This document shows positions 1 to 40,351 of a stretch of DNA of 40,351 bases, one piece after another. The notes under the pieces are model-generated. The model worked only from the letters and a program-made list of their open reading frames with translations. It made no database searches and was not told where the DNA came from. The translations under genes and the position numbers were made by a program. Positions within the stretch are counted from its first letter, which is position 1. Each line of letters starts with the position of its first letter. Origin of the DNA: a virus (lineage: Duplodnaviria > Caudoviricetes); the IMG/VR virus record IMGVR_UViG_3300037565_000137, positions 1-40,351 of that record. One strand, given 5' to 3'.

Positions 1-177
1 ATGAGCCACCAAAGCAAAGAAATTACTCACCAAATGGGCGCACTGCTCGGTATCACCGAAGAACAGTGTGGCCGCATTCAGGAAATCGCCGATGCGACAG
101 GGCGCAGCTTCAACGATGTTTGGCTGGACGATAAAGCACTGGCCGATGCAGGCATCCATCTGCCCGGCAGGGGGTGA
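1..177 (+). CDS. Small hypothetical protein (58 aa, Asp/Glu-rich)
   Basis: Read manually: MSHQSKEITHQMGALLGITEEQCGRIQEIADATGRSFNDVWLDDKALADAGIHLPGRG*; below the ORF-track cutoff; upstream RBS is outside the window. Confidence 0.55.
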   Translation: MSHQSKEITHQMGALLGITEEQCGRIQEIADATGRSFNDVWLDDKALADAGIHLPGRG

Positions 178-182
178 TAGAC

Positions 183-208
183 AGAGGGGGCACCGAAGCG
201 CCCCCTCT
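183..208 (-). terminator. GC-rich hairpin (11-bp stem, C-UUCG-G loop on the minus strand); no strong U tract
   Basis: Minus strand AGAGGGGGCGC-TTCG-GTGCCCCCTCT; the G.U pair and UUCG loop work only on the minus strand. Confidence 0.55.
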
Positions 209-246
209 CCATGCCCGAGGGCACATCTCTCAAGTTCCACACGAGT

Positions 247-280
247 GTTTCAATCCGCGCCCGCGCGATGCTCGCGAGAC
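247..280 (-). repeat. Solitary, degenerate type I-C-like CRISPR repeat unit (not an array)
   Basis: Minus strand GTCTCGCGAGCATCGCGCGGGCGCGGATTGAAAC: GTC start and GGGCGCG-GATTGAAAC end resemble I-C repeats; single copy, no cas genes. Confidence 0.5.
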
Positions 281-307
281 CAGCACACCAAGCCGATGGA
301 GGCCGAC

Positions 308-625
308 GTGCCTGACTATACAGATCACCAAATCAAAATCAACCGCGCCGCACGCCTTGCAGACGTGGGCCGCTATCCGTCTACATGCTCTGCGATGATG
401 CGCCACCTGCCCGCCGAATTGGTCAAGCGCGCCACCCCCGCCGAAATCAAGCAGGCCCGGCAAACGCTGGGCCTCACCGCCAAGCAACTCGCGCCCCTCT
501 TGGGCTACAGCCGCCCCGCCAGCGTCTATGATATCGAGGCGGGGCGCGAGCGGGCGAGCGGGGCCGTGGTGCGCCTGCTGCGCGCCTATCTCGACGGATA
601 CCGCCCGGCAGACTGGCCCGCTTGA
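308..625 (+). CDS. XRE-family HTH protein (Aca-like/antitoxin-like)
   Basis: GGAGG RBS before GTG 308; C-terminal TPAEIKQARQTLGLTAKQLAPLLGYSRPASVYDIEAGRERASGAVVRLL is an XRE HTH. Confidence 0.75.
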   Translation: MPDYTDHQIKINRAARLADVGRYPSTCSAMMRHLPAELVKRATPAEIKQARQTLGLTAKQLAPLLGYSRPASVYDIEAGRERASGAVVRLLRAYLDGYRPADWPA

Positions 626-661
626 CCACCGCCCCGGCTCGGCTTCCGGCGAGCGCCGGAT

Positions 662-1009
662 TCAGAACCCCGGCACGCTTCCAAGGCGGATCAGAAACGT
701 GAACGTGTCGTTATCCGCGATCACGGCTTCCGGCGGATCGGCGGCGAATCCGGGCGGCACCGTCACGGCCACATCATCGGGCACGCCGCCCTTGCCCGGA
801 TCGTAATGCACCGCGAAGGTCGCGCCGAATATCGAGACTTCGCAGGTATCAACCACCCGCCCGGCCAACTTGTTGCGCAGCACGATCTCCGCGAATGTCT
901 CCGCGCCCGGCTGGATTGTCGCGCTGGTGCCGTGCGGGCCGAAATAGCAGGTCTCGGCATAGGCCGGTGCGGCGCAGAGGGCGAGGGCAATGGTGGCGGC
1001 GCGGATCAT
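662..1009 (-). CDS. Putative exported protein
   Basis: Signal peptide MIRAATIALALCAAPAYA; start overlaps the stop of the upstream lipoprotein gene. Confidence 0.65.
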   Translation of the reverse strand: MIRAATIALALCAAPAYAETCYFGPHGTSATIQPGAETFAEIVLRNKLAGRVVDTCEVSIFGATFAVHYDPGKGGVPDDVAVTVPPGFAADPPEAVIADNDTFTFLIRLGSVPGF

Positions 1010-1212
1010 GTCACCGGCCTCTGACACACGGCTTCGAACACGTCATAGGCCCGCCCGATTTCCTCTTGCGTCTCGGGCGTGTCGGATCGCGACCGCGTGG
1101 GCAGGCTGTCCTGCCACACATCGCACATCGCGGCCTCAGTCGCGGTAGCCCCGGCTGTCATCGTTGTGCATCCCGTTGCCGTCAGCATCGCGAGCGCGGC
1201 GGCGGATTTCAT
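1006..1212 (-). CDS. Outer-membrane spanin (Rz1-like) lipoprotein
   Basis: Lipoprotein signal MKSAAALAMLTATG-C; overlaps the 3' end of the i-spanin gene in another frame; in the lysis cassette. Confidence 0.65.
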   Translation of the reverse strand: MKSAAALAMLTATGCTTMTAGATATEAAMCDVWQDSLPTRSRSDTPETQEEIGRAYDVFEAVCQRPVT

Positions 1213-1372
1213 CAGCGCGTTGCCTGTCATTGTCCTGCATCCTTCTCTCTGCCTCTGAGCGGCCCTGTGAGCGCAATTCCCGCCGCGCCAGCCCGAGGGC
1301 CGCGAGAACGGCCAAGGCGAGCGCAGCGGCCCGCCCCAGCCGCGTGCGCAGGGCGGTGAGTAGCCACGTCAC
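1136..1372 (-). CDS. Inner-membrane spanin (Rz-like)
   Basis: N-terminal hydrophobic helix (AAALALAVLAALGLA) then a charged helical region; GTG start overlaps the upstream stop. Confidence 0.6.
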   Translation of the reverse strand: MTWLLTALRTRLGRAAALALAVLAALGLARRELRSQGRSEAERRMQDNDRQRADEIRRRARDADGNGMHNDDSRGYRD

Positions 1373-1545
1373 AGCGACCACCCTTTGCGCTTGGCGTAGG
1401 CATAGACGGCCTCGACCGCGCAGCCCATGCCAGCGGCCAAGAGCATCACCACGTCAGGATCACCGGCAAGCGCCTGCCCTGCCTCCATCCCGATCACCAG
1501 CCCCACGCCGTAGCGCAGAGCGATCCGCACGATTGCACCGTTCAT
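1369..1545 (-). CDS. Small membrane protein, putative holin (58 aa)
   Basis: Read manually: MNGAIVRIALRYGVGLVIGMEAGQALAGDPDVVMLLAAGMGCAVEAVYAYAKRKGWSL*; two hydrophobic segments and a basic C-terminus; ATGA-coupled to the endolysin. Confidence 0.6.
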   Translation of the reverse strand: MNGAIVRIALRYGVGLVIGMEAGQALAGDPDVVMLLAAGMGCAVEAVYAYAKRKGWSL

Positions 1546-2123
1546 TTTCGCCCCCTAAAGATTGCCGCGAAGATTGCCTTTATGATCGCGCCCCAGCCGA
1601 TCTTTTCAGAGCGCGGCTCGGTCAGAGCGGGCGCATCATCCGGCGCGGGCTGCGCCTTGGTCTTGCCCCACCATGCCTGAGCATCGAAACCGGGGCATTG
1701 CGTTGCCACAAGTTGCCGGTGCCCCCGGACTTGGGTTGCGCTCGGGCGGCGCGACTGGATATCCCGAATGAGCCGCGTCATGGTCTTGCGCTGCGCCGTG
1801 GTGCGCGTGTCGTGCCCGTTCTTGTCGTCGCCCGCGATCCGCCCGCCCTCGTAGGCAATGCCGATGGTGCGGTCATTGTGGCCGCGCGTGTGCGCGCCTC
1901 GCGCCCATTCCGGCCTGCCATACTCGACTGACCCGTCTTTGCGGATCAGATAGTGATAGCCGGGTCCGTTGAATTTCCGGGCCTTGTGCCAGCGCCAGAC
2001 TTGCGCCATGTCGCTCGTTTCTGCCCAGGTGTAATGGATCACGATGGTCTCGACCGGCCCCGAGTGCGCCGTGAAGGGGCCGCGCGGGCCGGTGACTAGC
2101 GGTGCTGTGAAATCGAGTGTCAT
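1542..2123 (-). CDS. Endolysin, N-acetylmuramoyl-L-alanine amidase (T7-lysozyme/Amidase_2 type)
   Basis: IVIHYT, GYHYLI, GAHTRGHN, IGIAYEGG and GHRQL-x4-CPGF Zn-amidase motifs; amphipathic C-terminal tail. Confidence 0.92.
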   Translation of the reverse strand: MTLDFTAPLVTGPRGPFTAHSGPVETIVIHYTWAETSDMAQVWRWHKARKFNGPGYHYLIRKDGSVEYGRPEWARGAHTRGHNDRTIGIAYEGGRIAGDDKNGHDTRTTAQRKTMTRLIRDIQSRRPSATQVRGHRQLVATQCPGFDAQAWWGKTKAQPAPDDAPALTEPRSEKIGWGAIIKAIFAAIFRGRK

Positions 2124-2398
2124 TGCCCTGCCTCCATCCGTTCAAGCCGCGCGTCGATCCGCGCGAGATAGCCAAGAATGCTGTTGAGCCGCTCGTCGGA
2201 TCGCGCCGCGCCGTTTTCGAGCGCCCGCAGGCGGGGATCGTAAGCGTTCGCCGTGCGCTCCACCGCCTCTACCCGCTTGGCATTGGCGCTGGTGCGGGCG
2301 TCCATCTGCATCCAGCCCACCGTCATGGCGACAATGAGCGAGACCATCTGCAGCACGTGGCCGAGGTTGAAAGTCATTGAAAATTGTGGTCGCGTCAT
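2120..2398 (-). CDS. Single-TM coiled-coil protein before the endolysin (holin/antiholin-like)
   Basis: NLGHVLQMVSLIVAMTVGW TM then a coiled coil; GGAGAG RBS; position in the lysis cassette. Confidence 0.6.
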   Translation of the reverse strand: MTRPQFSMTFNLGHVLQMVSLIVAMTVGWMQMDARTSANAKRVEAVERTANAYDPRLRALENGAARSDERLNSILGYLARIDARLERMEAGQ

Positions 2399-2446
2399 CG
2401 TCTCTCCTGCTCAATAGGTCGCGCCGCCCGATCCGGGCTGACGCGG

Positions 2447-2851
2447 TTACACGTCGCCGATCTCGATCTGCCGCAGCCCCAGCATCGCCAGCGCGTCCAC
2501 CCCCGCAGGTCCGACCACGGCGACGATCCGGCCCGGTGCGGGCGCAGGCGGCGCGCCCCCATCGGCGGGCGACCAAACCGCGAGTTTGTCGAGCGCGCGC
2601 CCCGCGCCTGTCATGTTGACGCTGTAGTCAGTGTCCCACGCCGGGCGGTCCCCGAGGGGCTGTGTTGCCCGCTCGCGCCACGCCGCGCTTTTCGGGCCGC
2701 AGGCGACGTGGATGATCTCGCCCGCCGCGTCCTGCCAGCGCGGCTTGAACGACGACAGGCTCGCAGGCTCGTCGTTGAGATACCCGGCCAGCGCGCGGGC
2801 ATCCCCCACGTCTGCCTCGTGACAGGCGACGGTTACGATCACCATGCTCAT
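2447..2851 (-). CDS. Hypothetical tail-associated protein
   Basis: MSMVIVTVACHEAD... ATGA-coupled to the upstream gene. Confidence 0.6.
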   Translation of the reverse strand: MSMVIVTVACHEADVGDARALAGYLNDEPASLSSFKPRWQDAAGEIIHVACGPKSAAWRERATQPLGDRPAWDTDYSVNMTGAGRALDKLAVWSPADGGAPPAPAPGRIVAVVGPAGVDALAMLGLRQIEIGDV

Positions 2852-3978
2852 ATCGTGTGCCCCATGTCGTTGGCGATCCGCGCGGCCACGTCGAGCCGCT
2901 GCGCCTCGGTCAGGTCGCGCCCGATTGCCATGACGGTCGTAAACTGAGCGTTGGCGAACTGGAGGCCACCTAGCAGCACCCCCAGCGTCATCGTGCGGTT
3001 GCCCCAAGAGGTGACGCTATACGTCGCACTGGTCGCCACAACGCTGGCATCTGACATATCGTCAAGCCACATCTCGGCCTGTGTCTTTGTGGCCCTGATC
3101 AGCATAACGCGCGTGTCAGGCAGATCATATTGGGCGTCAGACGTTCCAAAGGATGTGTTACCTGCGCCAATGAACCCTTCAAAGTTTATGCTGTTGACAG
3201 GCGCCCTTGCGACAACGCGACCTGAAATCACTCCGTCTGATGTTCCGAAAAGCGTTTTTTTCCCGCTGGTGTTTAGGGGGCGGACACCCAAGACAACCGT
3301 CAAAACATCCGCTGCCGAAAAATCGACGGTATCGGTTGTTCTCATGCCGTCATCAATACCGTCGGTCAGGATCACAAATTTTCCCGCGCCGTTCGTTTTG
3401 ACACGGGGGGCCTCGTCAATAGCCGCCTGCACGAAATGGTGCCCGTTGCCGCTACTGTCTGCCAGATACCGGCACGCATCATCGACTGCCGTTGCGTTGG
3501 TGGTCCCCGCTGCATCGGTGAATACATTGGACAAGTCATGCGGCTGGTAAAGACCGCCGGGGTAAGTGCCGCTGTCAAACAGGCTGGCGAGGTCCAGCAA
3601 GTCTAGCAGCGCCCGCCCCCGCGCCACGATGCTCGCGCCGCCCGTCAGCGCCGCGCTCACGCGCCCGGTCGCGCTGCCCCGTGCCGACACGCTGGCAGAG
3701 CCGATCACCGCCGCGCCCGCCGCTGCAATGGCCGATATCCGCGCCCGCACCGCCGCAGACGCCACCACCGCACCAGACGCCGCCGCAAGGCCCGAGACGA
3801 TGGCCCGCACGCTCGCGCTCGCCAGCATGGCAAACCGCACCGACACGACCCCCGAGGGCAAGCCCGGCGTGATCGTGAGCGTGCTGCCGTCCGACACGCC
3901 CAGGCTCACAGCCTCCTGCTCATACATCATCGGCACCGTGATCGTGTTGCCGAAACCGTCGGTGATGGTCAGAGGCAT
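2848..3978 (-). CDS. Putative tail fibre/receptor-binding protein with an Ala-rich stalk and a LamG/ConA-like C-terminal domain
   Basis: Ala/Ser/Gly/Val repeats, then LYQPHDLSNVFTDAAGTT...DSSGNGHHFVQ...DGIDD...IGRDLT, a pattern typical of phage LamG-like modules. Confidence 0.6.
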   Translation of the reverse strand: MPLTITDGFGNTITVPMMYEQEAVSLGVSDGSTLTITPGLPSGVVSVRFAMLASASVRAIVSGLAAASGAVVASAAVRARISAIAAAGAAVIGSASVSARGSATGRVSAALTGGASIVARGRALLDLLDLASLFDSGTYPGGLYQPHDLSNVFTDAAGTTNATAVDDACRYLADSSGNGHHFVQAAIDEAPRVKTNGAGKFVILTDGIDDGMRTTDTVDFSAADVLTVVLGVRPLNTSGKKTLFGTSDGVISGRVVARAPVNSINFEGFIGAGNTSFGTSDAQYDLPDTRVMLIRATKTQAEMWLDDMSDASVVATSATYSVTSWGNRTMTLGVLLGGLQFANAQFTTVMAIGRDLTEAQRLDVAARIANDMGHTI

Positions 3979-4292
3979 CAGGGATAGCTCCGCTCGACAG
4001 TGACGACGAAAGTCCGCGTCGAATTTGTCCCGAGAAGGCTCACAAACGACACGTCTCCGCGATAGACGCCCGGCACCCAGCCCGCCGTGGTTTCCTTGTC
4101 CTGAGCAAAGCTGATGGTGGCGGCGGCTCCGTCGATCACAGAGTTGTTAGTCGTGATCGTCGCGCCGCCCGGCCCCTCGAACGAGGTATTGATTTCGATG
4201 CCTTGGAGCGGGACCGGCTCGCCGTCCTTGTCGGTAAGCACGCCGGTCCATTCCAGCGTGTCACCGACTTTGGCTTGCAGCGCATTCGTCAT
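3978..4292 (-). CDS. BppU-like/Ig-like baseplate accessory protein
   Basis: KVGDT...L-x-D-x-DG-x-PV-x-L...G-x-Y-x-GDV pattern; tail cluster. Confidence 0.55.
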   Translation of the reverse strand: MTNALQAKVGDTLEWTGVLTDKDGEPVPLQGIEINTSFEGPGGATITTNNSVIDGAAATISFAQDKETTAGWVPGVYRGDVSFVSLLGTNSTRTFVVTVERSYP

Positions 4293-4296
4293 AGGA

Positions 4297-4743
4297 TCAG
4301 CTCAGCGTGATGGTCGCGCCCGCGTCGATCTGGGGCGTGATATTGGCGCTGATGGCGAGGGACGTGTCAGCGTCCGCACCGTCCTTGATGGTCGCGAAAT
4401 ACAGCACCTCGCCCGCGCCACTCGCATCCGTGCCGATGGCAAAATGCGTCGCCGTCGCCGTGCCGCCCGTGGCCTTGGGAAAGGTGATGTTGCCGACCAG
4501 CGTCGCCACCAGATCGGCCACCGTCCAGCGCGTCCCGTCGCGAGGGACCGCCACGCGCGCATAGCTCGTATAGGCCACCTCGTTCGTGGTCTGCGATCCA
4601 CCCACGCCCGGCGCAGCGGTGTGCAGCGAGGCGTAGAGATTGGTGAGCGGCGCAGTGGCCGCGTTGTCAGCGATGTTCGGGATCGCGGCTGCGTTGAGCA
4701 ACAGGTCGTGAAACTCCGACCCGAGGTAGTTTGCAAATGCCAT
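4297..4743 (-). CDS. Phage tail-fibre-associated structural protein
   Basis: LYASLHTAAPG...EVAYTSYARVAV...ITFP-x-ATGG...THFAIG, a widespread phage structural family; AAGGAG RBS. Confidence 0.7.
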   Translation of the reverse strand: MAFANYLGSEFHDLLLNAAAIPNIADNAATAPLTNLYASLHTAAPGVGGSQTTNEVAYTSYARVAVPRDGTRWTVADLVATLVGNITFPKATGGTATATHFAIGTDASGAGEVLYFATIKDGADADTSLAISANITPQIDAGATITLS

Positions 4744-4804
4744 GTGTCAGGCTCCTTTTGGTCAGGTCCACCGCGCATCGGCGGTGTAGTCGGTGGGGAT
4801 GGGG

Positions 4805-5443
4805 TCAGCGGCAGACGATCACGTTCACAATCGCGCGGTCGCCCGCGATGTAGGCGCTGGACACGCCGCCCTGAATTCGGAGCGTCGTTGTCGCCTGCGT
4901 CACGATTGAGAAATGACCAGTGCTGTTGAAGCCGAAGGCGCTCTGAGCAATCGCGAACGCCGCGTAATTCGCGTCCGCGAAGGCAGAGTCGAACGTGATC
5001 GTGTAATCGCCCACTGCGTTGCGCGCGACGCTGGCGACATTCAGGCCCGCCCGGATCGTCGGTGGCGTCGTGCTGCCGTCGAAATTCACCCACGCCTTGA
5101 CCGGCGGCGCGGGGCTGAGGGCCGCAATCGCCTGCGCCGTGCGCAGCGGCGTCATGCCCTTATCCGTGGCCGTGCCCGCCTCGGCCTCAACCTGCGTGGC
5201 GATCGCAAGCTCGGCCATGGCCTTAAGCCCAAGCGCCGTGATCAGCGTCTCCCAGCCGTCATTCGCCGGGGTGCGTTTCTTCAGCACGCCCGCCGTCGTG
5301 TCATACCAGAGTTGGTTCGCGAAGGTCGCCGTGGGGGCAGTCGCGCCGGTCGAAAGCGTCGCAAGGGCTTCGAGCGCGGTGTTCAGCGCCGTGCGTGCCG
5401 CCGCCGCCTCGACGTTGCCGATCTGCATCGAGCTTTGCGTCAT
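4805..5443 (-). CDS. Tail fibre protein
   Basis: AP-x-ATFANQLWYDT, IATQVEAEAGT..KGMTPL fibre repeat and KAWVNFDG C-terminal domain. Confidence 0.75.
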   Translation of the reverse strand: MTQSSMQIGNVEAAAARTALNTALEALATLSTGATAPTATFANQLWYDTTAGVLKKRTPANDGWETLITALGLKAMAELAIATQVEAEAGTATDKGMTPLRTAQAIAALSPAPPVKAWVNFDGSTTPPTIRAGLNVASVARNAVGDYTITFDSAFADANYAAFAIAQSAFGFNSTGHFSIVTQATTTLRIQGGVSSAYIAGDRAIVNVIVCR

Positions 5444-8187
5444 GTGTCATACTCCACAATGGCTGTCATTTCCGAGATCGAGGGCGTCACGTTGGCGCTC
5501 GTGCTGCGCAGGACAGCACGGAACCGGAACGCCCGCCCCCGGAACTCCGCGACGCGAAACCGCCGCCAATCGCTCCATGTCGGTGTGCCCGCCGGATCGT
5601 CTGCGGTCGTCGAGATGAAAAACTCCACGTCCGTATCCGCGAACTGCGGCGAGCCGGTCCATGTGTCCCAGGTGCCGGGCCATGTGTCCCAGGTGCCGGG
5701 AATATCGTCCCACGTCCCCGATCCCTCGTCAGAGCGTGTCACCTCCACGTCCACCCGCGCCCGCACCCGGCGCACCGTCGCGTCATGCGTCTCGATATAG
5801 CCACTGAAATCATAGGTGCCCTCGGAGGGCGCGGTGGACGGGTCGGTGATGCGCAGCGCGTTACTTTCCACCTCGACGCCGGTCTTTGTGCCGCCGAATG
5901 TCGGATGCTCGTCGTCGGTCAGGGTCTGCGCGAAATCAGGCGTGTCGTCGTCGGTAATCACCACCGTCGCGGCATCGGTGGACGGCACGCCGGTTTTCGA
6001 GACGGCCTTGATCAGGTAGGTGCCGGGCCGCGTGGGCAGCGCAACGGACGTGCCGGGGCGCGGCACCTTGTCAACGGCGGTGGTCGAGTTGGCCCACGTC
6101 GCACCGCTCGTCTCGGTCGCGTGCCGGATGCGATAGTAGGACAGATCGCCGCTATCGACGGGCTGCCATTCCAGCGTCGTGATGCCCGCGTTGACCTCGG
6201 CGAAGAACCCCGTCACATCGTCGGGCGCATCCTGCAGCGTCGTCGTCGCGATCAGGCCGGTCGTCGTCCATGGCCCGCGCTGCTGCGCAAGCCCGAACGT
6301 GCGCGCGCGGAACCGGTATGATCCGACCTCCGGCGCGACCAGATCGAACCGCCCCAGCCCGCCCGTCGCAAGGATCGTCCAGTCGCTATCCCCGTCGCGC
6401 TGATACTGCACCTCGACGCGCGGCACCGCGTCCTCGTCTGAATAGGTGACGCTGATCGAGATAACGTTCTGCACCGCCTCGCGGATCACGCGGGTTGCGC
6501 TGATGATCGATTCAGCCGGTATCGACAGGACCGGCAAGGCCGGATCGGTGAAATGGTTGTAGGACGGCGCGGCGGGCAAATCCTGCTCCGGCGTCCAAGC
6601 CACGTCGCCCGCGTCCCGCTCGCGCACCGTCACGATCTGAATCAGCGTGCCGGGGCGCTCCTCCACCCGCACCACCTCGAACACCTTTTCGGTGTATCCG
6701 TATTCCTCGCTCGTCCAGGTGATCGCGTCCAGCGGCTCTAGCAGGCCATAGCTGGGGGGCAGGCCCAGCTTGTGCGTCCGAAACCGCCGCGCGTCCTTGG
6801 CGTAGGCTTCCAGCAGGTGCTGGCCTTGGCTAGGGTCAAACACGGCGGGCAGGTCGATACTCTGCGAAAGCCGCCGGTTGCCATCCTCGGCCTCCCATGC
6901 CGCGTTGAACTTGCCCGGAAGGCTGGTGCCCGCCCACAGGTTCGTCGGCTCAACGTAGGTGCCCGTGAAGGCATTGGACACGCCCGCGAGGCCGGGGAAC
7001 GGATCGAAATTGCGCGGCTCCGTGATCACGAAATCATCATCGGTCAGGTGCATCACGCCCTCTGCCGGGGCACCCACGCGAATGCGAAACACGCCGCCGA
7101 ACTCGCTGATCTGCCCGAAACAGGCGCGCAGCATTTCCTCGACCACCTCGAACGGCGCGACCTCGTTGGTGTCGATCTCGAACCCGGCGCGGAACTGCGT
7201 GCGATCCCCGATCAGCACGTCACACTCGTTCATGCCCGCAATCCAGTTATCGAGCGGCAAATCCTCGGCGGGCACCTCGCCGCCGTAGATGTCGCCATTG
7301 GGCAGGGTGATCCCGCGCATCACGTTGTAAGCGATCACCATGGGGTTATCCGAAAATTCCCACGTCGCGGAATCGGTCCAGCGATGCGCGCCGTCGCCGC
7401 CCACCGTGCTGTCCTTGCGCGGATCGTAGAGCGGGATGCCCTGCACCTCGTAGCGCACGGCGGGCAGGCCCGAGAACACCTCCTGGTCGAACCAGAAATG
7501 CATGATCGCGTAGGCCGTGCCGCGCAGGACGTGATCCTCCGACCACGGCCTGTCCGGGTGATCGCCGTAGCGCGCCACGAGGCCCGGATCGGCGCTGGTC
7601 TGCGTGCCATCGTAAAACTTGATCCAGGCCCGGTTCTGCACGGGGAAATCGTCCAGCACGTTGCCCAGGTCGAAATCGCCGATGAACCGCGCAAGCTCGG
7701 TCAGGTCATACCCGACCACGTCCGATATGCCGCGCCACTCACCGTCCACCACCACGCGGCCCGTCAGCCCGGTCACGGGGATGTTGCTCACCTCCATGAT
7801 GTAGGTGAGGATCTTGTTGTCCTGCCCGGTCGAATAGAGCGGCGCGACGAGATGCCCCTCCACCCCGTAGGTGCCAACCACGACTTTCAGCGGCGTCACG
7901 TCGCCATTCGTGGTCGATTCCGTCTGGATACCGCGCGGGTTGATCGCCGAGGCGCGCGGCTTTTTCTGGAAGAGCTGCCCGACAAGCGAAAGGCCGATCC
8001 CCGCGAACAGCTTGCCCGCGAACGTGCTGGTCAGCACCTGCAGCCCGACGCTCACCGCGCCGATGAGGCCAGCACCCGCGCCGAACGCAGCGACTGCGGC
8101 ACCTAAAGCCGTCGCGACAAAGCCCGCGCGGGCGGGGCTGGCGCTCAACGTGAGTGCCAGCAGCAGGGCGAGAAACAGCCGCTTCAT
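5440..8187 (-). CDS. Tail tip/central fibre (host-specificity gpJ-like) with Fn3-like domains
   Basis: 915 aa; YDPRKDSTVGG-x-G-x-HRW..WEFSDNP motif; Fn3-like YRFRART and GTYLIKAV; WD-x-x-PGT repeats. Confidence 0.85.
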   Translation of the reverse strand: MKRLFLALLLALTLSASPARAGFVATALGAAVAAFGAGAGLIGAVSVGLQVLTSTFAGKLFAGIGLSLVGQLFQKKPRASAINPRGIQTESTTNGDVTPLKVVVGTYGVEGHLVAPLYSTGQDNKILTYIMEVSNIPVTGLTGRVVVDGEWRGISDVVGYDLTELARFIGDFDLGNVLDDFPVQNRAWIKFYDGTQTSADPGLVARYGDHPDRPWSEDHVLRGTAYAIMHFWFDQEVFSGLPAVRYEVQGIPLYDPRKDSTVGGDGAHRWTDSATWEFSDNPMVIAYNVMRGITLPNGDIYGGEVPAEDLPLDNWIAGMNECDVLIGDRTQFRAGFEIDTNEVAPFEVVEEMLRACFGQISEFGGVFRIRVGAPAEGVMHLTDDDFVITEPRNFDPFPGLAGVSNAFTGTYVEPTNLWAGTSLPGKFNAAWEAEDGNRRLSQSIDLPAVFDPSQGQHLLEAYAKDARRFRTHKLGLPPSYGLLEPLDAITWTSEEYGYTEKVFEVVRVEERPGTLIQIVTVRERDAGDVAWTPEQDLPAAPSYNHFTDPALPVLSIPAESIISATRVIREAVQNVISISVTYSDEDAVPRVEVQYQRDGDSDWTILATGGLGRFDLVAPEVGSYRFRARTFGLAQQRGPWTTTGLIATTTLQDAPDDVTGFFAEVNAGITTLEWQPVDSGDLSYYRIRHATETSGATWANSTTAVDKVPRPGTSVALPTRPGTYLIKAVSKTGVPSTDAATVVITDDDTPDFAQTLTDDEHPTFGGTKTGVEVESNALRITDPSTAPSEGTYDFSGYIETHDATVRRVRARVDVEVTRSDEGSGTWDDIPGTWDTWPGTWDTWTGSPQFADTDVEFFISTTADDPAGTPTWSDWRRFRVAEFRGRAFRFRAVLRSTSANVTPSISEMTAIVEYDT

Positions 8188-8567
8188 ACCCGAAACGCCC
8201 TTTCCGCTCGCATCCGCGACAGGTGCCCGATGCCGTCCGGGCGCAGCACGAATACGCGCTCGCCGCCGAACAGGCCGAAATTGTCGCCCGCGACCACGGC
8301 GATATCCCCCACCTGCGCCCGTGCGGGCGCGATCTCGGGAAAGTGCGAGGCGACGTAGGCGACGTGGCCGTCAAAGCCGTCCTCGCGCATCACCTCGGCC
8401 AGCCGCTTCATGCTGCGATAGCGGCCACGAAACCGCGCGCCGTGATCCTCGCCCACGAATTTCGCGGCCCAGCCCAGCACCCACAGCCCGCAATCGTGCG
8501 AACCGGGGCGAAACCGCCGCGTGCGCGCCGCCGCGATCCATGCGCTCAATTCCTGGTGCCGCGTCAT
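8184..8567 (-). CDS. NlpC/P60-like tail peptidase (DUF6950-like)
   Basis: F-x-PG-x-HDC, RGRY and AQVGDIAVV motifs; position before the tail tip gene. Confidence 0.7.
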   Translation of the reverse strand: MTRHQELSAWIAAARTRRFRPGSHDCGLWVLGWAAKFVGEDHGARFRGRYRSMKRLAEVMREDGFDGHVAYVASHFPEIAPARAQVGDIAVVAGDNFGLFGGERVFVLRPDGIGHLSRMRAERAFRV

Positions 8568-9232
8568 TTCTGCCGGTCTCCGGGGGTCAGTGGCGGCGCG
8601 GCGGGCGGGGCGGCGCTGCCGGGCTTGGTCGCGGCCTGCTTTTGGCCCCAGAACACCGGCACGCCCACGATGGCCGAATACTCGCGGCCCTTGTCATTGG
8701 CGTCGATCCGGCGCTGATCCGCGTCGGATTTCTTGGCGGTCAGCGTCCGGGTCAGCGCCCGCGCCGCGCTGGCGACGGTCAAGTCAACCGTGGCGGTGCC
8801 GCCCTCGGCAGGCGTCGGCACGGGCATTTCATCGACCGTGCCCTTGAGCACGCGCACCGGGTCTCCGATCTGCACGCCCTTGACCGGATCGAAGAACACG
8901 CGGTGCACCTCGATGGGCGCGAACCGGACTTCGTAGCCGTTGATCAGGTTGACCACCGAGGGCGGGATTTTCGACAGGGATACGCGCTGCATGCGCACCC
9001 GGATACCGACCTCGCCGATGATGGGCGCAATTTCCAGCAGCGCGCCCGCGCCATGATAGGTGCGGTCCACGCCACCGACCGAGAACACCCGCGCGTCAAA
9101 GCCGTTCCAGAACCCGCCCGGATCGACCAGACCGGTGTCGCGGTTGACCGCTTCGATCCAGACGAGATGCCGCACCTGCAGCCCCGCGCCCGAGGCGAGA
9201 TGCGTCTCGATGGCCGTGCCGTAGTCGCGCAT
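8564..9232 (-). CDS. Minor tail/baseplate hub protein
   Basis: GFWNG, Y-x-GAG-x-L and SDADQRRIDANDKG motifs; position after Dit. Confidence 0.7.
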   Translation of the reverse strand: MRDYGTAIETHLASGAGLQVRHLVWIEAVNRDTGLVDPGGFWNGFDARVFSVGGVDRTYHGAGALLEIAPIIGEVGIRVRMQRVSLSKIPPSVVNLINGYEVRFAPIEVHRVFFDPVKGVQIGDPVRVLKGTVDEMPVPTPAEGGTATVDLTVASAARALTRTLTAKKSDADQRRIDANDKGREYSAIVGVPVFWGQKQAATKPGSAAPPAAPPLTPGDRQK

Positions 9233-9235
9233 CGC

Positions 9236-9895
9236 TTACCTCACCGTCTGCACGAAGCCGAACCGCGCCCCGCTCGACACGACGGCGCGGTGCGAGCCGT
9301 AATCCGGGGCAGGTTCCAGAACCGCCTTGATCGGCGGCTTGATCAGCACCAGCGCGGTTCCCGTGGTCACGCCCGGCTGCACGAAGGGGGTCAGCTCCAC
9401 CTCGGCGATCTCGCCCGCGCCATCCGCCGTCACGTCGCTCACCACGCGGTGCAGCGCGTAGCGCACCGGGTCAGAGGCATATTGCCACCCGATGTAGTCA
9501 CCGCTGGTCAGCACATACCCGGCGGGCAGGCCCTCGATCCCAATCAGCCGCGCATCGGTCGCGTCGAGCGACAGGATCGTGGGCGTGGCCGCGCCGAGGA
9601 TCGTCCCGTCAGGGTCCGCCGCCGGATGCGTCTTGGCCGGATCGTAGACCAGGAAAGACGAGCCGGGGCGGTCCAGAACCGAGAGCAGCGCATCGCGCCC
9701 CGCCGCGACGGACCGGTCATTTGTCGGCGGAATTACGAACGAGCCGCGCCAGATCGTATCTCCGAGCGAAGCGGTGAGTTGCTGCCCGTTCGCCATGCGG
9801 TCGATCTGCCGGGGCTGCGACTGGTAGAACTCGGCCACCGAAATACGCAGCCCGGACTGGAACTGCGCGACGGACAGGGGAAAGGTCAGCGCCAT
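9236..9895 (-). CDS. Distal tail (Dit-like) protein
   Basis: MALTFPLS start, GLPAGYVLT-x-GDY; immediately after the tape measure gene. Confidence 0.7.
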   Translation of the reverse strand: MALTFPLSVAQFQSGLRISVAEFYQSQPRQIDRMANGQQLTASLGDTIWRGSFVIPPTNDRSVAAGRDALLSVLDRPGSSFLVYDPAKTHPAADPDGTILGAATPTILSLDATDARLIGIEGLPAGYVLTSGDYIGWQYASDPVRYALHRVVSDVTADGAGEIAEVELTPFVQPGVTTGTALVLIKPPIKAVLEPAPDYGSHRAVVSSGARFGFVQTVR

Positions 9896-12024
9896 CAGCC
9901 CACCCTCAGCGGGTCGCGCTCGATGCGCTGCACGCTGCCCGGCAGGGTTTCCTTGTCGTATTGCTCAAGCGCCGCGCCGCTCACCTGCAGCGCCACATCG
10001 CCCGCGATCTGCCGCACGGTCTGCGTGATGTTGCCATCCTCGACACGGGCCACCACCTCGATCCGCGCCCGCTGCGCCCCGCCCCCCATGAGACGGGCCG
10101 TGTCGGCGCCACCGATCACCTGCGCCGGGCCGACGACGATCTCGGGGCGGCGCTCGCCCACCACCGCAAACTCGCCCGACCGGATCGGCCCGCCTGCGTC
10201 CAGGAAACCCAGAAAATTGCCCAGCCCGAACAGGCCCCCGGTGCTGCGTCCGGCACCGCCCGACAGCGCGGCGAACGCCCCGTCGATCAGGCTGTCGATG
10301 CCGCGCGACAGCAGGCGGTTGCCCAGCTGGTCCAGCGCGTCGCCGATGTTGTCGATATCGGTCACAGCGGCGCGGGCGAAGCGCTTGATCTCGTCCTGCG
10401 CGGCGCGCGCGCCCTCGCCCACGCCGCCGAACCGATCCTTGGCCAGATCCAGCGCGCGGTTGTATTCCTCCTGGCTGATCTTGCCCGCGCGCAGCGCCTC
10501 GTCGAGCAGCGACACGACCTCCGCGTAACTCACCGCGGCCTGCCGCGCCTGCCGGATCAGGGCGTCGGCCTGGCGCGCCTGCTCGTTCAGATCGGCCAGC
10601 GACTGCGCCGCGCCGCCCCGGCGCGCGACCTGCGTCCCGTTGAGATCGCGCAGCGCCGCGGCCCGCCGCTCGTCAAGCTCCGCCGCCTCGCGCGTGAGCT
10701 CGAGCTCGCGTTGCAGCCCGTCGATTGCCGCCTTGCGCAGCCCCTCCGGGCCCTGCATCGCCGCCTGGAATTCATCCGAGGCGCGAATGTCGGCCTCGCG
10801 CCGCGCCACCTGCCCGGCCACGCGGCTGCCGCCGCCCTCGAGCGCGGCCACCTCGGCCCGCACCCCGGCCAGGCTGCGCGACCCGAGATTGCTCACAAAC
10901 CGGATCGCCTCCGACGCCGCACGGCTCATCTCGTCGGCCATCTCTCGGACGTTGCGCGCGCCGTCGCCGGCCTTTTTGGCGGCGCTTTCCGTTGTCGAGT
11001 CGAAACGGATCATCGCCTCAAGCGATTGAAGCAGCGCCTCGAAGGTCGTGCGCTGCTCGTCGCTCAGTTCACCATTCTTGCTGACCGCCTCACTGTAGAG
11101 CTGGACCAGACGCTCGTTCGCGGCGATCCGCCCGGCGTTATCTTCCGCCTCGCGAAGCTGGACGAGCGTGGACAGGAACTCTCCCGCGACCTCTTCCGAC
11201 ACCCCAAGCTCGTCTTGAATCCGCGTGATGGCAGGCACCACCTGTGCAAACGCCTCTTGCAATTCACGCACGCGCCGGACGTTGGCGGCAAGTTCCCGGT
11301 CCGACAGCGTCGAGATACCCTGCGCGTTGACCGGCGCGGCATTCAGCCGCTCCATCTCGCGAATGATCTGCACAGCATCGCGCGCAGCTTCAGCCGAGAC
11401 CGCCGACACGTCGCCGAACCGACCCGCCAGCGCCTCGCGGGATCGCGACAGGGCCGTGAGCGCATCGAGGCGCGCGAATTCCGCCTGCACCTCGAACAGC
11501 CGCCGCGCCGCGCTGGCATTCTCGCCGAACTCCTCGCGCAGATCGGTCAGCGGGCTGCGCAGCCGCTCCACCGCCGCCTGGTAATTCTTGGTCGCGGCGT
11601 CCAGTTCGGTCAGCTGGTCCTTGAGCTCGCCGCCCTTCTCGGTCGTGTCGAAGAGCGCATTCGCCACCAGCGGAAGCGCCACGCCTGCGATCACACCCGC
11701 CGCGATCCCCACGGTGCCGAAGCCAAGCGCCATGTCCGGCAGCTGGATCGCCAGCGCCTGCACGAAATTCCCCGTGGCCTGCGTCTGCTGCGCCACCTGG
11801 CTTAGCTGCAGCGAGACGTTGCGCATCCCGCCGTTGAACGCCGCGCCCTGGCTCCTCGTCCGGGCCATGGACCGGCCCAGGTTGTCGAGCGATTCCCTCT
11901 GACCGTTCGCCGCCTTGCGGATATTGGTCAGGGCAAGCTCGCCCTCCTTGCCCATGAGGCGGAAGGTCTGCACCACGTTACTGCCATCCGCCTTGACGCG
12001 GATCGTGACCTGCCGTTCGGCCAT
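9895..12024 (-). CDS. Tape measure protein (709 aa)
   Basis: Ala-rich helical protein; QLSQVAQQ..ALAIQLPD lambda-TMP-N motif; C-terminal GG...VVGERRPE motif; follows the chaperones. Confidence 0.9.
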   Translation of the reverse strand: MAERQVTIRVKADGSNVVQTFRLMGKEGELALTNIRKAANGQRESLDNLGRSMARTRSQGAAFNGGMRNVSLQLSQVAQQTQATGNFVQALAIQLPDMALGFGTVGIAAGVIAGVALPLVANALFDTTEKGGELKDQLTELDAATKNYQAAVERLRSPLTDLREEFGENASAARRLFEVQAEFARLDALTALSRSREALAGRFGDVSAVSAEAARDAVQIIREMERLNAAPVNAQGISTLSDRELAANVRRVRELQEAFAQVVPAITRIQDELGVSEEVAGEFLSTLVQLREAEDNAGRIAANERLVQLYSEAVSKNGELSDEQRTTFEALLQSLEAMIRFDSTTESAAKKAGDGARNVREMADEMSRAASEAIRFVSNLGSRSLAGVRAEVAALEGGGSRVAGQVARREADIRASDEFQAAMQGPEGLRKAAIDGLQRELELTREAAELDERRAAALRDLNGTQVARRGGAAQSLADLNEQARQADALIRQARQAAVSYAEVVSLLDEALRAGKISQEEYNRALDLAKDRFGGVGEGARAAQDEIKRFARAAVTDIDNIGDALDQLGNRLLSRGIDSLIDGAFAALSGGAGRSTGGLFGLGNFLGFLDAGGPIRSGEFAVVGERRPEIVVGPAQVIGGADTARLMGGGAQRARIEVVARVEDGNITQTVRQIAGDVALQVSGAALEQYDKETLPGSVQRIERDPLRVG

Positions 12025-12347
12025 CAGGTAGCCCCCTTGCGCATCGCGCCTGCCTCGATCGCGGGCAACAGCTCTGCTGCCGCCCGCTCGTCCATGCCCA
12101 GGGCGCGCGCCACGCTCAGCGCCGCCGTCATGTCAAACCCTGTCGTGATCGCCCCGCCCATCGGGCCGGTCAGATACCGCCACTGCCCGCCGAGGTGATG
12201 CCGAGCCAGCCGCCACACCGCCGCGCCCTCGGCACTCTGCGGGGCGTGGCGCTTGCGCGGGCATTCGGCACAGTCGGTGTCGCACAGGCGGCAATAGCCC
12301 GCGCCCTCGCCGAATTCCCACGCCGCCAGCTCGGCTAGTCTCCCTTT
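12024..12347 (-). CDS. Tail assembly chaperone gpT-like segment, probably expressed by -1 frameshift
   Basis: -1 frame RLAELAAWEFG..YC-x2-C-x3-C-x2-CP...GQWR...GFDM...LLPAIEAG; no own RBS/ATG seen; starts at the slippery site. Confidence 0.65.
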   Translation of the reverse strand, partial: KGRLAELAAWEFGEGAGYCRLCDTDCAECPRKRHAPQSAEGAAVWRLARHHLGGQWRYLTGPMGGAITTGFDMTAALSVARALGMDERAAAELLPAIEAGAMRKGAT

Positions 12348-12715
12348 TCGCGCTCGACCTCCGCCTCGGCAGCCGCCGCCCCCAGGAACACGCGGTTGAG
12401 CAGCCAAGAGATCAGCGCGGGATCGTCGGTCAGCAACCAGCGCCACGCCTGGCGCGTCACCGGCACCTTGCCGCCGTCCGGCGCCTGCACCGTCCAGTCC
12501 ACGACCATCACCTCGAAGATGCGGTCGCACAGGCCCAGCAACTCGCCCTGCGGCAGCGACACATCCGCATCGCCACCGCCCTCGAACACCCGCGCCAGCG
12601 CCGTCCCCGCGACGATGTCGTGCGCCTCGTGGATCGTGATCCGGCGCACCTGCAGCGACAGGGTCTCGTCGTACTCGATCCACTGCTCGGGCGGCGCGAT
12701 GTCCAGTACCCGCAT
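12335..12715 (-). CDS. Tail assembly chaperone gpG-like
   Basis: Between the tail tube and TMP genes; VVDWTV...G-x-x-VPVT motif; ends REKGD*. Confidence 0.75.
   Translation of the reverse strand: MRVLDIAPPEQWIEYDETLSLQVRRITIHEAHDIVAGTALARVFEGGGDADVSLPQGELLGLCDRIFEVMVVDWTVQAPDGGKVPVTRQAWRWLLTDDPALISWLLNRVFLGAAAAEAEVEREKGD
12341..12347 (-). other. Programmed -1 ribosomal frameshift site A-AAG-GGA
   Basis: XXXYYYZ heptamer in the correct phase just before the gpG stop; the -1 frame is open to 12024. Confidence 0.7.
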
Positions 12716-13662
12716 CAGTAGCTCGCGGTGTTGTTGATCAGCGTCACGGTCATCTGCTTGGCCGTGGACGGATCGGCCACGGCCTCGTAGGAGAACTGCG
12801 CCTGCACACCGCCGGGGCCGGGAACCTCGACCTTGGGCCGGGGCAGATAGACCTCGTGCATCAGGAAGGTCAGCGTCTCGTCGCCGCCCGGGTCCATCGC
12901 GACGGTCAGCGTCGAGGCGGTCATGTCGATCGCCTGGCTCAGCATGGTGGTGTCGCCGAACCGCAGCGTCACCGTGCCGGTGACCTCCGAGCGCTGCGGC
13001 AGGATCTGGCCCACCACGCCGGTCCCGTCGATGAACCGCAGAGCATCCAGATCGTTCGAGACGTTCAGCGCGGCGCTCTCACCCTTCGACGTCAGCGCCG
13101 ATCCGTTGCGCTGCAGGGCGGCACTCGACCCCGGAAACCGCGTGTAGGCGCTGAACCCGGTGGGCGTGCCCGCGCCGCTCGAACTGTCGATCGCTTCCTT
13201 CTGCGCGATGAAACCGATGGTGGCCTGCAACCGACCGTCCGCCGCCAGGTCCAGCGACAGCGTGTTCGCGACGGCACCCGTCACCATCGAGGCGAACGGC
13301 ACCTGCGGCATCCACGTCTCCATCGCCAGACTGGGCAGGCTGGTCGCGTCCCCGGCCTCGAACACATGGGTGTAGGGCCCGGTACCCGTGGTCGTGGGCG
13401 CGCCGAACAGCGCCTTGAGCCAGAACCCGAACGACTCGGCCTCGACCGGCACCACCACGTTGCCCCCGGCCTCGCGCGTGCCTTTTTCGGGCGCGCGGCG
13501 CTTGCGCCCGCTGCCCAGCGTGTCGTCGGGGTCGTTGGGCCTCTCTTCGCCCAGCGTGTGGCTGATGAACGGCAGATCGAAATACCCCGAGGCCGGGGCG
13601 GTGCCGAAGGCGCTCTCGAACGCGCCGCGCAGTTTTACGTTGATGCCCTGCTGATAGGCCAT
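12715..13662 (-). CDS. Major tail tube protein
   Basis: FES-x-FGT-x-P, G-x-WLKALFGAPTT, YTHVF, LPSL and GPGGVQA-x-F motifs. Confidence 0.85.
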   Translation of the reverse strand: MAYQQGINVKLRGAFESAFGTAPASGYFDLPFISHTLGEERPNDPDDTLGSGRKRRAPEKGTREAGGNVVVPVEAESFGFWLKALFGAPTTTGTGPYTHVFEAGDATSLPSLAMETWMPQVPFASMVTGAVANTLSLDLAADGRLQATIGFIAQKEAIDSSSGAGTPTGFSAYTRFPGSSAALQRNGSALTSKGESAALNVSNDLDALRFIDGTGVVGQILPQRSEVTGTVTLRFGDTTMLSQAIDMTASTLTVAMDPGGDETLTFLMHEVYLPRPKVEVPGPGGVQAQFSYEAVADPSTAKQMTVTLINNTASY

Positions 13663-13672
13663 GACTGTCTCC

Positions 13673-14104
13673 CTAGCTCAGAGGATCCGTGGTGGTGTAG
13701 TGCAGCACGACCGGCACGGTCGCTGCGGTGAAGGCGGCGCGCCCTTCGACGTCGCGCACCAGCGCCTTGACGGGCGCACGCCCGCGCAGGTCGAAGGTCA
13801 GTCCGCCAAGCGTGCGATCGGCGGCGACAGCCGCGCCGACGGCACGCTTGAGCGCATCGAACACCGCGTCACTCTCGGCGATGATGTCCACGTCGGCGGC
13901 GTGCTCGTATTCATAGGTCGGCTGAGCGCCACCCATCACGACCAGCGGCTCGCCCGGATCGCCGTCGCGCAGGATGATCAGGCCCGCCTTCGGGGCCGAG
14001 ACGGGCAGCGCCGCGTTGCGTTCCAGCCGCGCGCCACGCGGCAGCTTTGCCTTGAGCGCCGCCAGAAGCGCCTTCAGGACGGCCTCGCTCGTGCTGTCGG
14101 CCAT
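13673..14104 (-). CDS. Tail terminator/completion protein
   Basis: ERNAALP...LIILRDGDPGEP...YEYEH...ADRTLGGL...YTTTDPL; directly upstream of the tail tube gene. Confidence 0.7.
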   Translation of the reverse strand: MADSTSEAVLKALLAALKAKLPRGARLERNAALPVSAPKAGLIILRDGDPGEPLVVMGGAQPTYEYEHAADVDIIAESDAVFDALKRAVGAAVAADRTLGGLTFDLRGRAPVKALVRDVEGRAAFTAATVPVVLHYTTTDPLS

Positions 14105-14105
14105 G

Positions 14106-14759
14106 TCAGCGCAGCCTCCGGTAGGTGTTGACGATGCTCTGGTCGATCCGCCCCGCGACCAGCTGCGCCCCGCCCAGCAGGTCCAGCCGCTTGGGCAGCT
14201 TGACCTGCGGCACGAGGATGAAGATCGGGATCGTCTCGATATTCTTTGCGAACCGCCCCGACTTGAGCCGGGGACGGCGGCTCGACCGCGCCACGCCGCG
14301 CCTCGACGTGCGCCCCTCGGCCACGAGCAGCGACGGACGACCGGCCCGGAACACGAAGCGCAACCGCTGCCCCGTTCGCTTTTCCCACTCGCCGGGCGTG
14401 GGCTTCTTGCCACGCCGCCCGCGCCCCGCGGCCTCTGTCGGGATTGCCAGCCAGAACCCGTCGCGCGACGTGATCAGGCTGCCCTCGTCATGCGCGCCGA
14501 TGATGTCGTCGGCGCGGGTAAACACGATTGCTGCGGCCGAGGCGCTGACGCGGCCCTTCGGGAACGACTCCGTTCGCACCGTGCGCGCCAGCCGGTTGCC
14601 CAGCCCCGCAGACCTGATCTGCCCGCGCCAGGCCTTCTGGATATCCGACCCTGCATCGGCGATGGCCACGGTGACCGCCGTCTCCCACAGCACCGCCTCG
14701 TCGCGCATGATGCGCTGCGGCGACCCCGTGATGTCAACCGCAGAACGGATCGTGGCCAT
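14106..14759 (-). CDS. Neck/tail completion protein (DUF6441-like)
   Basis: Basic protein with WR-x-QI..AGLG-x-RLA, WLAIPT and PIFILVPQVKLPKRLD. Confidence 0.7.
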   Translation of the reverse strand: MATIRSAVDITGSPQRIMRDEAVLWETAVTVAIADAGSDIQKAWRGQIRSAGLGNRLARTVRTESFPKGRVSASAAAIVFTRADDIIGAHDEGSLITSRDGFWLAIPTEAAGRGRRGKKPTPGEWEKRTGQRLRFVFRAGRPSLLVAEGRTSRRGVARSSRRPRLKSGRFAKNIETIPIFILVPQVKLPKRLDLLGGAQLVAGRIDQSIVNTYRRLR

Positions 14760-15076
14760 CAGTACGCCTCTCGGATCGGCACGATCCACGTCAGGTCCAG
14801 GCCGCCGCGCTCCGGATCGCCGACGACCTGCCACAGCACACCGGCGATCTCGAACGTGTCGCCCGCCCCGAGGTGCGGCGTGTCCGCCTGCCGCACCTCG
14901 ATCTGCTCGCCCTCGGAAATGATCTCGGATTGACCGAACCCCGACGCGCCGGACGGGCGGTATCGCGCGGCGCGGATGGCAACACCCGCGCCGACGCCCT
15001 TTTCACGGTAAAGCGCCGCCTCGCCCATGTTGGCATCGCCGAACATGGCCGACAGCGCCTTCCCGAAGGCCGTCAT
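14759..15076 (-). CDS. Head-tail joining protein (gpFII-like)
   Basis: 105 aa; MTAF..A..AMF-x-D-x-NM, GDTFEI-x-G; position after the DUF2190 gene. Confidence 0.7.
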   Translation of the reverse strand: MTAFGKALSAMFGDANMGEAALYREKGVGAGVAIRAARYRPSGASGFGQSEIISEGEQIEVRQADTPHLGAGDTFEIAGVLWQVVGDPERGGLDLTWIVPIREAY

Positions 15077-15411
15077 CAGGCGACGATGCCCAGCCGGACC
15101 GTGCCGGTCGTATCGCCCGCGCCGCTGCCGACGGCCACCGTGGCCACACCGATCATGGTGTTCCCGCTGGCCGCGCTGGTGCAGCGCGCGTTCGCGCTGT
15201 CCCAGTAGACCTTCACACCCACGGTCCAGGCCTGCGACCCGACCTTGGGCAGGGTATAGACCCCCCGCATGGACAGCGTCACGTTCGCGCCCGAGGCGGC
15301 ATCCGCCACCGCGACCCCGAACAGCGACCCGACCAGGACACCGTCGCCCGACGACACCGCCGCCGGGGCGGTCACGGTGATGAAATCACCGTCTTGCACT
15401 GCATTTTTCAT
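15076..15411 (-). CDS. DUF2190-family capsid cement/decoration protein
   Basis: MKNAVQDG...VSSGDGVLVGSLFGVA...GVYTLPK...VYWD; follows the capsid gene. Confidence 0.85.
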   Translation of the reverse strand: MKNAVQDGDFITVTAPAAVSSGDGVLVGSLFGVAVADAASGANVTLSMRGVYTLPKVGSQAWTVGVKVYWDSANARCTSAASGNTMIGVATVAVGSGAGDTTGTVRLGIVA

Positions 15412-15427
15412 GGTTCTCTCCGTTGAT

Positions 15428-15457
15428 TGAAGAACAAGGGGCGGCAACGCCGCCCCT
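15428..15457 (-). terminator. Hairpin/intrinsic terminator after the capsid gene
   Basis: Minus strand AGGGGCGGC-GTT-GCCGCCCCT followed by TGTTCTTC. Confidence 0.6.
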
Positions 15458-15486
15458 CAGGTCAGATCATCCTGCGGCGCGCGCGA

Positions 15487-17745
15487 TTACGCGCCCGCGT
15501 TCTTGTAGAGGCCGCGCCAGTCGGTCGGGGCGACACCGGCATCGATGCGCACCTTGAGCTCGGCACCGTCGGTCGACCAAGCCTCCTTCTGCTCGATGAA
15601 CGGCTCCTGCACACCGTCGAGATAGGCCACCTCGATCGTGTCGTGCATCGCGGGGCTCGCCGCGAGATACCACGCCGTGGTCGAGGCCTCGTCGAGACGC
15701 CCGTCGACGACCACTTCCGCCATGCCCGAAACCGGGTTGAGCGCGTGACCCTTGTTCGCCGTCGGCTCGAAGGTCGAGCGCATCAGCTGCGTCGCCAGCG
15801 TTTCCAGCGCGGCGGGCACGATGAAATACGCGGGCGCGATGTTGAGCGCCTTTGCGTCGCCTTCCTTCTGGGTGCGCATCGCGGCACGCCCAGCCCCCAG
15901 CGTGGTCACGCTCGGCGCGCCGCCCGACCCGGCCAGGTTGCCGTGATCGGCATGGAACAGGGCGGTCCCGTCCGACATGTCCGGGTTGCCCGTGAGCACC
16001 GCGTAGACCAGGTTGCCGATGGTGCGGCGCGCCGCCCGGCCCATCTTGCGCGGAGCATCGGTCAGCAGCGACAGGTCGTCGTTGATGATCGCCTCGCGCG
16101 TGATCTTGAGCATCCGGCCATAGGTGGCCAGCGCGATGCTCTCGCCCCGGTCCCCCATCGTGCCGTACTTGTATTCCGCGCCCTCTTCCTTCTCGACGAG
16201 GCTCGAGAACACGCCGGTGCCCACGCGCTTGCTGGGCTTGAAATCGGTCAGCGTGCCGGTGCTCGTGAACACCTGGAACGTCTCCTGGGCCTCTTCCCAG
16301 CCGATCAGCGCCGCCTTGCCGGTGATGTTCGCCAGGATGTTGGCGAAGTCGCTGGTCGAATGCCCGCCCGCGGACTGCACGAAGGCCGCGCCGACCATTT
16401 CGGTGCGGCGGTCGAAGGCCTGGCGCACGTTCGCCACGCTCAGCGACTGCCGCGCCAGTTCGGCCAGCGTCATTCCGGTGAATTCGTTGCGCTCGCCGCC
16501 CTTCAGGCCGCCCCGCGCCATGAGGCCCAGCATCGCGCCTTGCCGGAACCGGTCGCCCGCGTCGGCCGTCACGCTGGCGCGCGGCCCGCCGATGCCCGCA
16601 CCCTGCGTGGCGGCGGGCGTACCCGCCCCACCGGCATCGGCTCCGGCGCGCTGCGCGTAGGTCTCGATGGCGGACTGCCGGAACGCATCGACAGCGGTGC
16701 CGTCGTCGATGGCGGACTGGATCACCGCCTCGTCGAGATGCAGCGCGGTGCCCGCCTGCCGGATCGCGGTGATGCGGTCACGCTCTTCGCGCGCCGCTTG
16801 CTGGCGCACCGCCGTGTCATCGGCAGGTGCGGCAGTCGTCGAACTCTTGGTCGTCATGTTCGATTTCCCTCTGGTTTGTGCCGACTGCGCGGCGGTGTCA
16901 TAGGTACAGCCGTCGCTGTTCGCAGCATCGATCAGGCCGTCCAGTGAAACGCCCAGCACCTCGGCAAACCCTTCCAGGCGGTCGAGGGGCGGGCAGTTGA
17001 TCGACCCGGCAAGAATCTGCCGGACCGTGCCGGGCTCGATCCCGGCTGCCTCCGCCATGGCGGAAACCACGTCATCCTCGGACCTTTCGTCCGTGACGGC
17101 GTCTGCAATCGCGCTTTCGAGCGCGGCGGCAAGGCTTGCGCCTTGCGTGAGTTTCTGGGACATCGGCCCCTCCTTTCGCTTGTCGGTAATGGTCATTGAC
17201 GCGGGTCCGACCTGCCCGGACTGGACGCGAGCGCCGGGGTCTGCGCCGATTGCCACCATCGAAAGCTCGAACGGCTCCCAGTCGACCAGCTCCCAAACCT
17301 CCCGAAATCCGTCCCCGTCCGGCTCGCTCAGGATTTCCGCCTCGTGCACGAAAAAACCCATCGAGACGTTCCGCAGCGTGCCCTCACGCACCTTTTGCCA
17401 GATCGGCTCGACCTCTTCGGCGCGCGAAAACCGCAGAAGCGCGACGCCGCGCCTTCCCTCTTCGATCCGGGCGCTTTCGACCACCCCGATCACGTCTCGC
17501 GCCGTCAGGTCCATGTGACCGTCAAGCACCGGGGCGCCCTCGTTCAGGCGGTCAAGCCGCGCCGCTTCCGCCGTGAGGCGCGCGCGTGTGATGACGCGGC
17601 GCGGTCCTTCGGCGGTGTTCATCCAGTGCGGGACCTCCGCCCCCGTGGTGAATACCACCTCGACGGTGCGCGCCTCCTCGTCGACGGTTCGGATCGGCGC
17701 GGCCTGCGTCAGCGCGCGTTGCTCGATCACGTTCGATTTACTCAT
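15487..17745 (-). CDS. Prohead protease-scaffold-major capsid fusion protein with an internal HTH-like insert
   Basis: HK97-type protease (PVLDGH, LRNVSMG, WEPFELSMVAIGAD); capsid (HSTSDFANIL, TYGRMLKITREAIINDDL, IEVAYLDG, DWRGLYKN). Confidence 0.93.
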   Translation of the reverse strand: MSKSNVIEQRALTQAAPIRTVDEEARTVEVVFTTGAEVPHWMNTAEGPRRVITRARLTAEAARLDRLNEGAPVLDGHMDLTARDVIGVVESARIEEGRRGVALLRFSRAEEVEPIWQKVREGTLRNVSMGFFVHEAEILSEPDGDGFREVWELVDWEPFELSMVAIGADPGARVQSGQVGPASMTITDKRKEGPMSQKLTQGASLAAALESAIADAVTDERSEDDVVSAMAEAAGIEPGTVRQILAGSINCPPLDRLEGFAEVLGVSLDGLIDAANSDGCTYDTAAQSAQTRGKSNMTTKSSTTAAPADDTAVRQQAAREERDRITAIRQAGTALHLDEAVIQSAIDDGTAVDAFRQSAIETYAQRAGADAGGAGTPAATQGAGIGGPRASVTADAGDRFRQGAMLGLMARGGLKGGERNEFTGMTLAELARQSLSVANVRQAFDRRTEMVGAAFVQSAGGHSTSDFANILANITGKAALIGWEEAQETFQVFTSTGTLTDFKPSKRVGTGVFSSLVEKEEGAEYKYGTMGDRGESIALATYGRMLKITREAIINDDLSLLTDAPRKMGRAARRTIGNLVYAVLTGNPDMSDGTALFHADHGNLAGSGGAPSVTTLGAGRAAMRTQKEGDAKALNIAPAYFIVPAALETLATQLMRSTFEPTANKGHALNPVSGMAEVVVDGRLDEASTTAWYLAASPAMHDTIEVAYLDGVQEPFIEQKEAWSTDGAELKVRIDAGVAPTDWRGLYKNAGA

Positions 17746-19234
17746 CTGCCGGTCCCCCTTCGACTGCCGCACCGCCCAGATCGGCGCTCATCTCCTGCCA
17801 CTCGCGCCGCTCGCGCAGCACGTCCTCGGGGTCGCGCCCCGTGCGTTCGATCATGTCCTGGTCGGACGCCCAGCCCGCCTCGACCTCTTCGCGCGCCGCC
17901 TTGATATCCTTGAGCGGATCAACCCACGGCCTGCGCGGCGGGGTGAATGCAGCGCGCGGCACGAACGGCAGCCGCCCCTGGCTAACCGCCAGTCGCATGA
18001 CGCGCTGCCACGCGGGAATGCCGCTCTGAACCACCATGAGATCGGCCTGCCACCCATCGACCAGCCGGTTGAATTCCAGCGTCCCCGCCCGCATCGACGA
18101 GAAGTTCGCGCCGGTCAGGTCTCCAGTCATCTGCGAATAGGTCGTGCCGATCCCGGCCGCCACGGCATGCAGGCGCTCGCGCATGTGTTCCGCCAGCCCC
18201 TCGCTCGCGGTCGGCGTCTGGTATTCCAGGTTCCAGCCCGCCTTGGCCTGCAGGAACATGCCGGGCTGAAGCCGCTCGACAGGGTTTCCCGCAGCATCCT
18301 TCAGCGGTGCGCCATCGTCATCCCGCGCGGCGCTGATCCCGGCAGCAGGCGCGCCCAGCCCGTCCTCGTTCGCGTTTGTGATGATCCCGGCGATGCACGC
18401 TTCCAGCTTCTTGCGCACCAGCTCGGCCTCGGCCAGTTCGTCGATATCCGACAGCGTCACAGCGACGGGCGCGAACCACGAAACACCGCGCACCTGTCCC
18501 GGGCGCAGCACCTCGAACACATGGTCCACGAATTCCGCGTCGATGCGCTCGACATCCATGCGGCTGCGAAGCGACACGCCGAAACGGTCGCCCGGATCGG
18601 TCTTGTGCAGCCAGTAGGCCACGCGACGCCCGATCCTGTCGAACTCGACGCCCTGGACGATCCGCCCGCCATTCGGCAAGACTTCGTTGCGTTGATGATC
18701 GAGGTAATCACCCTCAAGGATGCGGCACCGCCAGAACCAGGTGCCTTTCTCGCGGATCATGAACCATATCCGCAGATACTCCCCGGATTCGACCACCGCA
18801 CCCATCCCGAGGCGCTGCTGGCCGAAGAAATCGAGCCGCCCCTCGACATCGCAATTCTCGACGAAACGGCTCCACTGGTCGCGCGCCACCGCTTTCAACC
18901 GCTTGGCCTCTTCTGCCTCGATGCGGTCGTCAAAGATTGCACGAGGCCGCATGCCCTCGCCCGCGACGTGGCTGCGCAGAACCCGCATCGCCCGGTTCGC
19001 GTGCGGATTGTTTCTCACCAGGTCGCGCGCCGCATTGCGCAGCGGCAAAAGCCCGAACTGTATTTCCGCGCTGGCCGAGGTGGCAGGCCGAGCCCGGCCC
19101 GCGTGACGCCCCCCCGAGATCGCTGCGTCATAGCGCTGCAGCATCTTTTCCTGCAGTTTCAACTTCTCGATCTGCAGGCGCTGTTCCATGCGGCGGGCGG
19201 CAAAGCCCGGCGCAAGGCGTTCCAGGATACCCAT
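17738..19234 (-). CDS. Portal protein (lambda gpB family)
   Basis: ARDLVRNN, IVQGVEFD-x-IGRRVAYW, RPGQVRGVSWF, ANFSSMRAG and WVDPLKD motifs. Confidence 0.95.
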   Translation of the reverse strand: MGILERLAPGFAARRMEQRLQIEKLKLQEKMLQRYDAAISGGRHAGRARPATSASAEIQFGLLPLRNAARDLVRNNPHANRAMRVLRSHVAGEGMRPRAIFDDRIEAEEAKRLKAVARDQWSRFVENCDVEGRLDFFGQQRLGMGAVVESGEYLRIWFMIREKGTWFWRCRILEGDYLDHQRNEVLPNGGRIVQGVEFDRIGRRVAYWLHKTDPGDRFGVSLRSRMDVERIDAEFVDHVFEVLRPGQVRGVSWFAPVAVTLSDIDELAEAELVRKKLEACIAGIITNANEDGLGAPAAGISAARDDDGAPLKDAAGNPVERLQPGMFLQAKAGWNLEYQTPTASEGLAEHMRERLHAVAAGIGTTYSQMTGDLTGANFSSMRAGTLEFNRLVDGWQADLMVVQSGIPAWQRVMRLAVSQGRLPFVPRAAFTPPRRPWVDPLKDIKAAREEVEAGWASDQDMIERTGRDPEDVLRERREWQEMSADLGGAAVEGGPADE

Positions 19235-19236
19235 GA

Positions 19237-19443
19237 TCAGCCCCGGAAATACGCGCCGACAGACACGCTCACCGGTGCCTGCCCCGACGCCTGCCGCCGC
19301 TGCGCCTTGAAATAGTCAAGCGCACTGCGCAGCGCATCGGAATCGCGGTAGGTGATGCTCTTCCCGTCGGGAAAATCCACCTTGAGCGCGCCACTGGACA
19401 ACGCCTCTTCCAGCGCGGCGATGCTTTCGTCAGGCGTAGCCAT
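19237..19443 (-). CDS. gpW-like head completion protein
   Basis: IAALEEALSSGALKV..DGKSITYR; between terL and portal. Confidence 0.8.
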   Translation of the reverse strand: MATPDESIAALEEALSSGALKVDFPDGKSITYRDSDALRSALDYFKAQRRQASGQAPVSVSVGAYFRG

Positions 19444-21521
19444 TACCATTTCCCTCTCAGAGGCCCGAGCCATCCGTCACCGGATGACCGCTCGGGCGCG
19501 CGTTTCGGTTCCGGCGCGGTCGGCGCGGGCGCTGCATGGGCGGCGGGCGCGACCCGCACCTCGAACATCTCGGCCTGTCTCGGGTCATCGCCGGATGGCG
19601 CGGCGGGGCCGAAACGCTCGATCCGCGCCGCTTCCCACTGGTCGGCGGTCAGGCGATCGAGGCCGAGGTGGTACGCCATCGCCCGGGCATAGACCGCGAT
19701 ATCCAGCGCCTCGTTCGGGCGGCCTTTCAGCTTCTTCCACTGCTGCACCACGACGCCGGATTTCTGCTCGACCGTGTCCAGGTATTCGGCAGTCAGCTGC
19801 TCGCAATAAGCCAAGTCCACGTCGCCCGGCAGGATCATTGCGCCAGGGCTCCACGCGCCGCCCTCGTCAGGGCCGTCGATGGTGCGGCGGATCGCGGCGT
19901 AATGGTCCCCCTTGAGGGGATAGGTGCCCACCGGCCACAGCATGGCTCCCTTTCCCACGCGCTTGCCGTTGAATTTTACATCCACCTTCTTGGGCAACCC
20001 GAGGAAAGGCATCGTGCGCCCGTCCCGCCCGTCGAGCGCCAGCACGTTCGGGCGGCGGCGGGCGTAGTTGTAGACCATCTGGCTCATGTAGCCGGAATCG
20101 ACGCCCCAAAGATCCGCAGGCAGCGCACGGCCCGGCTCCGGCCCATAGCGCCGCGCGACAACCTCGTCATGCGCGATCCACGTTCCCGCATCGCTCGGAT
20201 CGCCCTCGATCACGCCCCGATCCACCAGCCAACGGGTCATGCCCTCGGACCAGCCCCAGACCGCCCATTCCAGCCGGTTGCCCTGCACGTCGGTCGCGCC
20301 CGTGAACACCACAGGCCCGCGCCCGGGCTGGCCCAGGTGCAGCTCCGGCACGCGGCGCAGCCACAGCTTGTCCGCGTCCGGCGCGTCGCCCTTGTCCTCC
20401 CACGCCTCACCCAGCACCTGCTGCGTGAAAACCCGCATCCGCTGGTTGCTGTCCTTCGCGTCCAGGTACTCCGCGACGATCCCGTTCCACGACGAGAAAA
20501 GCGAATACGCCTTCCAGACGTGAAATCCGCGCGACCGGTACCGCGGCTTCATCTCGTCGCTGCGCGCCCGCCACCTGTCCAGGTCACCCGCCTCGAACCA
20601 GTGCGGCGGCGCATCCTCGCCCGCCGTCGCGATCCAGACCCCCGCCTCCATCATCTCGGACTTGGCCTCGTGCTCGATCACGCAGCCATGCGCCAGGCAC
20701 TCGAACCACGCATGATGCGGCCAGACATCGCTTTCCCAGCGCAACTGGTCGAACTGCAGCACCTGGTAGGCCCCGCAGACCGGGCACGGCACGTAACGGC
20801 GTCGCTGGTCCGACGCCTCGTACATCTCCGTGATCCGGCAAGAGCCCCGCACGCCCGGCGTCGACGTCCACAGCCGCTTGCGGTCGCGCTCGAACGTCTC
20901 GGTGCGCTTCTTGAGCTGCGTCACCGGATCGCCCCGCGTCCCGGCCTCGGCGGGCCACTCGCTGACCTCGTCCCCGATCGTGTAGCGGGCGGGCAGCATC
21001 TGCAGCCCCTTGGACGAGCCCGCGAAGGTGATCTGCGCGAATCCGCCCCGGAACCGCTTGAAGGACGCGGTCGATCCCCGAGACGACCGGTCGGTGAATT
21101 CCAGGACCCGGCTGCGCAGCGCGGGCGTCGCATCGATCGCGGGCTGCAGCTTCGTATTCACGAACTTGCCCGCCTCGTCATGGCTTGGCAGCACGATGAT
21201 CGTCGGCCCGGGATCCTGATCCACGATATGCAGAAACAGGTTGATCGCCGTCTCGGTCTTGGCCACCTGCGCCGAACAGGTGCAGATGATATCCTCCGCC
21301 GGGTCGTCCGGGCCGCAGGCGTTCATCACGTCCACCATGTGCGGCGCACGGGCGTTCCGCCACGGGCCGGGATAGCGCGAGCCGCTTTCCTCGGCCACGA
21401 CCCGCTTGTCCTCGGCCAGCTGCGCCACCGGCACCGGGCGGCGCGGCCTCAGCGCATCGGCGAGCGTCGTGAACACGACCGGGCGGGCCGGGGCCAGCCG
21501 CTGCAGCACCTCATGCCGCAT
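19443..21521 (-). CDS. terL: Terminase large subunit (lambda gpA family)
   Basis: SAQVAKTE Walker A, YTIGDE Walker B, STP, SDQRRRYVPCP-x-CG, DVQ and NEALD motifs; start could be 21533. Confidence 0.95.
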   Translation of the reverse strand: MRHEVLQRLAPARPVVFTTLADALRPRRPVPVAQLAEDKRVVAEESGSRYPGPWRNARAPHMVDVMNACGPDDPAEDIICTCSAQVAKTETAINLFLHIVDQDPGPTIIVLPSHDEAGKFVNTKLQPAIDATPALRSRVLEFTDRSSRGSTASFKRFRGGFAQITFAGSSKGLQMLPARYTIGDEVSEWPAEAGTRGDPVTQLKKRTETFERDRKRLWTSTPGVRGSCRITEMYEASDQRRRYVPCPVCGAYQVLQFDQLRWESDVWPHHAWFECLAHGCVIEHEAKSEMMEAGVWIATAGEDAPPHWFEAGDLDRWRARSDEMKPRYRSRGFHVWKAYSLFSSWNGIVAEYLDAKDSNQRMRVFTQQVLGEAWEDKGDAPDADKLWLRRVPELHLGQPGRGPVVFTGATDVQGNRLEWAVWGWSEGMTRWLVDRGVIEGDPSDAGTWIAHDEVVARRYGPEPGRALPADLWGVDSGYMSQMVYNYARRRPNVLALDGRDGRTMPFLGLPKKVDVKFNGKRVGKGAMLWPVGTYPLKGDHYAAIRRTIDGPDEGGAWSPGAMILPGDVDLAYCEQLTAEYLDTVEQKSGVVVQQWKKLKGRPNEALDIAVYARAMAYHLGLDRLTADQWEAARIERFGPAAPSGDDPRQAEMFEVRVAPAAHAAPAPTAPEPKRAPERSSGDGWLGPLRGKW

Positions 21522-22050
21522 GCGATGTGTCATCCGGTGCCGCGGCCTGCGACAGCGCACGGGCCGCACTCTCCATCAGCCCGTCCATGACTTCGCGCAG
21601 CGCCACTTCCATGGCGCGCGCATCGTCGATGTTGGCCAGCCGCTCGGCGTGATCCTTGACCGCCTGGCTCGCCTCCGCCCGGATCGCCTCGGCCGCGGCG
21701 GCAATCGCCGCTTCGACATCGCCGCGATCCAGCGTCCGCCCGATCCGTTCCAGCAGATCGAGCTCCGACATCTCCGCCTTTGCGCGCTCGGTGCGCTGGC
21801 GTGCATCGTTCAGGCTGGCCGCCGGGGCCGGGTTCGAGCGCGTCGGGACAGCATCGGAATCCGTCGCCGCCGCGCCACGGGTCTGCAGCTTGGGGTTCAG
21901 CACCTGGTCGCGATGCGCGCGCAGTTCCGCCACATCGACCAGCCCATCCGAATCGCGCAGCGCCGGGTGCGCCTTGCACCAGCGCGAGATCGTGGACTTG
22001 TTGACGTCCAGCTCATTCGCCGCCGCCGTGATGGTGACCCGCGCGCCCAT
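21511..22050 (-). CDS. terS: Terminase small subunit (Nu1-like wHTH)
   Basis: N-terminal HTH ITAAANELDVNKSTISRW plus coiled coil; GAGGGAG RBS; directly upstream of terL. Confidence 0.8.
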   Translation of the reverse strand: MGARVTITAAANELDVNKSTISRWCKAHPALRDSDGLVDVAELRAHRDQVLNPKLQTRGAAATDSDAVPTRSNPAPAASLNDARQRTERAKAEMSELDLLERIGRTLDRGDVEAAIAAAAEAIRAEASQAVKDHAERLANIDDARAMEVALREVMDGLMESAARALSQAAAPDDTSHAA

Positions 22051-22066
22051 CTCCCTCTCTTTCCGT

Positions 22067-22187
22067 GTTGCCTGTTTCGTTGCATCGCGTTGCAACAGCC
22101 GCCCCGAGTTGCACCCTCGCCGCACCCTGCAACTGAAAAACAAACACGCTCTGCCACACCGTACACGTTTGGCTCCGGGAAGGACCC
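22067..22187 (-). other. cos site: cosQ-like (22181-22187), cosN-like (~22144-22164), cosB-like GTTGCA repeats (22067-22133)
   Basis: Minus strand GGGTCCT-N16-GTACG-GTGTGGCAGAG-CGTG parallels lambda GGGTCCT...TTACG-GGGCGGCGACCT-CGCG; five GTTGC(A)/TGCAAC repeats before terS. Confidence 0.75.
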
Positions 22188-22220
22188 GCGCGCGCCTGTC
22201 GTGCCGTCGATGCCGTGATC

Positions 22221-22296
22221 TGGTTGCCGGGGACGGGCTCGAACCGCCGACCTCGTGGTTATGAGCCACGCGAGCTACCACCTGCTCCACCCGGAC
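22221..22296 (-). tRNA. tRNA-Met (CAT), initiator-like, encoded CCA
   Basis: Cloverleaf: D stem GAGC/GCTC, anticodon arm CGTGG-CTCATAA-CCACG, T arm GGCGG-TTCGAGC-CCGTC, 3' ACCA; acceptor positions 1-2 mismatched. Confidence 0.88.
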
Positions 22297-22303
22297 ATGA
22301 GAA

Positions 22304-22384
22304 CGCCCGGCAGCGGGGTCTCCGCTCCGGGCGCAACTGTAGATGATACCTGATTCTGTACGCCCGGCGGACGCAACATGTCAA
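22304..22384 (-). promoter_or_regulatory. Putative late promoter followed by an attenuator-like hairpin
   Basis: TTGACA (22379-22384)-N18-TACAGA just after the regulator stop; hairpin CGCCCGGAGCGG..CCGCTGCCGGGCG (22304-22333) before the tRNA. Confidence 0.5.
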
Positions 22385-22387
22385 CGC

Positions 22388-23167
22388 CTATCTTGTGGGC
22401 TGCACCAGATCATACCCCCGCATCCTGTCCAGCGCCCCACATAGTGCGGTCCGCAGCGCCACCCGCTCACGCCCGTTGGCGGGCCAGCCATGCGCCTTGA
22501 GCACCGCCTCAAGCGACCTGCCGCCGACGCAGACCATGTCGACCAGGTCGAGACACCGGATCACCCGCCGCCCGTCGCCGGGGCGATAGCGCCGCATCTC
22601 GCGCGCCGGGCCATCGCCGATGCGGCGGCGCAGATGGCGCAGATGGTCGATATCGGCGAGCACGGCCTCCGACACGCCCGCCGCCCCGCCGCCGCCCGAC
22701 CGCGCCTCGACACCGGCGCACCTCAGCCCCGAGGCGCTGACCCGCTCGACGAGCGCGGCATACTCGCGCCCCGCCTCGACCTGCCCCACGGTGAAGAGCG
22801 GCACGGGCTGGCCCTTGCGCCCGGCGCGCGCCCATGCGCGGCGGTTGTCATCCTCCATCACGTCAAAGGCATCGGCGGCGCGGGCGGGCTTTCGGCCCGA
22901 CCAGCCCGTGGTGACGACCCGCGCCCGCCCGTCCTCGCCCCGCACCACGTCGCGCAGCGCCATGGCTATTATCGGGCCACGCCCGGGCGCGACCGGCATC
23001 TCGGGGCCACACGCCTCGGGCGGGGTGGCCCGGCGCAGGATACCCGCACAGCGCCGCGCCTCGGCCTTGATCCGCGCCCGCCCCGCGCGATCGACCACGA
23101 TCCGCGCCCGCCCCGCGCCATCGACCACGACGACCGATCCTGTCAAATCCTCGATCTTGTGTTTCAC
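22388..23167 (-). CDS. Putative late-gene regulator/antiterminator (DUF6456-like)
   Basis: GQVEAGREYAALVE and DLVDMVCVGGRSLEAVLKAHGW...LCGALDRM resemble DUF6456; occupies the lambda Q position. Confidence 0.6.
   Translation of the reverse strand: MKHKIEDLTGSVVVVDGAGRARIVVDRAGRARIKAEARRCAGILRRATPPEACGPEMPVAPGRGPIIAMALRDVVRGEDGRARVVTTGWSGRKPARAADAFDVMEDDNRRAWARAGRKGQPVPLFTVGQVEAGREYAALVERVSASGLRCAGVEARSGGGGAAGVSEAVLADIDHLRHLRRRIGDGPAREMRRYRPGDGRRVIRCLDLVDMVCVGGRSLEAVLKAHGWPANGRERVALRTALCGALDRMRGYDLVQPTR
23069..23130. repeat. In-frame 30-bp tandem duplication
   Basis: tccgcgcccgccccgcgc(g/c)atcgaccacga x2 with one mismatch; encodes VVDGAGRARI/VVDRAGRARI. Confidence 0.9.
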
Positions 23168-23209
23168 TGTGACCGCCCCTCTATATCTTGTTTCTGCGCC
23201 TGATCTCGT

Positions 23210-23543
23210 GGGAAGCTAGGGAAGCAAAGGGGTTTCCATGGGAAGCAAATTTCCACAAACCCGCTCTTTATAACCCTCTGACCTTCCTTCTCTTTTTCCC
23301 TTCGATGGGAAGCTGGGGAAGCTAGGGAAGGTAATTGCGGAAAGTTCTATATTTTTCCGTTTTACAGAAAACCGGCCCATACCTTTCACGCGCGCGCGCG
23401 CATACGCGTAGGTCGGATTTACCTTCCCTAGCTTCCCCAGCTTCCCACGATACACCGTAACCCCCTGATTTCCCTCAATAACGCCCCCGCACCCCTTGAC
23501 GCGCTACCTTCCCACCGCACCGCGCTACCTTCCCTAGCTTCCC
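23210..23543. other. Putative replication origin with convergent iterons
   Basis: Six GGGAAG(C/G)(T/A) copies on the left and six inverted copies on the right; perfect 29-bp inverted repeat 23306-23334/23419-23447 around an AT-rich core; adjacent to the helicase gene. Confidence 0.75.
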
Positions 23544-25330
23544 TAGAAGTCGGTATCGGGGTCCGGGGCCAGCGCGCCGCCATCGCCAAAGGCTGTACCG
23601 ATGGGCTTGCCGTTGTGATCCTTGGGCGCGGCCTCGAACCGCCGCCGGAACGCGTCGGTAAAGCGCAGCCCGCGATATTCCGTGACGCTGGCCTTGCCGC
23701 GCTGAAACATCTTGCCCGTCTCGGGGTGCCGCCAATGCCGCGACTTGGCGCTCACCTGCTTGGCGAATGTCGCATCGCGCCAGGGCGTCATGCCCCGCTC
23801 CATCAGGTGAAAGGCAAAGGCATGGCCAAGATCGCGGCTCTTGATGACGTCGCCCGGATCGCCGGTCACCACACAGCAGGTGGTCAGGAACAGGCCGATC
23901 GGGTCGCTTTCCTCTCGATACTCGCGCGTGGCCTCCGTGACCGCGGCGGGCGGGTCGAGCCCGCGCTCCAGCGCGTCGCACAGGCCCTCGACCAGCCAGT
24001 TGAGAACACCGGAGCGCTCGCCCCACAGCTTGCGGCCAAGGTCCGGATCGCGCTCCGATTCCGGGATCTGCACGTCGAACGGCATCAGCATCACGCGCCG
24101 CCAGATGCCGTCATCCGTGCCGCGTATCTCGGGCTTGTGATTGCCCGAGATTGTCAGTTTGAAAATGGGCCGCTCCTCGATGAAATCGGAATGCAGCGCG
24201 CGCACCTGGATGGGCTCGCCGCCGGTCAGTTCCTTGATCAGCCCTTCCTGCAGGCGCTGGCCCTCGTCGGGCTCGGATGTGCGCACCAGCCGCGCGCCCA
24301 TGAGCGGGATCAGGTCCGGCGTCGCCTCGCCGCCGCCGCGCCGGTTGGTGCCGGTCAGGCTCTCGATCCGGGCCGTCGCGGCATAGTTGCCCATGATCTT
24401 GGCCACCAGGTCGACCAATACCGACTTGCCGTTCGCGCCCCCGCCGTAGAAGAACACGAGGCGCTGCATGGGCATGCCACTCATCGACAGGCCCAGCCAT
24501 CGCTTGAGAAACTCGCGCATCTCGATGTCGGGCTGCACGCGCTCCAGGAACGCGTCGAACAGGGGTCGCGGGGCGTCCGGATCATACTCGACCGGCATGA
24601 TCTTGGACATGAGCAGATCGCGGTCATGGGGCACGAGGTCCACCCGTGCCATGCGGCCCGCGCCGTCGTCGCGCATGTCGGTCACGCTGAATCGCAGCAC
24701 GCCGGTCTCGCAGTTCACGTCGAGCGGGGCCGCATTGAGGGCCTCATAGGGCTGCGCGAGCGCCACCCCGGCTTCCTTCGCGGCATTGTCGATCCGGGCG
24801 CTGTTGCCCGTGGTATTGGCGAAACTGCGATGGCGGCCGCGCGTGGCCTTGTGCCGCTTCTCGATCTCGGCCAGCGCATCGCACTTGCGCTGCAGATCGC
24901 CCAGCTCGGCGCGCTGTTCGTCGGATCGGTCGGCCTTGGGCACGGCGTCGAGCTCGGCGCGGCGGGCGCGGATATCGCCCCGCTCGGACAACAGTGCGCG
25001 CTCCGCGTCCGGCATCGGCAGATAGTGCATCTCGCGCAGGATCAGGTCGCTCAGACGCTGCGCCCGGCCCCGCACGGCGAGCTGATCCTCGTCCTTTTCC
25101 CAGACCCGGCCCGACCAGGTAAACCACCCCACGCGCGGCACAAACATGGTATCGCGCCCGAAATGCACGACGAAGCGCTGTCCGTTGCCGTAATCGTTCA
25201 GCGGAAAGGCGGCGCATCGCTGCAGCCGGTCGGCCATGGCGGCGCTGTCATCGGGCGGGGCGGCGGCGAACTCCTCCTGCTCGATCTCGTCGGGAACAGG
25301 GGCCAGGTCATTGAACGGATCGTCTGTCAC
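23543..25330 (-). CDS. P4-alpha/D5-like SF3 helicase ('phage/plasmid primase, P4 family' C-terminal part)
   Basis: D5_N-like NDYGNGQRF..GWFTWSG; Walker A YGGGANGKS; IKELTGGE, GNHKPEIRGTDDGIWRR. Confidence 0.92.
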   Translation of the reverse strand: MTDDPFNDLAPVPDEIEQEEFAAAPPDDSAAMADRLQRCAAFPLNDYGNGQRFVVHFGRDTMFVPRVGWFTWSGRVWEKDEDQLAVRGRAQRLSDLILREMHYLPMPDAERALLSERGDIRARRAELDAVPKADRSDEQRAELGDLQRKCDALAEIEKRHKATRGRHRSFANTTGNSARIDNAAKEAGVALAQPYEALNAAPLDVNCETGVLRFSVTDMRDDGAGRMARVDLVPHDRDLLMSKIMPVEYDPDAPRPLFDAFLERVQPDIEMREFLKRWLGLSMSGMPMQRLVFFYGGGANGKSVLVDLVAKIMGNYAATARIESLTGTNRRGGGEATPDLIPLMGARLVRTSEPDEGQRLQEGLIKELTGGEPIQVRALHSDFIEERPIFKLTISGNHKPEIRGTDDGIWRRVMLMPFDVQIPESERDPDLGRKLWGERSGVLNWLVEGLCDALERGLDPPAAVTEATREYREESDPIGLFLTTCCVVTGDPGDVIKSRDLGHAFAFHLMERGMTPWRDATFAKQVSAKSRHWRHPETGKMFQRGKASVTEYRGLRFTDAFRRRFEAAPKDHNGKPIGTAFGDGGALAPDPDTDF

Positions 25331-25333
25331 GGA

Positions 25334-25765
25334 TCACTTGCCCCGCCGCACGAATTGGCCCTCGGGGTCGACGCGGCTCAGGAACCGCCGCCGCTCCTCG
25401 GCATTCATCGAGCCCCACAGCGCGACCAGCAGCCGCTTGCGCGCGGGCGCGGCGAAATCGGTCCGCTCGATGCGCTGCAACCCGGCCCCGACATAGGCCT
25501 CGAGCTCGAGCGGCAGGGCGCAATACGCCCAATGCTCGGCATCCTCGCGCAGCCGCGACAGGAACATCTCGCGCGGCGCGCCCGTGGCGATCTCTTCCAG
25601 CGCCGAACACAGCACCTCGGCCAGAGGGTGCTGCGCCTTGGCGGCCGCGGCCAGATCGACCGCGGCCAGCAGGTGCTCGCGGATCAGCGCGACGGCGCGC
25701 TCGCGCACCGCTCCTTCGACCACCTCGCGCAAGGGCGCGCTCAGATGCTCCAACCCGTCCTTCAT
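25334..25765 (-). CDS. Hypothetical protein
   Basis: MKDGLEHLS... ATGA-coupled; GGAAAGGG RBS. Confidence 0.65.
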   Translation of the reverse strand: MKDGLEHLSAPLREVVEGAVRERAVALIREHLLAAVDLAAAAKAQHPLAEVLCSALEEIATGAPREMFLSRLREDAEHWAYCALPLELEAYVGAGLQRIERTDFAAPARKRLLVALWGSMNAEERRRFLSRVDPEGQFVRRGK

Positions 25766-26076
25766 CCCTTTCCCTCCGCCAATTCGCCGCCCAGGGCGGC
25801 GTATCCGGCCATGTCCGGCCAGTGATCCGCATGGCCCGGATTGCCCCACGCGCGCACCGTCTTGAGGTCGATCATCATGATCGCCACCTGCGCGGGCGTG
25901 ACCGGCACCCCCAGCCGCACCGACCAGATCGCGGCCACCTCGGCGAATGTGCGCCCCGCCGCTCCATGCGCCGCCTCGCGCTCGACCGTGACCGCCCGGC
26001 TGGCACGCTCGAGAATCGCCGCGCGGTCGCGCGCCCCGGCACGCCGCGGCGCGCGGCCCAGCGTTGACTCAACCAT
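25762..26076 (-). CDS. DUF6378-like protein
   Basis: R-x3-HG...F-x-x-VAAIWS...VTPAQVAIMMIDLKTVR...H-x-D-x-W-x-DMAGYAA. Confidence 0.75.
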   Translation of the reverse strand: MVESTLGRAPRRAGARDRAAILERASRAVTVEREAAHGAAGRTFAEVAAIWSVRLGVPVTPAQVAIMMIDLKTVRAWGNPGHADHWPDMAGYAALGGELAEGKG

Positions 26077-26294
26077 CAGCAGCGCTCCGCGCCATCGGGC
26101 GCGAGAACATCCTCCAGCGCCATGGCCACAAGCGACACGTCGTCCGCCAATTGCCCCTCGATCACCAGCCGGCCCTCGTCATCGATGCGCTCGGCAAGCG
26201 CCCGCAGCATCAGACCGGCCGTGATCACCGCGCCGTAGCGCCGCAGCGCCTCGGGCACGCTCAGCGCGGCCCTTTCGAGGTTGTCATCCGCCAT
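26076..26294 (-). CDS. Hypothetical protein
   Basis: 72-aa ORF with TGATG coupling at both ends. Confidence 0.6.
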   Translation of the reverse strand: MADDNLERAALSVPEALRRYGAVITAGLMLRALAERIDDEGRLVIEGQLADDVSLVAMALEDVLAPDGAERC

Positions 26295-26497
26295 CAGCCC
26301 GCCCTTTCTGCCTTCACCGCCACTTCACCAAGCCTGATCGCGCGAAAGAGCGGCGGCTCGTCGGTTCGCACGATCACGAAACCCAGATCGTCATCCGCCT
26401 CGATCGCGTGGGGCACCTCGTCGCCGTCGAGATAGACGGTGAACGTGATCCCCCGTGCCGCCGCAGCCATCGCCGTCTCCGTCGTGTAGCGCGCCAT
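26294..26497 (-). CDS. Hypothetical protein
   Basis: MARYTTETAM...VYLDGDEV..AIEADDDLGFV; TGATG-coupled. Confidence 0.6.
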   Translation of the reverse strand: MARYTTETAMAAAARGITFTVYLDGDEVPHAIEADDDLGFVIVRTDEPPLFRAIRLGEVAVKAERAG

Positions 26498-26844
26498 CAG
26501 CCGCCCCTTCCGAACCGGATGCCCAGAATGGCGGCGTCGTTGTGCACCGTCTGCACCTTGACCCCCAGCCGCTCGGCCACCTGGGCGGGCCGCAGCCCTT
26601 CGGCATGCAGCGCCTTTACCCGGCCCCGGCGGTGATAGGCTGCCTGCGCGTCGGGCCGGTGCCGCGAGGGCCAGCCGAAACTGCGCGACGCGCCGCCCTT
26701 CTCGACGGGCACGAGGCCCCGCACCTTGTCGCACCAGCGATACTCCGGCTCGAGCGCCGAGACACCCACGGGCACGCGCGTCACGCGCCCCGCCTGGATC
26801 GCCTCGTCGATCAGCCTCTGTTCCTCCGGGCTCAGTCGCGCCAT
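26497..26844 (-). CDS. HTH DNA-binding protein
   Basis: GGAGG RBS; IDEAIQAGRVTRVP N-terminus and C-terminal HTH GLRPAQVAERLGVKVQTVHND. Confidence 0.7.
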   Translation of the reverse strand: MARLSPEEQRLIDEAIQAGRVTRVPVGVSALEPEYRWCDKVRGLVPVEKGGASRSFGWPSRHRPDAQAAYHRRGRVKALHAEGLRPAQVAERLGVKVQTVHNDAAILGIRFGRGG

Positions 26845-27175
26845 GGCTCGCCTCCGATGGTCAGATGATCGCCGGGGCGGGACTGCCCCACCCGCCCCCG
26901 CTGGTCCCGCTCGCGAATGCCCTCCGGTGCTTGCACCACCTTCGGCATGGGTCGGGGACGTCTCGGGCCGGAAGCTCCCGGCCAATTGATCGAGCGCGGG
27001 CAGATCATCGCCAGCAGTAGGGCGGCGGCAGTCGGCACTCGGGCCTTCACTGCACCGCGCTGCCGCGCTCGGGGGGCGCGCCCATAGCCGGTAGGGCCAA
27101 AGCCTCACCTTGCGGAGTCTCACGACATCACCGTGATTTTCCCGACTACATGACGCGCCGCCGGAAAGCGGCCCG

Positions 27176-27203
27176 GAAAATCCCCCGGCCCGAAGGCCGG
27201 GGG
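27176..27203 (-). terminator. Intrinsic terminator
   Basis: Minus strand CCCCCGGCC-TTCG-GGCCGGGGG-ATTTT. Confidence 0.75.
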
Positions 27204-27251
27204 CAGGTGCCACCGCGGGAAACCCGAAAACCCGCGACAGGGAGAAAATCC

Positions 27252-27319
27252 GACCGGGGCGACAGGGAGGAGGAGCGCCACCCCGGTCCATCCCGGCAAG
27301 GGAGGAGGAGATGCCGGAA
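27252..27319 (-). ncRNA. Cuckoo/CcsR-like sRNA: two hairpins each exposing CUCCUCCUCCC
   Basis: Minus strand TTCCGGCA-tCTCCTCCTCCCt-TGCCGGGA and GACCGGGGTGGCG-CTCCTCCTCCC-TGTCGCCCCGGTC, starting 4 nt after a stop codon. Confidence 0.7.
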
Positions 27320-27323
27320 TGTC

Positions 27324-27593
27324 TCATAGTCTTGCACCAAGCTTTTTGAGCGCCTTGACGATCGGCCCCCGGGTACAGCCCAGGATTTCCGCAACTTCGC
27401 GCTGCTTCATGCCCGTGCCAATGTACGGCTTGATCCGCTCGGCAATCGTCCTTTTGCGCCCCTTCGACGGCACAACCTCGCCAATCCAATCACCCTCGAC
27501 ATCGCCCAAATTCCATGCGCGACGGCACGCCCGCATTTCGCGTTCAGCGCTGCGCTTCATGGCTGTCGCAAGGCTTTGTTCGCGATCCGTCAC
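27324..27593 (-). CDS. Small HTH protein
   Basis: C-terminal GMKQREVAEILGCTRGPIVKAL; GTGA coupling. Confidence 0.65.
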   Translation of the reverse strand: MTDREQSLATAMKRSAEREMRACRRAWNLGDVEGDWIGEVVPSKGRKRTIAERIKPYIGTGMKQREVAEILGCTRGPIVKALKKLGARL

Positions 27594-28378
27594 GCCGCCA
27601 CCCCGCTCGGATCGGGCCACGGCGCATCCGCGTCCGCGCCCGCCTCGACATGGGCGGCGATCTTGTCCTCGATCTCGGGCACGGCGCGCAGCCGGTGCCA
27701 GCGCTGCTGCACCTCGGCCACGCCGCGATCCATGTCCGTGGCGATCTCCACGAAATGACGCCCCTCCGCCCGGTCGCGCAGCACGACCAGATCGTCGGCG
27801 GGCGACCAGCGCGGATGCAGGATGCAGGACAGCCCGTCCCCGAGGCGCGGCGCGGCAGGAGCCGCCGGGGCCACGCGCGGCACGGCCATCCGCACCGGCC
27901 GCGCATCTTCGGCAGGCGCGGCGACGCCATTCGCATGCCCGCTCCGGAAGCGCAGCCCGTCCCGCCGCGCCGCATAGGTGATCGCCGCCGCTGAAAACCC
28001 GAGGGCGCGCGCGGCTTCGGTCCTGGTCATCCCCTCGGCGGCGCAGGCCGCGAGCCGCGCCGGATCGATCCTGCGCTGCCCGCCCGTGCCGGGGACAAAA
28101 TCCAGCCCCTCGGTCTTGGCGATCCGGCTGATCGCGGAATACGACACCCCCAGCCGCCGCGCCGTCTCGGCCTGGCTAAGGCCCTCGGCAGCACAGGCCG
28201 CGACCCTCTCGCGCGGGATGGCCGCGCGCCCGCCCTGCTCGATAGTGGTGAACACGATTCCGGCGCTCTGCGCGACCTCGCGCACCCGCTGCCGCGACAC
28301 GCCCACGCGCCGCGCCGTCGCGGCCTGGCTCAGCCCTTCGGCGGCACAGGCCGCGACCCTCTCGCGCGTCGTGCTCAT
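27590..28378 (-). CDS. Multi-HTH protein (three HTH repeats plus a Myb/GcrA-like C-terminal domain)
   Basis: (R/P)xRxAACAAEG(L/M)xxxxxARxxGxS three times; C-terminal RWSPADDLVVL...GRHFVEIATDMDR...QQRWHRL. Confidence 0.75.
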   Translation of the reverse strand: MSTTRERVAACAAEGLSQAATARRVGVSRQRVREVAQSAGIVFTTIEQGGRAAIPRERVAACAAEGLSQAETARRLGVSYSAISRIAKTEGLDFVPGTGGQRRIDPARLAACAAEGMTRTEAARALGFSAAAITYAARRDGLRFRSGHANGVAAPAEDARPVRMAVPRVAPAAPAAPRLGDGLSCILHPRWSPADDLVVLRDRAEGRHFVEIATDMDRGVAEVQQRWHRLRAVPEIEDKIAAHVEAGADADAPWPDPSGVAA

Positions 28379-28677
28379 GCGCCACCCCCGTCGCGGGCCA
28401 GCGCCGCGTCGATAGCCGCCTCCGACCAGCCCTCGATCCGCAGCGCGGCGCGGATCTCGGTATCGGTCCGGTTGGGCGCGCGCAGCACCGCGATCCGGCC
28501 CCGCAGGCGATGGATGGCGGCGTCCTGCGCCTCGGTCAGCTGCGGCGGCGGGGCCGCAACACCCCGCCCCGCCACGCGCCACGCCCAGGCGGCATGCCAC
28601 GCATTGGCCAGCAGGAACGCCAGCACCAGCAGCGCCAGCAGACCGGCCCCCAGCAGAACGGACACCAGATCGCTCAT
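28375..28677 (-). CDS. Membrane-anchored hypothetical protein
   Basis: N-terminal TM LVSVLLGAGLLALLVLAFLL; C-terminal IRAALRIEGWSEAAIDAAL. Confidence 0.65.
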   Translation of the reverse strand: MSDLVSVLLGAGLLALLVLAFLLANAWHAAWAWRVAGRGVAAPPPQLTEAQDAAIHRLRGRIAVLRAPNRTDTEIRAALRIEGWSEAAIDAALARDGGGA

Positions 28678-28949
28678 CCCCGCCCCCTTTCCAGGCGCTG
28701 CCGGGCCTCGATTTCGTCCAGGCGATGCGCCAGCTTGCGCAGCTCGCGCGCCATGCCCGGCTGGATCAGCCCGGAGCAGAGCGGCTTCGGAATGCGCGGC
28801 ATGTGATCGTCGTGGCGCACCCGGATGCAGAACGTCGCGCCGTCCGTGCCCTCCTCGATCTCGAAGGCGACATGCGCGACCGCGAACCGCTCGCGATTGC
28901 GCCACCGGTGCGGGTGACGCGACGTGGCGCGGGTGGAATGCACGCTCAT
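28674..28949 (-). CDS. Hypothetical protein
   Basis: ATGA-coupled 91-aa ORF in the early operon. Confidence 0.55.
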   Translation of the reverse strand: MSVHSTRATSRHPHRWRNRERFAVAHVAFEIEEGTDGATFCIRVRHDDHMPRIPKPLCSGLIQPGMARELRKLAHRLDEIEARQRLERGRG

Positions 28950-29140
28950 CGCCCCGCCCCCCGCTGCAGCTCGACCCGCCGCCGGGCAAACGCCTCGGCC
29001 TCGGCGCGGCCCAGCACCACGCCCCGCGCCGACAGCTCGGCGCTCATCCCGTCCAGTTCCTCGACGCAGGCCACGTCGTCCAGCTTGTCCAGCAGCGTCA
29101 CGCGGCCCGTGCGCCGCCAGATATCCAGCGCCCGGCTCAT
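28946..29140 (-). CDS. Hypothetical protein
   Basis: ATGA-coupled 64-aa ORF. Confidence 0.55.
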   Translation of the reverse strand: MSRALDIWRRTGRVTLLDKLDDVACVEELDGMSAELSARGVVLGRAEAEAFARRRVELQRGAGR

Positions 29141-29604
29141 GACACCGCCCCGCGCACCGGCACCACGCGAACCTGCGGCGAGACCAGCCGCGCCCGCGCC
29201 AGCCGCAGCGCCTGGATGGCCTCGTCGATCTCGACCACGGCCTGCGCGGCGTCGCTGCCCGCGTCCGATTGCTGCGCGGCGAGGATCGCGCTCACCGCCT
29301 CGCCCGCTTCCTTCGAGATCGCCCCGGCATGCGACAGGATCGACCCGCGCGCCGTCGCCTCGTCGGGGGCGAGCCGCCGCGCCAACATGCGCGTCACCGG
29401 GTGCCGCCCCGCGCCATCCTCGAGCGCGATCACGTCATCGACCGGCCAGCCGAACTGCCCCGACAGCCGCTTGGACAGCGTGCCCTTGCCCACCGACTGA
29501 CCGGTGCGGGCGTTGATCGCCTCTGCGGCGGCATCCAGACAGCCGTACTGGCCATCGATCAGCGCCGCCATCTGGCTGTTCACGAACCGCCGCAGATCAG
29601 CCAT
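29137..29604 (-). CDS. CII-like phage regulatory protein
   Basis: LDAAAEAI...VGKGTLSKRLSG..WPVDDVIALEDGAGRHPVTRMLA..KEAGEAV..EIDEAI; first minus-strand gene downstream of cro. Confidence 0.65.
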   Translation of the reverse strand: MADLRRFVNSQMAALIDGQYGCLDAAAEAINARTGQSVGKGTLSKRLSGQFGWPVDDVIALEDGAGRHPVTRMLARRLAPDEATARGSILSHAGAISKEAGEAVSAILAAQQSDAGSDAAQAVVEIDEAIQALRLARARLVSPQVRVVPVRGAVS

Positions 29605-29677
29605 GGGCAACCTCGTTTTCTTGGTGGACGGGGAAAAGCGTGCCAAGGTGACGGGGCACAACCGAAAGGAGACGACG

Positions 29678-30001
29678 ATGCGATTTATCCTGAGCGCGGC
29701 AATCGCCGCCGCCATGGCGGGGCCGGGGGCCGCGCAGGACGGGCCCGCGCTGCCCGACAGCCCAGAAGCGATCATCGAATGGGTGATCCTCGACATGACC
29801 TGCCGCGACATGGCCGCGATACAGGGCCGCGCCGACCAGAGCCGCGCCACGCCGGACACGCTGGCGATCTACGCGGCGCTGATGTACGTGCAGGGATTTG
29901 CCAGCGCGCGGGGCGAGTCGGCGGCGGATATCGGAATGGCAGGCACGCTTGCCTGCATGCGGGACCTCGACCGGAACTACCTGAGCGCGATCACGCGGTG
30001 A
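29678..30001 (+). CDS. Putative exported/periplasmic protein (counter-oriented)
   Basis: AAGGAG RBS; signal peptide MRFILSAAIAAAMAGPGAA-Q; two Cys in the mature part. Confidence 0.7.
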   Translation: MRFILSAAIAAAMAGPGAAQDGPALPDSPEAIIEWVILDMTCRDMAAIQGRADQSRATPDTLAIYAALMYVQGFASARGESAADIGMAGTLACMRDLDRNYLSAITR

Positions 30002-30022
30002 GCAAACACGGAAAAACATCCG

Positions 30023-30358
30023 ATGCGTGACGAAGAAACACCGCGCACCCTTCGACTGATGACCGCGCCCGCGGGCCGATGGCCCGCGCCGGTCCTGATC
30101 GACGGTCCGCCGGTCATTTTGCAATACCTGGACTTTCAGGACCGCGAGCGCCGCTGGCGTTGCACCCTGACGCGGGCGAGGCAGGGTGACGCGACCGTGA
30201 TGATCGAAGTGCTGCGCGAGCAAGAAAGCTACGCGATCCCTCTTAAAATGCACCGAATAACCGGCATCACCGAAGGCGCGACACATTGGCCAGGATATAC
30301 CTATGTGACCGAGGCGCTCGGGATCAAGGCCGAATGGGCAAGAGGACCGCGCGGATGA
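30023..30358 (+). CDS. Hypothetical protein, possibly a degenerate WYL-like domain
   Basis: 111-aa ORF; VILQYLD..RERR and LKMHRITGI loosely match the WYL pattern. Confidence 0.5.
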   Translation: MRDEETPRTLRLMTAPAGRWPAPVLIDGPPVILQYLDFQDRERRWRCTLTRARQGDATVMIEVLREQESYAIPLKMHRITGITEGATHWPGYTYVTEALGIKAEWARGPRG

Positions 30359-30366
30359 CCGATGCA

Positions 30367-30621
30367 TCACGCCGCCCCCCGCAAGGGCTGCGCGTGCAGC
30401 CGCGCCAACTGGTCCGCCGTCACGGCGAACCCGCGCACCTCGGCGGCCCGCAGGAACGGATAGTGATACCGCGCCGGGATCGACTGCTTTTCGGCCCATT
30501 TCTGCACCTGGTGCACCGACAGCGGCACATCCTCGGGCAACTGGTCCCTCAGATCGGCGAACAGCGCGGCCCGCGTGGGCCACAGGCTGATGATGTCCCG
30601 GATGCTCGACGGCTCGCTCAC
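30367..30621 (-). CDS. Cro-like protein
   Basis: GGAG RBS plus GTG; IRDIISLWPTRAALFADL..VQKWAEKQSIPARY; divergent from the repressor. Confidence 0.75.
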   Translation of the reverse strand: MSEPSSIRDIISLWPTRAALFADLRDQLPEDVPLSVHQVQKWAEKQSIPARYHYPFLRAAEVRGFAVTADQLARLHAQPLRGAA

Positions 30622-30633
30622 GAATATCTCCAC

Positions 30634-30697
30634 ATCGACGTTTCTTCGATGCTTATCGACGTTTCTTCGATCCGTCAACGCCCGAAATATCTTCGAT
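30634..30697 (-). promoter_or_regulatory. Right operator/promoter: two ATCGACGTTTCTTCGAT sites plus a degenerate third; PR-like TTGACG-N17-TAAGCA
   Basis: Operators at 30634-30650, 30655-30671 and 30681-30697; -35 at 30673-30678 and -10 at 30650-30655 on the minus strand. Confidence 0.75.
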
Positions 30698-30762
30698 AGA
30701 CGATTTATCGACCAAAATGGTGAAAGTAAGCCCTGACCGAAGCGCACGAGAAGAGAGCGATA

Positions 30763-31050
30763 ATGGACCGGACCAGCCCGTTTCACCCTGAAGCCGTCGG
30801 GCGGCGCGTGACCGCGCTGCGCGAACACCACGGCAAGACCAAGGCCGAATTCGCGAAGTCGGTGCAGATCGACGCGACCAGTCTCGGCAACATCGAGCGC
30901 GGGAAAAAGCCGCTCAAAGCGGACATGGCCTTCCGGATCGCGGAACGCTGGGGCGTGCCGATGGATTACCTCTATCGCGGCCGCCTGACCGAAATTCCCG
31001 AGAGCCTGGCGGACAGCCTCATGAAACACCTCACCACGCGCGACGAATAG
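30763..31050 (+). CDS. Phage repressor (XRE HTH only, 95 aa)
   Basis: VGRRVTALREHHGKTKAEFAKSVQIDATSLGNIERG..IAERWGVPMDYLYRG; flanked by operator arrays. Confidence 0.85.
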   Translation: MDRTSPFHPEAVGRRVTALREHHGKTKAEFAKSVQIDATSLGNIERGKKPLKADMAFRIAERWGVPMDYLYRGRLTEIPESLADSLMKHLTTRDE

Positions 31051-31183
31051 GCCCGGTCGATACTGACGCGCATCACACGCGCGCACCAGAACAGGACCCT
31101 CTCCTCCAGGTCATACCGCATAGCAACGACTCCCTCAAAAATTGCGCACCCGGAAATTTGCGCCCATGAGTCGCGCCGCGTCA

Positions 31184-31236
31184 ATCGACATTTCTTCGAT
31201 TATTATTCTTGACACTCGACGTTTTGTCGATATTCA
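31184..31236 (+). promoter_or_regulatory. Left operator/promoter: ATCGACATTTCTTCGAT and CTCGACGTTTTGTCGAT; PL-like TTGACA-N16-TATTCA
   Basis: Operators at 31184-31200 and 31215-31231; -35 at 31209-31214; AT-rich island upstream of the plus-strand early operon. Confidence 0.75.
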
Positions 31237-31286
31237 CTGGCCCCCATGACCCGCGCCACCCCGGCGCCAGCATGGGAGATTGCCAG

Positions 31287-31598
31287 ATGACCCGCACCGA
31301 CCCGGCCGCGATGAACCTCGCCCAGGCCATGCGCCGCATCGCCATCGGTCGCCTCGAAAGGGCGGTCGCCGCCTCCGAAGAGGCGATCCGCCGCGATCCG
31401 CTCGGCACCACGCCCCGCCCCGAGACCGCCAGCGTCTCCGAGCGCTGCGACCACGGCACCCTCACCTGCACCGCCACCTTCGGCCACGTCACCCGCGAGG
31501 GCGAGCAGCTTTTCATCACCGTGTTCGATCTCGACGGCACCGTGATCAACACCTGCGACGCCGAGCGCGTCCTGATGGGCGAGGGGCTGGCGGCATGA
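31287..31598 (+). CDS. Hypothetical protein (first gene of the plus-strand early operon)
   Basis: GGGAG RBS; MTRTDPAAMNL... Confidence 0.6.
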   Translation: MTRTDPAAMNLAQAMRRIAIGRLERAVAASEEAIRRDPLGTTPRPETASVSERCDHGTLTCTATFGHVTREGEQLFITVFDLDGTVINTCDAERVLMGEGLAA

Positions 31599-31834
31599 AA
31601 CGCGAGAACCTGATCCCCGACCGCGACACGGAGTGCCGCGTGCTGGCCCTGCTGCAATGCACCCACGCGATGGTGATGGAAACCGACCGCCTCGCGGGCA
31701 TCATCGCCGAAGAACTCGGCATCGACCCCATGAGCGACGTCATCACCGAGGCGGTGTTCAATGCGCAGGACCCGGCCACGGCGCTAATGTTTCTGCGCGG
31801 CGACCTGCCCACGGCCGGGAGGGCGCACGCATGA
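31595..31834 (+). CDS. Hypothetical protein
   Basis: MKRENLIPD... ATGA-coupled. Confidence 0.6.
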   Translation: MKRENLIPDRDTECRVLALLQCTHAMVMETDRLAGIIAEELGIDPMSDVITEAVFNAQDPATALMFLRGDLPTAGRAHA

Positions 31835-32328
31835 CCCTGCACCGCGCCCTCCACACGCCCCGCCCCCGCTGCATCATCGACGGCGAGGATTGCATCTGGA
31901 TCGCCGGGCACTGGACCGCGCTCGCCGACCTGCGCGCCCGGCTCGAGGCCCGCGAGGCGGGCGCGATCCGCGCCACCCGCGCCGGTCGCCGCACCGAGGC
32001 CGCGCTTTGCCGCGCCGACGCCGACCACATCCGCACCATTCTCAAGGAGGCCGACATGACCCCCACGACCATGCACGACCCGCTCACCGCTTTTCTGCAC
32101 CGCACCGAGGGGCTGGGCCCCGACGAGCTGCACGACGCCTTCGCGACCGAGGTGATCGAGCAGGGCGGCACATGGCTCGCCCCCGGCGAGGCGCACGGGC
32201 TGCGCGACACCTCGCACCTGGTCGAGATCGCGCTGCACGGCATCACCGGGCGCGGCACGTCCGAGGCGCAGGCCATCGACGACTGGCGCGCCGCCGCCCG
32301 CCGCACCCTCACCGACGCGGAGGGTTGA
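31831..32328 (+). CDS. Hypothetical protein with an internal in-frame RBS/ATG at 32056
   Basis: GGAGG RBS, ATGA coupling; AAGGAGG-ccgac-ATG internally. Confidence 0.6.
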   Translation: MTLHRALHTPRPRCIIDGEDCIWIAGHWTALADLRARLEAREAGAIRATRAGRRTEAALCRADADHIRTILKEADMTPTTMHDPLTAFLHRTEGLGPDELHDAFATEVIEQGGTWLAPGEAHGLRDTSHLVEIALHGITGRGTSEAQAIDDWRAAARRTLTDAEG

Positions 32329-32331
32329 GCG

Positions 32332-32604
32332 ATGACCATGCACACCCCCGGCCTCGCCGATTGCATCGCCCTCGTGACCGACCCGGCCCGCGCCGCGGCG
32401 CGCCCCGGTGCCCGCGCCATGGCTTGGGCAGCCCTGAAACAGGGGCGCGGCCAGACCCACCGCCTCGACAGGCTCGCCCCTCCGCCCGCATCCGTCTGCG
32501 ATCTCGAGGCCCGCCTCGCCGCAACCGAGCCCCAGCGCCTCGCCCGCATCCGCGCCCGCGCGGCGCAGCACGGCATCACCCCCACCGGAGGAGACGCGGC
32601 ATGA
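32332..32604 (+). CDS. Hypothetical protein
   Basis: GGAGG RBS; AMAWAALKQGRGQ. Confidence 0.6.
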   Translation: MTMHTPGLADCIALVTDPARAAARPGARAMAWAALKQGRGQTHRLDRLAPPPASVCDLEARLAATEPQRLARIRARAAQHGITPTGGDAA

Positions 32605-33002
32605 CCGACACCGCCCGCATGACCCTGAGCTACACCGACGAGAACGGCCAGACCGTGACCACGCCAGAGTTTACCGGGCGCGACCTGCAACGCGCGGCCG
32701 AGGCGGCGCGCAACGTCACGCCGATGAAACCCGATGCCGAATTCGACGCGGCCCGCGACAAGGCCTACCGCGTCACCGCAGACGAGCTGCGCCAGTTCAT
32801 CGAGCGGTTCGAGCGGCTGGAGGCCGAGAAGAAGGGCATCGCCGACCAGCAGAAGGAGGTGATGGCCGAGGCCAAGGCGCGCGGCTACGACACCAAGGTG
32901 ATGCGCAAGGTGATCGCGCTGCGCAAGCGCGACCGCGACGACATCGCCGAGGAAGAGGCGGTGCTCGAGATGTACAAGGAAGCGCTGGGGATGAATTCAT
33001 GA
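32601..33002 (+). CDS. GapR-like nucleoid-associated protein (DUF2312)
   Basis: ADELRQFIERFERLEAEKKGIADQQKEVMAEAKARGYDTKVMRKVIALRK..EEEAVLEMYKEALGM. Confidence 0.92.
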   Translation: MTDTARMTLSYTDENGQTVTTPEFTGRDLQRAAEAARNVTPMKPDAEFDAARDKAYRVTADELRQFIERFERLEAEKKGIADQQKEVMAEAKARGYDTKVMRKVIALRKRDRDDIAEEEAVLEMYKEALGMNS

Positions 33003-34105
33003 CCTTCCAGTCCCCGATCACCACCCCTGCCACCAGCATCCCGGCCAGCGAACTGCGCCGCGTGCTGCCGATCCTGACTCGCGTGGTCGAGCGCCGCTCG
33101 ACCATTCCCGTCCTGCACACGATCCGCCTGACCGCCACCGCCGGGGCCGACACGCTGCGCCTCATCGCCACCGATCTGGATATTGAGATCAAGGCGCGGA
33201 TCGAAACCATCACGGACCAGGACGTTGACCTCTGCATCCCCGCCCCGGTGTTTCACATGGCGCGCGACGGCGACACGCTCCACCTTGCCTGCGGCGAGAT
33301 CGCGGCGCGTATGCGCCTCGGCGCGCCGCCGGAGGATTTCCCGATGATGGCATGTCCCGGCCTTGACGACGCGCCAGGCATCACCCTGTCGGAATCGGCG
33401 CTGCACCGCCTGTTGCGCCTCGCACGGCACTGCGTCTCGACCAAGGAGACGCGCTATTACCTGAAAGGCGTGTTCCTGACCTCCCATCCCGAACGCGGCA
33501 CCCTGCGCGCCGTCGCGACCGACGGGCACCGGCTGGCGATGATCGACGACGACACGGCCCTGCCCGAGGGGTGGCCCAGCATGATCGTTCCGCGCCGCGC
33601 CGCCGACATCCTGCTGGCAATGACCAATCCGCAGGGCAACGCCGAGGTGACGCTACAGGCCACCGACACCCGGCTGCGCGCGGTGCGCGACGGGATGACC
33701 GTCACCACCAAGCTGATCGACGGCACCTTTCCCGACTACACCCGCGTGATTCCGAAGGCCGAGGCAACCTGCCGCGCCACGCTCAACCGCGCCGGGATCG
33801 CCCGCCTCGACCGTGCCTACCGGGCGGTCGCGGGAAAAACTATGGGCCGCGCCGCGAAACTTGACCCCGAGGCCGGGCAGATGATCATGACCGGCCCCGA
33901 CGCGCGCGTTACCGCGCCTCTCACGATCGACGGCGACCATGCCATCGGCTTCAACGCGGCCTACCTGTCCGAGCAGACCCGCATCACCCCGACGATCCGA
34001 ATCCGCTGGGCCAACGGCAGCGACCCGGCGATCATCGAGGCGGTGGACGAGATGGACCATCCCGAGCGCGACGCGCGCTGGATCCTCATGCCGATGAGGG
34101 TATGA
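32999..34105 (+). CDS. dnaN: DNA polymerase III beta sliding clamp homologue
   Basis: VERRSTIPVL, ATDLDIEI, ETRYYLKGV, VATDGHRLA, KLIDGTFPDYTRVIP, IGFNAAYL and ILMPMRV. Confidence 0.9.
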   Translation: MTFQSPITTPATSIPASELRRVLPILTRVVERRSTIPVLHTIRLTATAGADTLRLIATDLDIEIKARIETITDQDVDLCIPAPVFHMARDGDTLHLACGEIAARMRLGAPPEDFPMMACPGLDDAPGITLSESALHRLLRLARHCVSTKETRYYLKGVFLTSHPERGTLRAVATDGHRLAMIDDDTALPEGWPSMIVPRRAADILLAMTNPQGNAEVTLQATDTRLRAVRDGMTVTTKLIDGTFPDYTRVIPKAEATCRATLNRAGIARLDRAYRAVAGKTMGRAAKLDPEAGQMIMTGPDARVTAPLTIDGDHAIGFNAAYLSEQTRITPTIRIRWANGSDPAIIEAVDEMDHPERDARWILMPMRV

Positions 34106-34106
34106 C

Positions 34107-34322
34107 ATGCCCCCGCACCGCTGCACCGCCTGCGGCAACCCCAAGCGCGTCGACGGCTTTCGCGCCTGCCCTGGCTGCCGGGCCGAATGGCGGCGCTACA
34201 GCCGCAAGCCCGGCGGGCCCGCCGAGACCATCGAGGCGCTGCGCCAGGACAACGAACGCCTGCGCCAGCAGAACGCCCGCCTCCGCGCCCGCCTCGCCCA
34301 CACCACGAAAACGGAGACCTGA
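34107..34322 (+). CDS. Small Zn-finger/coiled-coil protein
   Basis: C-x2-C...C-x2-C then a heptad IEALRQDNERLRQQNARL. Confidence 0.55.
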   Translation: MPPHRCTACGNPKRVDGFRACPGCRAEWRRYSRKPGGPAETIEALRQDNERLRQQNARLRARLAHTTKTET

Positions 34323-34325
34323 GAC

Positions 34326-34619
34326 ATGGCAAACGACCTCGACGACCTGAACACGCACCTGTTTGACGCCATGCGCCGCCTCAACAGCGACACCATGAAA
34401 CCCGACGACATCGAGGCCGAGGCGAAACGCGCCGCGGCCGTCGTGGATCTGGCCGACCAGATCATCGAGGGGCAGAAGCTACGCCTCAACGCGGCGCGCC
34501 TCTTTGCCGAGCATGGCCGCGCCGTCCTGCCCATGCTGCCGCGCATCGGCGGCGGCAGCGGCGCGGGCCAGCCCTCGACCGCAGGCGCGATCGCACAGGA
34601 CCGGGACGCGGGGGAATGA
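34326..34619 (+). CDS. Conserved phage hypothetical protein
   Basis: N-x-L-x-DLN-x-HLF...RL...EAKRAAAV..LADQII; GGAG RBS; this family is often found next to HNH genes. Confidence 0.7.
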   Translation: MANDLDDLNTHLFDAMRRLNSDTMKPDDIEAEAKRAAAVVDLADQIIEGQKLRLNAARLFAEHGRAVLPMLPRIGGGSGAGQPSTAGAIAQDRDAGE

Positions 34620-35260
34620 AGGGCCGCGCGATCCGCTACACCGACGACGAGCTCGCCTGGATCGAGGCACACGCCCACCTGCCCAGGCGCGAGATGCACG
34701 CGCGGTTCGTCGCGCGCTTCGACCGGCCGGTGATCAGCCAGGCCAACCTTGCGTCGCTCTGCAAGCGCAAGGGCTGGCTTACGGGCCGCACCGGGCGGTT
34801 CCAGGCCGGGCAGCCCAGCTGGAACAAGGGGCGCGAGATGCCTTCGCACCCCAACTCCCGACGCACCCAATTCAAACCCGGCGGCGTGCCGCACACCTTT
34901 CGCGGGCCGGGCCACGAGTCGATCTGCAAGGACGGCTATGTCTGGATCATCGTGGCCGAGCGCAACCCCCACACCGGAGCCGCCACCCGCCGCGTGATGA
35001 AGCACCGCCGCCTCTGGGAGCAGCGCCACGGCCCGCTGCCCGAGGGCCATTGCCTAAAATGCCTGGACGGCGACAAGACGAACACCGACCCCGAGAACTG
35101 GGCCTGCGTGCCCCGCGCCCTGCTGCCCCGCCTCAACGGCCGCTTCGGGCGCGATTACGACAGCGCCCCGGCCGAGCTCAAGCCCCTCATCCTGCAGATC
35201 GCCCGCTTGGAACACGCCGCCCGCACGCGCCGCCAGGCCAAAACGAGGAAGGCGAAATGA
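34616..35260 (+). CDS. HNH endonuclease-domain protein
   Basis: GRF-x-x-G-x-x-SWNKG, TQFKPG, DGY, KHRRLWEQRHGPLPEGH..DGDKTN..PEN. Confidence 0.85.
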   Translation: MKGRAIRYTDDELAWIEAHAHLPRREMHARFVARFDRPVISQANLASLCKRKGWLTGRTGRFQAGQPSWNKGREMPSHPNSRRTQFKPGGVPHTFRGPGHESICKDGYVWIIVAERNPHTGAATRRVMKHRRLWEQRHGPLPEGHCLKCLDGDKTNTDPENWACVPRALLPRLNGRFGRDYDSAPAELKPLILQIARLEHAARTRRQAKTRKAK

Positions 35261-35526
35261 GCGACGAATACGAATGGGGGCCGTGGATGCAACACGCCCA
35301 AGGCGCTCAGCCCGTTCCCAACGGAACGATGGTGCAGGCCGAAATGGGCTACATCGACAGTGGAGACTTCATAGGCCCACTGCGGGCTGAAGATTTCGAT
35401 TGGTGTTGCTACGGCGACCCTATCGCAGCCTACCGCGTCCGCAAGCCCCGCGCCCTGCGCCAACTCCGCGAACTGGTCGAGAACCTGCCCGCGCCTGAGC
35501 GGGAGCGCGAACGGGACGCCACCTAA
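35257..35526 (+). CDS. Hypothetical protein
   Basis: EWGPW-x-x-H...PVP-x-G...I-x-AYRVRKPRAL; AGGAAGG RBS. Confidence 0.7.
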   Translation: MSDEYEWGPWMQHAQGAQPVPNGTMVQAEMGYIDSGDFIGPLRAEDFDWCCYGDPIAAYRVRKPRALRQLRELVENLPAPERERERDAT

Positions 35527-35602
35527 TGCGCCTGCACCTCCATCGCCCCTGCCGCTTGGCCCTCGGGACCGCGCCGCACATCGGCTACCGGCGGATAGCG
35601 CC

Positions 35603-36412
35603 ATGACGGGCCGTATTGTCTCATGGTTTTCTTGCGGCATTCCGAGCGCCGTCGCGACGAAGTTGGCCATCGCCAGCGGTGCAGATGTGACGATCTACAA
35701 CTGCGAACTCAAGGAGGAACACCCCGACAATAAACGGTTTCTGAAAGACTGCGAAGAATGGTTCGGGCAAGAGATTATTCAAGTCGGCAATGATGAATAT
35801 GGCCGGTCTGCTGATAGAGTGTTTCGGGACACGCGCTTTCTCGTAGGACCAAAAGGTGCGCGATGCACGGCAGAATTAAAGAAAGCCGTTCGGTGGGAAT
35901 ATGGAAGGCCAGACGATGTAATCGTGATGGGCTACACGTCAGAAGAAAAACACCGTGTTGATCGACTGCTAAAATCAGAACCACTTTTGCAGATGTGGCC
36001 AATTCTGATCGACCGCGACATGAGCCGAGAAGATTGCATGGCAGTTTTCGCCCGCACAGGAATTGAACTGCCCGAGATGTATCGGTTGGGCTACCGAAAC
36101 AATAACTGCATAGGCTGTGTAAAAGGTCAGGCTGGGTATTGGAATAAGATACGCCGCGACTTTCCAGACCGATTTTCGGAAATGGCCCGCATTGAGCGCG
36201 AGTTAGGACGGCAAATCTGCAAGCGCGAGTGGAATGATGATAACGGGCAGCGCCAATTAGAGCGCATTTATCTTGATGAGTTGCCGCCCGACCTCGGCTC
36301 TTACGAAGCCGAGCCAGAAGCGCAGTGCGGAATATTCTGCATGTTGGCTGAGGCGGACATAGATAGCGCAGATCGGCCCGGTGGTGGTGATGTGGGGGCG
36401 GATGACGAGTGA
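35603..36412 (+). CDS. PAPS-reductase-like PP-loop protein with an Fe-S Cys cluster
   Basis: VSWFSCGIPSA, EEHPDN, CTAELKK, GYTSEE..R, MYRLGYRNNNCIGCVK and CGIFC. Confidence 0.8.
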   Translation: MTGRIVSWFSCGIPSAVATKLAIASGADVTIYNCELKEEHPDNKRFLKDCEEWFGQEIIQVGNDEYGRSADRVFRDTRFLVGPKGARCTAELKKAVRWEYGRPDDVIVMGYTSEEKHRVDRLLKSEPLLQMWPILIDRDMSREDCMAVFARTGIELPEMYRLGYRNNNCIGCVKGQAGYWNKIRRDFPDRFSEMARIERELGRQICKREWNDDNGQRQLERIYLDELPPDLGSYEAEPEAQCGIFCMLAEADIDSADRPGGGDVGADDE

Positions 36413-36438
36413 CGAAATCAAGGAATGGGAAAGGAACG

Positions 36439-36746
36439 GGAATGACTGACGAGACAGACATGAGCCGCGAGGCGTGGATTGAAGATGCCTGCAAAATCTT
36501 TGACGATCACGCTGAAAGCCTTGGTTGGAGCAGGCATATCTATTCGGATCACCTCCGCGCCCTTCTCGCCCGCATTGAGCGCCTAAATAGGCTGGTCGAG
36601 ATCGGCGACGTGCGCTGTGAGCAATGCGCCGCCCCGGCAACCACGCTCGACGGATACGGAGACCCGGCGTGCGAAGCGTGCTGCGATGCAGGGCCGGATA
36701 TGGAGGACACGGAATGACTGACGAGACAGACATGAGCCGCGAGGCG
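36439..36746 (+). repeat. Identical 36-bp direct repeat at two consecutive gene starts (36439-36474, 36711-36746)
   Basis: GGAATGACTGACGAGACAGACATGAGCCGCGAGGCG x2; both genes begin MTDETDMSREA. Confidence 0.95.
36442..36717 (+). CDS. Hypothetical protein with C-terminal C-x2-C motifs
   Basis: AAGGA RBS; CEQC...CEACC. Confidence 0.65.
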   Translation: MTDETDMSREAWIEDACKIFDDHAESLGWSRHIYSDHLRALLARIERLNRLVEIGDVRCEQCAAPATTLDGYGDPACEACCDAGPDMEDTE

Positions 36747-37697
36747 GTGCTGGCGCACCTTGACCTCGATCAGAACCACGAGGCCGGGCTGATACCAGAA
36801 GCCACTCAGGCGATGATCCGCGCCGTCGCCGCCCGCCTGGACGAGCTGGAGGCAGATCACCGCCTTTCAATCGGAAAGGTCTACGCAGAGCGCGCCCGCG
36901 CCGAGGCCGCAGAGGCGTCAGACGCGGAAAGCATCGCGATGTATCGCAGGGCGCGTGACCGAGCCGAGGCCGCAGATGCGGAATTGCACAACGAGCGCGC
37001 CCGCGTCCTGGCGCTCGAAAGCGAGGTGGCCGCGCTCACTGAAACCCACAGGTCCGACATGGAGTCGGGGGCTGCGCTGGACGCCAAGGTGACGGCGGCG
37101 CGGGAGGCTATCCTTTGGGCGCTTGGTGAGACCGAAGAGTTCCCCGCAAGGGAGAGCGGAGACGGCGCATTTTGGTGGAGAAACGAGTTGCGTCGGCGCG
37201 CCTCGACCCTTCTCGACGCAGACGCCCCCGCCCGCCCCGCGCCTGTGACGGATCGCGGCAAGATGGTGCGGCCTGTCGAGGGACAGACGATGTGCGGCGG
37301 GTATCCGACAGGCGGCATGTATGGCGAATACACCCCAATCACAGTGCGCTCGGAGTCGATCCCGGATAACGAGCCCGCCCGCCCCGAGCCTGTGACGGTG
37401 GAGGATGGTGTTTCTGCTATTGCTGCCGAGCGCCAGCGCCAGAAGGACGTGGAAGGCTGGACGCCAGAGCACGACGACAGACATGACCGCGACGAGCTTT
37501 CAGCGGCAGCGGCGTGCTACGCCTATTTTGGCTGGGTGCGCCCCTCGTCTGGGGCGGCACCTACTGAATGGCCGTGGGATGATGGTTGGTGGAAGCCGAA
37601 AAGCCGCCGGGCTGACCTTGTTCGCGCCGGGGCGCTAATAGCCGCTGAGATCGACCGGCTGGATCGCGCTCTGGCAGGGGAGAAGGGTGATGGGTGA
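36714..37697 (+). CDS. Modular ead/Ea22-like protein
   Basis: Coiled-coil repeats (RAEAAE) plus the common phage C-terminal domain AERQRQ..EGWTPEHDD..ELSAAAACY..WPW..WWKP..RRADLVRAGALIAAEIDRLDR. Confidence 0.75.
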   Translation: MTDETDMSREAVLAHLDLDQNHEAGLIPEATQAMIRAVAARLDELEADHRLSIGKVYAERARAEAAEASDAESIAMYRRARDRAEAADAELHNERARVLALESEVAALTETHRSDMESGAALDAKVTAAREAILWALGETEEFPARESGDGAFWWRNELRRRASTLLDADAPARPAPVTDRGKMVRPVEGQTMCGGYPTGGMYGEYTPITVRSESIPDNEPARPEPVTVEDGVSAIAAERQRQKDVEGWTPEHDDRHDRDELSAAAACYAYFGWVRPSSGAAPTEWPWDDGWWKPKSRRADLVRAGALIAAEIDRLDRALAGEKGDG

Positions 37698-38145
37698 AGA
37701 TACCGAGCGCGAAATTGAATGGCCGCGCGAAATCTGGCTGGAAGAACTGGACGAGCACCACAACGGCAGGGGGTATGTCGTTCTCTCGCAAGCTGCAACG
37801 ATCATGCGCCACGAGGGCGACCTTTCGCGTGACTGCGAATTTCAGCGGTATGTTGATGGCGACATTCACGAAAGCGCCGAGAAATACTGGCAATCCCGGA
37901 TTGAGGCGCTGACCGCCGAGCGAGACGCCGCCTACCTCGCAGGCGTGAAGGCGGGGCTGAAAGCGGCGGGGGAAATGGCAAAAGACACGCAGCCGATCAT
38001 TTGCGCGGTTTGTGGGCTTTCTCGGGCACTACCCCACCACAATCACGGTTTTGTCCCGGCAACGCTGGTAGACGTGGCAAGCAACATCCGCGCCCTCGAC
38101 CCCGTCGCCATCGCACGGGCGGCGCAGAAGGAAGGGGGTGAGTGA
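37690..38145 (+). CDS. Hypothetical protein
   Basis: Overlaps the upstream gene end; WPREIW, IEALTAERD, CAVC..HH. Confidence 0.6.
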   Translation: MGEDTEREIEWPREIWLEELDEHHNGRGYVVLSQAATIMRHEGDLSRDCEFQRYVDGDIHESAEKYWQSRIEALTAERDAAYLAGVKAGLKAAGEMAKDTQPIICAVCGLSRALPHHNHGFVPATLVDVASNIRALDPVAIARAAQKEGGE

Positions 38146-38507
38146 TGAGCGTTGAAGAGATTAACCGAGGTAAGCGCGAAACCCGCAAGCCGCACCAATG
38201 CTATGACTGCTATACTATCATCCCGAAAGGCACTGAGGCCGCGTTTTTCACCGGCAAAATGGATGGTCGCGTTTATACCCTGTATTTTCACCAAGATTGT
38301 CAGAGGGCGGGAGATTTCTACAGAGCCGATCTGGATTGGCGCGACTATTGGGATGGGGTGCCTCCGCTGATGGACGAAATCAATGATACTGGAGAAGCGG
38401 AGTCCGAGCATGCACGCCTACGTGGACACTTTCCGCATGTCGTCTGCCGCCTTGAGCTTCACGAACAAAAGTCAGGGATTCGGCTCGGAGAAACGCCATG
38501 TTCCTAA
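38145..38507 (+). CDS. Hypothetical Zn-binding protein
   Basis: RKPHQCYDC...IPKG...H-x-DC. Confidence 0.65.
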   Translation: MSVEEINRGKRETRKPHQCYDCYTIIPKGTEAAFFTGKMDGRVYTLYFHQDCQRAGDFYRADLDWRDYWDGVPPLMDEINDTGEAESEHARLRGHFPHVVCRLELHEQKSGIRLGETPCS

Positions 38508-38668
38508 TGCCCGCCCCCACCTGCCCGGACTGCCACGGCACCGGCACGATCAGCCGCCCCTATCTGAGCGGCCTGACAGACGAAAAGACCGGCGAGGAAT
38601 ACGACCTGCATACCGTGACGCCGTGCGGGTGCGGGGAGAAGCAAGAGACAGAAGGAGGGGCGCCGTGA
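38507..38668 (+). CDS. Small Zn-ribbon protein (53 aa)
   Basis: Read manually: MPAPTCPDCHGTGTISRPY...TPCGC; TAATG- and GTGA-coupled. Confidence 0.55.
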   Translation: MPAPTCPDCHGTGTISRPYLSGLTDEKTGEEYDLHTVTPCGCGEKQETEGGAP

Positions 38669-39168
38669 AACCGCTACCTGACAAGGCACTATCCATTCGC
38701 CAGCCGTGGGCATGGGCCATTCTCTTCGCAGGGAAGGACATCGAGAATCGCTCGTGGCAAGCTGTCAACCATGGCCTCAATCAGCGAGGCAGGATTGCTA
38801 TCCACGCCTCATCTGGCCTTGGGAGGCAAGAGTATGCAGACGTGGTGGCCCTCATGGCCGTCATGGGTGTGATTTGCCCACCAGCCATCGAATTGCTGCG
38901 CGGCGGAATTGTCGGGTCTGTCGAGATTGTCGATGTGGTCAAGCGAAGCGATAGCCCGTGGTTTTTTGGCCCGCGCGGTCTTGTGCTGCGGAATCCTGAG
39001 CCCTGCGATTTTATTCCGGTGAAAGGCTGCCTAGGCTTTTTTAACTGGCGCGATCATCTAACCGATGATGTTCCGCAGCCCGCGCCATGGATGAAGCAAA
39101 CCGCAAAGCCGAAGCGAGCGCCCACCCCTGAAATGGCCTCTGGCGACCTTTTCGCCCCGAAGGACTGA
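38665..39168 (+). CDS. ASCH-domain protein
   Basis: KALSIRQPWAWAILFAGKDIENRSW...RGRIAIHAS...GGIVGSVEIVD...PWFFGP; AGGAGG RBS. Confidence 0.88.
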   Translation: MKPLPDKALSIRQPWAWAILFAGKDIENRSWQAVNHGLNQRGRIAIHASSGLGRQEYADVVALMAVMGVICPPAIELLRGGIVGSVEIVDVVKRSDSPWFFGPRGLVLRNPEPCDFIPVKGCLGFFNWRDHLTDDVPQPAPWMKQTAKPKRAPTPEMASGDLFAPKD

Positions 39169-39170
39169 CC

Positions 39171-39485
39171 ATGCCCGCCGCCCGCCACCTCGCAACACCG
39201 CCGCCGCTCACGCCCGACATGCTGGCCGAGCGGTGGCATTGCAGCGCTGAGACCATACGCCAGATGGTCAAGGCGGGGGACTTGCGCGGCTTCCGGGTCG
39301 GGCGCATGATCCGAATCCCGGTGGACGCGGTGGAGGAATACGAATGCCAGACCTCACAATCGGACGGCTCAGGGGCGGATATTCCGTGTCATGGACAGAC
39401 CCCGAGACCGGAAAACGGCGGCGCTATCAGCTTGCGGCACGCAGCCGAAAGGAAGCGGAATCAGAGGCGCGCGACCGATATGTAA
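39171..39485 (+). CDS. xis: Excisionase-like HTH_17 protein
   Basis: LTPDMLAERWHCSAETIRQMVKAGDLRGFRVGRMIRIP; immediately upstream of and overlapping the integrase gene. Confidence 0.8.
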   Translation: MPAARHLATPPPLTPDMLAERWHCSAETIRQMVKAGDLRGFRVGRMIRIPVDAVEEYECQTSQSDGSGADIPCHGQTPRPENGGAISLRHAAERKRNQRRATDM

Positions 39486-40351
39486 GGGAGACCAAGCCGC
39501 GCGGGCCGCTGACCTGTAAGGCGATCTGGGCCGCCTATATCGACCACCTCGGCGCAAAGCCCACGGCCAAGACGATGCGATACACCGGGCGCGCGGTGCT
39601 GGCCCATTTCGGCGCGCTGCGCCCCGACCAGATCACGACCGAGGATTGCCGCGACTATGCTGCCGCCAGGATTACCGCCGGTCGCAGGATAGGCTCGATC
39701 CACACCGAACTCGGGCACCTGCGGAGCGCCCTACGCTGGGCCGCCAAACACCGCCTGATCGGCCATTGCCCTCACATCGAAATGCCACCAAAGCCCGATA
39801 GCGACGTGCAGCCCCTTTCGGACGCTGAGATACGGGCGCTGCTGGACGGGTGTCGTGCGCCGCATGTCAGGCTCGCCGTGATCCTGCTGCTGGCCACGGG
39901 CGCGCGCGTCGGGGCCGTGCTTGATCTGACGTGGGATCGCGTGGACTTTGAGCGCGGCGTGATCGACCTGCGCCTGCCGGATGGCCTGACGCGCAAGGGC
40001 CGCGCTGTGGTGCCCATGAACCGCATGGCCCGCGCGGCGCTGGAAAGCGCCGTTGAGGCGCGGCTGACAGATCATGTCGTGGAGTGGGGAGGGAAGCGGG
40101 TGCGCTCGATCCGCAACGGCTACCGGGCCGCGCTAGAGCGCGCTGGAATGCAGGGTATACACATTCACCAGATACGGCATTCGGTTGCCGTGCGGATGCT
40201 TGCCGCAGGGCAGAGCATCGAGGCGGTGGCGCAATATCTCGGCCACTCGAACACCGCGATCACGTATCGGACCTATGCCCGGTTTTTGCCGGAGCATCTG
40301 TCGGATGCGGCGGAAATCTTGAACTTTGACAACGTAAGGAAGGCGAAATGA
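39344..40351 (+). CDS. int: Tyrosine integrase
   Basis: Arm-binding-like N-terminus; catalytic TGAR, K, HQIRH, LGH and TY; GGAGG RBS. Confidence 0.95.
   Translation: MPDLTIGRLRGGYSVSWTDPETGKRRRYQLAARSRKEAESEARDRYVRETKPRGPLTCKAIWAAYIDHLGAKPTAKTMRYTGRAVLAHFGALRPDQITTEDCRDYAAARITAGRRIGSIHTELGHLRSALRWAAKHRLIGHCPHIEMPPKPDSDVQPLSDAEIRALLDGCRAPHVRLAVILLLATGARVGAVLDLTWDRVDFERGVIDLRLPDGLTRKGRAVVPMNRMARAALESAVEARLTDHVVEWGGKRVRSIRNGYRAALERAGMQGIHIHQIRHSVAVRMLAAGQSIEAVAQYLGHSNTAITYRTYARFLPEHLSDAAEILNFDNVRKAK

Follow-up and report, generated by a model that had tools for sequence, protein, structure and literature searches.

A solitary type I-C CRISPR repeat unit linked to an unnamed small-protein family in a provirus is a candidate RNA anti-CRISPR

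The stretch of DNA analysed here (the window) comprises a complete provirus record, 40,351 nt long, in which head, tail and lysis genes lie on the minus strand and an integrase gene lies at the right end. A cassette at the left end, past the lysis genes, comprises a small gene (ORF1), a frame that joins half of a protein family named ORF X here to an HTH gene, and, between the two on the opposite strand, a solitary CRISPR-type repeat followed by two hairpins (Table 1). The nearest relatives of the HTH protein among named genomes belong to Rhodobacteraceae and Hyphomicrobiales, from which we infer an alphaproteobacterial host; spacer matching gave no convincing host among 571 spacers. The early region of the provirus also holds a DNA polymerase processivity-factor-like gene (32999-34105, plus strand) and a PAPS-reductase-like gene (35603-36412, plus strand).

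Table 1 Features of the left-end cassette and of the RNA predicted within it (window coordinates).
Feature	Positions	Strand	Remarks
ORF1	1..177	+	58 aa, pI 5.0, weak HTH_58 likeness, variable first operon slot
N-terminal half of ORF X (candidate anti-CRISPR family), shortened by fusion	308..433	+	homology to P0008 family
XRE-type HTH (Aca-like), fused in frame to ORF X, own start codon lost	434..625	+	
Predicted sigma-70 promoter TTGATT-16-TATAGT within 5' end of ORF X	315..342	-	predicted start near 308
Predicted 5' RNA leader, complementary to ribosome-binding site (298-302) of fused gene	281..308	-	from sequence
Type I-C pseudo-repeat	247..280	-	9-bp stem 280-259, extra base 258, 11-nt handle 257-247
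22-nt spacer-like linker after handle	225..246	-	no PAM-flanked target found
Small 5-bp hairpin	211..224	-	5-7 bp hairpin at same place in 5/5 non-array relatives
11-bp GC-rich hairpin, UUCG loop, predicted RNA 3' end	183..208	-	weak U-tail

A first-pass annotation of this DNA had read a 34-nt repeat-like unit at 280-247 of the minus strand as a solitary type I-C repeat, and its coordinates and sequence proved accurate. The class assignment also stands: the last 22 nt are identical to the array repeats of four loci (L044, L049, L050 and L064), and the handle is the same as in Rhodobacteraceae arrays next to cas5c-cas8c-cas7c, while the 5' arm differs from array repeats. The 3' 21-mer of the repeat was present in 26 metagenome loci, 10 of which held at least two exact copies, mostly at a spacing of about 66 nt. 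The handle GGATTGAAAC is present as a single copy in the 40,351 nt; across 200 windows simulated with a Markov-2 model, it arose 0.055 times per window, a looser GTY..handle pattern 0.02 times and an 18-nt I-C 3' pattern not at all (0), the patterns having been picked after the element had been seen. Rfam placed the repeat in CRISPR-DR9 below threshold (22.3 bits, E = 0.026, gathering score 45), so Rfam alone would have missed it. With one handle in the provirus, the unit is intergenic, lies on a mobile element and has neither a second repeat nor a cas gene nearby, as expected of a solitary repeat unit (SRU). These comparisons indicate that the window unit is a genuine crRNA mimic of type I-C and belongs to a known class. 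Lone I-C repeats are frequent in viral contigs (one pattern gave 123 loci in 28 of the 64 parts of the collection, mostly as a single match), and the class itself is therefore ordinary. Neither the repeat nor the repeat-linker junction had a match (0 matches) in a set of viral contigs from which near-identical records may be missing, and a DNA search of positions 1-660 in 50,697 phages returned matches at chance level only. A role of the repeat as a prophage att site was ruled out because the layout recurs within operons of other phages.

The structure around the repeat was partly as annotated. The repeat hairpin had been called degenerate; its stem is irregular (z = +0.67 for positions 290-240), but it is rebuilt rather than merely decayed, with nine base pairs and one bulge before a 12-nt tail. 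A longer 5' flank changes the predicted fold, and the tail is then 14 nt. The 38 nt at 246-209 are correctly placed but not all single-stranded, consisting of 22 nt and a 5-bp hairpin at 224-211, which may be a decayed second repeat. The 11-bp UUCG hairpin at 208-183 has the position and structure ascribed to it, and its reported preference for the minus strand was borne out by folding the 131-nt region (-62.6 vs -41.8 kcal/mol; z = -2.2 vs -0.5).

That the putative RNA would be antisense to the flanking genes had been raised as a caveat. The antisense layout is real, but a promoter scan found one minus-strand site, TTGATT-16-TATAGT at 342-315 (1 found vs 0.2 expected), and this promoter-like site of its own answers the objection. 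The RNA predicted from it would span about 130 nt of the minus strand, starting near 308 and ending with the hairpin at 183. The related loci L318, L319 and L320 have a promoter at the same position, with spacings of 18, 17 and 17 compared with 16 in the window. Lying behind the same -35 box at three different spacings, the antisense -10 boxes of the four loci gave P = 0.007, 0.008, 0.10 and 0.023 against shuffles (combined P = 1 × 10−4); they lie in unrelated sequence and are better than shuffles in 3 of 4 loci. The -35 box overlaps conserved K-I-N codons of ORF X and may be a by-product of them. A terminator scan gave no U-tailed terminator at the element (0 sites), and stem extension blurred the comparison of terminator tails. 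Judged from its sequence signals, the element is likely transcribed as its own small RNA.

The HTH frame had been given a start at 395, which is incorrect: the actual start lies near 308, behind a GGAGG, and the frame is a fusion. HTH homologues (n = 77) are mostly about 64 aa long vs 105 aa for the window frame. A protein termed P0008 shares the first 47 residues of the window frame and then continues into another C-terminus without an HTH; its family, whose members are stand-alone proteins of about 85 aa, is ORF X. The alignments indicate that in the window gene the N-terminal half of ORF X continues in frame into the HTH, with the junction at a T-(P/A)-A-E-I motif (434-448) common to both. 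The window sequence is present in pond metagenome runs, two of which span this end and may be its source; as the junction is spanned solely by runs of that kind, the fusion may be an assembly artefact. Stand-alone ORF X lies immediately before an HTH gene in L318, L319 and L320, and an ORF X remnant does likewise in L253. Members occur in the cultured species Paenirhodobacter populi (L319) and Stakelama tenebrarum (L320). We also noticed a plasmid copy in Limimaricola variabilis (L323:4001-4264, plus strand), which has a stop at a conserved tryptophan and no repeat nearby.

ORF X is predicted to be all-helical (pLDDT 82), and its members have pI values of 5.2-9.9, i.e., they are not uniformly acidic. 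No named Acr or other family matched it in Pfam, NCBIfam, PHROGs or PDB sequences, fold searches returned nothing at E 0.001 (the best hit, VIA, Z 5.4, lay among generic helices), the ESM Atlas gave no usable match, and its motif was not found in the part of the Gussow supplements (PMC7391736) that was available. The name under which P0008 is deposited, tRNA-ribosyltransferase, was ruled out (26.8 bits vs a cut-off of 350). ORF X was found in 0 of 401 Rhodobacteraceae genomes, in 1 of 381 genomes from the order of G408, in no phage records and, with P0008 as a single query, in no viral contigs; alignments were needed to find relatives where P0008 alone found nothing. Type I-C systems were present in 20 of the 401 sampled Rhodobacteraceae and in 31 of 341 genomes from the order of G408, and the sole whole genome with ORF X (G686) has no Cas5 gene.

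ORF1 had been proposed as the possible Acr, a suggestion that our data do not bear out: it has a single close homologue, resembles HTH_58 repeats and was absent from metagenome contigs, and the first operon slot is filled by other genes in L318-L320, the slot gene differing in every related locus. Sequence comparison instead identifies ORF X, the family of about 85 aa, as the partner that travels with the repeat. A type I-C handle lies at most 200 nt from ORF X in six of nine loci (the window, L317-L320 and L324) vs 1 of 113 HTH control loci, the control DNA (694 kb) holding one handle in total (Fisher P = 1 × 10−7; 2 × 10−6 without the window). The nine loci are those with flanks (the window and L317-L324), with L253 (remnant only) and L325 (a duplicate of L324) excluded, and 10 of 123 HTH controls were dropped for too little upstream DNA. 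The window and L319 are homologous, as are L318 and L320, giving about four lineages, so the loci are not independent.

The layout is conserved in related phages, as the window shares an antisense repeat upstream of ORF X with L318, L319 and L320. Two other arrangements occur: a sense mini-array with spacers of about 20-22 nt upstream of ORF X in L317, an AT-rich phage, and a sense repeat downstream of ORF X in L324, as in acrIC5-racrIC1. Inheritance of a single block would hardly account for three such layouts. The L317 mini-array lies inside an operon of eight small genes of no known function with an inverted-repeat promoter (L317:3387-6134, plus strand), a source of Acr candidates. In all five non-array loci, the RNA has the same order of stem, handle, linker of 6-22 nt, hairpin of 5-7 bp and strong hairpin. 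Phage stems vary in sequence yet all pair, and the handles follow variants known from host repeats. One extra base between stem and handle, giving a 12-nt tail, was seen in 5 of 7 phage units but in none of the 29 array rows (28 gave an 11-nt tail, and L043 did not fold) and in none of the 11 host solitary repeats. The other three ORF X loci (L321, L322 and L323) have no handle.

The RNA class to which the window unit belongs is already published; its added interest lies in the recurring unnamed partner gene and the off-register stem. Like RacrIC1, which lies beside acrIC5 in a Bifidobacterium pseudocatenulatum prophage (Camara-Wilpert et al. 2023, PMC10651486), the unit consists of one type I-C repeat that stands alone in a prophage and adjoins a small gene in an acr-type operon, and L324 even shares the sense-downstream order. 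Unlike RacrIC1 as described in the accessible part of that paper, the window RNA is antisense, has its own predicted promoter inside the partner gene, carries a stem offset by one base and is partnered by an unnamed all-helical family. It also resembles the Cracr RNAs, among them CracrIF with AcrIF24 and the I-C Cracr arrays of Neisseria phages (Liu et al., bioRxiv 10.1101/2024.10.29.618823), in having a pseudo-repeat, a spacer-like part and a closing hairpin, in occurring in single and array forms with short spacers and, for CracrIF-AcrIF24, in its close linkage to one protein family. Unlike Cracrs, whose defining feature is a PAM-flanked promoter target, the window unit gave no such target in the non-cognate hosts searched, and no marker protein for type I-C is described in the portion of that work available to us. 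The host type I-C crlRNAs (CreR, CRISIS; Shu et al., bioRxiv 10.1101/2024.12.27.630466) likewise combine, as far as that preprint was accessible, a degenerate stem with an intact handle and a 3' hairpin. Solitary repeats of this type also occur upstream of cas5c in alphaproteobacteria; these host repeats lie in cas loci, have an 11-nt tail in 10 of 11 cases and a local TTC target in 8 of 11, features that the phage units do not have. The SRU table of PMC10651486, as available, did not list the ORF X-linked units, nor was an ORF X-repeat pairing found in the literature covered, which included that table and the accessible PMC7391736 supplements; supplementary tables of 10.1101/2024.10.29.618823 and 10.1101/2024.12.27.630466 may contain some of the loci.

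The unit appears to work like RacrIC1 or a Cracr and is most likely an anti-CRISPR RNA. Our preferred explanation, to which we give slightly less than an even chance, is that the repeat RNA serves as a decoy for host I-C Cascade and that ORF X is its predicted protein anti-CRISPR partner. The window shows the repeat and its linker followed by the small and the closing hairpin, and these parts recur beside ORF X. From there, the predicted promoter inside the start of ORF X would yield the antisense RNA of about 130 nt, and host Cas5c, judging from published Cas5c biochemistry, would cut it at the stem or one base past it, leaving an RNA with an 11- or 12-nt handle. In the accessible part of PMC8524198, Cas5c cuts at the stem base and recognises the three bases after it, with tolerance described in one enzyme, which makes cutting of the off-register stem plausible. 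The handle would then recruit Cas5c and Cas8c, and the short linker, with 6-22 nt before the first hairpin, might seat few Cas7 subunits, so that Cascade parts would be locked in stunted, untargeted complexes. By association, ORF X might inhibit the same system and the HTH might repress the operon. In the window phage, where ORF X is halved and fused to the HTH, the RNA is perhaps all that survives intact of the anti-CRISPR parts. Counting against this explanation are the three of nine ORF X loci with no handle, the absence of a Cas5 gene from G686, the small share of sampled Rhodobacteraceae with type I-C, and the failure of ORF X to match any Acr family or structure or to be uniformly acidic.

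The chief rival to a decoy is that the RNA acts as a Cracr, guiding host Cascade to a TTC-flanked site in the promoter of cas5c, of creT or of a supervised defence and thereby silencing it, and that ORF X does for type I-C what AcrIF24 does for type I-F. We consider this rather unlikely, although the AcrIF24 precedent keeps it a strong contender, as most acrIF24 genes adjoin a Cracr with cas-promoter targets. The window layout is the same as that of CracrVA1 and host I-C crlRNAs in the accessible sources, down to the pseudo-repeat, spacer-like segment and terminator hairpin (with a weak U-tail); the linkers are diverse, the L317 spacers are of about 20-22 nt, and host guides carry spacer hairpins too. 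Alphaproteobacterial I-C loci moreover offer circuits that could be hijacked: among the 11 solitary repeats that hosts carry upstream of cas5c, 8 have a target with a TTN PAM within the same 700 nt, which served as our positive control. Among the phage linkers, that of L318 agrees at 9 positions of the seed with a site in L334 that has a TTT PAM and lies 90 nt upstream of cas5c, a match expected 0.12 times by chance. What favours a decoy over a guide is that self-targets were absent, that the 51 host regions gave none and that the 12-nt tail recurs in 5 of 7 units. Specifically, the window linker had no target in the phage or in 20 whole I-C loci, the phage linkers had no clear PAM-flanked target in the 51 host cas5c upstream regions (all from non-cognate hosts), and a pattern search with the window linker in 401 genomes gave 22 matches, 0 of them in the 20 I-C genomes and the best in a polyamine-binding-protein-like coding sequence. 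Linkers of 6-11 nt before the hairpin would also be short for a guide. Because the regions searched belong to non-cognate hosts, the missing targets prove little, and the guide reading survives. A 16-nt match with a TTC PAM in G206 was dismissed as chance, lying in coding sequence of a genome without cas5c. A variant in which host Cascade is steered by the RNA to the promoter that drives the phage operon, upstream of ORF1, in a CreTA- or CRISIS-like self-supervision, seems very improbable to us: host I-C crlRNAs act so, according to the accessible part of 10.1101/2024.12.27.630466, and the window starts at the first base of ORF1, leaving its promoter outside the record (one contig extends 117 nt further), but none of the five handle-bearing relatives with a visible operon promoter (L317-L320 and L324) has a PAM-flanked self-target. 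None of the seven phage linkers had, in its own locus, a self-target that adjoins a TTN PAM and matches at more than 9 of 15 positions.

Two further readings concern ORF X itself. The repeat might be an RNA-processing switch, with Cas5c cleavage of a sense repeat, or of an antisense RNA over the ribosome-binding site, enabling ORF X only in I-C hosts. In both the window and L319, the predicted leader extends over the ribosome-binding site, L322 has a sense I-C repeat-like hairpin (3960-3995, plus strand) with its handle turned into the ribosome-binding site of ORF X, and L321 has a type II hammerhead-like ribozyme (498-556, plus strand; E = 0.0025, with 34.4 bits falling short of the gathering score, 37) just upstream of its ORF X homologue, where others carry the repeat. 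Against a switch, the leader is missing in L318 and L320, where the predicted RNA begins at the repeat and leaves the ribosome-binding site uncovered, and the L324 repeat lies downstream of ORF X; we regard this reading as improbable. To a similarly small degree, we credit the view that the cassette in the window phage is a decaying remnant in which ORF X was broken by fusion and the RNA no longer matters. Besides the halved ORF X and the irregular stem, decay of other copies speaks for it (L323 has a premature stop, and L253 retains only a C-terminal remnant), but the handle, the promoter boxes and both hairpins are intact, and contig pieces from other pond metagenome runs covering the element show no changes.

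Returning to the decoy, a bolder form of it is conceivable, although we would sooner doubt than expect it: ORF X and the off-register pseudo-repeat RNA might form a two-part anti-type-I-C system, an I-C counterpart of AcrIF24 with CracrIF, in which an Acr family marks its own crRNA mimics, the extra base and the short hairpin-capped linker building a stunted Cascade that ORF X spares or stabilises. If true, ORF X could be used as bait for numerous other I-C Racr or Cracr RNAs that have diverged beyond the reach of repeat searches, the repeat form seen here being one that escapes similarity searches. For type I-C, the accessible parts of the cited papers hold one validated RNA anti-CRISPR, RacrIC1. 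The present locus gives a testable pair in which a candidate Acr family was found through its link to an RNA, makes the question of decoy vs guide directly testable for I-C, and might provide new off-switches for I-C Cascade-Cas3 tools.

Operons of the acr-aca type are driven from an inverted-repeat promoter, carry small genes that vary, and have an HTH gene at one end. The cassette had been described as acr-aca-like, and its relatives agree in all three respects, including an HTH gene in a small-gene operon with an inverted-repeat promoter; the window itself starts at the first base of ORF1, with the promoter outside. It departs from such operons in that no known Acr was recognised beside the HTH family and in that the window HTH is fused to half of ORF X. 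The expectation that HTH homologues would neighbour acr genes found no support among 96 proteins (from 323 ORFs), of which 0 were Pfam-recognised Acr proteins, Pfam having few Acr models. Aca10 and AcrIC3-8 are treated in the accessible part of PMC7913775. The HTH family ending in AYLDGYRP-DWP (L001-L042 and L192-L272) stands last in operons that have inverted-repeat promoters and are made up of highly variable small genes, and it is possible that this family is an unnamed Aca and a bait for anti-defence genes. Host CreR-like solitary repeats with TTN-flanked targets lie upstream of cas5c in L275, L276, L286, L288, L289, L342, L352 and L353, and some such repeats adjoin a very small ORF. In one viral contig (L243 and L102), about 13 kb separate a member of the HTH family from a lone I-C repeat. 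In Paracoccus, a degenerate type I-E-like mini-array of about five units (L195:4670-5010, minus strand) lies 500-800 nt downstream of an HTH gene of the same family.
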